Source: Phallusia mammillata (Eukaryota). From it: a DNA stretch of 64,000 nucleotides. A program made the translations under genes and the position numbers. The DNA is taken from NCBI GenBank assembly GCA_965637545.1, contig OZ281495.1, forward strand, positions 25,544,001-25,608,000. Direction: 5' to 3'. The notes beneath the pieces were generated by a model, which ran no database searches, was not told the DNA's origin, and saw only the letters and a program-made list of their open reading frames with translations. Below are positions 1 through 64,000 of the stretch, in pieces; within the stretch, counting starts at the first letter, position 1; each line of letters opens with the position of its first letter.

Positions 1-1495
1 TGACTGCATTGCATTCCGGTAGCGTAATCAGTGCCTCCGGTGCAATCAAACCAAAGGACTTGGTCGTAAGATTACAACGCGGTTTATCAACGGTACTTTA
101 CCGTCCCGACAGTTCAAAAAGAGACAGCACAGTGTTGGAAGGTAAAAAACACAGCAATGGACTAAGATTAGATTGTGGCGATGGCAGCTGAAGTACAACA
201 TGTTAAAGTTGACTGCTCTTGGGACTAGCGAAACTGGTTGTCATAAACGCCCTCTGCAATCACGTTCGCTTGGGCTTAAGCAAACGTACTTACAACCCAA
301 GTCGCTGCAAACAATGTCCTGAATGCGAAACCCAGCTGCTACAGGACAATGCGCGTTAATGCGCACTCCGTTTGTTGCGCAACGTAGCGCTAGAAGATAA
401 ATCCTATGTATAATAGATGAGTACAAATACCTAACCCCAAGGGAATAGACAACACCGCCCAATTGCCGTTGATGCAGCCTTTGAGACGAGGCGTTTGTCC
501 AGACTATTATGTATAAACACGCGCTATTGTTGATTCACAGATTCTGAGGTATTAATAGGGCTGTCGTTGATTTAGTGCTGAATAAATGCTCCTTAATGTG
601 CGAAAGCAAACACCGCTTAGTGCAACTGTGAGGAAAATCCGGTTTATAGAAGTTCAACATGAGGAAATCACTAACCCAGGGAAAAACAACTCGGCCTTCG
701 TTGGTGCAAAATGTGATGAAAACGACTGTTGGAATAATGTTGAACGTTACACCACCAATGGAAGATGGTATGTTATCTTTGATATCATCTAATAAGAAAT
801 AAAAAAGTTGCTTTTCTCTTTTATTCAATGTTTCAAGCACCCTGTATAAGCTATTACCTTTAAGTTTTGCTTTTGTGCCATTTGTGTTAATTTCGTGCAT
901 TTTTTCATATTTTAAGTATGTGATTAAATAGTACGAGTTTAAAAAATTTGACTGTTTTGGGACAGATAAAAGTCTAGAACGCAATGGATTCGAAAAGACA
1001 TTTGAGACAGTTGTGTTTTAAAAAATGCGAAAAACATATCAATTGTAAATCGTTTTTGTCATTCATGAAGTGTTTTGTAATTCCTCACAAATCATTGCTG
1101 ATATTCAGCAAGTTGCAGTTTCTCTGCAAATAGAGGTCATTGTACTCCATAACGATTTAGTACAATCGAATTATGACGCTTTCGTAAGCACGTGGCGTAA
1201 ATCTGGATAATGGACGTTAATGTTTTGTCGGATATCGATTGTCGCACCAACATCAAACTCTTATTGATTGCAGAACAGAAGCAGTGATTGATAAGATAAA
1301 AATGTTTTTTTACAACAAAACATATTCTTACTTCCTTGACCAAAATATAAAAAGCTGTTAGTCGATTAGCTAAACACAAACTGTGGACAAATAGATAGTT
1401 AATGTGCCCTGTTTCAAGCTATTGACTGTCTACAGTAGGGTTGCCATATTTATGATGCACAATCCCTGACAAAATTTATCTTGGTTGCGTTAACC

Positions 1496-1839
1496 CAGTT
1501 TTTCTCAGACATTTTCGGTCCCTTTGTATTATTTCGAGGGCTCGCGGTCAGTAAGCCTGAATGTGTATTTCGGAAAAGCGAAAGTTGGTTGAGGATTTTA
1601 GCCAGTTATGCAAAATTGTGCATAACAATAATCCAAATCTGACATCACAGACAAGATAAAAAGTAATACAATTGTGCGCGAACAATTGCATTTTTGTTGG
1701 TTGTCATGCAATAAAGCCTATTGTTTAGCAATGGAGACGGTCGATTCTCACTTTCACTTTGATATAGAATTACTTCCGCCTTTTCGTGGTCCCCGCAAAA
1801 TGCCCTAAAGGACCGCGGACCCCAGTTTGAGAACCGCTG
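1496..1839. mobile_element. hAT (Charlie/Buster-like) MITE nested inside the 1436-2425 element
   Basis: Degenerate left TIR CAGTTTTTCTCAGAC and right TIR GTTTGAGAACCGCTG; exact 8-bp TSD CGTTAACC at 1488-1495 and 1840-1847; end sequence resembles the 38408-38766 element. Confidence 0.8.
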
Positions 1840-2044
1840 CGTTAACCATTTTTTGCGATCTAAACACTTCTATTCCGGAATAAATTTAGAATATTCGGAA
1901 GTCACACGGACGGCGACACGAGAAAACGTTAGATATGGTACTCTGATCCTTGACAACTAACTTTCTGTGTATGCTTCAGTTTAGTTAAGTTTATTAGGCC
2001 AAGGTCACTACTCTTACTATCTTTGAAACAATAAGCACATATAT

Positions 2045-2125
2045 CAGGGGTCGCCAACCTTTACCACTCTAAAAAACATTCAGACTAATTTCACACATAA
2101 AAAAACAAAAACAGAGGGAGCCACA
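2045..2125. mobile_element. Solo hAT-like terminus (fragment)
   Basis: CAGGGGTCGCCAACCTTT resembles the right TIR of the 51909-52127 element; no matching opposite end found. Confidence 0.4.
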
Positions 2126-5100
2126 AAGACCTTACAGGTATTGTTACAGTAACAAACAGGTATTGTTACGCGCGCAAACACACTGCAAAACGAAACAGTA
2201 ACCTTGTACGTTAACTTGCGCGCCGCCAGTTTACCTCTTTACGTTCCATGGTAGACGCGGTTGTAGCAAAATACTAGAAACTTTCTCCGTTGGTAGATTA
2301 ATTTCGTAGTGTATATATTCTTAAATTCCTGACTTTTAAGTACATTTTAACATTTCTCCCTGACGCAGATTTAAACACTAAATTCCCTGATATGTCAGGG
2401 AAATTCCTGACGTATGGCAACCCTAGTCTACAGGTGATTGAGCTCTAATTACCAATCACTATTCATAGGCATGGTTTAGCGGCATTTTTATCGATAATGT
2501 CTTTGTTTTGCATGTAAAAATTCATTGTGTCATAACTTCTAGACTAGAGTTTTACATTACATTAAAAACGTATTAGGGGTGGATCTGGGGCGTGGTCGCA
2601 GAGTTTTCGGAGACTCAACCCCATTAACATTAAAAAATAGCAATTTTGAAAAATAACAGGCCAGGAAAACAAACATTATGTCAGATATTAGTTTTGTAAA
2701 GTGTTTGTTTTTTTAAGTTGTGCCATTTAGGTACAGTGCTAAAACGGTACTAAAACTAACTGCAACTGTTGGAAAGCAAGCATTTTACTTGGAATTTATA
2801 TATATTTCAAGCAAGGAATTTATATATATTTCAGCGAGACTAAAACCAAATCAATAGCTTCGCCTAAACCTGCCAAACGTCTAAATGATTTTACACTCCC
2901 AGATGTTGGTAAACTGTTGAAAGTGCTTTGCCGTTCTTCAATTTTGACATGCTAGCCGTTTTTGCATGTTGTGTTAGAATGTTTTTTGTTTTCCGTTTCA
3001 AGTCTCTCTGTTTTCGATTTTTACGGACGTAATTTATACATAAGGCTGGTTTGAAGTGACGTTACATTTGGCTGACAATTTTTCAATATATACAGCTTCC
3101 GGTGGCAGGCCACATATCCGCTACGTCACGTCTCGTAGCAGCTCCTTGCCGCCAAGTTCTTCGGTCACGTCATGTTTTGATGTCACGATTAAAAGGAAAC
3201 TTAGCACCGTATGATGTAGTGTACATTCCCCTTCCCATTTCAGCACTAGCCCTTGAAAATGTTTCCCATTTTAGCCACAGACCTCGAAATGTTTTGTTTA
3301 ACACAGCAAAGTTTTTGAGGTCTTATGTGGTTGGCAGAACCGAGATTTCTGGCCACACTGACGGTATGGGTTGCTACTTACTGCAGGTAATGTGAAAAAC
3401 CATACCATCACCTTACACGCTTACCCCAAGTACACCGTTTTTAAACTAATCTCATAACCATTCCACATTCCAACCCGTTTTGGCTTCAGCTGTATAGGTT
3501 GCCTTACGTAGATTTTGCGGTGAAAATTGGAAAACACATCAGTTGGTCGTTCACACACTTTAAACCGTTATCAAACATCGACGATAAGTGCTGCCCACGA
3601 CGCATGAGAAACTACAGTTTCTTGCAAGAATCAGCAGCAATTTCCTCATGCCAAGAAGACGAGGTGCAAGGCGTGAAAAATACAAGCACGCTCGCGCAGC
3701 ACACACACACACAAACATGCACGTTTGTAACCAGCGCTAATTTCGAGTACAAACTTATAAACTGATTGTGATTCACAGTGGACAGCATCAAAACGTCACA
3801 ACTATTATCACAGCAACCTGTTGCCTTTGTTTGTCGACTATGTTGCTCCGCATAACACACGCTCATCGAACAGGTGACGTTTCTTCCGGTTGTCTCAAGC
3901 TATTAACACTGCAGGTATTAGATAAAAAGTATGGCAAGAAACAGTGTCGCCTTGCGTCTATGTAGGACAGTTAGTTGAGACTGTAGTGGAAAAATGAGTA
4001 AGTACAATGATGCACATGAGTAAGTTGGCAGTTATAAGGTATAGTTCAAAAATTGAAAGGTTTCAGGTGATAAATGTGCTTAGTTATGTTGAAAGAAAAC
4101 ACCCCAAATTGAGAGTGTTCTGTTAGTAACTCAATCTTGTGTTGTGATTTTCGAGCATCAACTAAGAAACAGACGAAGGCATTCAGGCTGCATTGTTTTG
4201 AGTTTACCCATAGTCACCTTTCTGTTATTGATCACACACAGGGACACTTGCGGATGTTCAAAGAGTTCAAATTTTATTATTTACACATGCAAGACCCGTT
4301 AATTACGGCTACAGGCCATAACAGACGAGCTAGATGTAGGTAACCCAAACATAACTTATCAAAGTGGACTTTCAACGCATTAAGACACTTCCGCCCATGT
4401 TATGCACGGTGGGCGAAACCCCTCACAAGATGAGCTATGGCGTGAGGGTGATGTCATGGCAAAACCGAGAAAAACCCCGTGTCTTTATATAATCTAGTAT
4501 AGACTGCTTCAGTTAAGTTGTGAATACTGGACAGGAGACAGCTTGAGGTGGCTAGAGAAAGATTTGAGTTGAATAATTGCTTTGTTTAATCGTGTTGTGG
4601 CTGCCCAGCATTCCGGCTGATCGCATCATTATATTTGGTGAAACATTAGCAACGGAAACGCACAACCTCGTGCCAGAAAAACATTATCGAATCACTCAGC
4701 TGTCTAGAATACAGTCCTGATAACATCAGCACATAAGCTAACATGTTTTTTTTTAATTATAACCGAAGTGAATTGTTGGTTTTCAGCCAGTTAAAATGTC
4801 TTCTTGAAAACAGAGAAGTTTTCAATTTAGTTACTGTAACATGGAACTCTTGAGTTTATTTTTTTGATACTAGCGAAGGGTGTTGGGTGGAAAATAATAC
4901 ACACTTTGCCAATTACGTCATAGTGACGTAGGTAACGTAACGAGCGAGCTACGGCGTGGATGTGGGCGCCCTGACCTCACTTCCTATTGTTGATAGACCC
5001 AGCGAGTTCATGCTTTAATTGATTTGCGTGCAGTTGGCAAAGTTGGCCCGTTTATTGTTTGGTTCTCTTATGGGCGCGTTGCGTATACGCAATGACTATC

Positions 5101-5534
5101 AGGCCAGGACGGATATGACGTGTTAGCAGGTGTTTGAGTTGGCGTATGTGATACGCCTGGCTATATGCTGTGTTTTGGATGATGTTCGTATGTGCAAGTA
5201 AATTAAGGACAGTTAGCTATGTAAAAATGAGACAGTTTTTTTTTTTATGTGGAAAAGTTGTTTGTCAGCTTTATGTGTGTGGTCTTGGCATACCGAACAA
5301 TTTAAAATACGGAAGTAAGTGGCTTTTTTGTAACGAAACTAAACTCCTATTGATTGGATTTTTAGGCCCACACAATGTGTTATTATGAAACTACATGCGA
5401 CCTTATGAGGTTTTACCTAAAACATCATTGTTGTATAACGTTGTTCACAGCAACGTGATCGGTGCTGATTCTTAGAGCGCTTTTACGCTGTAAAGTGATA
5501 TTTATTGGATATACCTGCCTACCTCGACTGAAGA

Positions 5535-8500
5535 ATGATAGAAGACCAGAGTTACTATAGACCAGGAGCGACCAAGAGTCGATCACCAGGATATGCTTCA
5601 AAGAGCCAGGGCGCTCATGAGCTGACAAGGAGAGCGACAACGGCTTCCCGCATCACCTCAACTAGCCAACCTTCAAGTCCCGCAATAGCTCGGAGTCGGT
5701 TGAGCGAACGACATCACACAATGTCAAACATCCGACCTCCACATGTAAACGATCTCGCTTTGAGCCAGGCGAGGGCGAACGCTGGCGACGACGAAGAAAT
5801 ATACGTCGATATGACCGTTAAGCAATCAAGATCAACTCCGCAACGCTCTAACACGGTATCATCGTCATCGCGTTATATGCCGTCACCGCGAAGTAGTCCT
5901 GGACCAACTCATCGTGGCGAAATTAGCCGCATCGATGAGAGGCATGCTAAAGGTGCTGACTACGTTCCATCGTACATAACGCCTCGTCAACGCCTAAACA
6001 GCGATGAGGAAGACTACGCAGATATGACAGGCGCCAGTAGCGGCAACAATAGTCCCATGATTTCTCACCGTAGCAGTCCGGTCAACTCCAGCATGCGTCC
6101 GCGTGTTGTGAAAAGCGGTAGTTTCAGAATGCCACCACGACGGTCAACTGATGGCTCACCGCGAACCACTGTAAATGGACAGTTTGATTTCAAACAGGTT
6201 TCTGAGCCAGATAACTCACGTATAACTTCTCCGAGGATTCCGAAAGGTTTGATTAAAGAAGGAAGCTTCCACAAGGACGATGATGATGATTACGAAGATG
6301 ATTTTGGCGATTACACTGAAATGTCACCGACGCCAGTGCACAATGCTCAGCGTCCACCCATACCGCAGCATCTGCCTTGTGTGGAAGTTAGGCCAGCGAC
6401 ACCGACTAAACTCTTTCAGTCCATGTCGTTGTCTAATGTTGCTTCCGCCATTCCGTCTAAGCGTTTCGGGTTTTCCGACTCGAGCGAAGATGAAACGTCC
6501 GGTGAAGAAGAGAAAAGAAAAAAAGGAAACTCGAATCTCAATTATCGCAGCAAGTCCCTAAACGCGTTTAACGAAAACCCAAACTCGGTTGTAAGACCAC
6601 AACAGAACAACAAAGACAAACAGCAATCACCAACCGATGCTGGAAAAGCGGCTAGAAAGTATTTGCAGCACGGTGACACTATGCTTTCTCCGGTTAAAAG
6701 ACACTCTTCGTTCGGGCTTGCTCGTTCATCGTCGAGAGCTGGAAAACAAGGCGGGGTTGTCTCGCGAATCACCAAAGTGCGGCAAAACAATTCCGCCAAA
6801 AATCTACGCGACTACGACGATTCCGACTCTGATCTGGAAGATGTCCCGGATGTTCCTGCGCGAGGGACAAAGCTCCAGCGCACCACCAGCTGCTTGAGTA
6901 AGCCTTCTCTGGGCGAGTTTGAGAGAAGGAAGAGTAAGACTTTGGCGGAACAAGCTCCGTTTGACTTGGACATTACGGATGAAGACGGGAATATATTGCT
7001 TCCTGATGGGGCCATGGCTGGGAAACAGCAGCTTGACGGCTCGTTGTTGATGAAACTGTTGGCTAACGACGGGCGAACACGGTCCCTGGATAAAAAATAC
7101 TTGGAATGGCTCGCAAAGACCTCGCCATACGCTTCAAGGACTTCGTCTACGTCTTCGAGAAAACCACGTAGTAAAGCGAACAGCACAAAAGACCTAAAGT
7201 CACCAGTCAGCTCCGATGACGATTATGAGGCTGTGGAAGACGACGAGGCCTTTGAAAAGTTTACAAAAGTCATCCAGGGCGGCTACAACCACCAGGCTGC
7301 TGCCAAATTGAAATCCCCGGATAAAGCTCCCAGCATGTCGTTGGCTAGCTTTGCTGAACAACATTCGCAAATGCAAAAACAATCCTTTGAATCTCTCGAG
7401 CGGGTGAAGTCGAAGGATCCTGAAAGCGTGAAGCAGGAAATCGCAGAAATAAAACGGTCAATGACTTTGAAACCTCTGCCTCCTGCTGAGAACGCCGAAT
7501 TTTCGGACCTGGCACAAGCGTTTTATGAAGATTTTCACAAAAAAGATAAGAAAGCAAAAAAGTCAGATAAGAAAGCTGACAAAAAGCAAAAAGAAGGTAA
7601 AAAGCATAAGGACAGAAGCCTACGCAAAAGTTTTAGATTTGGGAGTAAAAAGAAACTGACCATGTCAACCCCTGAGCTCAATCATCAAGCAAAACAAGAT
7701 AGCCTTCGATCCCCCACACAGGAAGAACTAAACAGCGGTCCACAGGGAATGCCAAGCTTGAAGCCTCCGTTAGGTTTGTCTCCCAACCACGGGAAGAAAG
7801 GTTTGAGCCGGGAGAGAGCTGCATCCTCTTCAAACTCTTTGAAGCGATCCGAGAAAAAACACGACTACAAGGATAGCTGGAACAAGACGCGAACGTTAGA
7901 ACGAGGCATGTTCCCATCCAATCTTTCCTCATCTACCAATTTTAACAGCACGGACAACAAAGAGCTTACTGTCACGGATATTAGCTGGGAAAGCAACCTG
8001 AAGAGCATGGGCAAGTCCACTATGTCGAAATCAGGGACTCTGGGTCGTTTGTTCAGCAAGCGCGTAAAGGAACGCAAAGGCCTTGATGTAACGGATTCTG
8101 GAAGCAGAGTTTTCAGTCCGGAATGCAGTGACAGTTACGACAGCGATGGAAAAAGTGGGACGCTAGAACGATCAGGACCTGTGGAAGTCGACCTTACTCC
8201 GTCTCAGCGCTACTTCAAGCTGTGCAACATCTCCAAGGGTTTAGTGATGAAGCACGACGGCCCCGATAGCAGCGAGGGAATTGATATTGCATTTTTACAA
8301 AGGAGCAAGTCTGGGTCAAAAAAGCCAGCCCACTTTAACAAATACGCCACAATCACTGGAATCTATTCCGCACAGCAACAAAGCAGCCCGAAAAAGCTGA
8401 GTCGACACTTAAGTGCCGAACAGACTGGAAAACAGATCGAAACAAGTACTGAAGACGACTCTCGCCGCTCGAAGCGCACCAGAGCAAGTCTGCGCGGCCT

Positions 8501-9255
8501 TAGTAACTCCTTAGCAAGGAACACTAAATCATCAGGTTGTTTTCGGCGACATAATGCTTCTTGTTAATTTTTTTCGTTGCCATGACTTTGTGTTGCATTA
8601 AGAACCCTAGTTTCTATAACTGCCAAGTTGGATTTAGTTTTTAACTTCTTGGGTGATATATATATACAACCAAGATTAAGGCATGTTGAAGTATTGTATC
8701 CTCTTATATGTCTTGCAACAGAAACCTTCGGCTTTAAACACTTCATTGTAAGTGACTTCAGTCCTTTTTTAAATTAAGTTAAATCCCAGCATTTTTTGTA
8801 TCCTTGCGTTATTTATATTCTACCAGCTGCCCTAACTCTAGCGCATATTTTCATCTCACAGAAAAACCTATTTTGATTTTTACCGCCTATTTCTTTTTGC
8901 AGCTTTGAAGAATTTCGCCATCGGAGAAACGGATGAGGCCAACGACTACGTACTTAGGCAAGAAGTCGAAGCACAAAAGGTGAAGTCCTAAAATTTTTAT
9001 TTTGCTTTTTATTACGCCAATGGGACATTTGCACAATCAGTTTAGTAACACGGTTTTAGAAACAAGACAAAACATTACGAATTTCCCTTAGAGATAATAT
9101 AATTAGGATGTTCGCGTTTTCGTGTGAAAGTTATTTTGGGAAACGCAACGCCCTAAGCAAAATCACCGACCGTAAACATTGACGTCATTCACACGTTTCG
9201 CTTCAAGTTGCAGTCTGATGAAAAAGCGTCATCGGAAATATCGGTTATCCCTTGA
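5535..9255 (+). CDS. Orphan, largely disordered Ser/Lys/Asp-rich protein (about 1040 aa) with three YxxM motifs; giant first coding exon
   Basis: A 3-kb stop-free ORF (5535-8567) in AT-rich DNA is not chance. Tentative splicing: 5535-8535 (phase 1), 8903-8979 (ALKNFAIGETDEANDYVLRQEVEAQK, phase 0), 9214-9255 (SDEKASSEISVIP*). The large exon is secure; the 3' exons are uncertain; no recognisable folded domain. Confidence 0.7.
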
Positions 9256-12143
9256 CGTGCGTAAATTTCGAGGCTTGCCTTAAAACTATCCATTGCGCTT
9301 TCAATCCCGTGTTCAATTTCGTAGGCACGCGAGTCCAGTGTTTCACTAATCATTATAGGACAAGAAAGGAAACGTCCTTCACATTTGGCCTGTTCGGTAG
9401 ACCTAAGTTCCCTGTTTTGAAGTTTCCTTTGTTCGTGCATGGGATGCGTGTTTTCCACAGGTGAGGGCTAACAACAGGTTATTGGTGTTGGTGTCATAGT
9501 CAGTAAGGCGAAAACGCTGATCGTCGGTGGTTAGATTTTCTCTTATTATTCGCCTCAGTCCAAGGGCGAATTGAGGCTGGTTTCGGCCGTAATTGCGTAC
9601 AATCTTGGTTGGTGTTCGTCAAGCCCCGCAAACAACTGATTTGTGATGTAGGCGCAGTAGCGTCATAGTAAATATTTATTTTCTCTTCGGCAAGCAAGTG
9701 TACAAACCCATCGGACGATGTTGGCCAGAGAACATTATCCCAACAGCAAATAGCTGATGCTAGAAATCAGGCCGTGTGGAAAGTTATAAAACCGTAAAGA
9801 TTGTCGGCGCTTGTTTGCCAACAGTGGTCGTGTCCTTACCGATGGGCTGTAAAATGAACGAAGTTTAATGTCGTAAAGTTTATGCGTTTCAGCACAAGTA
9901 TAGCGGGAAATGTTTTCAACGTAGGAAATTTAGTTGCCAAGTGCAGGTGCGTTAGGAATCCACGCAATGTCAGTTTACGATTGTAAGGTCGTCAGTTGAG
10001 ACAATTTCCCGGTAATGCGATCCGGTTTAGCTGGCGGCCGATGCTAATCACTATATTTGTTGCAAGACCGCGGCTTTGATTTGATGTCGCCAAATTACAA
10101 CTTGGCCTACAGTCCTGCAGACAGTTACAATCTGTTTTCGCTGATTTGCCTCGGGATAGGCTTCACAATCAGCAAAACAGGCAATATGTTTCAGCCTAAA
10201 TACTGTCTTTAGTGTTTTAGTGCTGTCCTAGCTTCCCTACGATAGATTGCGGATATAAGGGGTGAAAGATACAACAGGCGCTGATTTGTTGTCACGATTT
10301 GTATTAACTACGTGCATACTGAGGTCACTTACGGTCATTTCAGAAGCATTATGACGACATGTTACGTCACAATATCGGTAGTTAGAAGCAGGTCGTTGCT
10401 AGAGCGCCACTGTCGACCTTTGAAATGTCACATATTGTTGTAGTTGTTCTCTACACGGAGTGTAACATAACAACGCATGACGTAAACTTTCACTAAATGT
10501 CCGAGGTATATATGATTGGAGGTAATGTTACGCTGTCACTATAGCAGTGTTAAAAGGGTTTACTGATGCCATACAGACATTGTTTGTAGGATGATTGATG
10601 TGACACATTCAATTCGTTACCATTTTCTAGCTGGAATATTGTATCTTACTGTCTCCAAGACACGTGCGATAGCTCCTCTGGTTTAAGCAGAACTCTAAAT
10701 AAAAAAGCATTTTAGGACAGTGGGATACAAAACGATTAGGCTTCGCCACTACACTCCCAAATTTAGGGGGTTTAAACACGAAAATGTAATATCCGACTTT
10801 ATCATGTCCCGACAAACAACTGCTTCGCCTCGGGTCGCCTGTATATTGCTTCGTGGCCAGGGTTTGTTTGGTAATTGCGGCTTTCGCTGAGATTGTGCCA
10901 TGCAGGCACGACGTCTATGCCATATCACTGTTGCATTAGCAACATCAGGCACAGTCTTGTATTCGTGCGACCAGAAGGTTTTGTTTGTTAAACCGTATTG
11001 CAACGTTTCAGCATGTCGAAACTTGTGAACATGTGTTTACAGACGCTTATGAACTGTTTTTCAGTGAACACCCAACGAATTATTGTTTGTTTTTGCAGAA
11101 GTAGTTTTTTTACAGCCATGCGCCACTTTGTGGCAAGTTTCAGTTGTTATCTTACGTTACCTTGACCACTCGTTAAGTTCCGTGTGCCACTTGTCATTGA
11201 AAAGTGTATAATGGTGCTAACTCGGATAATTCGATTGCTAAGTGAGCGTTTGAGCAGTAATCGCGAGACCCTTCCGGGTTACGACGGCGATGATCAAGTG
11301 AAAATTCTCAAATGGGTACGTGATCGTGTCATTGAAATAAACAACTTTACAAAAGGGTTTTGTTCTTTTCAGGCTGTTAAATTGGTTTGCTGATGTAACC
11401 AGTTTGGCTAAGTGAATTATTAAACCCCACGTGCTGGCTCAGGTGGTAACTAAACGCGAATATTTTGTTATTCTGACGTTTCGCTGAGTACTAATTTCAT
11501 CATGAGTAATTTTATTCTGTTAATTTATATTATAAAATATTTTGGGCGAAATAATTGTGAAAATTTAATTTAAGTGTATTTCACGTAAAATGCATCTATA
11601 GCCCTTATCAATTGCCCGTTATGAAAAGACAAAACAGTATGACTTTGTAACACACTTTACGCCCAAAACTATATTAACTTACGAGTAGACGTGTTTTATA
11701 CCCGTACTTAATTTTTGGTTGTTGACCTCGTAACCTTAAGACTAACGTTGGGTTATTATGCCTTAAAAACGAACGTGCACAACATTCCACAAAAAATCCA
11801 AACAAAACGGGACTTTCATATTTCACTTCTGCCAAGATGTTGAAAACGCGAATTGTAGAGACAGATACAAATTGCTTCCTGACGTCAGAGATCCAATCAC
11901 GACCGGATGTCGCAGGCGAAAAAAGCGAGTTTAACCCTAGGCATCCACTACCATGACATTTGCCAGTGTGTACAACGTAACTAAAAGCAAAAAATTAAGA
12001 TCTGAGTAACAGACTGTTGAGGTTATTTTCGTCTGAGAATTTGAACTTTGCGGTCAAAGGTTGAAGTTACGGCCAAGAGGGGCGTTAGGGCAAAATAAAC
12101 AAGTTGTTATACGCTCGACAATATGTCGTTGGGAAGAATTAGA

Positions 12144-15100
12144 ATGTGGACAAGCCCAGTGCTGTCCCGTAAAAACAGAGCGGGGAGCCTAATACCAGAA
12201 ACATGGCACACTTTGCCAAGGCGAGGATCGAAAACATTGGTAAGGTTAAAAAAGAGAGAAAGATTTTAAACAACACAGATCACTACGGGGAATTTTTCTT
12301 TGTTGTTTTCAAATCTTTATTTAGCTGTGAATATATTTTGTCATCACTTTTATTGTTGTTTTAGGCTCCGCTCCGGACGAGGCCGAGACAGAAAGTCCAT
12401 CCTCTGTACCCGGTAAGACATTATTATAAGTTATATAAAATAATTAGAAGTTACTTGCTTTGTTACTAATTGTAGTCAGGGTGATTTTTTAGGCAAATGG
12501 TGACCATATGTGCTATTGTTTCACTATATATTTGTTGCGATGACGTAAGCAAGCTATGAAAACTGAAAGTTTTGTTGCATGACGTGACCTTTCCTATATG
12601 CAAAGATAAACAATTGTTTAGAAACCAGTATTTGCATTCATACGTGATTTTAATTTGGCCACATAAAGAAGCTTCTCAATTTCTTAAGATGCTTCTAGCG
12701 ACAATACCCAAATTGTTGAAAAAAACGAGCTCTTTCAACAGGCTTTATTATAAATGCCCGACGTTTCGACGTTCCATGCTAAATTTTGTGTTTTATATTC
12801 TAAGGAACCAAGTCCGCGTTTGCTGGCGACCGCCCGACTTCTGTACCGGCTCATCTTGCAAACGCAACCGGACCTGCTGCGAAAACACAAAGCAGACGAA
12901 GAGAATGTTGCGGAGTCATTCTACACAGGTTCGTAACGGGGAAGTGCTAATTATCATCATCTGCTGCCAATCACTCGTATGTACGCACGCAATCGTATAT
13001 ACGCTAGTGGTGGATGCGTCATACTCCGTGAATAAATGCTTAATGTTCATCAGTGATGTTACTATACGGTAAAATGGTAACATATATGTCTTACTGAGTT
13101 AATTGCAGAAACATTAAAGTAGTTTCTGTGGATAATAAGGGTACTTTTCCTGTTCAGTATTCCGTTTCGCGTTTTATCTGCACCATGGGTTGATAGATCA
13201 ATTTTTAATGGCGTTGTTCAATTTAAACTCGCAAATCAAACCATTAACATGTGCATATGTTTCTGTCATGTACTTTTTGCATGTTCATTTTCGTACTGCA
13301 CAAACAAGTACGCTACCACACATGCAGTCATCACACCACTGCATTAGGACTCGAAAAAATCGTGTTGCGTGTTGTTTTACATTGATCAAAAACGCCAAGT
13401 TAAAAATGCTGTGCTAAATCGACGTAAAATTTGTCACAGATGCTGACGTGTATGAACAAAGCGCCTTCGGTCACGAACTTGTCACGTGGTTACAGGCCCG
13501 TACACAACCCAAACAGCTTATGGTTGAGGACCGTGACGTCACGTCCTCTGTGACATCATCAAGGTCTCGTTGGAACGTCGGTGGCATGTGGCAGGTGCTG
13601 CAAGAGGAAGGCCTTATCACACATGGTAAGTCCGCGTCGTTTGATCGGCGACAATTTCTTATCAGGGGTTGGCGACCGCGTGGCCGAAAGAAAAAGTAGA
13701 TCACCCTTATAATGCGCTATTGACAACTAAAATACTGCAAATGGGTTGACGGTTTATTTGTAGCAAGACTGAAAAAAGCGTAATGAATATGTATGAAATA
13801 TTGCAAAGGCGAAACTGCCAAGAAATAATGACAGATCTTTGACGTAATATAGCAAGGCAACGTAATGGGAACTCCATTGCGTAGTTTGAATGCGTAATTA
13901 CAAAATAGTGTTTCGTTAAATTAACATATTTTTAACCCGTTTTGGGTAGTGAGCTATAAATATCACATGAAATAATCTCTAACATATAACACTGCTTGAG
14001 AAAACATTTTCAAGAAAAAATAATTCCAACTCCTTTATGTTTGTGACAGTTCGTCGGGAGCATTACTTCGAGGACTCGAACTACCTGTACCAATTCCATA
14101 AAGATGTCACCAATTACGTAGAAAGCATCCATGACGAGTTGCCTATCGATGATTCGAGCAGCACAAGAAGCAGCGTTGACTCGGGGTTCGGCCACGTAAG
14201 TGACAAACCTAGCTGATTTAGCCGCGGTCACGTAAAGTTTAGAGAAGACATGATGCTGTCGTTTAGCCAATTTGTCATGTCGCTGTTGACAAGTAAAAAT
14301 GCGCTTAATGCGGACATAACACTTTGCCTAGAGTTTATACACTGTAAACTAGATAATATATACGATAGAGTTGATATACTGTAAGCTTCTATAAAATTGG
14401 AATTACTGTATTTGTTTGTTCAATAAATGTACATGTTCTGATATATATTTTACTTTTATTTATGAAAACGTGTCTCTATCAGTACTTATTACAATAGAAT
14501 CTCGTTTCGCTAGATTCGGTTTTGAATTAAGTAAGGCATGTGTTCGATAATATTGACAAATTTAGCAGTCTTATCGCTAAACACACCTAAAGCAGTGCAT
14601 TTAAAACTGATTATTATCTTGCAAGAATTTTTATCAACCAAAGTAAATTTGTGTTTCTGACGCTTATCCTATTGCACCATATGTGTTTAATTCCCTTTTT
14701 TTTATCCGCGTCTTAGTCTAGTAAACACGCCGTTTACGTTTTTCCTGTTGTCCAATAAAAGTAAACATCAGGATACAAATCAGGCCCAAAGCAAACAAAT
14801 CATTTTTGATATGACAGTACCTTTAAAAAACGTTTACCGAAAATTTCTCCAACAAATTATTTTTGTAGAGCAATGGTGAAAATGTAGGGGACGATTTTCC
14901 AGGCAGCGTCTCGCGGTCTTCGTCAATCGCATCAACCACACGTTTAATCTCGAGTGAAATGTCACTTATGATGATGAACGACACTGAACTGAGTGAAGAT
15001 GCCATAACACATCTACAACAGAACGCCCCTGATGCTTTATTCCGCCTCGCTCTACGCAAACTGTAAGTTCAAAATTAGGGTTAATTGGCACAGATATGTA

Positions 15101-18100
15101 ATCCACATAAAGTTAATGAATATAAAACTGCATTACCTTTCACTGTAGGACAATTTGAAAAAAGCCGCTCTACTTTTAAAAATGAGCTCTCACCGTATAC
15201 TCTTACCAATCAAAAAAATCGCCAATCATACAGCACATTACTGTGCCAAGCATGAAGCATCGTCAAGCATATTTGTAAATTTTTGGGATCAGCTTTTTAA
15301 CCATTAAAGTTTGGCACGGTTCTGTATTAGTTAAACCAAAAAAGTAAACAAAACCATTAAGTGGCACTTTTTTTGAATTAACGTTTGTTTATCTTATTCA
15401 TTGAAAAAACGCTAAAATCGCGACCCAATCTTTAAGCAATTATACAACATCACAAAACATATACGTTCATTTATCATTCACAGTCCTGAGGAAAGAAGTT
15501 CGGACGAGTTAATGATGATATACGAAGAAATCTTACATATCAAAGCATTAGCGCACCTTTCTGACTCGGTAAGTCGATTTTAGCCGCACGAAGTTTGTAA
15601 CCGGTTGCCATTAACGACCAATCCCATGAGAGTAACCGCAATGTGGTTTTATTTACAGATCAAGCGAGAGCTCGCTGGCGTACTACAGTTCGAACATCAC
15701 CACGAATCCGGAATAACATGTAAGTTTATTAATAGCGCGACCGCGTATTATAGCTTCGTAATAAACCCATTGTGGATTGAGTCACCTTCACAGTTTAATG
15801 GGAAAACCTGTTTGAGTCAGAGACTTTCTAATTCGTATTGTGCCAATTTTGAAGTTTGTCTAAACAGTTTAAGTGGCATTTGTCACAAACAAACTGTTTT
15901 TTCTTAAACCTTCTATATTTTGTCGTGTTAAGTGTCACTTGATTTAGCCCAGCAATGTGCAAGTCAAGTCTATAGAATAGTTTTAGAAAACAATTAACTT
16001 TTTCGTTGTATTTGTTATAACACTATATTGTAAAAAAGTGTCATGAAAATTGTTTTTTTGACAAAATATTTCAAAACCTTTAGGCTTGCTATATTTCTTA
16101 GAACCGTTTCTAATAAGAAGTCAATCCCTTTGTAACATTTTTATAGTGTTTAACCAAGGAGACGAAGGCACGTCGTGGTATATCATTCTACGGGGTTCTG
16201 TCGATGTCGCCATACACAGAAAGGTTAGTTCTACAATCCCTATGAAAAGGTTACGACTTTAGTTGGGCCATTGTACTATAGCAAAGAGCCCGTCCGCAAA
16301 TGTCACTTTCACACATTACATAGTGGAACGGCCTAAACCTTGTTTTGACAAATATAATACTTTGGAAAAGGCACACCAAGCTGAAGTGAAAAGTAAAAAA
16401 AAATGTAAAATATGAATCAACAAAAAAATTTGTAGATGTTTGTGTATTGGAACTACAAACAAACACCAAGAATATATCTTTCGGTGAATCACTTGTTTTG
16501 CCACTGTCACCTTAGGGATGTGCAAATAATTTCGAGATAAGCGTGATGGCGCGCGTATTTTGGAATTAGAAGTCCAACGGCTCGTGTTTGTTGTGGCGGC
16601 ATTCTACTTCTGGTTCCCGCCAATCTTTGACCTTTCACCCCTTCGTTCGAAAGATAATCAAAAGTAATCAGTATTTGATGTTACTCCGGCCCCGAGCGAA
16701 TACTGATCCTTAACTATTCTTGAACATTACCATAAAATGCGATCTAAATATATCTTCGGAAGAAAATACGACAATAATTTGATTTTGATATTTTTTGTCG
16801 CTCTTGGGTTATATGGGTGTCCCGTGACTGTGACAAAAATCCAGCACGTGACCAAACATGCGGTTCTGACATCACTATGACGTGATATTACGTTTCTTGA
16901 TTGGTTGTTTAAAAATATTTGTTTTATACCAACTTTGCTGATGCGGCATTGATCTTGACTTTGATATTCCTGACTTGAAATGTACCCATAATTAAGGTTT
17001 GCTCTCTGCTCAAATCGTTTCTGATGCACAAGCACCGAAAAAGTGCATTCCCTTTCTCATGAAAATATGAAGTAGATATGGTATTCATATAATACAAAAA
17101 TCATTTTAAAAAGAAAATAATAAACAAATCATATTGGTCAAAACAAAACGTTTATCATATTTATTGGTTTATATGTGTTACTTTTTTTGGGATGGGATTT
17201 GTACTCATTAACTTTATTTGCCCGACGCTTCTGACTTGCTGTCACACATCTTTGAAATTTCGGCTTTGTTTGTTGGCTAACGCACAATCTATACATAGTT
17301 CGCCTTCTAACATTACAAGGGCACGAGTCAAGTTTAAAACTTTAATCTGTTATCTTCATACTAACCCGTTTCGCTGTCCGCCTAGTGAAACTGCCAGGTG
17401 CGAAGCCGAAACTTCCAAACGGCCGTTATCACATTGATAAGCAACGGGGGATGAAAGACCCTGCACCTTTTTTACTGCGCTACCAGTCTAGTATAATTCC
17501 TCTCGTTCTGCAAGCGTGTCTCAGTCGTTAACTGCAGTTCAATACGAGATGGTTGTTTCAACTGTAATTTCGCAAAATATCGTGGCTTCCAAGCCAAGTT
17601 TGGATATGTTGATCGCACCGGAATCACACGTTACGTCATCGACAGCGTCATCACTGCGTAGAAGTAGGTCATTACCGAGGAATAGTAGACGACGTATTAG
17701 TGTAGTGAATGAAATTCATCCAAAACGTTTGCAGCAAGTCAAGGTAAAAGCCCAACACCAAGGTTTTTTTTATATTCTCATGGCTACGTTTGTCAGCTGT
17801 TTTTTTTCAAAAGGATATTTTAAGCATTTCAACCGTTCTGATCTATTTCGATAGGCATTTTTATTGTTTATAGTACAACTTGTAGTTTTTGAGATCTTCC
17901 TCGACGAATGGTGGTGTTTTGAAAGTCAACTTCAGCTAGCAAATTTTCTGTTGGTTAGATTAGACAAAATTATTTTAACAAATAAAAACAAAAACGTCGA
18001 GTTTTGAAACAAAAACCCTGAGATTTCGAGATCAAAGAGAGTACGGGCGGCGACGCAACGTGGGGAGTCGGCACGTAATTACATGGTGGATTACGATTAT

Positions 18101-21100
18101 TGCACCCCCATCGAAGCGCCATGCCCTGCTGCAGCGATCTCTTCCTGTCGTTATCGCCTCATTCCCGCTTTGTACCAGTAGACTATTTCATCCATTGTCT
18201 TCCAAATCTATTAGGTTGCCGTGTTGGGCAATTACGGGCCAGTATTGAAAAAGTTGGCCGAATTTTAGATCCCCTGACCGGACAAATTCTGTTTTGGCCG
18301 TATTTACATTTTTTGCCTTCTTAGATTTCTCCCTAACATTTACTTTGTGAACCGTTAGTTGATACAATCGTGTGAATTGAACTTTGATGTGTTGATTTGC
18401 AGGGCGTGGTATGCAGGTTGCACGACGGAGACGACTTCGGCAACTTAGCGATCATTAACGATGCACCGAGGGCCGCTAGTATCGTGCTTGCTGAGAAGAA
18501 TTGTCAGTTTTTGCGCGTGGACAAGTTTGACTTTGTCAGGATTTTGAAGGTACCCATTGGTGTATATTTTGGCCAGAAAATTTGCGATCTGTCTATGGCC
18601 TATATTTTGCACATTTCTAAAATTTGTATGCTAAAATGCCGAATTGGTAATTGCAGGTCATTTTCATCATAACAAATGCATCAAAAAGCGACATAAAGTT
18701 ACTTATTTCCCATGGAAAACTTGATTAACCTGCATTTTCGTATAAATACCATTTAAAACTGCGAATTGAGTACTTGTTCGAGTTTTTCAAACGATTAAAC
18801 AATTTATCTACAGGACGTCGAAGCCAATACCGTGCGACTAAAGGAACACGACAAGGACGTTCTAATCCTGCAAAAGATCCTTGCACGATCCAGCATTCCG
18901 AACTCCCGCAACGCTTTCGAAAACGGCACTTCCCCTCAAATTCCAGTTGCTGCCACTCCAACTCGCCAATCGCACAAATACTCGATTTCAGCAGGTAATT
19001 TGCAGTTTTGATAACCTGCACTAATGATGACAACAGCGGTTCTTGAAACGTCTGCATTAAGATGTATTCTATGCACACACGCTCTCTGGCATATATGTTT
19101 TTAATTAAATAAGTTGTATTCAAAATGAAAATATGTTTTTTTGCATCACATTGTAGACGTTTAAACAATCGCTTTAGCCATTATCAGTCAAGGAACATTA
19201 CTGAACAATCTGTCCTGTCTCCTTAAAAGCATTTATCTGATCAATAAATACGCGGTTTATATAGTCATATTTCATAGACTGTTCTTTGTTTTTCCGTTGA
19301 ATATAAACAAGTCGTCCGACGTTTCGACGTCCTATACGGGGCGTCTTCATCAGGGTAATGTCAGCTACCCCTCACAGTAGGCAAAATGTTTAAATTTGCT
19401 CACAGGTACCGCTGACAAGATCCTAGAACACCTGTTGGAGTATCTGCAGCCTTGGAACATCGGGCGTCGTGAGGAAGCTATGGAGGACTTTATTATCATG
19501 TATCCCGTCTTCATGACAACGGATCATTTATGCAACCTTCTACTGAAACATTACCGCTCCGAGAAAGCCGACAACGTAGAATGTTCGAGATCTCTCAAGC
19601 GCAAAGTAGTTTATTTCACAGTTAGGTGGAGCCACATCTCATCATATCTCTTCAAGTCCGATTCAACGATTGAGTCCTTTCTCAAAGTAAGTGACTTAAG
19701 TGTGTTAAGTTTGTGCCTAAACATAGAGCAAGTAACGTTCATTGCCACAAATCGCATTGGGATAACATACGACTTTTTAAATTCCGGTTTCAATTATTGT
19801 TGATGTGTCTATAGATTAAATGCTTTAATATTTATAAAGTTCGAGCAGTTTGAATGCAGTAACGCTTAACAAACGTCTAACACTGTATATTCCATGCAGG
19901 ATTTACAAGAGGACGTTCAGCTTGATATTCTCGACAACTCCTCATACAGCCTTCTCAGAGACGATTTGAACAGTGTTTTCACCAACACTGAGACGTAAGT
20001 ATACAAGATACCACTTGCTACCGTACTAAGACCGTATGAGATAAAAACTTATGTCACTATTTTATACAGGGACATCTGCAACAACGCTACTCCAAAACAG
20101 TCGCTTATTTCCGTTGGGGAGTCTGTCCATAGAATCCAAACCGAGGAGGGCAAAGCTAGGCCCGTTAGATCAACTGACCAAGTCTTGTTGAAAGTCCACA
20201 ATATGCACAAGACCTACACCACTGTGAGAATCTCAATTTCCTCAAACGTAAGTTGAAAAGCAGGAAAAACCCTGTTGTATAAATAATGTATGTAGGTTTA
20301 CTGTTAGTCAAATAGGCATTTGTAAAATGTAAAGGCCTGTGTTTGGTATTGAAATGTCAGTGGCTTGTATACATTGGTGGCTTTCTATAGTTGAATGTGC
20401 ATGTAGTTAAAGAGTAGCTACTTCGCGTATTGTTGATTGTACATTACAACTTACTAACCAAGAGACCGAAGCTATACCCTTTTACTACATCTTTACTTTA
20501 GATTGCGTAATGTTACACATTGCCTTATTTATAGGTCGACGAAATTATCAGCGCCGTCGCCGAAAAAATGAGCAGGCCAAGCAGGGATTTAAAGCTGTTC
20601 GAGGTGCAAGAAGACGGAGGTAAGTGTCGTTCACCTTAAAGTGCGTTTACCAGCACAAAATATCACGTGATCTAAACCGGACGATTTACCGCACAGACGT
20701 GATGGAAGTGTCGCGGAAACAGACCTCTATTGCCACATCACTAAAGATCAACAGTCGCCTGTATATATGCACTCAAGAGGAAAGGGCCGCATTGGTAAGT
20801 CAACAATACGTATGTTATGTCACGTTGCTTGGCCTTTTCCGTTTAAAGTTGTTGTTTTGCAAATCATTGGATGAGTCTTATGATATAGACTGTGTCTAAA
20901 CTTTGTCATGTATTTTAAAGGGTGCTTTAAAGTGGAGTCCACAACCTTCGTCTTCGTGTCATTTGGAGGTCGTCAGCTCATTGGAAATCGCATATCACGT
21001 GACGCAGTACGATTGGGAGCTTCTGAACAACGTTCATGTGGTAAGTAATTTCTACATTTGGTCACTGGACATGGCCTTGAGTAATTTTCGCTTGGAGTAT

Positions 21101-22534
21101 TAAAATGTATCTAATCTTTTACTATTGAAAAAAAAAATAAAAAAACCGTTTGACTTCTATTTTTAGCCAACACGTATTTTTAGTTTCTGGATTAAATTAT
21201 AATCTTTTTCTTCTGTTTTCGCAAATATAACTAGTTTCGGTCTCTTGCACTTATAAGGATTTTGGTTCTGGTACCAAACAAATCAATAAACTCCCCATCT
21301 AGACTTATAGCCACCGGTTTCGTTTTTACTTCCTTGTGAAACTCTTATAATTGGACTTAAATGAATCACAAAAACTGCTATTGACTGTAACACTATGTTG
21401 CTTTGATTTAGATGGAGTTCGTGTACAAGGTATTCGGCGCTCACAAGTTTAACGGTGTCACCTCCAATCTCGATATCTTCACGCGGAGATTCAACCAACT
21501 CGCCTACTGGGCTCCCACCGAAATCTGCAGCTGTCAGAACCTTAACAAGCGTGTACAGCTTCTAAGGAAGTTCATCAAAATCGCACAACAGTAAGTAAAC
21601 GTTAGTTAAAGCTTAAAACAACGCCCTTTTCAAATTTGTTCTGACTTTCTATTCTCGAATACCGAGTTATCTTTGACGAGTTGCTAATTTCACGGTATTT
21701 TGTCTATAGTTTGAAAATGTACCAAAACATGAACGGTTTCATGGCGATGATGATTGGAATTGGAAACCAGGCCGTAAGTCGCTTATACAACACTTGGGAA
21801 AAATTGCCTGCAAAGTACAGGAAGCTGGTTCAGGAATACGAATCCATTCTCGTAAGTATATTTTCCAACCAGCACTCAACAAATCTGTCCTTTTACAATA
21901 TATTACATTCTAAAACGTCTTTAATCGTTTACAGGATCCCTCTCGTAATCACCGTTCATACAGACTCCACGTTGCTACGTTACAGTCCCCAGTAATACTC
22001 TACTTGCCCCTGCTGTTGAAAGACATGACTTTTCAACACGAAGGCAATGATAGCGTTAAAAGTGGTCTCATAAACTTTGAAAAAATGGTAAGTATATACA
22101 TTTATATATAAAAAAATATATGTTGTGATAAGTATGTACTTGGCAATGTAATGCTTTGGATTAAGATAGGTTTTTGTTGGCAGTTTTTAATCAAATACTT
22201 TTTGTATTACAGCACATGATCAGCAATAGCATTCGGACTGTTATTCAAGGGTGTGCAAACCGAATTGGTAAGTTTAATGCAGTTTCATTACTATTTAGAG
22301 CAAACTAATAATTTTTATTTTTTGGCAGTTAAATTTATTTAAGCCAACATTTCTCCCGAAGAAAATGAATGTTTTATTAACAATTCTACCCTTATGTTTT
22401 CTATAGACGAAGATCACATCCTTGAGAGCACAAAAACTGCTGAGGAATCAAGAAATTACGTCCGTCAACTACAAGTTATAACTGATCAAAAACTACTTAA
22501 CGAGATGTCCAATAAGCTGGAGCCCAAGCGCTGA
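12144..22534 (+). CDS. RAPGEF4: Epac (cAMP-activated Rap GEF): DEP, CNB, REM, RA and CDC25 domains
   Basis: Phase-consistent exons including 12144-12239, 12365-12412, 12805-12928, 13440-13625 ([11 protein letters not shown]...[10 protein letters not shown]), 14050-14195 and 14869-15062; then CNB ([19 protein letters not shown]; [17 protein letters not shown]), [15 protein letters not shown] ([12 protein letters not shown]), CDC25 ([10 protein letters not shown]; [14 protein letters not shown]; LINFEKM), ending NKLEPKR* at 22534. The 5' start is tentative. Confidence 0.93.
17549..17743 (+). CDS. Candidate alternative first coding exon of the Epac gene (intronic)
   Basis: ATG-initiated 65 codons (MVVSTVIS...[17 protein letters not shown]...QQVK) ending at AAG|GTAAAA in phase 0, matching the phase-0 exon at 18403 ([13 protein letters not shown]). 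Confidence 0.45.
19316..19355 (-). ncRNA. Minimal hammerhead-ribozyme-like motif (Penelope-type), probably degenerate
   Basis: Minus strand reads CC-CUGAUGA-A-GACGCCCC-GUAU-AGGACGUC-GAA-ACGU-C-GG: core boxes, a stem II and a palindromic ACGU stem III with a GUC site; stem I has only 2 clear base pairs. Confidence 0.4.
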
Positions 22535-25104
22535 TATTCGTTGATTGCTGGTGCCCTCAAATGTGTTCCAAATCTGCTATTTTCGAAGGCTTTTGGTGCC
22601 GCTATGGATCAATTTCTGTTACAAAGCGGTACTACATTTGTCAAGTGCAATATTTGTAAACTTTTACGTCGACTGTACGCGCACACGTTGAGTTATATAT
22701 TTAAACTGTTTCTTCTGCTTTGTAAGTTTTGTTTTGTTCAAAAGTTCATAGACATATATATAGATATAAATATATATAGGTATACATATGTATACTTGCG
22801 TGGTGTCAATAATGATTGGTCACCGTTTCGGTGGAGTGCGTTTGGGTTGCCTATTTAAATGACTCTCTAATTATTGCTGGTTTTATTTTTAAGTTAAGGT
22901 GGCTTATTTGAGCTCTACGAAAAATCTTGTTTCTGGTTTATTCATATTCTTTAATTTTGTACCCAAGTATCTTTGTTTTTACTTTTGTAATATTTTTTGC
23001 GCTGTTCCATAACCCTGTGTGTCACCGTACCCCGTGTGTGCATGTTTTTATTTTTTCGGGATAAACTAACGATTTGTTTTTCGTTTTATTCAAGAGTTTA
23101 TCTGCATTATCTTGCCAGTGTTTTCTCATAAATCGCATTCCGTTCAACTTAATTTGTCGTCTTGTTGCTGCGAGAAAACGAGAAACCAAACACGTTTTTT
23201 GGAGCCATGTAGTTCCCAAAGGGGATGGCAGAGAGGCCAGTTCGATCACACATCACATAACAACTATAGACCTACAACGATTTTATTTCCTTTCAAATGT
23301 GGGACAAAGTGTGTTTAGACGCTGTGAAAGAAATTAAGCAAATTTAGCACACTATTTTTCGTTTTAAACTCATTTTTAATATTGAGAAGAACGAAAACGA
23401 AGCCTTAATAAGGATTTATACTTCTATTGTTTTTTTGCTGTTTTTGCGGAGTCAAAATCGGGCTTTTTTGTTAAAAGACATAAAAAAAGGTTGTTTCAAG
23501 TTTTTGTATTAGTGACCGATTGTATTCTCAAATCGTATCCAGGAGTGGGCGCTGTCGAGTAACGTTTATAATTTGCCTTGGGAGTATGATATTGTCATTT
23601 GGCACCGACGGCAACGCATGGCTTGTGCAACGGTCTTTACCAACATCACTCTAATGTTAAATGTTAGTAACATTGTTACGCATAAAAACTGTGATTCACG
23701 CTATTGTCATGGAATAATTGTGTTTGTTTCAAAGACCACATAATTATCCGTACATTGTTAAGTTCAATTTTGAAATATTTACCCGATTTTAAATACATGG
23801 CGGTACAACTAGCATCATCTCACGGCAAACCGGTTGTTAAGCACTAGACTAGGGGCCCGATAGAACCGACACGACATGGTTTTGCTCATATTTTGCATTT
23901 GTTAGTTCCACTGCTTCGCGGTTTAAGAGTGGTTCGCATCTACTGTTATAAGACAACACTTCGCTGCGTGGAATAGGCTACACATAACATCAACATTAAA
24001 GTGTTTTTGTAGCTATAAACTACTGTGTCTGGCTGCTATAATGGTTCATAAAGTTAGGCTAATATAAGACTGGTAAAGGCATTCAAAGTGATGTATGCCA
24101 ACGTTACCAAGGCAAAAGAACTAGCCTACACGTGCAAAACAATTGATACCCAAAAAAGTCTGCATTAACGACTTTAGCATCAACCAAGTGGTTATGGCAA
24201 CCTAAATTTAAATCACTTCCACCAAGAAGTGATGCACAAAAAACTACTGCAAAGACTGGTGCATGTTGGTTATTTTGGATTTTACATTGACTTGTTCTGC
24301 AGTAGGCTAAACAGTAGTTGATTAAAACAACAACAAAACCGTTTACGTCAGCGGCATCCGTTTCTCAAAAAAAAAAAATTAATGACGAAGCAACAAAAAA
24401 CGCAAAAAATGTGACCAGAAAAAGGTACAGGTTAGACAAAAAGTAGCCTATAATTTTCGAAAATTCAGTGGATTTGACTTCGGTCGTATGTATCAGTTAC
24501 GCTGCAATTGGGAACCAAGTGAATTTGCAAGACTTGAGCTGCGGCAATGCTTCGACTGGCCGATCGGAATAGTTGCATAATCACCATTCGATTCAGGAAC
24601 GTTTTTGAAACTTTTCCACGCTCTCCGTTTTTATGCGGGTTTCGTACGGCTGATGTAACGCCGGCTGAAGAGGAAAAGAGAGTCAGGCTTTGGTCACGAG
24701 GCGATCACGCACTCAACGCATGTCCTGCCGCCCGGCGCACATGGAAAATTTTACAAGACAACCGAAGCTGCGTGACGAAATTTTTGCTCAGCAACAATGC
24801 GCAATACGTGCGAAAAACAACACCCTATTTTAACGGTAAGTGACACTTAGCTGTGATGTAAAGCCACTAAATACCCACGTATAATATATGCAGACATTTT
24901 TTTCCAAAAAACAAAAAAAATTTCAACTGAAATAGTATTTTGATGAGCGTACCAACATTACAAATCAGTTTCGGTTTTTAACTAATGTAGCATTTAAAGA
25001 GTGCTTCATCAATGAACTGAAAAGTAAATTTACAGTTCGATCAGCTGGGTGATGGGGCGCCGGGAGACGCGTGCTGACTGTAAACATTTCCACCACGCTA
25101 GGTG

Positions 25105-25126
25105 TGACGTCACGGCAGCTATATAA
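25105..25126 (+). promoter_or_regulatory. PSAT1 core promoter: full CRE palindrome plus TATA box
   Basis: TGACGTCA at 25105-25112 and TATATAA at 25120-25126, about 100 bp upstream of the ATG at 25225. Confidence 0.6.
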
Positions 25127-25224
25127 GGTCGTGCGCACAGCTGACCGGGCCTACTTAGTCTTTTGCAATCGTCAGCTGATAGCCCTGAGTGAATAGGCAA
25201 TTAAACTTAGCTTAATTTATCAAA

Positions 25225-27249
25225 ATGGATATAGTCAACGCCAACGGATACACCAACGGCCATGTCGCCAATGGAATGAAAATGAAAGCCATGCAAAAGT
25301 CAGCGGTTCAAAATCATGACACCAAACGAGTCGTCAATTTTAATCCTGGGCCTGCAAAACTTCCTGAATCGGTAAGAGATTGTTTTCCCTACGGTTAAAC
25401 AGCCGTTTGACAAGGTTATATTATATACAGGTTATGAGACAAGCACAAGCAGAGTTTTTGAACTATGATGGATTAGGAATCAGTGTTATGGGTGAGTAAA
25501 ACTTGACCTGTTTTTACTTTTAACAAGAAAAAGCATTTGTGTACTTGTAGTCAAGTCTAAATTTTGTATTTAGAAATGAGCCATCGTTCTACAGAGTTCA
25601 TGAACATTATGAGTGAAACCAAGAACACCCTAATTCGACTTCTGTAAGTTGACTTAAAGAGATTCTAACTCCTGTCAAAAATACTTTGTTATAATTAGAA
25701 CTCCTAAATTTATTTAGTTATAAATTTAAAACTTTAGTCTTTATTCACAGAAACATCCCTGACAACTACAAGATCATGTTTTTACAAGGTGGAGCAACAG
25801 GCCAATTTAGTGCTCTGCCCCTGAACTTGATCCGAAGATCACCTAATTCCTCTGCAGATTACATTGTGACTGGAACTTGGTCAGCAAAAGCTGTCAAAGA
25901 AGTAAGACTATTTCTTTAGATATACACACTACTGTTTTACTGGATAAAAGTTATGATCAAATTTGATTTAACAGGCAGAAAAGTATGGAAACATCAATGT
26001 TGTCCACCCAAAACTTAAGAAATACTCAAGTAAGTACATTAGATGGCTGTCTGAAATGATCATTGGTGGATATGTGGAATTAAAATATCAAAATGTTTTT
26101 TCAGGAATACCTGACGAAACAGAATGGAATTTGGATCCTGAAGCGGCTTATGTCTACTACTGTGATAATGAAACTGCCAATGGTGTAGAATTTCCGTTTG
26201 TTCCTGAAACAGGAAATGTGCCTTTGATTGCTGATATGTCTTCCAATATTCTCTCACGGCCATTTGATATCACTAAGGTAAGATTTATTGACTACATTAA
26301 TTTTATGTATGTCTTATTTTAAAAATAAATGTTTATTTTTGATTTTAGTTTGGTGCCATTATTGCTGGAGCCCAAAAGAACATTGGCTGTGCTGGAGTGA
26401 CTTTGGTCATAATTCGTGAAGACCTTATTGGGTACAGCATGAAAGAGTGTCCTGTAGTATTGGACTACAAAACTCAAATTGGCATGAATTCCCTTTACAA
26501 CACACCACCTTCCTACAGGTATACTTCTTTACCATTTTCAATGTTGGATATAAAAGTAATTGGCCTAAAATAGATTTTGCTTTACAGCATTTACCTTATG
26601 GGTTTGGTGCTTGACTGGATACAACAGAATGGTGGAGTTATGGGTATGGCCAAAAAATGTGTTCAAAAATCACAACTTATATACACAACCATAGCGGAGT
26701 CCGATGGCTTCTATAGGTAATCACATTTTGTACTAAAAACAGGCTTTTTAATGCAACACCAATTATCCAATTCCGTGTATTTAGTTGTCTTGTTGAAAGC
26801 GGTGCCCGAAGCCGAATGAACGTGACGTTTAGGATTGGCGGTCCTGGTGGCGACGAAGCCCTTGAAAAGGAGTTCGTTGAAGAAGCGAAGAAGGCTAATA
26901 TGCTTGGTATCAAGGGACACAGGTAACCAAACAGTACGAGTGTTAATCGGTTAGCATAGCCCGATACAAGAGGCATTACCCAACACGGCATTCTGAACCT
27001 TAGATAGCGAAGAGAAAAAACTAAAATTCTAAAAAGTCCGATATGATATGTAAACTTGACCAACAAAGAATATCATTTTGCAAGATAGAATGGCGTTCTA
27101 TGACTTTTACTTTTTGCAGCTATTATAAAATATGTTTTTATTACAGATCTGTCGGTGGCATTCGTGTGTCGCTTTACAACGCTGTCACTGTGGAAGAAGT
27201 TCAATCTTTAGTTCGTTTGATGGAATCGTTTCGTCAAGCCAGACAATAG
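25225..27249 (+). CDS. PSAT1: Phosphoserine aminotransferase (10 exons)
   Basis: [51 protein letters not shown] (PLP lysine), [20 protein letters not shown]; canonical introns with consistent phases. Confidence 0.97.
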
Positions 27250-27848
27250 ATGATTTTATATTTTTTATCACAGTTTATTGCGAATTGTTTTAGCCTTCAG
27301 TTCTTACACGCTTTTTTCTTTCCATTTTCTATTTCAATGTCACCCCCTCCCTACCCTTCCAGCAAAAACACATTAAAAAAACGAAACATGAACCGTTTCG
27401 ACCCTTTTCCACCTACGGCCGGTCTTTGTGCATCAAAATTTTCGAAGATTTGGGCAAATTTTTAGGCAGTGCTTTGCCTTCATACGTTCCACTGGTCGTT
27501 GCTCAAATGTAAATATATACCTGGTGTGGTGAGGGCAACTGCTTAGCTGGCAACCACAAAGATTTCCTATTTCTATTCTTCGTTGCCTTATCCACAAACT
27601 TTTCAGAGGGCGATTTTTTATTCGACGCCAAAAATACATTGAAAACAGAAAACAAAGTCTCTCCAATTCGGGTTTTAAATTCTTTTAGGTGAATCTCGCG
27701 CTTGGTTTGTCCACAAGGTTCGTCAGTTCAACTGATCTGCAAAAAGAAGTTGTGTTGATATTATACGACCGCTCGGCACTTAAGGTTTTTAATTTGTAGA
27801 ACAGTTAAAACCATACAAGTTTAAATTCCACTTACACTTCTACATGAC

Positions 27849-30800
27849 TTATTTAGAAATAACAAAGCTGTTCCCTAAACAGGCACGCACAGTAAATGTT
27901 TTTCACGAAAGTGTTTGGGTTGCTGTTAACATGTACACTGAGAGTGACCTGACTTACAAAACGGTTGGAAGTGCATACTTTACCTCCACACGCCGACAGT
28001 GGAAATTGCTCGATTTCTCGCAAAGCAATGGCGAACACTGTCCCTAAATATTTACGCCCTGTTTCACTGAGCTGCAATCCAGAAAACAGGCGAAGGTCAC
28101 AACGTTCACGAGCAGTTTGCAAAAACCAGTGCTGTAACGACTGCATAGCTCTGCAAAAACAAATCGGTGGTTTCGTGGTAACTGTTGAGACGAAGTCATG
28201 ACTTTGTAATTGTTGCGTGACCTTTAAAGGTTATCATTATAACGTCTGATACGTGACTTTGTGGGTATAAGGGAATACTTGAATGTAAATTCGAACAGTT
28301 AGTTTGTATTTGCAAGTTGTTTCCATGTTTTTGTTTAAATGTTTAAACTTCACACCTGAGGCAAATAGCTGTCCCATATTTTCTGCAGAAATGCTTAATC
28401 ACCTGCAAATGTCGTTCTCATCCCTTGCCCAGACAAACTCATAAAGGAAGTCGGTCAACTTAGAAAGCAATTGATTTGGGACACCGGTGTTGCACATAGG
28501 TATGTCGGCAACTGTGTGAGGGTAGGGCAGACGCAGTGGTGCGTGAAAACAGAATGCCGTAACTGGTTCACTTCCTCCGGCCAAGGACTTGGTCAAATTC
28601 CGAAGACTGTCCGTTAAAAACTGCAATCAAATGAACACGGTTGTAATGCATTGCAAATACATCATTCGCATTGCGAGAGATCTGTTCTTACGGGATTCAT
28701 AATCCTCATAGATAATTAATTACATTTTGAAATTCTTTTAGGAAATTAACAGAATTCTTGCACAACATTTGCTGCTAAAACAGGGGGACTCTAAACAAAA
28801 TTTGGTGCCCGAACAGAATATTTTCGACACGCTTTTTTACCACAATCGGGAGTTATAATTTTTTAATTACCTTTAAGGCATACTAGTTGGGAATTCATAA
28901 GGTGGTCGACAAGCAAAAAAGGTTAAAAAATTACTACTTCATTCCTGCTGGGACAAAGTGCACATTTGCACAGAATAGTTTACTATTGACGGTGACGATA
29001 CTTTGACCCACATTTTATCACAGGCATACCACGCGTCGCAAGCGTGAACATTTTTAGTGTGTGCTTAGCGATGAACTGCCGGTTAATAGCCGGCGGTCGC
29101 TCACAAGAGCGTCAATGATGCTTGCCACGACCATACCTTAAAGTTGAAGCTTGGAAAAGCAAACGAATCGAGTATGTTTGCTTTGTCACCGACCTCACAA
29201 GTGCCAAGCTGCTGGATTGCGCAATCTATGAACTCAGTAACCTTGGACCTGTAAAATGAATTGTTGGCTTGATGGTTAAAATGCAATTTGGCTTTCTTAT
29301 CCAAAAAAGAGGTAACATAGAATATCAGAAATAATAATATTACGTGGGATAAATTGCGTTGGTGACAGAACGCGTTAAAATTGCTCACACGGTTGCGTTG
29401 CACGATTCGAATGTGCGCATCTCCGGAAAGAGATGCGTGTTTTTGCTGACGCGACAAACACTTACTGACAATAGCTCGATATTTGCGCATCATTGTGTAA
29501 AAAATGTTGCAATCGCTGCAAATGTGCTTTGCTACCTGCAAATTGTAACCGTGGTTTCCTTTTTAAATCGGAACAAAAGTCACTTATAAATACTTATGGA
29601 ACCGAAAGTGATTATACTGAACAATATCAGACCCTCATGGTCATTGACGATCACCGTGTATGACAATAAATAACTAATTTCCTAAAATGCCAGTTTTGTG
29701 ACATATATGTATATATATTCCATGTAAATTCATTGACTAATTGGTAAACTATTTTACATTTTCAGATGAATAATTATGACAACATTATTTCGTTCAGATT
29801 AAAAAATAATTTCGCAAGGCAAGACATTGAGGTCGCGTTCTCGAAATGTAGGTCAAATGGAAGTGTTACGCAATATTTGCCAAGTTGGGAGCACGTGGCA
29901 CGTTAGGTTTATTTGCTAACTCGTAGATAAATATAGCCTGGAGCCGGTAAAACAAGCCGACATGTAAACACAGTGACGTACACGCAACTTTGAGGTCCGG
30001 AGTAGGGGACTGGTTGCCTAAAGATGACTTCGCATTTCCACAGCGATTGCGTAACCTCCTTTACGGTGCAATTGGGCAAAAACGCTTCGTCATCTTTTAC
30101 TTCAACTGTAACAATGTGGAGTTAAAGATCGAGCAAACAAATTATGTTGTGCACAAGTTCCAATATTGGTACAGAACAAAATTAATACCTAGGGAAGAAT
30201 TTGGTGCTGAAATTACAACGTTTTGACGATCAATGTTGGTTGTTTTTGGAGGTTCTGAAAACACAATCGGTCAACGGTGTTAAAATTGTAGAACATATCT
30301 TTCCGTTGACTACTTAAAACTGGTTAACATAAACATATACTTGACTAATTAAAAGTAGTGCATCTGCAATACAAATGCACCAGTACTAAACTCACCTAAT
30401 GCAGATAAAATACTTCTCAAAGAATATTTGATTCTTGATTCCAAAATTGGCAAACCATCCATTCTGCAACAGGTAAACAATTTAATGTGTTGTAATTTTA
30501 TAAAGTAGGGAAAGCTATTAATAATACCTGGACAACAGCATGCAGCCCATTAAAACGCGTTGCGGAGAGCCGGTGTAACGTAATGTGTTCAGGACGAATC
30601 CGTCAGGAAAATCAAAAATTCCTTCGATCGTGTCGCCGACCACCGAATTCCAGTGCTAGATACAGGTAAAACGTAAAACACTTAGCTATGTTGTTCAAGG
30701 GGTGATTTTTTCATGGTATATTCTATGTCACTTTGCACATCAGGCCCACGTTTTTTTAAGGTTAAAATTAGTGTGTATAGGACTGTTACCTTGTAACACC

Positions 30801-33800
30801 ATACTTTAGTGACTAAATAAAAAAATCGATGTGTAGGCGTAGAGACAAGCGTCTAGTTAAACCGATTAGATTTTATGCGCTGATAAATTATTCACAATCG
30901 CTGCCACTGCATGAATACAATAAATATGGTATCTTTGTCGCCACCTAGGAAATGGTAATGTGAAACGTTTTTGTCTGATAGGTTGTTAAGTCCGTTAAAG
31001 TTTTGGGGTTGGCTTTTTTTCGTGTGATCCAGTCGAGATATCAGCAAAAACTTGCAAATTGTAATACATTCTCAGCACAAAAAAAGAAAAAAAAAATACG
31101 ACATTACCCTTCTGCTTTCAATTACAAAGAAAACTTCACAAAAGCTCGGTCTTGGTTGGGCGTTGAACACTTGGAAAGTTTTGTAGTCGCATCCAAATCC
31201 ATTCTGGCGAACTTTACCTTCATATAAGCTCGTCATCCCGCTTAGGTTTCCTCCGAGGGTGCTCTCCACCTTTATTAAAAAAACGTAAATGCCCTGCTAA
31301 GTTTTGCACTGCCATGGAGCTGAAGATTTTTTCGACATTTTCTTTAAACAGTGGCTGTTTTAATTATCAAGTATATAGTTGTTTTTGTTTGTTTAGTGTT
31401 TATCCTGTTTTAATTCAAAGCAGTTAAACTATTTATATTTCTTTTTCCCTACTTTTAAAGAACTCAGTCATTTTTCTTTTCCACCCCTTTTCACAGTTAT
31501 TTAAATCAGTCGAAAGCGTTCTTCACTAACATTTCAAACTAGGAATAAACCTCATTCGAAATGCACATGCATAGCTTTACGTAATCCACACCCAAAACCA
31601 ATTTAACCTTCATTCATATATTTCAGTCATGTTTTTGCTCTTTGTTATTTCATTTGGTATAGAATGCACAAAACTTGTTTAAAATTTGAAACGAAAGTTT
31701 TATTAAACTAAATATAAATTAAATATAAATAAACATAATCTGTCTTGTCTCGCTTACCGTGATTTCATACGACCCGTTTTGAGCGGAAGGATTTCGAATC
31801 CACATGAGTCCGAAGAACGGTTGTGTAGTCCTTGTTAGTGCTTCAAAGTTTTGCATTCTAATACACCAACATTTTTATCCAATTAAATAAAAATGCCATA
31901 CAACGTCACGAAGCAGGCCAGTAGCCTCAACACATCAGGCCAATAATTGCAGCTCATTTTTTACGCCGAAATTATTGGTTCGCTAACCAACCCTTTACAT
32001 TTTGTCTCGAGACAAGTACTAAATAAGTTGTTTTTATACCTGTAATATTTATCATATTCGGCAAGACCTACAAAGTCCTGGTCATCGATAAACGAAATCT
32101 GCAAAAATCAATGTCACCCATTAGAAAAGCTGTAAATTGTCATGTAAATACAGATGTTGTTTGTTCAGTTTTACCTGATTTCCGACATCGAACATATCAC
32201 GACCACCGTTGATAATCGAATCTACAGGAGCTTGTGTGTCGTCATAAATGTACTCGTACCATTCGTACACGTGACGTTGCGTGATGACATCAGACGTAGT
32301 GGCGAGTGCGTTCATAAATCGAATTAACGGAGTGTCATCTGCGGCGATATATCGCAAAGCAGGTTTGTTTTTGTCAAGGCTATCTTGCATGTTTTTACAA
32401 AGCTACATATTTGCTTTCAACTGTTATCACGTAAAATCCGAATCAAAAAGTTATTGGAAGCAGACTTGTCTACTAAATACATAATTACGCAACTTGATGT
32501 ATGTGATGTATACGACGTATTGGAAATGGAGTTTTACCAAAAGTTATACCGTTGGTTGTTATGGATTACCTATATCACCATTCGTTAAATCCACTGGGTC
32601 CAATGGGTTCACTGGGTTTACTGGGTCAACAGGCTCGTTTTCTCCCTATAAACGTCACTTAAAACTGTAAAACCACTGCCTATAGTTATACCATTATATG
32701 CAGGGTTGCCATCGACTTGAAACCAAAAATAAGGACAACCGAAAAATTTAATTTTTATACGAAACAAAACAAACGTTTTTGAATAAATCTTTGCATTTAT
32801 ACGAGCCATGACATATCATATGCAATATTTTGGCCGAAACAATCTGTTCCAGACACTCCTTGTTCGTCGAAAATACTTCACGCATTACACAACAACTCAG
32901 GTCTAGGTTTACTTTTACTTGTAGCAGGGATTTGACCAGTAATTGTTGAAAATAAGACAAAAGAAGGACTCAAGTCAAAAATAAGGACATTTCTTAGAAA
33001 TAAGGACAATGAACTTTTCTAAGACATAGCCCTTCAAAATAAGGACAAATCTTAGAAATAAGGACGGTATGGCAACCCTGATTATATGGCAGAATATTCT
33101 CTTACGTTTTCCGGTTCTTTGTCCACTACAACACTGTCAAATTGCCCTGTGGAGAGAAAAAATATGCTATTGTAGGTCCAGATTCGACAACAAACTATGC
33201 CTAGCCTACCCAATCCTCGTGTCAGAGTGGTCAACGCACTTCGTACTTGCAGCTCTGTTATTATTCTACCTCCTTCCCTAAAAACATTAACACAAATTCT
33301 AGGATTCCTCCAAAAGCAACTTTAGCTATTAGGGGCTGACGACAAAAAGCGTTTAATCATCCAGGCCTGTGTTTTGCAATAGTCACAACTGCAAACCCAA
33401 AACGAGCTGTATACATAATGGGTATGGAAATATGTTGAAAACACTTACCTCGATAGCAGCATATAACCAAGCAGGAAACGTTGAGGCCGACCTATCACTC
33501 TTACACTATTTACGATTTCGTCTGTTTCATCTGTGAAGGAAATAACTTCCAAACTGTCCGAATCTATTGAATTCCAGACCTAAAAACAGCTTTGTTTGCA
33601 ACGATTGTTAAATGCACTCGGTCCCCTTTTCGGTACAGGTTGTTGCACAAACATTAGTAACTGCTATATATTAAAATTGTATAAAAATTTGATTAAAGTA
33701 TATGTAAAAATCATACAGACGCACAAAATTAACAAACTTATTGTAATCCACCTTTTTTGTTCATAGACTGTTATTTATTTTGCGAAAACATAACTTGACA

Positions 33801-34230
33801 CGAAAAACCTGAGTCGATCCGACGGTGAAATAAACTTCCACGACACTTGGGTCGTCAGCTGAGTGAATGTGGTAAACCTCATAAGCGACTTGAAACGGCC
33901 CAGAAGTCAGATTTTTAGAGCTATACCGCAAAATTCCGCCTTCTTGGTCAGCCCCAACATTTCCATCAACCTGTATGTTGGTTACGTGTTTAAAATTTTA
34001 CTTTTGAAATTTGGTTTTGTTGTGCACAGCCAGAAACAAGTAACAAAGTTATTCAAAACGCGGTTTTTGGACACCATTAGTGGCCGATCGCACGTCAATT
34101 TGTCCGTTTTTATTCTTAGAACTACTTGATTACTAATGAGATAGACTAGCGAATTGTTGGAAGTAATCCAGATGCTTAAAATCGCACAGGCTTTTTCGCA
34201 CACACAACAGACACGGGGATGTAGCTCAGA

Positions 34231-34265
<35 letters not shown>

Positions 34266-37200
34266 GGATCGATGCCCGGCATCTCCACTGTTTATTATTT
34301 TTATTTTACTCGCCTGTAACGTAAACGTTGCCTCAGAAGCGTTTTGGTTTTCGATCCACATTAACGCAACGAATGGATGAATTGCTCTAGTGTAGAATTG
34401 ATAGTCTTCGTAACTGTATTTTCAAAGTCAATTATTATTTACTATATCGTTAACATGTCTAATTTCATGCACTGTCGAAGCGTTCAAGGGTAATTGCTAC
34501 TAGATCATAAGGGCTCTCCGTCTCATGTGATGATAATTTAGTTGAAAAACGCCTACTAAATGTAACATTTGAAGAGAAAGCATATACTTTTTAAAAACAC
34601 TAAAAACTAAGCTATTGACTGTTGTTCAATTCGGGAAAATCACAGTTCTTGCAATCGGCACTCACAAAACAGGATAAGTTTGATTCTATCACTTACTAAT
34701 AAACTTGATCGTATTTTGCTCGTTGGAAGAGGTCTGTGTTATTTTTAAATCGAATCTGAGGAAAGTGTCAAAAATGTGCATAATTAAGACGATGGTGTAA
34801 ACTACTATTAGGTTCACTTACTCGGTTTCCAAAGTCAAAGATATCGCTTCCTCCATCCTCGATAACGCTGTCATTGGTGTCGTACTTGTACGGAAACCAC
34901 AGCGGAACCCCTGCTGTAATATTGTCAGCTATGTTCTCAATGTCCTCCATAAGCATTTCAACCATTAGTTCTGTAAACGCAAAACAAACCTATTAAGTTA
35001 TTCTGTTTGAAAGCAGTTTAGTTGTTAAGCAGTTTGACCATAAAACTGCCTCTATTTTTATCAACAGGTCACCATTAAAAAATCTCAAACTACTGCGCCT
35101 CCAGTTCGAAGCATGGTGGGCCTATTTAAGTTTAAAAACAAGACACCATTTAAAAAGTGTTTAGGTTAGAAATCACGAATAGTGCATGCTGTGCTTTAGA
35201 AAAACGATTTGCAGCAGGTTAACCAGAAAAATATGAAAGTTTTTTATACTACAAACCTTGTTCAGGGCGATATGGCTCTTGCGGTGGTGGAGGCTCTGGC
35301 CCTAAAAACAAAAGATCATATAATACAAATCGAGTACACAAAATTACAGTTTTACATACTATTAGGTGAATCGCTGATTGCAATAATCCTGATCATTTCA
35401 GACATAGCACTCTCCACTTCCTGCGCTGTGACTTCAGTTCCATTGCCACTAAGAAGGTTACCACATTATAGAAGCAATTTTATGGTCGAGATACTTGGAC
35501 TGACCAACTTACCCAGATTCGAACTTAGAGAGCAGAGAGTATCCGAGAATAATCTTCCCATAATCACCTATCGCGTAAAAAGTGTTTGCGAAGCTATACT
35601 CCGGTCTTCCAGGCGTGTCAAGCATTACCTCTTGAGGTACGGTAGAGTTCCATTTCTTTGCAAAATATTTATTTCACAAACATTTTGCTTGACACATTTT
35701 ACCAAATCAAACTGAACCCTAGGAATGCGCCACAGCAAAAATTAAAGATAACAACGATATTCATCTTTTGATGCTCTTACCACAGGGTTTTCAATGATAT
35801 AAAACACTTGACAGATGGAAGGACTGTATGAACCAAACATCTGCGAAGTTGTGTACTCAAGCGTGTAACCGTCATGCTCCACTGAACCGTTAACGCTGCT
35901 GAAACTGGCATCGATGCTGCTTGCGACCAAGGAAAACACCTGATTATAGAAACAATTTGTGAGAAAGGTGCATTTGGTGACATTTGATCTTTTTAAGGCC
36001 AAAATTATAATTAAACTGTAAACTATTTTCTACAAAACGGGTTTCCATACTTCAATGTTGCTTTCTTTGTTAATTGGCTGTTCGTCTATCCACCAGAGGG
36101 CAGTGAAGGGGTATGTAATAACACTGGAGAGAATGTAATTTTGTGCCCTGGAAATTTTATGTCGTTAAATTGTTTTCGTTACAAAGTACTAACAAGCAAA
36201 ACCAACCTGTAAGTTTCGCCGTATTCCACAACTGTTGTCTGGCTGGGGTCATCGTCCCAAAATTTTATCTGAGTAAAAAAACAAAACGCATTACGATTGT
36301 AAAAATTCCTTTAAACTAAAAAAGGAAATTTGTTTATGATTTTGTTGTGGTTTAACATTTTTTTCACTGCACGTTTTTACCAGGGAGTCGAACCGGTTTG
36401 AACGGTTAATTTCAATAAACCCGAACCGAAACCGAGCCGCTAATTAAGTTACGATTTTCTAAAAACCGGAACGGAATTTAACCCCATATTTTGTTTGGCG
36501 TTGGACAAGAACCGGAATCGAACCAGTAAAAAATGCAGTCTGTTTTATATTTTGTGATTTTTCAAAACAGCGCACTGAAGAATACGCTAGATAACACTTA
36601 TAAGGCGTGTCAAAAATAACAGTGCACGGGCAAAACTATTTTGGAGTTTGATAAGGCAAGGGAGATGATGGGTAGAATTAAATCACAATAAATAAAAATT
36701 TGAACCGGTTTAAAAACCGCAAACCGGTTCGGACCGGATAATTTGCCCAAACCGGAACAAAACCCGAACCCGAAAATATAAATTTTTAAAAACCTGAACC
36801 AAACCCGAACCCTTAAAAACAAAACCAAGTGAACCCGAACCGAACCTGAATCCATATGACAAGCGGTTCGACTCCCTGGTTTTTACTATTTTTTTACCAT
36901 AGCCAGCAGCTATAGTGCTGAGGAAAACGTCCAACGACAAGTTTTCTACGTCTGTAGGCTATACCTGGTTGCCTTCGGTGTACATATCAAATCGGCCGTT
37001 TTGGATTGTGGTGACTGGTTCAACAAAATCATCAAAATCATATTGATGAAAGTTTGCTACATTGGTCGTTATATTCGACGAATGCGCGTTGATGTCTTCC
37101 AAAGCTCTTGCTATTATTTCCCCACCTAAAATTAAGAATCATTTGTCGCAGAAAAACTTTAAACACTGACTCGTGCAAACAAAGTTACGGAATGTAGCCT

Positions 37201-37302
37201 AATAGGATTAAACTTACCCAATTGTCCAGTAGTTGAATCTGCAGCAGAAATAAGTAGCCCAACTACCAAATAAAATGGTGTGTTTGGCTTCCTAAAACTC
37301 AT
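27849..37302 (-). CDS. Secreted multi-exon protein with three tandem copies of an unassigned domain and a Cys-containing C-terminal region
   Basis: Signal-peptide-like start MSFRKPNTPFYLVVGLLISAADS (ATG 37302); about 20 exons joined with mostly consistent phases. Repeat motifs are IQNGRFDMYTEGNQ, IEDGGSDIFDFGNR and IINGGRDMFDVGNQ, each followed by PSx(C/V)(E/Q)V(F/Y)(F/Y), WNS and (L/M)G(Y/C)xLLS. Junctions at 29.5-30.1 kb and the last exon (GNSFVISK*, 27849) are uncertain. Confidence 0.8.
32701..33080. mobile_element. hAT MITE in an intron
   Basis: TIRs CAGGGTTGCCAT and ATGGCAACCCTG; exact TSD ATTATATG (32693-32700, 33081-33088); subterminal AAATAAGGAC repeats. Confidence 0.9.
34215..34287 (+). 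tRNA. tRNA-Ala (anticodon AGC), intronless
   Basis: GGGGATG/CATCTCC acceptor stem with the G3:U70 Ala identity pair; D arm TAGCTCAGATGGTAGAGC; anticodon stem CGCGC/GCGCG with loop TTAGCAT; T arm CCGGG-ATCGATG-CCCGG; discriminator A. Confidence 0.96.
34298..34307 (+). terminator. Pol III oligo-dT terminator of tRNA-Ala
   Basis: TTTTT (34298-34302) and TTTT (34304-34307) about 10 nt after the tRNA 3' end. Confidence 0.7.
36381..36878. mobile_element. hAT MITE in an intron
   Basis: TIRs CAGGGAGTCGAACCG and CGGTTCGACTCCCTG; exact TSD GTTTTTAC; many subterminal AACCCGAACC/AACCGG repeats. Confidence 0.92.
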
Positions 37303-37934
37303 TTTGTAACATTAAAATGCGCTTGTACAGATAACTAATAACTGATCAATCTTCAAATGAACTAAATGTAGCCTACCTGCTGTATCTTTTTTCCTATAGG
37401 CTGGTATACACAGCGATTTTACGTCGTTTCTAGCCCCGAGCAGAGTCGAGCACTAATTTACCAATTAAATCCTGATAATACCACGGCGTTTTAATCATGG
37501 TGGACAACAATAGCGTGTAGATCAAAACTTGTATAGCCTATTCCACTTATATTCTGGTGCCTTTGTCGAAACAGGTGATAAAATACGATTGCTAGATGCA
37601 ACCTCATGTTTTTTGTTGTTGAAAATGAGCAAAATAGAAACAACTATTTTTTTATTTTTCATCCCGCAAAAATTTGTCACTAAATACTTGTTGATTATGT
37701 GTGTCTACTGTAGTGTTTTGCAGGGTACTACTTTGTAATTGTTTTTATGTTCAGAATCGCATTTCTCATCGCCAGTTGTAGTTATCAGGGAAATTGTCAT
37801 TTGTCCGCCGGTAGGTATGCGTAAAAGTTACAATATCTGCGTTGTTAGCAACCTATATTTGAAATTAAATGTACAAAAAAGTACAAATTACAAATACAAT
37901 TCTTTTCGTTTAACAGTAAATAACAAACTTACAA

Positions 37935-40900
37935 ATGGCGGGCTCAAGTCCAAGCGGTGATGAAATGTCATCAACTGATTATTTGGGTACGTTTTTTGTG
38001 TTCATTACTTGGGTGTTTCGTTTGAAGCCCAACTGCCACAGGCACAGTCGCACAGAAACAGTTGAGCTAATTTAGCGTTTTTCAGCGACCCTTTTCTTGT
38101 GAAAACGATTACCACAAGTTCATTAAAAAGTAGCAGGGCTTAATTAGATTATGTTAAGTGTTGTATTCGCTGAAATATTCAAATATAGCCACTCACACAA
38201 GACACAGTAGAACAGAAACCGACTCTTGTTATAATATTTATGTATACTCAAACATGGAAAATATATGGCTAAGGTCATTTTTTGCCTTTATCTACAGGTA
38301 AAGTTAAACATCTCTTTTGTTCTTTGTTTTTTAATTGTGTGTTTTCCATTTTTTGTCTACCTATTTATGTATTTTTCTTTGCAAAAAATATTCAAAATGC
38401 TTTAGGACAGTGGTTCTCAACCGCTGGTCCGCGGACCGGTGCCGGTCCCCGTCAACTTTCCTGCCGGTCCGCCAAATATATTACAATATTAGATCTCAAT
38501 TGCATAATGCAAGATGTTAAACGTAGAGAAATTGTGTGGAAGTCAACCCTCTTCTTCCTGCAAAAACCTCATTACAACCACGTTTAAAACATATGATATC
38601 AAACAGACAGCAGCAAACTTCTCATTAAATTGAATTTCTCATACTTCTTTTGAATTGCGTATTTTTGTCCTGATTTCCTTTTGGGTTGATTTTGAAAGCC
38701 CACCGGTCCGCAAAATTTGTTTTGAAAGTTTACCGGTCCGCAAACTTAAAAGGTTGAGAACCACTACTTTAGGATATTAGTGGCATTGCAGTCTAATGCA
38801 AAATCACACAACAAAAATGTAAAATTTTGGTATTATTGTGTTCAATGCTTTAAAAATATAACCTATTAATTGCTAACATGAGGTATTGCAACTTACATTA
38901 AATTTGACTTAGCTTATGGTAAATTGTTCTTCATTTCTAATTTTGTAAAACAATGCTTTTTTTGACAACTAATTTTTTAGCAAGACACAACGTTTTGTTG
39001 TATGTTGAAGATGCAATCAGTCAGCTGCTTGAATATAAAGATGAAAACGCCAAAATTATTCATGGAAAGTTTTTGGCTGATTAGTAAGACTCATGTAACT
39101 TATCAATGAAACATCTATGAAATTAACTTTTTTGATTCATTGAAGTTTTAGAAGTGTTCACAAAGGCACCCATACCATGTTTCGTGAGTTTGAATATGTA
39201 CGAGCTACACCACACAATAGATCCTGCTTTATTAAATCTGTCTGGAGTTGTTTCAGACACATTGCTAGCCATGGAGGTAAGAGTGGATTACTTAAAAATG
39301 TAACAATTGTTGAAAAATAAATAAGCAGACTTGGACAACTAGATTTTTTTTCGGCATTTCAAATTAGATTAGAATTAAAATTAGAGCATCTCCTTTTTTG
39401 AAAATTAGATTAGAATTAGAATTAGAATTTTCTCAAAATCTAGAAATTAAACTAGAATTCAAACTAGAATTAGATTTAAGCAAACCAACTTTAGTTTGTT
39501 TCAAATTTGAACTTGTAGATTTGCACGTTTAAAACAATACGATTCGGTGCATCTAAAACGTGTTTGAACGGAGCTGAGTGCCAAATTTCACTGAAAAACG
39601 TGTTTCAGTGATGTAGTTTGGTCTTGTTAATTGCATGGTTTTGTGCGCTTTTGTAACAAAATGCATGCTCAGATCACATACCTAAAAGTGCCGTTGGACA
39701 AACTAGCGATTTTGGGAAAACTGTGAATTAGATTAGAATTAGAATTAGAGCTGACTCGATAATTCTAAATTAGATTAGAACTAGAATTACCGCCATTTTG
39801 CTCTAATTTACCCAATTAGACAACTAGAATTATCTAGTTGTCCAAGTCTGTAAATAAGGTTAAAAAAGTTTGAAAAAGTTTACGAGTTTTTGAACTTTTT
39901 TCTGCAGTTTTTTGATTTTTTTTGCATGTTTTTTTCTATTTTTCTATTTTTATTTGAAAGAGTATCTCATACAAAAATGTGAATATTTCTGTTTTATGTT
40001 TTTTTTGCTAGGTTATAGTATGTAATTAACAGCTACAATATATTAACAAATAAAAGTTAATGTGAATGCAATTGGTGTACTTTAGAGCTATTGAGTGTAA
40101 AGGAATACCATTCTCTCTTGTGTTTGCTTTGCAATGACTTTCCATTGGATGTTGTCCAGCGAACAGCAAGGATTGTGCTAATGGATGATGCTCTTGATTG
40201 TTTAATGTCATTTGTTGATTTTTTGTATGCCTTTCAAATACAGTTTTACTATGAAGGTAAGAACGTTAAAGTAATACTAAATTAAACTGAAGTCTTTAGG
40301 TGCTTAGTGTAGATAATTGTAAAAACAACTATGGTTTGGTTAAGTGTACAAATAAAAGCATTTTGCTGAGTTGTATTAAAACCACTGTTTTGCAGAATTT
40401 GTTAATGCATGTAAAGAAGCATATGATCATCTTTTAATGGCCAGTCCCACTGTTGTTGTGCCATCAACAGAGAGTTGGACCCAAACAAAGGCTTCTACAA
40501 CAGAAACTGAAAATGTTGCAAGGCTAAATGAAGGTGTGTTTGATTGGATGCCAGCAATTGTGTTTGTAAACAAGGTTTAATTTAATTTCAACATTTTTGT
40601 GAGGAAAATAGAAGGCTGTTAATACTACAATTATATGTATGTTAAATCAAATATCTTTTTATTCAAGGTGTTAATAGTCAGACTTTCTTTGATGTTATGG
40701 AAAAAACTTGTGGGAAACTTAGTCAGTTTACCAAGCGTCCATCTCTTCAACACATCCACAGTGAACTGAGCAAACTGCCCAAAGTTACATTTTATGGTCT
40801 GTTGACAGCATTGAGCAAAAATGATGACATTAATGCTGAAATAGGTAAGTACTCTGTTTTAAGACATAAACAGATTTACTCATGTGTGGATTTTGTTGTA

Positions 40901-41143
40901 TTTTACATTTTCAATCAGAACATTATCAAACTGTAAATTTATATTTTACGTGGCCTGTATGTATTTTTTCACAATACCCTGATAACATTGCTGTATTCAA
41001 CTGCAACAAGGAATGGTGGTGGAGGCATACATCCCTAAAGCCTAATTTGAAAATTAAAAAAATGTACTTTAATTTTTCAAGGTTCTCTACCTTGCCATGA
41101 TTGCATGTTGGATGGTTCAGATGTAGACATTATACTTAAATGA
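37935..41143 (+). CDS. CSTPP1: Centriolar satellite-associated tubulin polyglutamylase complex regulator (C11orf49 family)
   Basis: DYLARHNVLLYVEDAISQLLE; YFRSVHKGTHTMFREFEYVRATPHNR; KEYHSLLCLLCNDFP...ARIVLMDDALDCLMSFVDFLYAFQIQFYY; VTFYGLLTALSK. These closely follow the human C11orf49 sequence as I recall it. Confidence 0.88.
38408..38766. mobile_element. hAT (Charlie/Buster-like) MITE in CSTPP1 intron 1
   Basis: TIRs CAGTGGTTCTCAACC and GGTTGAGAACCACTA; exact TSD CTTTAGGA; CCGGTCCGC subterminal repeats. Confidence 0.9.
39326..39850. mobile_element. hAT MITE in a CSTPP1 intron
   Basis: Perfect 19-bp TIR CAGACTTGGACAACTAGAT; exact TSD TAAATAAG; TAGAAT/TAGATT subterminal arrays. Confidence 0.93.
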
Positions 41144-41899
41144 TGTTAAGGCTGTATCCAAATGTACTAGTTTGGGATTTTGCAATTCTACATGGCATCG
41201 AAACGTCAGAGGAAAACCATTGGTATAAAAGATTTGCATTTGCATCGCTGGAACTGTGAAATATCAGTGGTGTACACGCTGGTAAGAATGTCATTCCTAT
41301 ACATCTCCACGTACAGACATCACACAATTCAACAAGCTTTTGTCAAAAGGGCGAGCAAAATTTATTTACAGCAAACAAAATCTTTCTCGCGAGAGCTGTA
41401 TAATAGCGCAATAAATAGTATGTGTAATAGATGCCTATCGCATGGAACATCACACGTTAGGCTACGTTACAGTCGTTTTTTGCACTTAAGTGCGGCTAGA
41501 CAATACCAGAAAACAAGAACCACACACCGTTTCTCGATTGGCTTTCTAGATGAGATATCAGCAAAGCTGCTAAACAATGTCATCACTTAAACGATGCGGA
41601 CCGATTCGTTCTGTGATAAACGCTCTTCCGCATCAAGACTGTTTGAAATTTTGGCAGGCGCACTCAAAACCGGTTGCTTGCCACTTCAAAAAGCTGTTTG
41701 GAGCGAAACGCCTAAACCGGTTTGTGGGCAAAAAATGTTTGGATTGAAAGAAAGCAGCAGGGTGATTGAAGCATAAAAGTTTGTGCGCAGCACAGCATTG
41801 CTGATTCTATTCTGGTCGTTGCAATAAATGAATAAATAAGTAACGTTGTCCTTCGGCAGCAGGCGCAGATGTAAATTTTGCGTCGTTATTGATCTTTCC

Positions 41900-44800
41900 T
41901 CAAGCGTCCGTCTCTACAAGAAGGTCTAGGAACTGACATACGCCGGTTGTAGTCTCGGCCTTTTGCAGTCTAATGATATTTTTTGGTTGTGCGGCCACGC
42001 CCAAACTCTCATCGGTTATTGTGGGTGATCCGTTCACCCTCTGTCCAGTTATTATAACATTCGGACACGCGCTGTTTGACCTTCGACTGTGTCCTCCGCA
42101 GGAAGCCGTCGTTGTTTCGCCGTTTGTCGTTGGTCTGTGCATCAACGAGTGTAGATTGGGACACGGGCAGCTCCGGTTTGTGGTAAGGGCAAAGTCCCGG
42201 ATTGCTTGCTCAGGGTCGGAGAGGTTTAAGTATTGCATTCCAGACCCATTGTCCCTGACGACCCGAGTAATATGTAGTCTGGCCAGCTGGTCACCGTTGA
42301 TGGGTTGGAAAATTTCTAAGATCTGGGCTATAAGTACGAAATCGGCGCGACAAAATCCCCTCACTATATTTTTGCTGCACAACGGACACTCGACTTGTGG
42401 CAGACTGGGAGCCAGTGGTACAGGACACGACTTTCTACACTCCTCCACGCTGCGAAAGTTGTTTTGGTTTCCACCGCAACCATTGTACACGAAATGCTGC
42501 ATGTGTAAAGAAGCAAAGTAAATTTGGGTTCATAAAAATGGGCAAAAAGTTTGTAACCACTGTCAAGTCAAGTATAATCGGACATTATTAAAATGACAGT
42601 GGTGTGGTGCTATCAGAGTTGTAAGTCGGGCCGGGTTCGGGCTTACGTTTCTTTGAAAAACGGGCCTGATTCGGATCTGACTTTACACTCTGTGTCAGAT
42701 TTTTTTTTGAATAAATTTAAGTAGCCTAGCTAGTTGCTGGACCTGACCTTATGTCAAACAGCCCCTTATTCAAGACAATTGTCTGTTGTGTTTATTGTCT
42801 TGGTCTTTCCTGAGGCTTTATTTAATATATAGCCTGTCAATCAAACTATCGAGCCTAAACGGGCTTCTCGAAAACGATTCGGGTTCGGGCCGGGTTTCGG
42901 GCTTACACTATCAGGTTTTGGGCTCCAATTTCAGGCCCGTTTACAACAGTACTCTGGGTGCAATATTTTATTTGAAAACGAAAAATTACCATGCACGAAC
43001 CTCGCAATTTCCGGTAACTTTATTGTAGAAAATTCGCTGGCTGAAATTTCTGCAGTGTCCAACTTGGGGTGGTAAAACACAACGGTTGCGGCATGTCCTT
43101 TCACATTCCTGTCGTGTTTGATACTGAAAATTAAAGAAAAAGTAGGATTGTTGGGTGATCGTACAGTATTTCAAATTTTCTAGCTGCAAATTATTAATGA
43201 TGTTGTTTGTGAAGATGAATATTAATGAGTTAAAATATAAGACGATCTGATTCGGTACAACGCCTTTCATAGGCCTGGCGTACTGTGATGTTGTTTGTTG
43301 TTATTATTTAGCGGACTAATCATAGATTGAAAAAATGTTCGGCAAATTAGCTTATTTAGTTGATATGTAAAAACCGCATTTTAAAACAAGCTAATATCTT
43401 TCTCACCTTGTTGGTTAAAGAGCTGCAGTCACGGAAGGTTCGCGTATCGCAGGCTTCTGTTTCTCTATTGTAAAACCAAATTCTGCTATACACAAGAGCT
43501 GCAGGCGATTCGTTGCAGTTTTCATTCTGAGTCTCTGGATGTTGGAGACATTTCTCCTCGAATGTCAATTCGGATTCGGTGGGACGATTGTTAGCTTCCG
43601 GGTGAACTGTTAAGACGACAGAAATATACATTACAAAAAATTGTAAACAAACTTATCTTCAAACTTGAGGTAACGTTAGTATACAGACACTTGGTAGGGT
43701 TTAATATGACATTCTTAAAATTATTTTATCGAAGCTTAATTTTACCAAACTATTCTGTTTTAGCAAGACACATCTGTCACAAGTATGTGTCGAAGTCAAT
43801 TATAGCGACGTCGAATTCTATTTTGATAAACAACAAATATGTAATTCACCAACCTCGAACTATAAGCCTAAACGTCACAGTGACATATCCCATTATGTTG
43901 ACCGATTCACATGTGTAGGTTCCGGCGTCGCTGTGTCGTACGTGCCGGATATGCATCGTATCTCCCATTTCCCGAGGAACCGACACCCTATGGTGCGTTT
44001 GCCCTCGATGTATGTAGCCCCGGTGACCTTTGGCCTGCCAGAAGTACCTCGGACGTGGGTTGGCGTCCACGTGACACCACATCGTGACGTTATCGCCCTC
44101 TCGCGCCACCACGGGTTTGTGCGACGCGTAGGCGATGGGCTTGGAAAATACCTCGGAGGAGATAGGGTTGTTCCGCGGCGTTGTGACAATTGTTCTCGGG
44201 CAACGGATCTGAGAAAGGCTGATACCGGATCGACAGGCCTCTTTGTCCATCTGGCAGCGTGACATATAGGTTAACGAATCGGAGGCGCAGATGAACGATG
44301 TGTTGGTGGGATTTGGACAGTCTTCGGCGCATTCGCATTTGGCCTTATTGCCTCGTGTCACGCAAACCAGTCCTTGGCCTGAGCAGTCAATGTCGTGACA
44401 GGTGATTGGATTCTGCGTTCATAATAAGAAGTGAAAATTGTGGAAATATTTTTCGCTACACCCGCAAAATACGTTGCAAGCAATAAACTCGTGTTAAAAA
44501 TGCATCACTCTGATGGTGTCCTTAGGTAGTTTACTGCAAACCTGTTTTGGTGCGCTGCCAATTGCCTGCTAGGTCTAACAAAGCGCGGTAATTTTACAAT
44601 TAGTCTGCATTTTATTGCAAAATGACTCTTTATGTGTAAAAGTCTTTATCAGTATTATTTTCATCCACATAAAGTGGTTAAACTGGTAATGTATTTTCAA
44701 CGCGAGTGTACTTTGACGTATAGTCTTGGTGATTATGCAAATTCCAACAAACAAAAAATGCGCCAAACACGTAAACGTTCACCGCGCTGTAATCGGCAAA

Positions 44801-45673
44801 AGCACCTGGCGGTCAATTCGTTTGATAGAGAATCGGCTTTATCGGTCGGATATAGTTCAATTCGTACCACACACTGGGATAGAGAAACGGTCATGTTTGT
44901 AGTCAGTATACACCGGACTATCATAACTGACATAGGATGATGAATGAGAAATTTTCAATTGACAATGCTGACTGGTAGATATGTATATTTTGAGTAGTTG
45001 TATAAGGAAAATGAACTAAACCTGACAGATTATTATTATTATGTTTGTTAAAATGGTTTTCAATCCCCGAGGTAGGCCTGTAAACAAAACATATTGCGTG
45101 TTTGTCGAGTAAACGCATGTATTTTGGGCGCTTTATCTTAAGCATGTTAAAGAAAAGATTTGGAAAAAATATATTTTCACATTGCCGTATTCGTGTCCAT
45201 ATCCATGACTATTTATATAAATGGATTTGAAATCCAAACTTTAAGCAGTTCAGGTTGTTGTTGTTTTTTGCATTAGCAGCCTTGTAATCGCGTTAGCCAA
45301 TTGTTTTACGGTTTTCTTAATGGAGCTTGTCTTCATTCATTCTGCTTAGATTGAATAATTTTGTCCAAAGCCCTTGTACAAAAAAATTAATCATTATAGA
45401 ACCCACCTCTTCAATTTCTGTACAGCTCATAGTTCCACACAAATTTGCACAACAAAGTTCATTGACACCGCACTGAAAGCGTGATTGACATATATCAGGA
45501 CACGCCCCTAAAGCATCTCTGCCCCTGGGTGTGGGGCACTGCGGTGGGGTAAGCACCCACGGGGGACGTTGGTTACCTACCCCAAGTCTCCAAATCCTTG
45601 AATAGGTATGAATCGGTGTAGCTGTTGTTGTTCGAATTACAAGACAGATTAGACTTATTACAAGTTTTAACAT
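41900..45673 (-). CDS. WFIKKN: WAP-follistatin/Kazal-Ig-Kunitz-Kunitz-NTR protein (GASP), 5 coding exons
   Basis: Exons 45673-45407 (signal peptide and WAP), 44412-43854 (follistatin/Kazal and Ig), 43606-43407 (degenerate Kunitz 1), 43123-43001 and 42496-41900 (Kunitz 2 GHCRNF...YNGCGGNQNNF, then NTR CPLC...FCRADFV). The domain order is diagnostic. Confidence 0.93.
42614..42956. mobile_element. hAT MITE in the last WFIKKN intron
   Basis: Left TIR CAGAGTTGTAAGTCGGGCC; right GGCCCGTTTACAAC(AGTA)CTCTG; TSD GGTGCTAT/GGTGCAAT (7 of 8 match). Confidence 0.78.
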
Positions 45674-48600
45674 TTTTGAATTAATATTGATTGTTAATTT
45701 TTTGGCAGATCTGAAAAAAAAAACTTTTTTTCAACATTGGATCTAAGTATTTTTGCTTGTGTGTTTTGCACAAAACGAAAACTAAAACTGGTTCAACAAA
45801 ACAACTGACCTTTTTAAAAAAAGACTTTTGAAAAATATATTTTGTTTAAAAATCTATAAAAATAACTCTTTCAGACAAAAAAAATAACCAAAAATAAAAT
45901 AGTTTTTCCAACATATAATTAAATACTCTCTGCCTATAAACTTCAAATTACAAAAAAAATCCAATGAAAACTCACAAAAATATGTTCCTCAAGTTTACAA
46001 CACAACATGCCGCTGTCCCTGTCTCGCCTTGTGCCGTGATTTTATCGACCAACTAACTTTCATGTTCTTATCTTGTGCCCCGATCGCCGATAATAAGTGG
46101 CCGAAAGGCGCGAAAACTCGCTTTAAAGGGCCGCGCCGTCAATGAGACACTACGATGGAGAGCAGTATTTTGGGAACGTTCCGGAGTACAGCCGTAGTGC
46201 GGGAAATACTCGGCTTCCGATTGGACTCACCACATGTAAAGAGAGTTAAGTCTTGTTTTGATCTAAGCGGCAGATAATCACTATCGAGCCTTGTCACTAA
46301 GCAGTCTAATGAATGAGACCGCCACAGAATTTGGAGTGGAAGGTTTAGACGGGACCTACGTGAGAACTCGCGACGCAAACCGAAGCAGCTTGAGTTCACC
46401 ACCGGCACGCAGTTATCGCTTTATTCACTACTACACGAGCAACAAGACGAAAAACAATCATTAATTCTGAGCTGAGTGCGACGCCTGAAAGCCTCGTTGA
46501 CACCTCGGGACTCAACTGCAGTCGTTAATCACCCTAGAGGGAGCTTTGATCTGTCTGTAGGTCAGGACTTCGCGACTACAAAGTTATCCACTCGAGAAGT
46601 AGTGCGCCAGAGGCCGTTAGGAAAGCGGATCGCGCGAGAAAACACGCAAACGAAAACATCCGACTGCTTGACCCTTAGCGAGGGTGAGAAAGTTTTTATT
46701 TAAATCGGTGGGAATTGCTGCTTGACAAACTTAACAAGTGCGATTGAAAGCGTCTCGAGTAAAACTTGCCGTAAACAGGACGACACGAAGTTAAACCGCG
46801 TGTCTGGCTCCCAGTCAGAGGGTCTACGATCGACGCCGTGCCCCGATACGTGCCTCACACACGACATAAAGGGTTGGGTATTGGACTTTTAGTTTCTCGG
46901 AACTTAAAAGTTTGAACGCTTTATGCAGCAACGATTTAATGCATTTCAAACGCTACAATTTAAAATGAGTTTCCTATAAAAAATGCCCACAAAAACAAGT
47001 TTTCGAATTACTTTTGCAGGAATAAATTACTCTAAAAGTAAAGTCCTCCTGCTTCTGCATCTCTAACGCGGATAAAAGAACGCAAAGACATGTCCGGCAA
47101 ACGAAACTAATTGCAAATGGCTAAAACTGTCCGCGCTGCTATTTTTATCAAACTCCAGACGGGCGACATCTGCATTTAAACACAAACAAATCTTTTTCCA
47201 TTCGCGCGGGCCATCCATCATGGCGATGAGGGCCTGAGTCCAGACAAGATCGCTGAGGGGACACGCTTTTCTTCGTCACGTTCCAACAGGCGTCTGGCGG
47301 TGGCCGAACGATCGTGCTGACCGAACTTACTGGTGTAAGGGTGGCCACACTTCGGCTGCAGTTGATCGCAATGTCACAGTCTCTCGCTTTCGGCTTCCTT
47401 TTTAACAAGCAAATGCAAGTGCTATGATAGGGGATTTGAACATTCCACCTAAAGGTTATCGGGCGTCTAGACTTCTCGCTCTTTTGATCCTTGTTTACGC
47501 GTGCGCCCTCCCAGGAGGTTCACGAAATGCACCGTTTTCAGTTAAATCCAGAGTGTCAAGGTGTACGTTCGCATGTGACGGACCGAGCGACTTCACACTA
47601 GATTGATGCCTCTGGCTTAAGGAAAAATCTGCAAATTATTCACACTTGAGGGACCGGCACGCAATCTCAATTGTCTTTGCACGTTATCCAAAATTACAAT
47701 CGAGGTTTCGACGTGAATCTAGCATCGGTATTTAGACAGCAAAATAGAAAAGCAAAAGTAGAAGCCCAAAATACCTTGGTCACGTAGGGGCTACATCTGG
47801 AAAATTATTGCCAAAAACTTTAATGTAAATGTTACAAAGTGTTTTAATGTGAGAAAAAATGTACTATCGAGTCTCCATATCAAATGTACTCCATTGCACC
47901 ATGCACTATAAATCTATTACCAACCACTGCGTTCGTAAACGACTGCAAAAACTACACCAATAATGGCAGGTGCCTTTGATCATCAATGTAAGCCGAGAAT
48001 ATCATGTTTTGTATCTAGTTGATGCAAATGAGCCTGGCATTTTATGACAATGCAACAAAGGATGGAGCGACATAGCGATATCGTTGATGTGACGATAGCT
48101 GATGTCATTACGCCGAAGCTGGCGATTGTGGTGTCATTAAAATGCACCGTCATGTTTCTCCCTGCAACAAAAACGTGAGGTAATGGCCACCCAGAATATA
48201 CTTCTCACGTATGTGAATTGACTACAGAAATACCAGATCGGCATTTGCATTTAATCTTGCAGTCGTGACCTTTTTGTAGCATCGTATGGATTTTATGAAT
48301 TCGTCTGGTTTGTTTTACCTTGTAAAGCTCTGGGAGGAGTTAAGTTGTTTTGTAGAACTTAAATGCATTCACTGACTCCTAGTACTAACCCAAGGACCAA
48401 AAACCCATTGCAATTCAAAGCCTTTGGGTTTGGAACCACTGTCATTATCGGACCAAAAAATACATTGACTTTGACATAAGAGGGGGTATAGTACACACTG
48501 CATACTATGAATATTTCTATGCTTGGTAGTGCTAGGATGTTAAACTCTTATTTAATTGTTGCACCCGCCATTTTGGTTTTGTTAATGCATGACAGAAAAA

Positions 48601-49638
48601 TTTCGAATTGTCTCAAATGTGATAACTTTTATTTCACCGGGAGAATTTTTTAAAACAAGACTTAGTATTTTTTGTTGACCTAAACATTGTTCCAAACATT
48701 ACCTCTTTCCCACATGTTTCGAAAATGAAAAAAATTATCACCTATATGTTTTGTTGGTGATCTTAATGAGTTACAATGTACTATTGTGTTGATATATATA
48801 AATATACATATAGGTAGAACGGTCATTAGACATCATTTAAGTTTCAAATTTCGTTTCAAGATGAATTTGCACGCAACAATGCGCTAAACATTTCCATACC
48901 AAATCCAATAGCTCAGTTTCACATAAATTATCTGCTCCACGACCGGCGCAAAACACATCACTCGCCTTAAATTGCTGAAAACCCCTTTCCATTGCTATCT
49001 CTGTTTATACCAATCAGCACCCATTATTTTCTGCAAGCTCCATTTCATATAGCTGTATCAACTTATATGCATGCTTAAGATGACGTAAGGAAATAAGAAC
49101 GGTTTAAACCCGAAGAAAGTAAATAAACTCGTTGCGACGGTGCGTACGTAATCCACTTATGATGAGGGTCGTTTTGGGCTGTTGAAAAAATAATCTAAAA
49201 GATTTTGGCAAGCAAATTAGCAAGCCGGTAATTGCTGTCAAAACATACGCCCAATCGGATTCCTTTAGCTCCAACGAAAATATTGCGCTATTCGGGTGAA
49301 AAACCTCAACAATTTCCAGGGAAAGATAAATGCCTGGCCATTTTGCAACTTGCAACCGGCCGTTTTGTGCCCCCAATGAATTCTCAAAATAAGAGGTAAC
49401 TTGCTGGAACTGGTTTTGAGACATTACTGTTATTTTTGGAAGAAGAGTAAGGACGAAGGTTCACTATTTTGCTTATGAGCTGCTGAATAAATCTAGGCAG
49501 TATAACGCGATTCAATAACAAACATCGATCACTCCTCCAGCTTATATTCGGCAATTTTGTCTCAGTTTATTTCCAAGATTTGTTTCGAGAATTGAGATAT
49601 TAAATGCAGGGTTCTATTTCAAAAGGAATACCCTAGAA

Positions 49639-49877
49639 CAGGGTGGTCCAAAGCCCGGCACGCAGGTCGCTTGCTGCCCGGCGGTATACCTTTTGTGCGG
49701 CCCGAACATTTTTTGTACACACAATGAACGAATCGATTGCATTAGTTCTAGCCCTCGAAACGTGAAGTCGAACAAATCAGCAAATCTAGTCTTTTGATAC
49801 AAAAGGGCATTTTCTTTGCGGCCTGGCAAATGTTTCTTTTAAATGGCCCTTCATTCTCTTAGTCTTGGACCACCCTG
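49639..49877. mobile_element. hAT-like MITE without intact TSD
   Basis: Perfect 13-bp TIR CAGGGTGGTCCAA; flanks CCCTAGAA and TTACGTCA do not match. Confidence 0.65.
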
Positions 49878-50889
49878 TTACGTCATGTTATGACAACATG
49901 ACACGCTATTTCTGTCAAAGAAACATTGGAATTAAGCAACAAGATTTGGTCACACAAATAGCCGCTTACTTTGCCCTAGAAAGACAGATTAAATTTAACA
50001 AAAACAGAAAATTACATTAACTTTTTTTTGCCTTCGCATGGAGCTGTGAATCGAGTCATGATCATTTGTATTTAACTTTCAATGCAATCAGCATTATGAT
50101 TGTTATTTGTAAAACGGTGTAGCATTAAGAAATTTGTATGTTACAACTTTTGGCTGTTATACATCGTTTATCTGCAACACTAAAAGTGACACAACACTAA
50201 CATGACACATTAGTTTTGTCTATAACATTTGTTCGCCGGAAATGTAATTCCGATATGGCACAGGAAATGAAACAGACAAATTCGTCAAACGTTAAGACAG
50301 AATTTTGCATTAATTGACACTTAACGTAATCAATTGTCTGATGGAATGCAAACATAGTATCATAGGAATGCCGTACTTTTGCAATAAAATCTAAGACACA
50401 TTAGGATGGCCAGTCAAAAATTTGCATACTACGTCACGAACGTCGGCCGCCATTTTCCCAAAAGTTGGGCAATGTAGATGCAGAAAACGGCATTCCAGCG
50501 GTTTCTAGCGCAACTAATTACGTCTGGACGTTGCAAATGGAGACCAATTTCCCGTTTTGCTCGTCTATAGCTTCAATGAATCTTAATTAGGCTGTTTTAT
50601 TACGCCCGACAAATCGTTAGGATCAAATCGGAAGATTTTGTCCGTCTGCTACTGGATGTTGCAATAATAACGTAACGTCTGCCCCGAAGCATTTTTAAGG
50701 CCTAAATATGCTTGTTGGCTGGCAAATTCACAAAAATACAACTTTTACGTTTCAATAATAAAATTTGAAGGGTTGGCATAAATGCAAGTGGCTTAAGTTA
50801 GAATAAGTCAGTTGTCATCTCATTTTATTACCGACCCCATGTTTGTTGTCCTTACCCTGTTTAACTCCAAATACTGTGTTGTAAATCAT

Positions 50890-50973
50890 TATGATGTGAT
50901 TTTTGTTTTATTAGAGTCTTGTCCTTTTACTATGATGTGATTTTTGTTTTATTAGAGTCTTGTCCTTTTACTA
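50890..50973. repeat. Perfect 41-bp tandem duplication
   Basis: TATGATGTGATTTTTGTTTTATTAGAGTCTTGTCCTTTTAC twice, plus TA. Confidence 0.9.
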
Positions 50974-51908
50974 AAAAAAAATTTTTTTTGACGTTTTTAC
51001 GACTTTAAACGTAGCCTTTAAAGGTATTTTTACCATATTTTTTACGTCGGTCAAGTTACATTATTTTTGTAATGTGAAAATTAGCTTCCGTCGAGCAGAC
51101 AGATTTTTTTCCCAAAAGTCGCGTCATTGTGGCTTCAAGACTTTTTTGTCAGACTTTTGGGCAAAATATTTATCGCTGGCTCTCGGAATTTGGCCCATCG
51201 AATGATCTTTCGAAAAAATAGCCTATTTTTGTCAAAAAAAAACACACTGTCAAAGGGCTTTGTAAGACTAGTGTACAATTAGCTTGTTCTTAAAACATAA
51301 CCAACTATTTTTTTTATTTTTGCGCTTTTGTTGGCGTTCCGCCGTCTGGTTCTATCCGCACTTTTGGAACAAACAACCTTGACCAACAAGGCTTTACGCT
51401 ACAAAAACGCACGCATCGTTTTTGCCACCGGCCATGCTAACCGGTAAAGATTAAAATCAATAACCACTGCTGCCTCCGTTTATGTGGTAGCTTATCGGAT
51501 TCGACATCGGTGATCATCACCCAGTGAAGCAGGCGCTCGTCTCAATCTATTTGCCACAATCCCACTAAACTCAGCAGTTTGACGTATTTTAGTTCACGTA
51601 AAACTACATCATACGCAGTTACAGTCACAAGTCAACGCCTGTGGTATGGTCTGTAGACCAGTGTATCATAAATTTACTTCCTGATTAATGGCCTAGTTGA
51701 TCGTTTGGTTTAGTTGGACTAGACGCACACATTACTCATGTGATGTAGGCTTTTCGAGTTGATTGTGTGCATGTCACAAGCGATACTGTTGATTTTGCAA
51801 ACACTTCCACCTGGCGAGACGACGATGTTTGGGACTGGCGCATTAGTCATATATGCTTGTCATCACTCCAAGGACATTTAAACCATAAATATACGCTATC
51901 AATTAAAT

Positions 51909-52127
51909 CAGTGGACGGCAACCGCTGGTCCGCGAGGAGTTCGTTAACGGGCCGTATAATTTGTCAGGTTAAATGCTATGAAACAATTTGCCCATGTATT
52001 CCGAGGATGCTAAACTAAATTAAGCGTTTTCATTGCGAAATATTTGTAGTTTTTTGAAGACTGGTCCGCGATAAACTTTCGCTTTTTTGAAAACGGTCCG
52101 CAGTGCAAAAAAGGTTGCCGACCCTGG
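51909..52127. mobile_element. hAT (Buster-like) MITE
   Basis: Imperfect TIRs CAGTGGACGGCAACC and GGTTGCCGACCCTGG; TSD AATTAAAT on both sides; subterminal ACCGCTGGTCCGCG shared with 38408-38766. Confidence 0.72.
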
Positions 52128-53060
52128 AATTAAATGATTGATTTATTAAAAGGCGTATAGCCTGTGCAGTTGATGAGACACACTACAAAGTAATAACAAC
52201 AGCTTTTCTGACTTATTTTTTAGGTCGTCATAAATAACTTATTACGTTTTCGTTTGTTGTTTGCTACTACTTTTAAAAGTAGTGACAAATGGCTTTTCAT
52301 TAGAAAAATCACTTAGCATGATTTTCAAAAAATTGTTTCGTCGGAAAAATTTGTCAGTAAACATGTAAAAAGCTTACATGCGCCTCATTGCTCAATACAC
52401 TTCCTGACTTTAAAGTCTGAAGAATCTGCAAGTACAAAATATAGTTGAGTTTGTCGAATGAGTGTGTAGTTTGGTTTTGGCTTCGCCGCTGGAGAAAAAA
52501 TCAAATCTAAAAATGGAACTAATACTTTCATGGATCTGTTTGAAATGTTTTTAGTCTACAGGATAACAACATAATTTATTTCAAATTATTATTACATTTC
52601 AATTTTGAAATAGGTATACCACAAATTATTTTGTCATAGTCGAGTATAGAAATCATGCTAAACAATCGCTTCGGAAAAATACGAACCTGTGTGAAAATAA
52701 AAAAATCCATGCATGGATATTGCACATTTTTTCCGTGCTGTGCTATCTAGTTAAAGTACTTCATAATAGTTTATAGTTTTGTCTTCTGAATACAAGAGGT
52801 AAGTTTTGTAAACAAAAATTTTAAACTGGATAATTACTAAAGCGTGCAGCTGTTGACATACCTCTGCATTCTGCACTTGCAGCACACTTGGTAAAATAAA
52901 ACTAAAACAGAAAAACATACATTTCTGAGTTCTGACGGTGACATGTCCCATTACTGGAATACTTGGTTTCATATATCAAGCGTTATCTTATATTTGATAT
53001 TAAAGTTGTTAAAATGTTGAACAATTCTTTTCAGGCTAATTATAGAATAGCGAAAACGTG

Positions 53061-54101
53061 ATGACATCAGAACTGTGGAAAACATTTGAAGATCATTTTC
53101 CAAAAGTTGTACAAGCTCTGTCATCTCCTGATGGCAAACATGCTGGGAATGGCATTACATGGAGTTATGAGAGAATTAAGGAGGTTTTGGAATACAATGT
53201 TCCTTTTGGTAAAAGAACCCGTGGTTTGACTGTTGTTTCTTCATTTAAATTGCTAATGGGCAACTGTTCACAAGAAGAACTAGAAATTGCTTTGAGTGTG
53301 GGCTGGGCTGTTGAAATATTGCAGGCATCATTTTTGGTGGCTGACGATGTGATGGACCAATCTCAAACACGAAGAGGACAACTGTGCTGGTTTCGCAAAC
53401 CTGGAATTGGACTACAGGCCATTAATGACAGTATGATTCTTGAGTCATGTGTATTTTCTATCCTGAGACTATTTTGTCGCAAAAAATCATTCTATGCTGA
53501 TTTAGTGGACTTATTTCATCAAGTTATACTGAACACTGAAATGGGGCAAAGTCTAGACATGCTAACATCAGAGCAACCAACTTTGGACTTGAAAGAATTT
53601 ACTCCTGATAGATATGCTGCCATGATCAAGTACAAAACTGCTTACTACTCATTTTATTTACCAGTGGCTGTGGCAATGTACATGGCAGGCATTTCAGATG
53701 CTGAATCTCATGAGCAGAGCTGTAGCATTTTGTGTAAAATTGGGTCCCTTTTCCAAATACAGGATGATTATTTAGACCTTTACGGTGATCCTGCTGTAAC
53801 TGGCAAAATTGGAACTGATATTGAAGAGTCTAAATGTTCCTGGTTGGTTATTGAAGCACTTAAAAGAGTAACAGATGAACAGTGCAAAGTATTAGAGACA
53901 TGTTATGGCCAAAAAGATCCGGAAAAAGTGCAAGGAGTGAAAGACTTGTATAGAAATCTTGAACTCGAGGCAGCTTTTAAACAGTTTGAAGAAGTGACCT
54001 ACAATGACATTTGTTCAGAAGTTGAAGGAATTGCCAACTCCAGCATACCAAAAGAAATTTATTTGAACCTTTTGAAGAAAATTTATAAGCGACAAAAATA
54101 A
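53061..54101 (+). CDS. FDPS: Farnesyl diphosphate synthase family, single coding exon (346 aa)
   Basis: GKRTRGL, FARM ASFLVADDVMD...RRGQLCW, AINDS, TEMGQSLD, YKTAYYSFYLP, SARM FQIQDDYLD, KIGTDIE, C-terminal KIYKRQK*. Confidence 0.95.
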   Translation: MTSELWKTFEDHFPKVVQALSSPDGKHAGNGITWSYERIKEVLEYNVPFGKRTRGLTVVSSFKLLMGNCSQEELEIALSVGWAVEILQASFLVADDVMDQSQTRRGQLCWFRKPGIGLQAINDSMILESCVFSILRLFCRKKSFYADLVDLFHQVILNTEMGQSLDMLTSEQPTLDLKEFTPDRYAAMIKYKTAYYSFYLPVAVAMYMAGISDAESHEQSCSILCKIGSLFQIQDDYLDLYGDPAVTGKIGTDIEESKCSWLVIEALKRVTDEQCKVLETCYGQKDPEKVQGVKDLYRNLELEAAFKQFEEVTYNDICSEVEGIANSSIPKEIYLNLLKKIYKRQK

Positions 54102-54603
54102 ATACTCCTCAAACTGATATCGAAAAATCAAACGAATTTTTGTAAGCATTATATTTTAGATTTGTCACATTTAGTCACGATAATTGTGAAAATGCAGTTT
54201 GTTTTGCACTGTCTCTATCCCAAAACAACTCAACTTATTGCAAATATTTTTGATTACATGTTCTGTTTGTGATTTTTCATTCTAATGATAACTAAATTAT
54301 GTTTCAAGGAAAATTTTCCAATTCGATTGTGTCTTTAAAGAGAATACATGTGTATCAGTTAAATATGCCTTACAAACCACTGCCACATAGAACATTTGGC
54401 CCTGTAAGCCATGGCTGCTCGACCTGGGTACCATATAACAATCAATTTATTTTCTTTTGCAAGCTTGTATTTAGCAAGGGCAAATGGTAATTCACTGTTT
54501 TGTTTTCACGTTGTTGGTGACATTTTGTATCAAAATACTAATTTCTGACAATCGATGTTGCCAATGTTATCCATTTTATGGAACAAAAGTCTGAAACTTT
54601 CAT

Positions 54604-56779
54604 TTAAAAACTAGTTTCTTCTTCCTCATTGAAATCTGCTTCAGTGCCCGCAAATTGCAATATTGAATAGGGCGGCGGTTTTGAAACGCCATTTCGCCCA
54701 TTGTATACTTGCGCCGAAGGTGAACGAGCCAAAGGGAGTCTACCAAGGTTCACCCAATCTTGGCTACAATCGCTGCCTCTCGCGTCGTGCTTTCGAGCAG
54801 AACTGGGCCCTGATATGCATTCTTTGTTATCATGGAGGCTATATCGGCTTTGACGTCTGGTGGCATGGTTTTTGTCATACATCGTAAGGCCGCTTAGTGT
54901 CGCGGCTCTTGGTAGCTTGTAAGTAGGTCCAGGATTTTGATCTACGAACCCACATGAAATTGGACGGTGTGTTGGCAGATGTGTCCACGATACTGCTGGA
55001 CTCCCGTGCATGTGACTGTTATGTGGCGACTCGTCGAATGAGGCCAGATTGCTATGCGAATATATGACCATTGGTTTAGATTGCTATACGAATACATGAC
55101 CATTGGTTTAGATTGCTATACGAATACATGACCATTAGTTTAGATTGCTATACGAATACATGACCATTGGTTTAGATTGCTATACGAATATATGACCAAT
55201 TGGTTTAGATTGCTATACGAATACATGACCATTGGTTTAGATTGCTATACGAATACATGACCATTAGTTTAGATTGCTATACGAATACATGACCATTGGT
55301 TTAGATTGCTATACGAATACATGACCATTGGTTTAGATTGCTATACGAATACATGACCATTAGTTTAGATTGCTATACGAATACATGACCAATTGCGTGC
55401 AGATTGCGTAATTACACAGGATCTTTCCAACGACCCAAGTTTTCGTGTGTTTACGGTAAAGACAAAAACGCCTAAATAAAGTCCCTACGCACAAATATAT
55501 ACCCATACAGTCATACACCACGTGCACTGACCTTTCAAATCTTGAGCTGTGAAAGTTACGAGAGTTTGCGTCGTAACGAATTTCATCGTGGGTTCGTTCT
55601 CTTTCATTTTGGTAGGCAAACTGAAAGAAACATAAAACCTCTTGCTTATAACTTACGTCGATTTTAAACTAATGTCCCGTAAATATCTCGATACATTTGA
55701 AAATACCTTGTCATTTTTCTGCTTTTGTTTGGAGCAGAGGGCAATCGAATGTAGCCCCGTGGAAAGAAAAGACACTAGACAGGCAGCAGCGTACACGATT
55801 AGCAGCAAAACCGTTACTGGGGGCATTGTAAATTCGATTGTGGCACAACTGGACACCCCATCGAAAACTGAACCTACATCGTTTAAATTGAAAATTTAAA
55901 TAATCGAAAGCGTGGACTTGTACTACAGCTTTTGACTGTATATTAAACCATTATTTTTACACGGAAAGCTATATTACCACAACTGAAAATGACAAAAGGC
56001 CTACAGCCCTACAATATAATATTTCGCTTGCCTGAACATTCTCCGTTCATCTGTACATCTCGTTCGTTGCATGCTACACAAGATTCCTCTTCAGGGATGT
56101 ACCGGTAGTGACGAAACGATGAGAAGAGGGGCAACGTTGTCATGACAACCGACAGCATATTGGCTAGGGACACAATACAGGCACTCATGCTCGTGAAGAT
56201 ACCTCCAAGCAGCTACAGTAATATAGAAGTTTGAGTACAAGCTAATTTCTACTTTTGTTTAATATTGGTGAAATCTCTAACCAAATATGAATTGGCCACC
56301 TTCACACCAACAATGCAGCTTAAGCCCGACAGCAACGCCATAATAGCACAAACGTAGACCGGCAGGGGAAACTGTAAATGCTGACTGACGCTTTTTGGGA
56401 TGAACGTCAATATTGCTTCAACTGTTCCCAGAACAATTCCACAAGCCTAAACATTAATTTTGGAAATAATATACAAATCATAGGAATTATTCTTTCAAAG
56501 TTAGATAAGCATGTTGTCTATTGACACAAAAACTTTAGGATTAAAGTAAACTTACTAGCTGAAGAGCTCCAAATGTGACAGAAAAACCAAGCAAACACGC
56601 ACGCACTTTTGACGGTCTTCTTTGCACAACTGAAGAGTTTGGAACACTTTTTGTGTCGTCATAATCGCTCTGATCAACAATCCTATAAAATCAAAATACT
56701 ATGTCCACAGATTTGTCAGACAATTCTGTGACACTTACTTAAAAACCTCTTACCTTCGCATGGAATCGTGTCTGTCCAT
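54604..56779 (-). CDS. CD20/MS4A-fold four-pass membrane protein (sarcospan/FAM189-ENTREP-like) with a C-terminal PPPY motif, about 395-400 aa
   Basis: Phase-consistent exons 56779-56754, 56682-56556, 56446-56300 (or 56282), 56212-56032, 55873-55707, 55620-55532 and 55051-54604. Four hydrophobic segments (GALQLACGIVLG...), a Cys-containing TM3-TM4 loop ending FDGVSSC, and tail KPPPYS. Confidence 0.78.
55046..55395. repeat. 32-bp minisatellite, about 11 copies, overlapping the 3' splice site of the tetraspan terminal exon
   Basis: Unit AGATTGCTATACGAATACATGACCATT(G/A)GTTT; one 33-bp unit; the A variant occurs in units 3, 7 and 10; no spacers. Confidence 0.97.
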
Positions 56780-57424
56780 TCTAAACTTCCAGGCTCATTG
56801 TTAAGGTGAATCTTGCAATGTATAGCATACGAGTGCTGTCGAATTACACTTAGCGCTGTACAGCCAATACATTATTTATACCTTTCTGTAAGCAACATCC
56901 AGCGCTGAATGCCCCGCCTTGCATTCAATTTCGACAACGGTGGCATTTTTTAATTAAGTTTAGTATGTCACATTTCTTGTTATCAGTATCAAATTCATGG
57001 AATTTTGTTTTATTCAAATCGTACCCGTGGAGTTGGCCTGTTTTCTAAATATATGTTTGGGAAAGGCGAATACTTCGGAGAAAATGCATGTATTTGGTCA
57101 ATAACACACATTTCAAATTCACAAAAGATAAGAATATTGCACAGAGACGTACGATACGATTTTCCAAGCGCCACAAATTTAAGCTTTGAACCAAAAAGGA
57201 ATGTGCAAAAAAGTCATAAAAGCTTGGTCTTTGCAATTTCACGCAAGTTTACCACAAAAGCTATAAACCTACACTACAAGAGGTTTATATGATCAGTAGT
57301 TATGTGAAGAGTAAACACACAGTGATACAAATGAAAAGGACTGAGATGGTAATACATACTCAGCCCTACTAAGTGCCGTGCAGACCTCACAGATGGTGAC
57401 AGTAAATTTTTACAGTGTACTTTC

Positions 57425-60923
<3,499 letters not shown>

Positions 60924-61412
60924 TCAGAGTTTTTCGTGATTCACACTTACAGTTTCTTGTCAAATACAACAAAACAAAACAAGGGGAAATTACCAAAATA
61001 TCAAATAAAACCACTGAAGCGTAAAGTTAATCACAAGTATGTCGCATATCGCTTCCTGCGTGTCGCCTTTAATTTTAACGATATCGTACAATCATTTCCT
61101 CAGTGGAGTTGAGTTGAGTTTATTTCGCCGGTGATACAAATTGTAGCAGCACAATTGCGCTAAAATATTCACCAAGCCGGAAATAGCCTCAAACAAGTTT
61201 GTTTGTTTTTGTCGAAACGTCAGATTAGTAAAATGACTTCGTTCTGTGCATGTTAGTGGCATTTGTTTGTTTCAAAATTCTTCCAGTCTGTATTTGTGCA
61301 GCTAAGTTTCCGACAACACGTAAGTTTGGTTTATTATCACGGAAAGATCGTTTGATTTCAACAAATCGAATTTGGTTCACAGAAAAATAACGTTGAACTT
61401 TTGCTGAATTGA

Positions 61413-63087
61413 TCAGGCTCTTGGCTTGTGTGTTGGCGTTGTGTTCTTTACCCGAAACAACCTTTTCAGCATGTATGTCTGTAGGTATGCCACGGCACAT
61501 ATCAACACAATCATACCCATCGATATTCTGCAAATAAGAAAATGATATTTTAAACATGTCAATACAAGAATTAGGTTTAAGTCGGATCATATCATGGAAA
61601 AATTCCGCAATCAAAACAATGATACTACTGGTACAAAAAGCTAATCAATTTTTGCACATTTATTTATGCAATAAGTTTTTCGGCTACTCGTTCTTGCCTG
61701 CTATACAGTAGGCTACCGATGAGGAAAAGCATTTCAGTACCTGTCGATGTAGACTTTGTTGTATTCCATGGCAGCCAGGTCGCCTTTTTCCAAAACACGA
61801 GCGAAGCGTAGAAAGAACTCCACGTGGAAGACACTGCCGAACATAACATGCACGCGTTCCTAAATAAACAAACTTCGTATGTTACCCGGCATCAGAAAAA
61901 AAAACTGCCACTACATAAACCTCTCTGACCCCAAAAAACAAACTTGGATCTAAAACAATAATGAAAAGTACAGTGGGATACGTTATAATTTAGGTCGGGC
62001 TTTTCTGGCCAAAATCGAATTAATATTTAAAAGAATAAAGCTTTTGTTTGTTTCAAGATGTAAAGTTTATTTTATTATTTTATTACCGCCATGTCCTGGT
62101 AAAATCGAGCTGTTCCATTCAATTCTACTTCGTTTTCCAACCCCTCGTCAACGTAAGGGACGATGACACCAAGGAACACTTGTGTCTTTTTTTCAGTGAA
62201 ACGGCCGGCATAGTTATTGAAGCAAATGGCATAATCGCCTGGTTTAATGATAAAATCGTATGAATGCAGTTTTGTGTTGAAATAAACAAGTAAAACTCCA
62301 CATTATGACCCGTATTATATTTTGACAATCAAAAAGCCAGATCAACCGAAAACGTTGCTTTGTGAATCGTGGTAATTTGTCATTACCAATTAGCAACGAA
62401 TATAGGCTAATTACCAAATTGGAAATGTATATATAAACAGGTCATTGTTAGTAGATTTGACATGGATTTATCTGTATAATTTCGAGTTTTAAATTTTTCA
62501 AACAAATGCTTTTACCTTCATCGGTAACTTCGCTAAACGGACTTTCGAAGGACTCAGTCAAATACGATGATATGAGATAGTTGTGTGAAGGGCCACGTAC
62601 ATCCATAGAAATAGTGTTGTCGGCCATTGCTGTTTTGGGAGTAAGAACCTAAACCAAAATCGATTGGCATCTTTAATCAACAAATTTACCAGAACCAAAA
62701 TTACTAAAAAATCAAACAAGTTTTTAACGTAAAACATATTCTGCCTGCTAGGCTATTTTTTCAGAGCAGACAAATGGCCACCAGAGCAGGCAATAAAACA
62801 TGCTCTTAAAGTTTGGTAAGCATTGTCGCAGATCTTTTTACCATTTTGTAGCAAAAAAGCGGTAACTTGTGACAAACCCTGTAAGACAATTTGAATTTTG
62901 CTCCTTGTTGCAAGTACTGATAAAAGCATTCCCTCTGTCTCGCGGCCAGAATAAATATGAACTCTAGTCCATTTTCTTGCTTGTCCAGACCGATCTTTGT
63001 GAAAGTTGCCTGCGAATCGACGGATTGCGACAGATACAGCACAAAAATAAACAAAACCGACAAAACAAAACTAAGTTGCGCTGACAT
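61413..63087 (-). CDS. p24/TMED cargo receptor, gamma-subfamily-like (signal peptide, GOLD domain, coiled coil, TM)
   Basis: MSAQLSFVLSVLFIFVLYLS...EFIFILAARQRECFYQ; DVRGP; GDYAICFNNYAGRFTEKK; last exon 61527-61413 ISMGMIVLICAVAYLQTYMLKRLFRVKNTTPTHKPRA*. The exact paralog cannot be assigned. Confidence 0.88.
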
Positions 63088-64000
63088 TTTGGGTTTAATA
63101 CATCAGAAGACTTGTAATCTGTTGTGAGTCCTAGCGCCTTCATAACACGTAAAAAAGCATATGCCATGTTCCATGAGAAAATACAGTGAAGCGCAGATGT
63201 TGTCGGCGCAACGTCACTGCGACAACAAACGCTGTGTGGCTCTTGAGTAGGGACGTCTTGTTTTGAAAAAAATCCCCCAAAATTCACTCTAATGCTATTT
63301 TTTAGATTATGTCGCCTTTTAAAAAGTAAATCCTTAAACGATCTCTACATTATACACGATGATGCAAACATCAATATCATTGCCATCAATATCACTTTTT
63401 TTTATCCACCTATAGTTAGATCCACACCTATAGTTAGTTTTTTATAGCCAGCGTTATACGCTAGCATTTTTTGAAGGTTTTTGGTTCAAAACTATCCGAA
63501 ATTTAAATTATACATGTTAACGTTCTTTATGGGCGCCGGTACGTAACTTGCTACCCTCTTCAATGTATTTCAATGTAGGTGTACCTAATGCAAATATAAC
63601 TTGTTTTGTCGACAAACTTGATGAATGTATCATGCTCAAAGAAGTGATGGAGAGAAACTCCCTGAATGTCTAAACAAAGAAGCGTGATGATATCTGCCTT
63701 GCTTAAATATCTAATGTTGTTTCCATTATATCTGCCGTTTTACTGTATTTGGAACAAACAAAATGGTATATACAAGACATATATGGTGTTTTTTCACGTA
63801 GAGTGAGTAGAGTGAAGCAGGTATAAGGCGACGCAATTGTGCTGTATACAATTTATGCCTACGTAAGTGTCGAAACTTGCCCCCTCTTGCAAATTTTTCT
63901 GCCGCCTTCCATGACCGTCTTTTGTGTCTGCATTGTTTCCAGGTCACGTTGTTTTAACGTCACTCGCGTATCGTCGGGGAAATCCCAGCGAAATAGAAAA

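What the first reader, a model, noticed from the sequence alone, without database searches (positions are those of the whole stretch)
27849..37302. Secreted protein built from three copies of an unnamed domain with an acidic GGxD(M/I)FDxGN motif
Manual splicing reveals three homologous modules. Each has I-x-(D/N)-G-G-x-D-(M/I)-F-D-x-G-N (degenerate in copy 1; at 36965, 34822 and 32175), then PS(I/V/F)(C/V)(Q/E)V(F/Y)(Y/F), WNS, (I/L/V)(L)G(Y/C)xLLS(K/R) and a closing amphipathic helix. Modules are separated by Pro-rich linkers (PEPPPPQEPYRPE; EPVDPVNPVNPLDPVD), and introns fall at equivalent positions (after GN(Q/R), before WNS), indicating exon-block duplication. I cannot assign a named family. 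The Asp/Gly motif suggests Ca2+ or carbohydrate binding (inference), so this may be an undescribed extracellular, tunic-related or immune module.
Basis: partly seen in the sequence, partly recalled or inferred. Interest (0 to 1): 0.72.

Follow-up and report, generated by a model that had tools for sequence, protein, structure and literature searches.

The report
Secreted protein with three unnamed beta-sandwich domains
A sea-squirt gene encodes a secreted protein built from three copies of a roughly 235-residue domain that no database names; bacteria, viruses and sea squirts share the domain, it probably binds sugars or another extracellular ligand, and its function is untested.

Summary
Window 37302-27723 (minus strand) is a 28-exon gene of Phallusia mammillata. 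Its product is the public, uncharacterised protein A0A6F9DJS9 (1002 aa). It has a signal peptide, three homologous ~235-aa modules, Pro-rich linkers and a C-terminal 10-cysteine helical domain. Each module has six exons with identical intron phases (0,2,0,0,2,1).

The module matches no Pfam, NCBIfam or PHROG family and no PDB sequence. A profile search found relatives in four ascidian genera. It also found them in giant bacterial surface proteins of many phyla (346 genomic stretches) and on 54 uncultivated viral contigs. This genome holds at least 75 copies.

The most likely role is an extracellular, probably glycan-binding, module. This is inferred, not shown. Calcium binding was not tested.

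This scan had already met the same domain on other DNA of this genome, nested inside intelectins. New here are the stand-alone tandem architecture and the fold class.

The parts
37218..37302 (-). Exon 1: ATG at 37302 and the signal peptide (MSFRKPNTPFYLVVGLLISAADSTTGQL); phase-1 donor
36965..37125 (-). Module A, exon 1 of 6: N-terminal helices and a degenerate motif, IQNGRFDMYTEGNQ; ends in phase 0
36207..36268 (-).
36051..36147 (-). Module A, exon 3 of 6 (YPFTALWWIDE...NIEV)
35781..35939 (-). Module A, exon 4 of 6 (...PSICQVFYIIENPV)
35513..35655 (-). Module A, exon 5 of 6 (KWNST...ILGYSLLSKFESG)
35360..35448 (-). Module A, exon 6 of 6: closing helix (GTEVTAQEVESAMSEMIRIIAISDSPN)
35257..35301 (-). 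Pro-rich linker 1 (PEPPPPQEPYRPEQ)
34822..34970 (-). Module B, exon 1 of 6; the only module with the full motif, IEDGGSDIFDFGNR
34697..34755 (-). Module B, exon 2 of 6 (IRFKNNTDLFQRAKYDQVY)
34314..34413 (-). Module B, exon 3 of 6 (HPFVALMWIENQ...TFTLQ); GC donor
33809..33970 (-). Module B, exon 4 of 6 (VDGNVGADQEGG...DDPSVVEVYFTVGSTQ)
33449..33579 (-). Module B, exon 5 of 6 (VWNSIDS...LLGYMLLSR)
33210..33277 (-). Module B, exon 6 of 6: closing helix (GGRIITELQVRSALTTLTRGL). The next intron is 63 nt, in frame and free of stop codons.
33106..33146 (-). Short spacer exon (QFDSVVVDKEPEN)
32570..32645 (-). Pro-rich linker 2 (GENEPVDPVNPVNPLDPVDLTNGDI)
32175..32338 (-). Module C, exon 1 of 6; motif IINGGRDMFDVGNQ
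32040..32098 (-). Module C, exon 2 of 6 (ISFIDDQDFVGLAEYDKYYR)
31758..31857 (-). Module C, exon 3 of 6 (QPFFGLMWIRNP...YEITV)
31108..31269 (-). Module C, exon 4 of 6 (ESTLGGNLSG...RPSFCEVFFVIESRR)
30528..30655 (-). Module C, exon 5 of 6 (HWNSVVG...LMGCMLLSR)
30396..30463 (-). Module C, exon 6 of 6: closing helix (MDGLPILESRIKYSLRSILSAL)
30189..30254 (-). Spacer exon before the C-terminal domain (EPPKTTNIDRQNVVISAPNSSL)
29982..30105 (-). C-terminal Cys-rich helical domain, exon 1
29137..29248 (-). C-terminal Cys-rich helical domain, exon 2
28403..28620 (-). C-terminal Cys-rich helical domain, exon 3 (FCFHAPLRLPYPH...)
27984..28150 (-). C-terminal Cys-rich helical domain, exon 4.
27723..27736 (-). 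Last mini-exon (completes D, then QLN and the TGA stop)
   Evidence: checked against the C-terminus of P0172

Best explanation
Shown: this is an intact 28-exon gene of Phallusia mammillata. It encodes a secreted, N-glycosylatable protein of 1002 aa, the public 'uncharacterized protein' A0A6F9DJS9. The layout is a signal peptide, three tandem ~235-aa modules (residues 28-263, 277-512 and 540-775) joined by Pro-rich linkers, and a C-terminal 10-Cys all-helical domain.

Shown: the modules belong to one unnamed domain family. Its members occur in giant bacterial surface proteins (for example type 9 secretion system, T9SS, cargo that alternates the domain with HYDIN/VesB-type Ig domains). They also occur on uncultivated phage and giant-virus contigs, and in ascidians, where the family is greatly expanded (at least 75 copies in this genome).

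Predicted: each module folds as two N-terminal helices, a compact beta-sandwich of about 11 strands, and a C-terminal helix. The sandwich is closest to the galactose-mutarotase-like supersandwich domains of carbohydrate-active enzymes.

Inferred: the module is a non-catalytic extracellular ligand-binding unit, most likely for a glycan. The site would be built from three conserved loops: I-x-D-G-G-x-D-M-Y/F-D-x-G-N before strand 1, G-x-x-G-A-D-G-x-G, and D-P-S. These are conserved from bacteria to ascidians. Metal dependence is possible.

Inferred: three copies on flexible linkers would give multivalent binding. Only the middle module keeps all the acidic residues, and it is also the best conserved between species. 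It is therefore the likeliest active copy.
For: Gene and protein:
- The exon-by-exon match to P0172 has one splice solution per junction.
- The signal peptide is the only hydrophobic segment, and there are 13 N-x-S/T sequons.
- The Clavelina ortholog P0004 has the same three modules in the same order. The modules pair 1:1:1 in the tree, with 100, 99 and 96 SH-aLRT support.

Family:
- A profile of 24 first exons found 250 proteins at E <= 1e-3 among 1.84 billion representatives.
- A local jackhmmer run shows full-length ~215-235-aa matches in ascidian and bacterial proteins.
- 346 confirmed stretches lie in bacterial genomes of many phyla, and 54 on viral contigs.
- One copy sits on a 160-kb contig with giant-virus marker genes.
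- This genome has at least 75 first-exon copies.

No name.

Fold:
- The AlphaFold2 model has pLDDT 94 and pTM 0.92.
- ESM Atlas gives TM 0.50-0.58 to GH94, GH65 and GDE_N supersandwich clusters.

Context:
- CUB and Sushi domains occur in ascidian relatives.
- In P0118 the domain sits inside an intelectin fold.
- Bacterial relatives carry the T9SS sorting domain.

Motif conservation.
Against: - No binding assay and no ligand exist; the function rests on fold class and domain company.
- Supersandwich domains are not all carbohydrate binders; YidC P1 also appears in the list.
- I had no model coordinates, so I could not check that the conserved loops lie together.
- Invariant Asp, Asn and Tyr residues would also suit an enzyme.
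Transcription therefore rests on the public protein record, whose origin I did not verify.
Confidence: 0.5

Rival explanations
1. The module is an enzyme domain, for example a glycan-modifying hydrolase, lyase or epimerase. The near-invariant Asp, Asn and Tyr residues would be catalytic, and modules A and C would be degenerate, inactive copies.
For: Residues D43, D47, D50, N53 and Y69 of the model are 90-100% conserved across bacteria and ascidians. Position 152 is His in 36 of 44 bacterial-type copies and Glu in 36 of 44 ascidian-type copies. Aldose 1-epimerases share the fold class and are enzymes. Modules A and C have lost one or two of the acidic residues in both Phallusia and Clavelina.
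Against: The best structural neighbours are the non-catalytic N-terminal domains of their enzymes. Tandem arrays of up to 8 copies alternating with Ig domains are typical of binding or adhesion modules, not of enzymes. No enzyme family matches by sequence.
Confidence: 0.2
2. The module is a structural or adhesive building block without a specific small ligand. It would act as a spacer, an oligomerisation unit or a protein-protein contact in extracellular matrix or tunic, and in bacterial surface fibres.
For: It occurs in very long repetitive surface proteins beside Ig-like domains. Pro-rich linkers and the 10-Cys C-terminal domain suggest matrix assembly. The N- and C-terminal helices allow insertion into other folds.
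Against: A purely structural module would not be expected to keep an 11-residue acidic loop nearly invariant between bacteria and animals.
Confidence: 0.2
3. The module is a divergent member of an already named Pfam or InterPro family that my searches missed.
For: The local Pfam copy is not the newest. One bacterial relative carries PF26696, which the local copy lacks.
Against: PF26696 is PTL_trimer. It is the only family recorded for P0178, whose N-terminal part lies outside the domain. It is absent from the records of multi-copy proteins (P0011) and of the ascidian proteins. Profiles of 88 domains gave no PDB sequence hit at E <= 10.
Confidence: 0.07

Closest known systems
N-terminal beta-supersandwich domains of GH65, GH94 and GH116 enzymes, and aldose 1-epimerases (galactose-mutarotase-like fold)
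   Different: Sequence identity is 5-10%, with no profile match. This module is smaller (about 190 beta residues) and has flanking helices. It stands alone in tandem arrays instead of preceding a catalytic (alpha/alpha)6 barrel. It carries its own invariant DGGxDMYDxGN loop.
The domain nested inside ascidian intelectins
   Same: It is the same sequence family, motif and six-exon structure. In P0118 residues 127-360 are the domain, flanked by the two halves of an intelectin fold.
   Different: Here the domain is not nested in a lectin. It forms three tandem copies in a secreted protein that ends in a Cys-rich helical domain.
Giant bacterial surface proteins with choice-of-anchor D / HYDIN-VesB Ig-like repeats and a T9SS sorting domain (for example in Ekhidna lutea DSM 19307 and a Cryomorphaceae MAG)
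   Same: They hold 2-5 full-length copies of the same domain with the same motifs.
   Different: The bacterial copies are about 211-215 aa, alternate with Ig-like domains and have no introns. They form a separate clade from the ascidian copies (98 SH-aLRT).

Membership tests
Galactose-mutarotase-like beta-supersandwich (fold class) | A large two-sheet beta-sandwich that superposes on known members over most of the domain | tested here: inconclusive
Galactose-mutarotase-like beta-supersandwich (fold class) | Sequence-profile match to a member family (Glyco_hydro_65N, GH94_b-supersand, Aldose_epim, GDE_N) | tested here: not met
   No Pfam hit for the whole protein or for single domains. No PDB sequence hit with an 88-sequence profile.
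Any named Pfam, NCBIfam or PHROG family | Score above the family's threshold on the module | tested here: not met
   The precomputed newer Pfam hits list none on the module.
DxDxDG-type (EF-hand-like) calcium-binding loop | Asp at positions 1, 3 and 5, then Gly at 6, of a contiguous loop | tested here: not met
   The motif is D-G-G-x-D-M-Y/F-D-x-G-N, with acidic residues at positions 1, 5 and 8. Calcium binding itself was not testable here.
RTX / hemolysin-type calcium-binding repeat | Tandem nonapeptides GGxGxDxUx | tested here: not met
   There is one motif per ~235-aa domain, with a different order of residues.
Intelectin (X-type lectin) | Intelectin or fibrinogen-like fold flanking the module | tested here: not met
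   P0172 has no such region. Relatives P0118 and P0171 do.

The most novel reading that the evidence does not exclude
The domain family entered the tunicate lineage from bacteria or large DNA viruses by horizontal transfer, as is accepted for tunicate cellulose synthase. It then gained six introns and expanded to 75 or more copies per genome. It was deployed both as stand-alone tandem arrays, as in this gene, and nested inside intelectins. Together these would form a tunicate-specific repertoire of extracellular glycan-recognition proteins.
Probability: 0.3. Interest if true: 0.75.

Novelty: new variant of a known kind. Interest (0 to 1): 0.55.

Why it matters
The gene itself is already in public databases, but only as 'uncharacterized protein'. 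What has no name is the domain. It is a well-conserved ~220-235-aa family with an invariant acidic loop. Its members are found in bacterial surface giants, uncultivated phages and giant viruses, and one animal group, where it has multiplied to dozens of copies and combines with CUB and Sushi domains and with collagen-stalked intelectin lectin domains.

Defining it would allow hundreds of bacterial and ascidian proteins to be annotated. It would give a testable candidate glycan-recognition module in the closest invertebrate relatives of vertebrates. It would also open a clean test of gene transfer from microbes to animals. This three-module protein, with one canonical and two degenerate copies, is a convenient natural experiment on which residues matter.

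Tried and rejected
- Pfam on single exons gave only noise.
- ESM Atlas by features gave nothing usable, either for one exon or for one module.
- The search for homologous proteins on a read-through frame with 'region' found no candidates. With alignment A2 it found only 4 short proteins.
- I first took 36182-36310 for a duplicated 'PFF' exon. Shuffles showed no similarity (z <= 1), and the Clavelina and Phallusia proteins show it is the short second exon of module A.
- L014:8740-9111 looked like a fused exon. It is an in-frame intron read-through.
- PF26696 on P0178 was suspected to name the domain. It is PTL_trimer and is absent from multi-copy proteins.
- GenBank phages (INPHARED) gave no match with a bacterial or a viral copy.
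- PHROG tail-fibre hits on L108 come only from its collagen-like repeat, not from the domain.
- Foldseek on the C-terminal domain found nothing meaningful.
- Paper search for the locus and accession names found 0 papers.
- I built no spliced model. Exons were searched one by one by reference, and whole-protein work used the public protein P0172 returned by a database search.
Full report
1. WHAT IS IN THE SEQUENCE

The window is eukaryotic (about 38% G+C, short exons). I confirmed this through a near-identical public protein of that species.

Exon-wise local alignments between the three modules score z = 5.5-17.7 against 500 shuffles. Only one of the twelve pairs fell short: exon 3 of module A against module B, z 1.1. 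The threefold repeat is therefore real.

2. GENE MODEL WITHOUT JOINING EXONS

I did not build a spliced sequence. Exons were searched singly by reference. A profile of 24 paralogous first exons (alignment A1) was run against 1.84 billion representative proteins.

That search returned, among others, a Clavelina lepadiformis protein of 794 aa. A follow-up word search with it returned a Phallusia mammillata protein of 1002 aa, P0172 (A0A6F9DJS9 / CAB3263226.1, 'uncharacterized protein LOC104266555').

P0172 maps to the window in 27 colinear pieces from 37302 to 27976. Most pieces are 92-100% identical; three short exons are 75-88% identical. The few differences look allelic, so the record comes from another haplotype or individual.

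For every junction there is exactly one GT-AG solution consistent with the protein coordinates; one donor is GC. The C-terminal DQLN plus stop lies in a 14-nt last exon at 27736-27723. The CDS is thus 28 exons, 37302 to 27723.

This is the signature of duplication of an exon block. The intron after GNx is shared by all 24 non-redundant paralogous exons examined.

3. THE PROTEIN

- It has a signal peptide, which is the only hydrophobic stretch, and 13 N-glycosylation sequons.
- Modules span residues 28-263, 277-512 and 540-775, joined by Pro-rich linkers.
- Residues about 786-1002 form a separate domain with 8 invariant cysteines (10 in this protein). This domain recurs at the C-terminus of several ascidian relatives.
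- The C-terminal domain's model (pLDDT 82) is all-helical and has no meaningful PDB neighbour.

The Clavelina ortholog has the same three modules. In a tree of 92 domain copies the modules pair 1:1:1 between the two species (100, 99 and 96 SH-aLRT), and modules A and C are sisters. The triplication therefore predates the split of the two species.

Module B is the best conserved: 57% identity between the species, against 39% and 35% for the other two. It is also the only module with all the acidic motif residues. Modules A and C carry N-G-R-F-D-M-Y-T and N-G-G-R-D-M-F-D, and the Clavelina protein carries similar substitutions.

4. THE DOMAIN FAMILY

No name was found for the module:
- Pfam found nothing on single exons, on the whole public protein, or on ascidian, bacterial and viral relatives.
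- NCBIfam and PHROGs found nothing.
- PDB sequences gave no hit with an 88-sequence profile.
- One bacterial relative has a precomputed hit to PF26696, which the local Pfam copy lacks. That family is PTL_trimer and does not appear on multi-copy proteins or on the ascidian proteins.

Members of the family:
- Ascidians: multi-domain proteins of Phallusia, Ciona, Clavelina and Styela, some with CUB or Sushi domains.
- Intelectin hosts: in P0118, P0171 and P0019 the domain sits inside an intelectin fold. In P0118, residues 1-118 and 361-451 match Xenopus XEEL residues 48-166 and 171-260.
- Bacteria: 346 confirmed genomic stretches in Bacteroidota, Verrucomicrobiota, Planctomycetota, Acidobacteriota, Cyanobacteria, Chloroflexota, Latescibacterota and others. 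These are typically giant proteins that alternate the domain with HYDIN/VesB-type Ig domains and end in a T9SS sorting domain. One example is a 1931-aa protein of the cultured Ekhidna lutea.
- Viruses: 54 loci on uncultivated viral contigs, and one copy on a 160-kb contig with DVNP and topoisomerase II, which looks like a giant virus. GenBank phages gave nothing.
- This genome: at least 75 first-exon copies, about half of them in one cluster on contig 4 at 18.57-18.67 Mb.

Ascidian-type and bacterial-type copies form two clades separated by a branch with 98 SH-aLRT support.

Residues conserved in both clades (numbering of the model, which starts at P0172 residue 277):
- I41, D43, G44, G45, D47, M48, Y/F49, D50, G52 and N53 (N53 is invariant);
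- Y69;
- G113-A-D-G-x-G118;
- D147-P148;
- Y200-x-L202.

5. FOLD

AlphaFold2 on module B with the 88-row alignment gave pLDDT 94 and pTM 0.92. The model has two short N-terminal helices, an extended segment carrying the motif, about 11 strands, and a C-terminal helix.

Foldseek against PDB found nothing below E 1e-3. Its weak top rows were GH65, GH94, GH92 and GH63 enzymes and cyclic glucan synthase.

The Foldseek-independent aligner gave these values:

|---|---|---|---|
| GH65 alpha-1,2-glucosidase, N-domain | 9.3 | 177 | 3.9 A |
| GH116 | 9.2 | 194 | 4.8 A |
| GH94 phosphorylases | 8.1-8.6 | 166-183 | 3.2-5.0 A |

Below these came glucoamylase, glucosidase I, polysaccharide lyases, mutarotases and YidC P1. 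Nearly all of the top 50 carry galactose-mutarotase-like supersandwich domains. ESM Atlas neighbours are clusters named GH94 supersandwich, Glyco_hydro_65N, GDE_N and SOGP_2nd, at TM 0.50-0.58.

The scores are only moderately above background, so I call the fold class probable (about 0.65), not proven. I had no coordinates and could not test whether the conserved loops cluster.

6. HOW IT MOST LIKELY WORKS

Shown: a secreted multi-module protein, an unnamed and widely distributed domain, and a conserved acidic loop.

Inferred from fold class, domain company (lectin, CUB, Sushi, Ig, T9SS cargo) and tandem arrangement: an extracellular binding module, most likely for a glycan, with multivalency from three copies. 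Module B is the likeliest active unit.

Calcium dependence is possible but untested. The motif fits neither DxDxDG nor RTX patterns.

Rivals are an enzyme domain, a purely structural module, and a missed named family.

7. NOVELTY AND SCORE

The gene product is already a public, uncharacterised entry, and I found no paper naming it.

Earlier notes of this scan had already met the same domain in this genome, nested inside intelectins, and had noted bacterial and viral relatives. I confirmed both points independently.

New here:
- the stand-alone three-module architecture with its C-terminal Cys-rich domain;
- the exact 28-exon model and equal intron phases;
- the module-wise orthology with Clavelina;
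- the probable supersandwich fold class.

Among the proteins whose source names I looked up (30), the only eukaryotes were tunicates. That fits horizontal acquisition from microbes, but I could not search other eukaryotic genomes directly, and the tree is unrooted.

Noticed in passing
window 27723-30254 (minus); P0172 residues 786-1002: A second unnamed domain: about 215 aa, all-helical (model pLDDT 82), with 8 invariant cysteines. It is shared by several ascidian proteins after the beta-sandwich repeats (two copies in Styela P0042). It has no Pfam hit and no meaningful PDB fold match.
   Followed up: partly
P0118 / P0171 (Clavelina), P0019 (Phallusia 'cortical granule lectin-like'): The same domain is inserted into a loop of an intelectin fold, between XEEL residues 166 and 171. 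P0171 adds a collagen stalk. Earlier notes of this scan describe this layout in other windows.
   Followed up: partly
G000:C4:18574000-18673000: A tandem cluster with about 37 first-exon copies of the domain on both strands, apparently as multi-module genes with modules only about 270 nt apart. A second group of about 22 copies lies at C2:7.96-8.82 Mb.
   Followed up: partly
window 33147-33209 (minus): A 63-nt intron that is in frame and free of stop codons. Retaining it would add 21 residues between module B's closing helix and the spacer exon.
   Followed up: no
window 34312-34313 (minus): The donor of the intron after module B exon 3 is GC rather than GT. It is the only non-GT donor in the gene.
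   Followed up: no
L101 (ENA freshwater metagenome contig, 160 kb): A single-domain 315-aa relative (P0181) lies among DVNP, full-length topoisomerase II, GIY-YIG and P8_CR genes, which looks like a giant virus. In the tree it sits on a long branch next to the ascidian clade, so its placement is unsure.
   Followed up: partly
L014:8410-8562 (G000:C4 about 18604410): One paralog's first exon stops matching before the DGGxDMYDxGN motif (RSSNLTQHMQDYHPYQYYDDSNKVNT...), although its later exons are present. It may be a decaying or divergent copy.
   Followed up: no
window 36408-36821: Intron 2 holds short direct repeats rich in CCGAACC / AAACCCGAA units, of no evident function.
   Followed up: no

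What the first reader, a model, noticed from the sequence alone, without database searches (positions are those of the whole stretch)
55046..55395. Minisatellite that is an array of about 11 copies of a 3' splice site, gating the PPPY tail
On the coding (minus) strand each 32-bp unit reads AAAC(C/T)AATGGTCATGTATTCGTATAG|CAATCT, i.e. the intron end plus the first 6 nt of the terminal exon. Only the last copy (AG at 55053-52) keeps the 149-codon frame ending in PPPY. One unit upstream gives a frameshift; two or more give TAA within 13 codons (e.g. SNLNQWSCIRIAI*). Because this is the terminal exon, such stops should escape exon-junction NMD and yield a stable tetraspan lacking the WW-binding tail. 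Units 3, 7 and 10 carry CTAAT, a better branch-point match 19 nt before their AG than the in-frame site has. A VNTR could thus tune the ratio of ligase-recruiting to tail-less isoforms between individuals, or the spliceosome must skip ten decoys.
Basis: partly seen in the sequence, partly recalled or inferred. Interest (0 to 1): 0.8.

Follow-up and report, generated by a model that had tools for sequence, protein, structure and literature searches.

The report
Minisatellite of eleven repeated splice acceptors
In the sea squirt Phallusia mammillata, a 32-base stretch spanning the end of the last intron and the start of the last exon of a membrane-protein gene has been copied eleven times in a row; this kind of repeat is already known from lancelets, the assembled messenger RNA uses the copy next to the real exon, and whether the ten spare copies are ever used remains open.

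Summary
A 32-bp x 11.2 array (55046-55407, 95% matches) lies at the 3' end of the last intron of a minus-strand gene. Each unit carries a branch-point-like CTAAA, the same weak pyrimidine stretch, TATAG and the first 6 exon bases.

FDPS identity shows the organism is the ascidian Phallusia mammillata.

Three other tunicates (Ciona, L001, L003) have the same gene in the same neighbourhood. Where the junction was read (Ciona, L001) the intron phase is also the same. All keep an invariant PPPY and none has an array, so the array is a recent amplification across an ancestral acceptor.

This is the "mirage" type of minisatellite described in amphioxus. It mirrors the human F7/IFI6/CBS repeats of 5' splice sites.

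No contig joins the donor to a decoy AG, so the "isoform-tuning VNTR" reading has no direct support. One thing stays unexplained. In three other runs, contigs run from the exon unspliced into the array, while the unique part of the intron is uncovered. Unstranded contigs cannot resolve this.

Verdict: a new member of a known kind, of moderate interest as a natural model of 3' splice-site choice.

The parts
55046..55407 (-). 32-bp minisatellite, 11.2 units. Each unit is 26 nt of intron 3' end plus the first 6 nt of the terminal exon, with a 6-unit (193-bp) higher-order period.
   Evidence: TRF; 11 pattern matches against 0 expected; sequence read
55052..55053 (-). Authentic acceptor AG (last unit). 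The first exon base is 55051.
   Evidence: Joint 55532->55051 (GT..AG on the minus strand) in the 1048-nt contig X17 record 9. The acceptor is at the same position in L001; Ciona has the same intron phase, with the exon starting a few codons earlier.
55084..55374 (-). Ten decoy acceptor AGs. The A of each AG is at 55085, 55117, 55149, 55181, 55214, 55246, 55278, 55310, 55342 and 55374. All lead to a frameshift or an early stop.
   Evidence: Script enumeration. No joint to any of them was seen.
55052..55531 (-). Last intron (480 nt, GTCAGT..TAG), of which 356 nt belong to the array. The other introns of the gene are 69-158 nt.
55532..55620 (-). Exon 6 (89 nt). It ends in phase 2 (..GAA AG|).
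   Evidence: Spliced contig X17 record 9; frame check
54604..55051 (-). Coding part of the terminal exon (149 residues including the split codon, plus the stop). The 3' UTR continues to about 54253-54370.
   Evidence: ORF; contigs X17 record 9, X1 record 3 and X5 record 15
54667..54678 (-). PPPY motif, invariant in four tunicates
   Evidence: Alignment A2
54607..54618 (-). C-terminal ETSF, resembling a class-I PDZ ligand ([ST]-x-hydrophobic). The corresponding ends in the other tunicates are TSF, TEF and SLL.
   Evidence: Alignment A2. The motif class is named from general knowledge.
55707..56779 (-). Upstream coding exons: 56779-56754, 56682-56556, 56446-56282, 56212-56032 (GC donor) and 55873-55707. 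They carry four hydrophobic segments.
   Evidence: Joints in X17 record 11 and X1 records 6 and 7; boundary check and hydropathy
55069..55071 (-). ATG inside the last unit, in frame with the whole tail (155-aa ORF). It matters only if an RNA starts within the array.
   Evidence: It is not on record as a called protein.

Best explanation
This is a 'mirage'-type minisatellite. In the lineage of Phallusia mammillata, a 32-bp segment spanning the ancestral 3' splice site of the last intron (26 intron bases plus 6 exon bases) was amplified in tandem. The likely cause is slippage or unequal exchange, as the 6-unit higher-order period suggests.

The amplification grew into the intron, so the copy adjoining the real exon is still the working acceptor. 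The ten upstream copies are removed with the intron as silent or mostly silent decoys. The protein keeps its conserved cytoplasmic tail (PPPY plus a PDZ-ligand-like end).

Shown: the array, the gene model, use of the exon-adjacent AG, absence of the array in three relatives, and conservation of the tail.

Inferred:
- The choice of the last copy depends on exon context. The units differ from the real site only in what follows CAATCT and at two bases, so enhancers or terminal-exon definition downstream of 55051 are the likely discriminator.
- The array has no selected regulatory role.
For: - Array.
- Canonical junction 55532|55051 lies inside one unbranched 1048-nt contig that also carries the exon 5|6 junction (X17).
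- Organism: the FDPS ORF is 100% identical to the P. mammillata UniRef entry.
- The orthologous terminal exon in L001 starts at the same base with a T-rich tract (cttag|CGATCT) and has no tandem repeat.
- Ciona (L002) and a fourth tunicate (L003) have the same FDPS/4-TM synteny (the WD40 neighbour was also seen in Ciona), no array, and an invariant PPPY; Ciona also has the same intron phase.
- Without the array the intron would be about 120-150 nt, like the gene's other introns of 69-158 nt.
- Literature: mirages in amphioxus Adh3, TnC, globin BflGb6 (3' boundary) and PGBD5 do not give aberrant mRNAs (PMC3087553, PMC3902484). In the F7 VNTR only the exon-adjacent copy is used (PMC1557585).
Against: - In X1, X5 and X6 (three other studies), contigs anchored in the exon pass 55051 unspliced and enter the array. 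No canonical junction contig is seen in those runs.
- In X1 the two read-through arms (depth 9.1 + 6.1) are comparable to the exon depth (23).
- The unique intron part (55408-55531) has zero depth in all four runs, which plain intron retention does not explain.
- Decoy sites are as good as the real one by pyrimidine content and branch-like motifs, and three have a better CTAAT. No cis feature that silences them was identified, and RNA structure does not mask them (z = +2.3).
Confidence: 0.6

Rival explanations
1. Decoy AGs are used at an appreciable, possibly sample-dependent rate. This gives mRNAs that carry array units in the last exon and encode a four-span protein ending shortly after exon 6, without PPPY or the C-terminal motif. 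Array length could shift the ratio.
For: - Every unit has its own branch-like CTAAA 25 nt before its AG, and the same pyrimidine count as the real site.
- The first full decoy lies about 160-190 nt from the donor, close to the gene's usual intron length of 69-158 nt.
- Exon-anchored contigs enter the array in X1, X5 and X6 while the unique intron part is uncovered.
- In the human 6-16 and CBS boundary minisatellites, the nearest pseudo-sites are used (PMC1557585).
Against: - No contig joins 55532 to a decoy in any of the four runs.
- X5 and X6 show no upstream exon at all, so their read-through RNA is not obviously an exon-6-containing mRNA.
- The X17 contig is unbranched through the junction.
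- Amphioxus mirages are reported as silent (PMC3087553, PMC3902484).
- The tail is conserved across tunicates, so frequent loss would be costly.
Confidence: 0.2
2. The RNA that links array units to the terminal exon is a separate transcript. It could start inside or next to the array (an internal start, or leader trans-splicing onto a decoy acceptor). It could also be on the opposite strand, for example read-through from the convergent FDPS gene. It does not come from alternative cis-splicing.
For: - X5 and X6 cover the terminal exon and the array edge but none of the upstream exons.
- In X1 the terminal exon (23) exceeds the upstream exons (6-9.5) by about the depth of the read-through arms (15).
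- In X5 the contigs tile continuously from FDPS (54000) to 55075 with falling depth (all).
- The last unit's ATG opens a 155-aa ORF in frame with the tail.
Against: - Contigs are unstranded, and no start, leader or loose end was seen at the array.
- X1 and X6 have gaps between FDPS and the terminal exon.
- In Ciona, leader trans-splicing prefers the first functional acceptor of a gene (PMC11155486).
- Upstream units would add short upstream ORFs.
Confidence: 0.12
3. The array, or its length, is an assembly artefact.
For: Copy number cannot be checked with k=31 contigs. The two DNA runs that hold about 97% of the words may be the source of the assembly.
Against: - Repeat-only contigs and exon-anchored contigs that enter at least 1.5 units occur in RNA runs of four studies, including unit variants.
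- Units carry structured variants (C/T, one 33-bp unit, a 6-unit period), which is typical of a real array.
Confidence: 0.03

Closest known systems
Amphioxus 'mirage' minisatellites (Adh3, troponin C, globins BflGb6/BflGb9, PGBD5), as described in PMC3087553 and PMC3902484
   Same: Both are tandem arrays whose unit spans an exon-intron boundary, so that splice signals are duplicated. BflGb6 duplicates the 3' end of an intron plus the start of the exon, exactly as here. The copy next to the real exon is the one in the mRNA. Adh3 units of 10-72 bp bracket our 32 bp.
   Different: The host is a tunicate, not a cephalochordate. There are 11 nearly identical copies, against 3-6 globin units of 81-100% identity. 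The exonic part is only 6 nt. Length instability, shown for Adh3 and BflGb6, was not tested here. Here some RNA contigs run unspliced into the array.
Human F7 intron 7 37-bp VNTR (PMC1557585)
   Same: The minisatellite's terminal unit spans the exon-intron junction, which yields several identical splice sites. Physiologically only the exon-adjacent one is used, although the others are functional when tested.
   Different: F7 repeats 5' splice sites at the start of an intron. This array repeats 3' splice sites, each with its own branch-like motif, at the end of an intron. The 5'-to-3' scanning proposed for F7 would not explain choosing the last of eleven acceptors.
Human IFI6 (6-16) and CBS boundary minisatellites, as summarised in PMC1557585 (Turri et al. 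1995; Yang et al. 2000)
   Same: These are boundary-spanning repeats in which pseudo-sites nearest the authentic site are really used, giving alternative products.
   Different: Those repeat donor sites, and their products differ by in-frame units. Here every decoy choice truncates the protein.

Membership tests
Mirage-type (exon-intron boundary) minisatellite | Head-to-tail array of minisatellite-size units | tested here: met
   Period 32, 11.2 copies, 95% matches
Mirage-type (exon-intron boundary) minisatellite | The unit spans an RNA-verified exon-intron boundary, so the splice signal is duplicated | tested here: met
   The array ends 6 nt inside the terminal exon. The boundary at 55051 is fixed by a spliced contig.
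Mirage-type (exon-intron boundary) minisatellite | The mature mRNA uses the authentic, exon-adjacent copy | tested here: met
   X17 record 9 joins 55532 to 55051. Exclusive use is not shown.
Mirage-type (exon-intron boundary) minisatellite | Length polymorphism or instability of the array | not testable with these tools
   Only k=31 contigs were available. SNP alleles were seen at 55033 and 55056, but not copy number.
Mirage-type (exon-intron boundary) minisatellite | Derived state: the orthologous boundary in relatives is single-copy | tested here: met
   No tandem repeat at the orthologous intron in L001, L002 (Ciona) or L003
F7/IFI6-type VNTR of 5' splice sites | The repeated element is a donor (5') splice site at the start of the intron | tested here: not met
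   The repeated element is the acceptor at the intron's 3' end
PPxY-bearing membrane adaptor for WW-domain (NEDD4-type) ligases | A conserved PPxY motif in a tail after the last membrane segment | tested here: met
   PPPY is invariant in four tunicates. The last hydrophobic segment lies at about residues 175-214 of 400.
PPxY-bearing membrane adaptor for WW-domain (NEDD4-type) ligases | Cytoplasmic exposure of the tail and binding to a WW-domain ligase | not testable with these tools
   No experiment was possible. No named family applies: Pfam finds nothing on the exon pieces and nothing is on record for the 442-aa Ciona orthologue.

The most novel reading that the evidence does not exclude
The array is not silent. 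Depending on sample or stage, RNAs are made that carry array units joined to the terminal exon. They would arise either by splicing of exon 6 to decoy acceptors (a four-span protein lacking PPPY and the C-terminal motif) or from a start or trans-splice within the array. Array length, which may vary between individuals, would then set the share of full-length protein.
Probability: 0.17. Interest if true: 0.7.

Novelty: new member of a known kind. Interest (0 to 1): 0.42.

Why it matters
Eleven near-identical acceptors in a row, each with its own branch-like motif, form a natural experiment on how a spliceosome picks a 3' splice site. It is the mirror image of the F7 minisatellite that was used to study 5' site choice. 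Here the machinery uses the last copy, not the first one it meets, at least in one sample.

The finding also extends 'mirage' repeats from lancelets to tunicates. Two further unchecked notes in this genome suggest the phenomenon may be common there. This bears on models of intron gain by boundary duplication.

If the decoys are simply silent, the locus is a curiosity with no effect on the protein.

Tried and rejected
- Family of the protein. Pfam on five exon-level pieces gave nothing credible. The word search with the 148-aa tail found only one fragment, P0001. The full HMMER search with the two-species tail profile found nothing else credible. My guess from memory that this is TMEM255/FAM70 was neither tested nor supported, since the Ciona orthologue has no Pfam hit on record, so it is dropped.
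- Joined model. The exons were joined only inside a local script to check frame, length and hydropathy.
- Exact-sequence look-up of the 155-aa ORF that starts in the last unit: not on record.
- Masking by RNA structure: the array folds worse than shuffles (z = +2.3), so this is rejected.
- The array as a dispersed repeat family: there are no other copies in the window.
- Bacterial-type promoter/terminator scan: empty, and not relevant to a eukaryote.
- Amphioxus as host: I suspected this after finding the mirage papers, but FDPS identity to P. mammillata rules it out.
- The 50-nt loose end of X17 at 56777 was searched in the window and not found.
- The caps on read laying and the look-up of sequencing runs (one call each) prevented a second look with more runs.

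Full report
**What is in the sequence**

Tandem Repeats Finder reports a single array at 55046-55407. It has period 32, 11.2 copies, 95% matches, and a second-order period of 193 bp, which is six units. A 27-nt core of the unit occurs 11 times in the window with up to 3 mismatches, all in this array, against 0 expected.

Read on the minus strand, each unit is AAAC(C/T)AATGGTCATGTATTCGTATAG|CAATCT. The last unit runs straight into ...CAATCTGGCCTC, the open frame of a terminal exon.

A script listed every AG between the donor and the exon. There are eleven TATAG|CAATCT sites, with one 33-bp step. Only the last (first exon base 55051) keeps the 149-residue frame. The site at 55083 gives a 47-residue frameshifted end. 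The others stop after 4, 13 or 24 residues.

The array begins at 55407, not 55395. PPPY is followed by 20 more residues rather than ending the protein.

**Gene model and RNA evidence**

One search found 21 runs of one organism. Contigs of four runs from four studies were laid on 54000-57000.

X17 record 9 (1048 nt) runs from 54253 to 55051, jumps to 55532-55620, then jumps to 55707-55866. On the minus strand both jumps are GT..AG. X17 record 11 and X1 records 6 and 7 give the remaining junctions.

After adjusting the ambiguous cuts, the coding exons are:
- 56779-56754
- 56682-56556
- 56446-56282
- 56212-56032, followed by a GC-AG intron
- 55873-55707
- 55620-55532
- 55051-54604

These sum to 401 codons with no internal stop and four hydrophobic segments. 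The exons were joined only inside that local script, and the joined protein was not sent to any search tool.

**Organism and relatives**

The neighbouring intronless FDPS ORF (53058-54101, plus strand) is 100% identical to a UniRef entry of Phallusia mammillata. The next best hits are other ascidians.

The word search with the tail found one fragment, P0001. Its contig L001 (Logan DRR090687) is a syntenic genomic piece of a related species whose FDPS is 79% identical. It holds the end of exon 5, an exon-6 equivalent, and the terminal exon at 45-51% amino-acid identity. Its acceptor sits at the same base (ttttttcttag|CGATCT against catag|CAATCT), is preceded by a T-rich tract, and has no tandem repeat.

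Ciona intestinalis (L002) has the same order FDPS / 442-aa gene / WD40 gene. Its last intron is in the same phase, and there is no array. A fourth tunicate (L003-L005) also has no array.

PPPY and a V.W..L...RPI.C motif are invariant in all four species. The C-termini are TSF, TSF, TEF and SLL.

The acceptor and the tail are therefore ancestral and constrained, and the array is a recent amplification in the P. mammillata lineage. Without it the intron would be about 120-150 nt, like the gene's other introns of 69-158 nt.

The protein has no named family. Pfam finds nothing on the exon pieces. Nothing is on record for the Ciona orthologue. The full HMMER search with the tail profile found no further relatives.

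**What it is**

Tandem repeats whose unit spans an exon-intron boundary are known from amphioxus under the name "mirages". They occur in Adh3, troponin C, the globin genes BflGb6 and BflGb9, and PGBD5. In BflGb6 the unit comprises the 3' end of an intron plus the start of the exon.

The authors report regular splicing despite the duplicated AG/GT signals. They also report length instability (PMC3087553; PMC3902484).

The human F7 intron-7 37-bp VNTR is the 5'-site mirror image. Its pseudo-sites are functional, but only the exon-adjacent site is used. In the 6-16 and CBS genes the nearest pseudo-sites are used (PMC1557585).

The present array meets the structural criteria of a mirage. It is a new member of that kind, in a tunicate.

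Earlier notes of this scan on the same genome mention a 58-bp duplicated acceptor in RPTOR that uses the downstream copy, and a minisatellite of 5' splice sites. I did not re-test either; they suggest the phenomenon may recur in this genome.

**How the last copy may be chosen**

There is one AG per unit, so the branch point serving the real AG must lie within the last unit. A CTAAA sits 25 nt upstream of every AG, the real one included. Three decoys also have a CTAAT at 20 nt. Pyrimidine content at -20..-3 is 10-11 of 18 for decoys and real site alike, similar to the gene's other acceptors.

The real site differs from the consensus unit at only two intron bases, 55063 and 55056. An allele seen in X1 and X5 has the consensus base at 55056. 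For X5 I infer the same at 55063 from where its contig ends, but that change was not listed by the tool.

The array RNA is less structured than shuffled controls (z = +2.3), so masking by structure is unlikely.

The only systematic difference is what follows CAATCT. My inference, which is not shown, is that exon context selects the exon-adjacent copy, through enhancers or terminal-exon definition.

**What remains unexplained**

In X1, X5 and X6, contigs anchored in the exon pass 55051 unspliced. They enter the array about as far as unique 31-mers allow (55093/55090, 55075, 55101). None of these runs shows the canonical junction, and none shows a decoy junction.

The unique intron part (55408-55531) has zero depth in all four runs. 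X5 and X6 have no upstream exon. In X1 the terminal exon (23) exceeds the upstream exons (6-9.5) by roughly the depth of the read-through arms (9.1 + 6.1).

Pure-repeat contigs can be explained by low-level pre-mRNA multiplied by copy number. The exon-anchored ones cannot be explained so easily.

Possible sources are decoy use, an internal start or trans-splice, antisense or FDPS read-through, and assembly holes in a very polymorphic species. In Ciona, leader trans-splicing prefers the first functional acceptor (PMC11155486), which makes trans-splicing here less likely.

**Verdict**

The gene model and acceptor are confirmed by RNA. The "VNTR tunes isoforms" reading is unsupported but not excluded, and I put it at about 0.2.

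The structure belongs to a described class, so its novelty is modest. Its value is as a clean natural model for 3' splice-site choice in an experimentally tractable chordate.

Noticed in passing
window 55874-56031 (minus strand): Intron 4 of the four-span gene is a GC-AG intron (donor GCAAGC). The junction is present in spliced contigs of two runs.
   Followed up: partly
window 56777-56826: The X17 contig leaves the window sequence at 56777 with 50 nt that occur nowhere in the 64-kb window, while the X1 contig reads colinearly to 56826. This is either an alternative 5' end or a polymorphism. The start codon could be 56779 or the in-frame ATG six codons later.
   Followed up: partly
window 53058-54101 (+) and 54253-55051 (-): An intronless FDPS gene lies convergent with the four-span gene. 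In X5 the contigs tile without a gap from FDPS into the terminal exon, so the 3' ends may overlap or FDPS may read through.
   Followed up: no
window 54604-60000; L002 10001-21047: The gene order FDPS / four-span PPPY protein / WD40-repeat gene is conserved between Phallusia and Ciona intestinalis. The four-span protein has no Pfam family in either species.
   Followed up: partly
window 55033, 55056: RNA contigs carry alleles. 55033 changes Asp to Glu. At 55056 the alternative allele has the array-consensus base, bringing the last unit closer to the consensus. This could reflect conversion between units.
   Followed up: no
window 50890-50973: A perfect 41-bp x 2 tandem duplication (TRF score 168). 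Its context was not examined.
   Followed up: no
window 57426-60000 (minus strand): A WD40-repeat gene lies upstream on the same strand. Its last coding exon appears to end at a TAG near 57426, only about 650 nt before the four-span gene's first coding exon.
   Followed up: no
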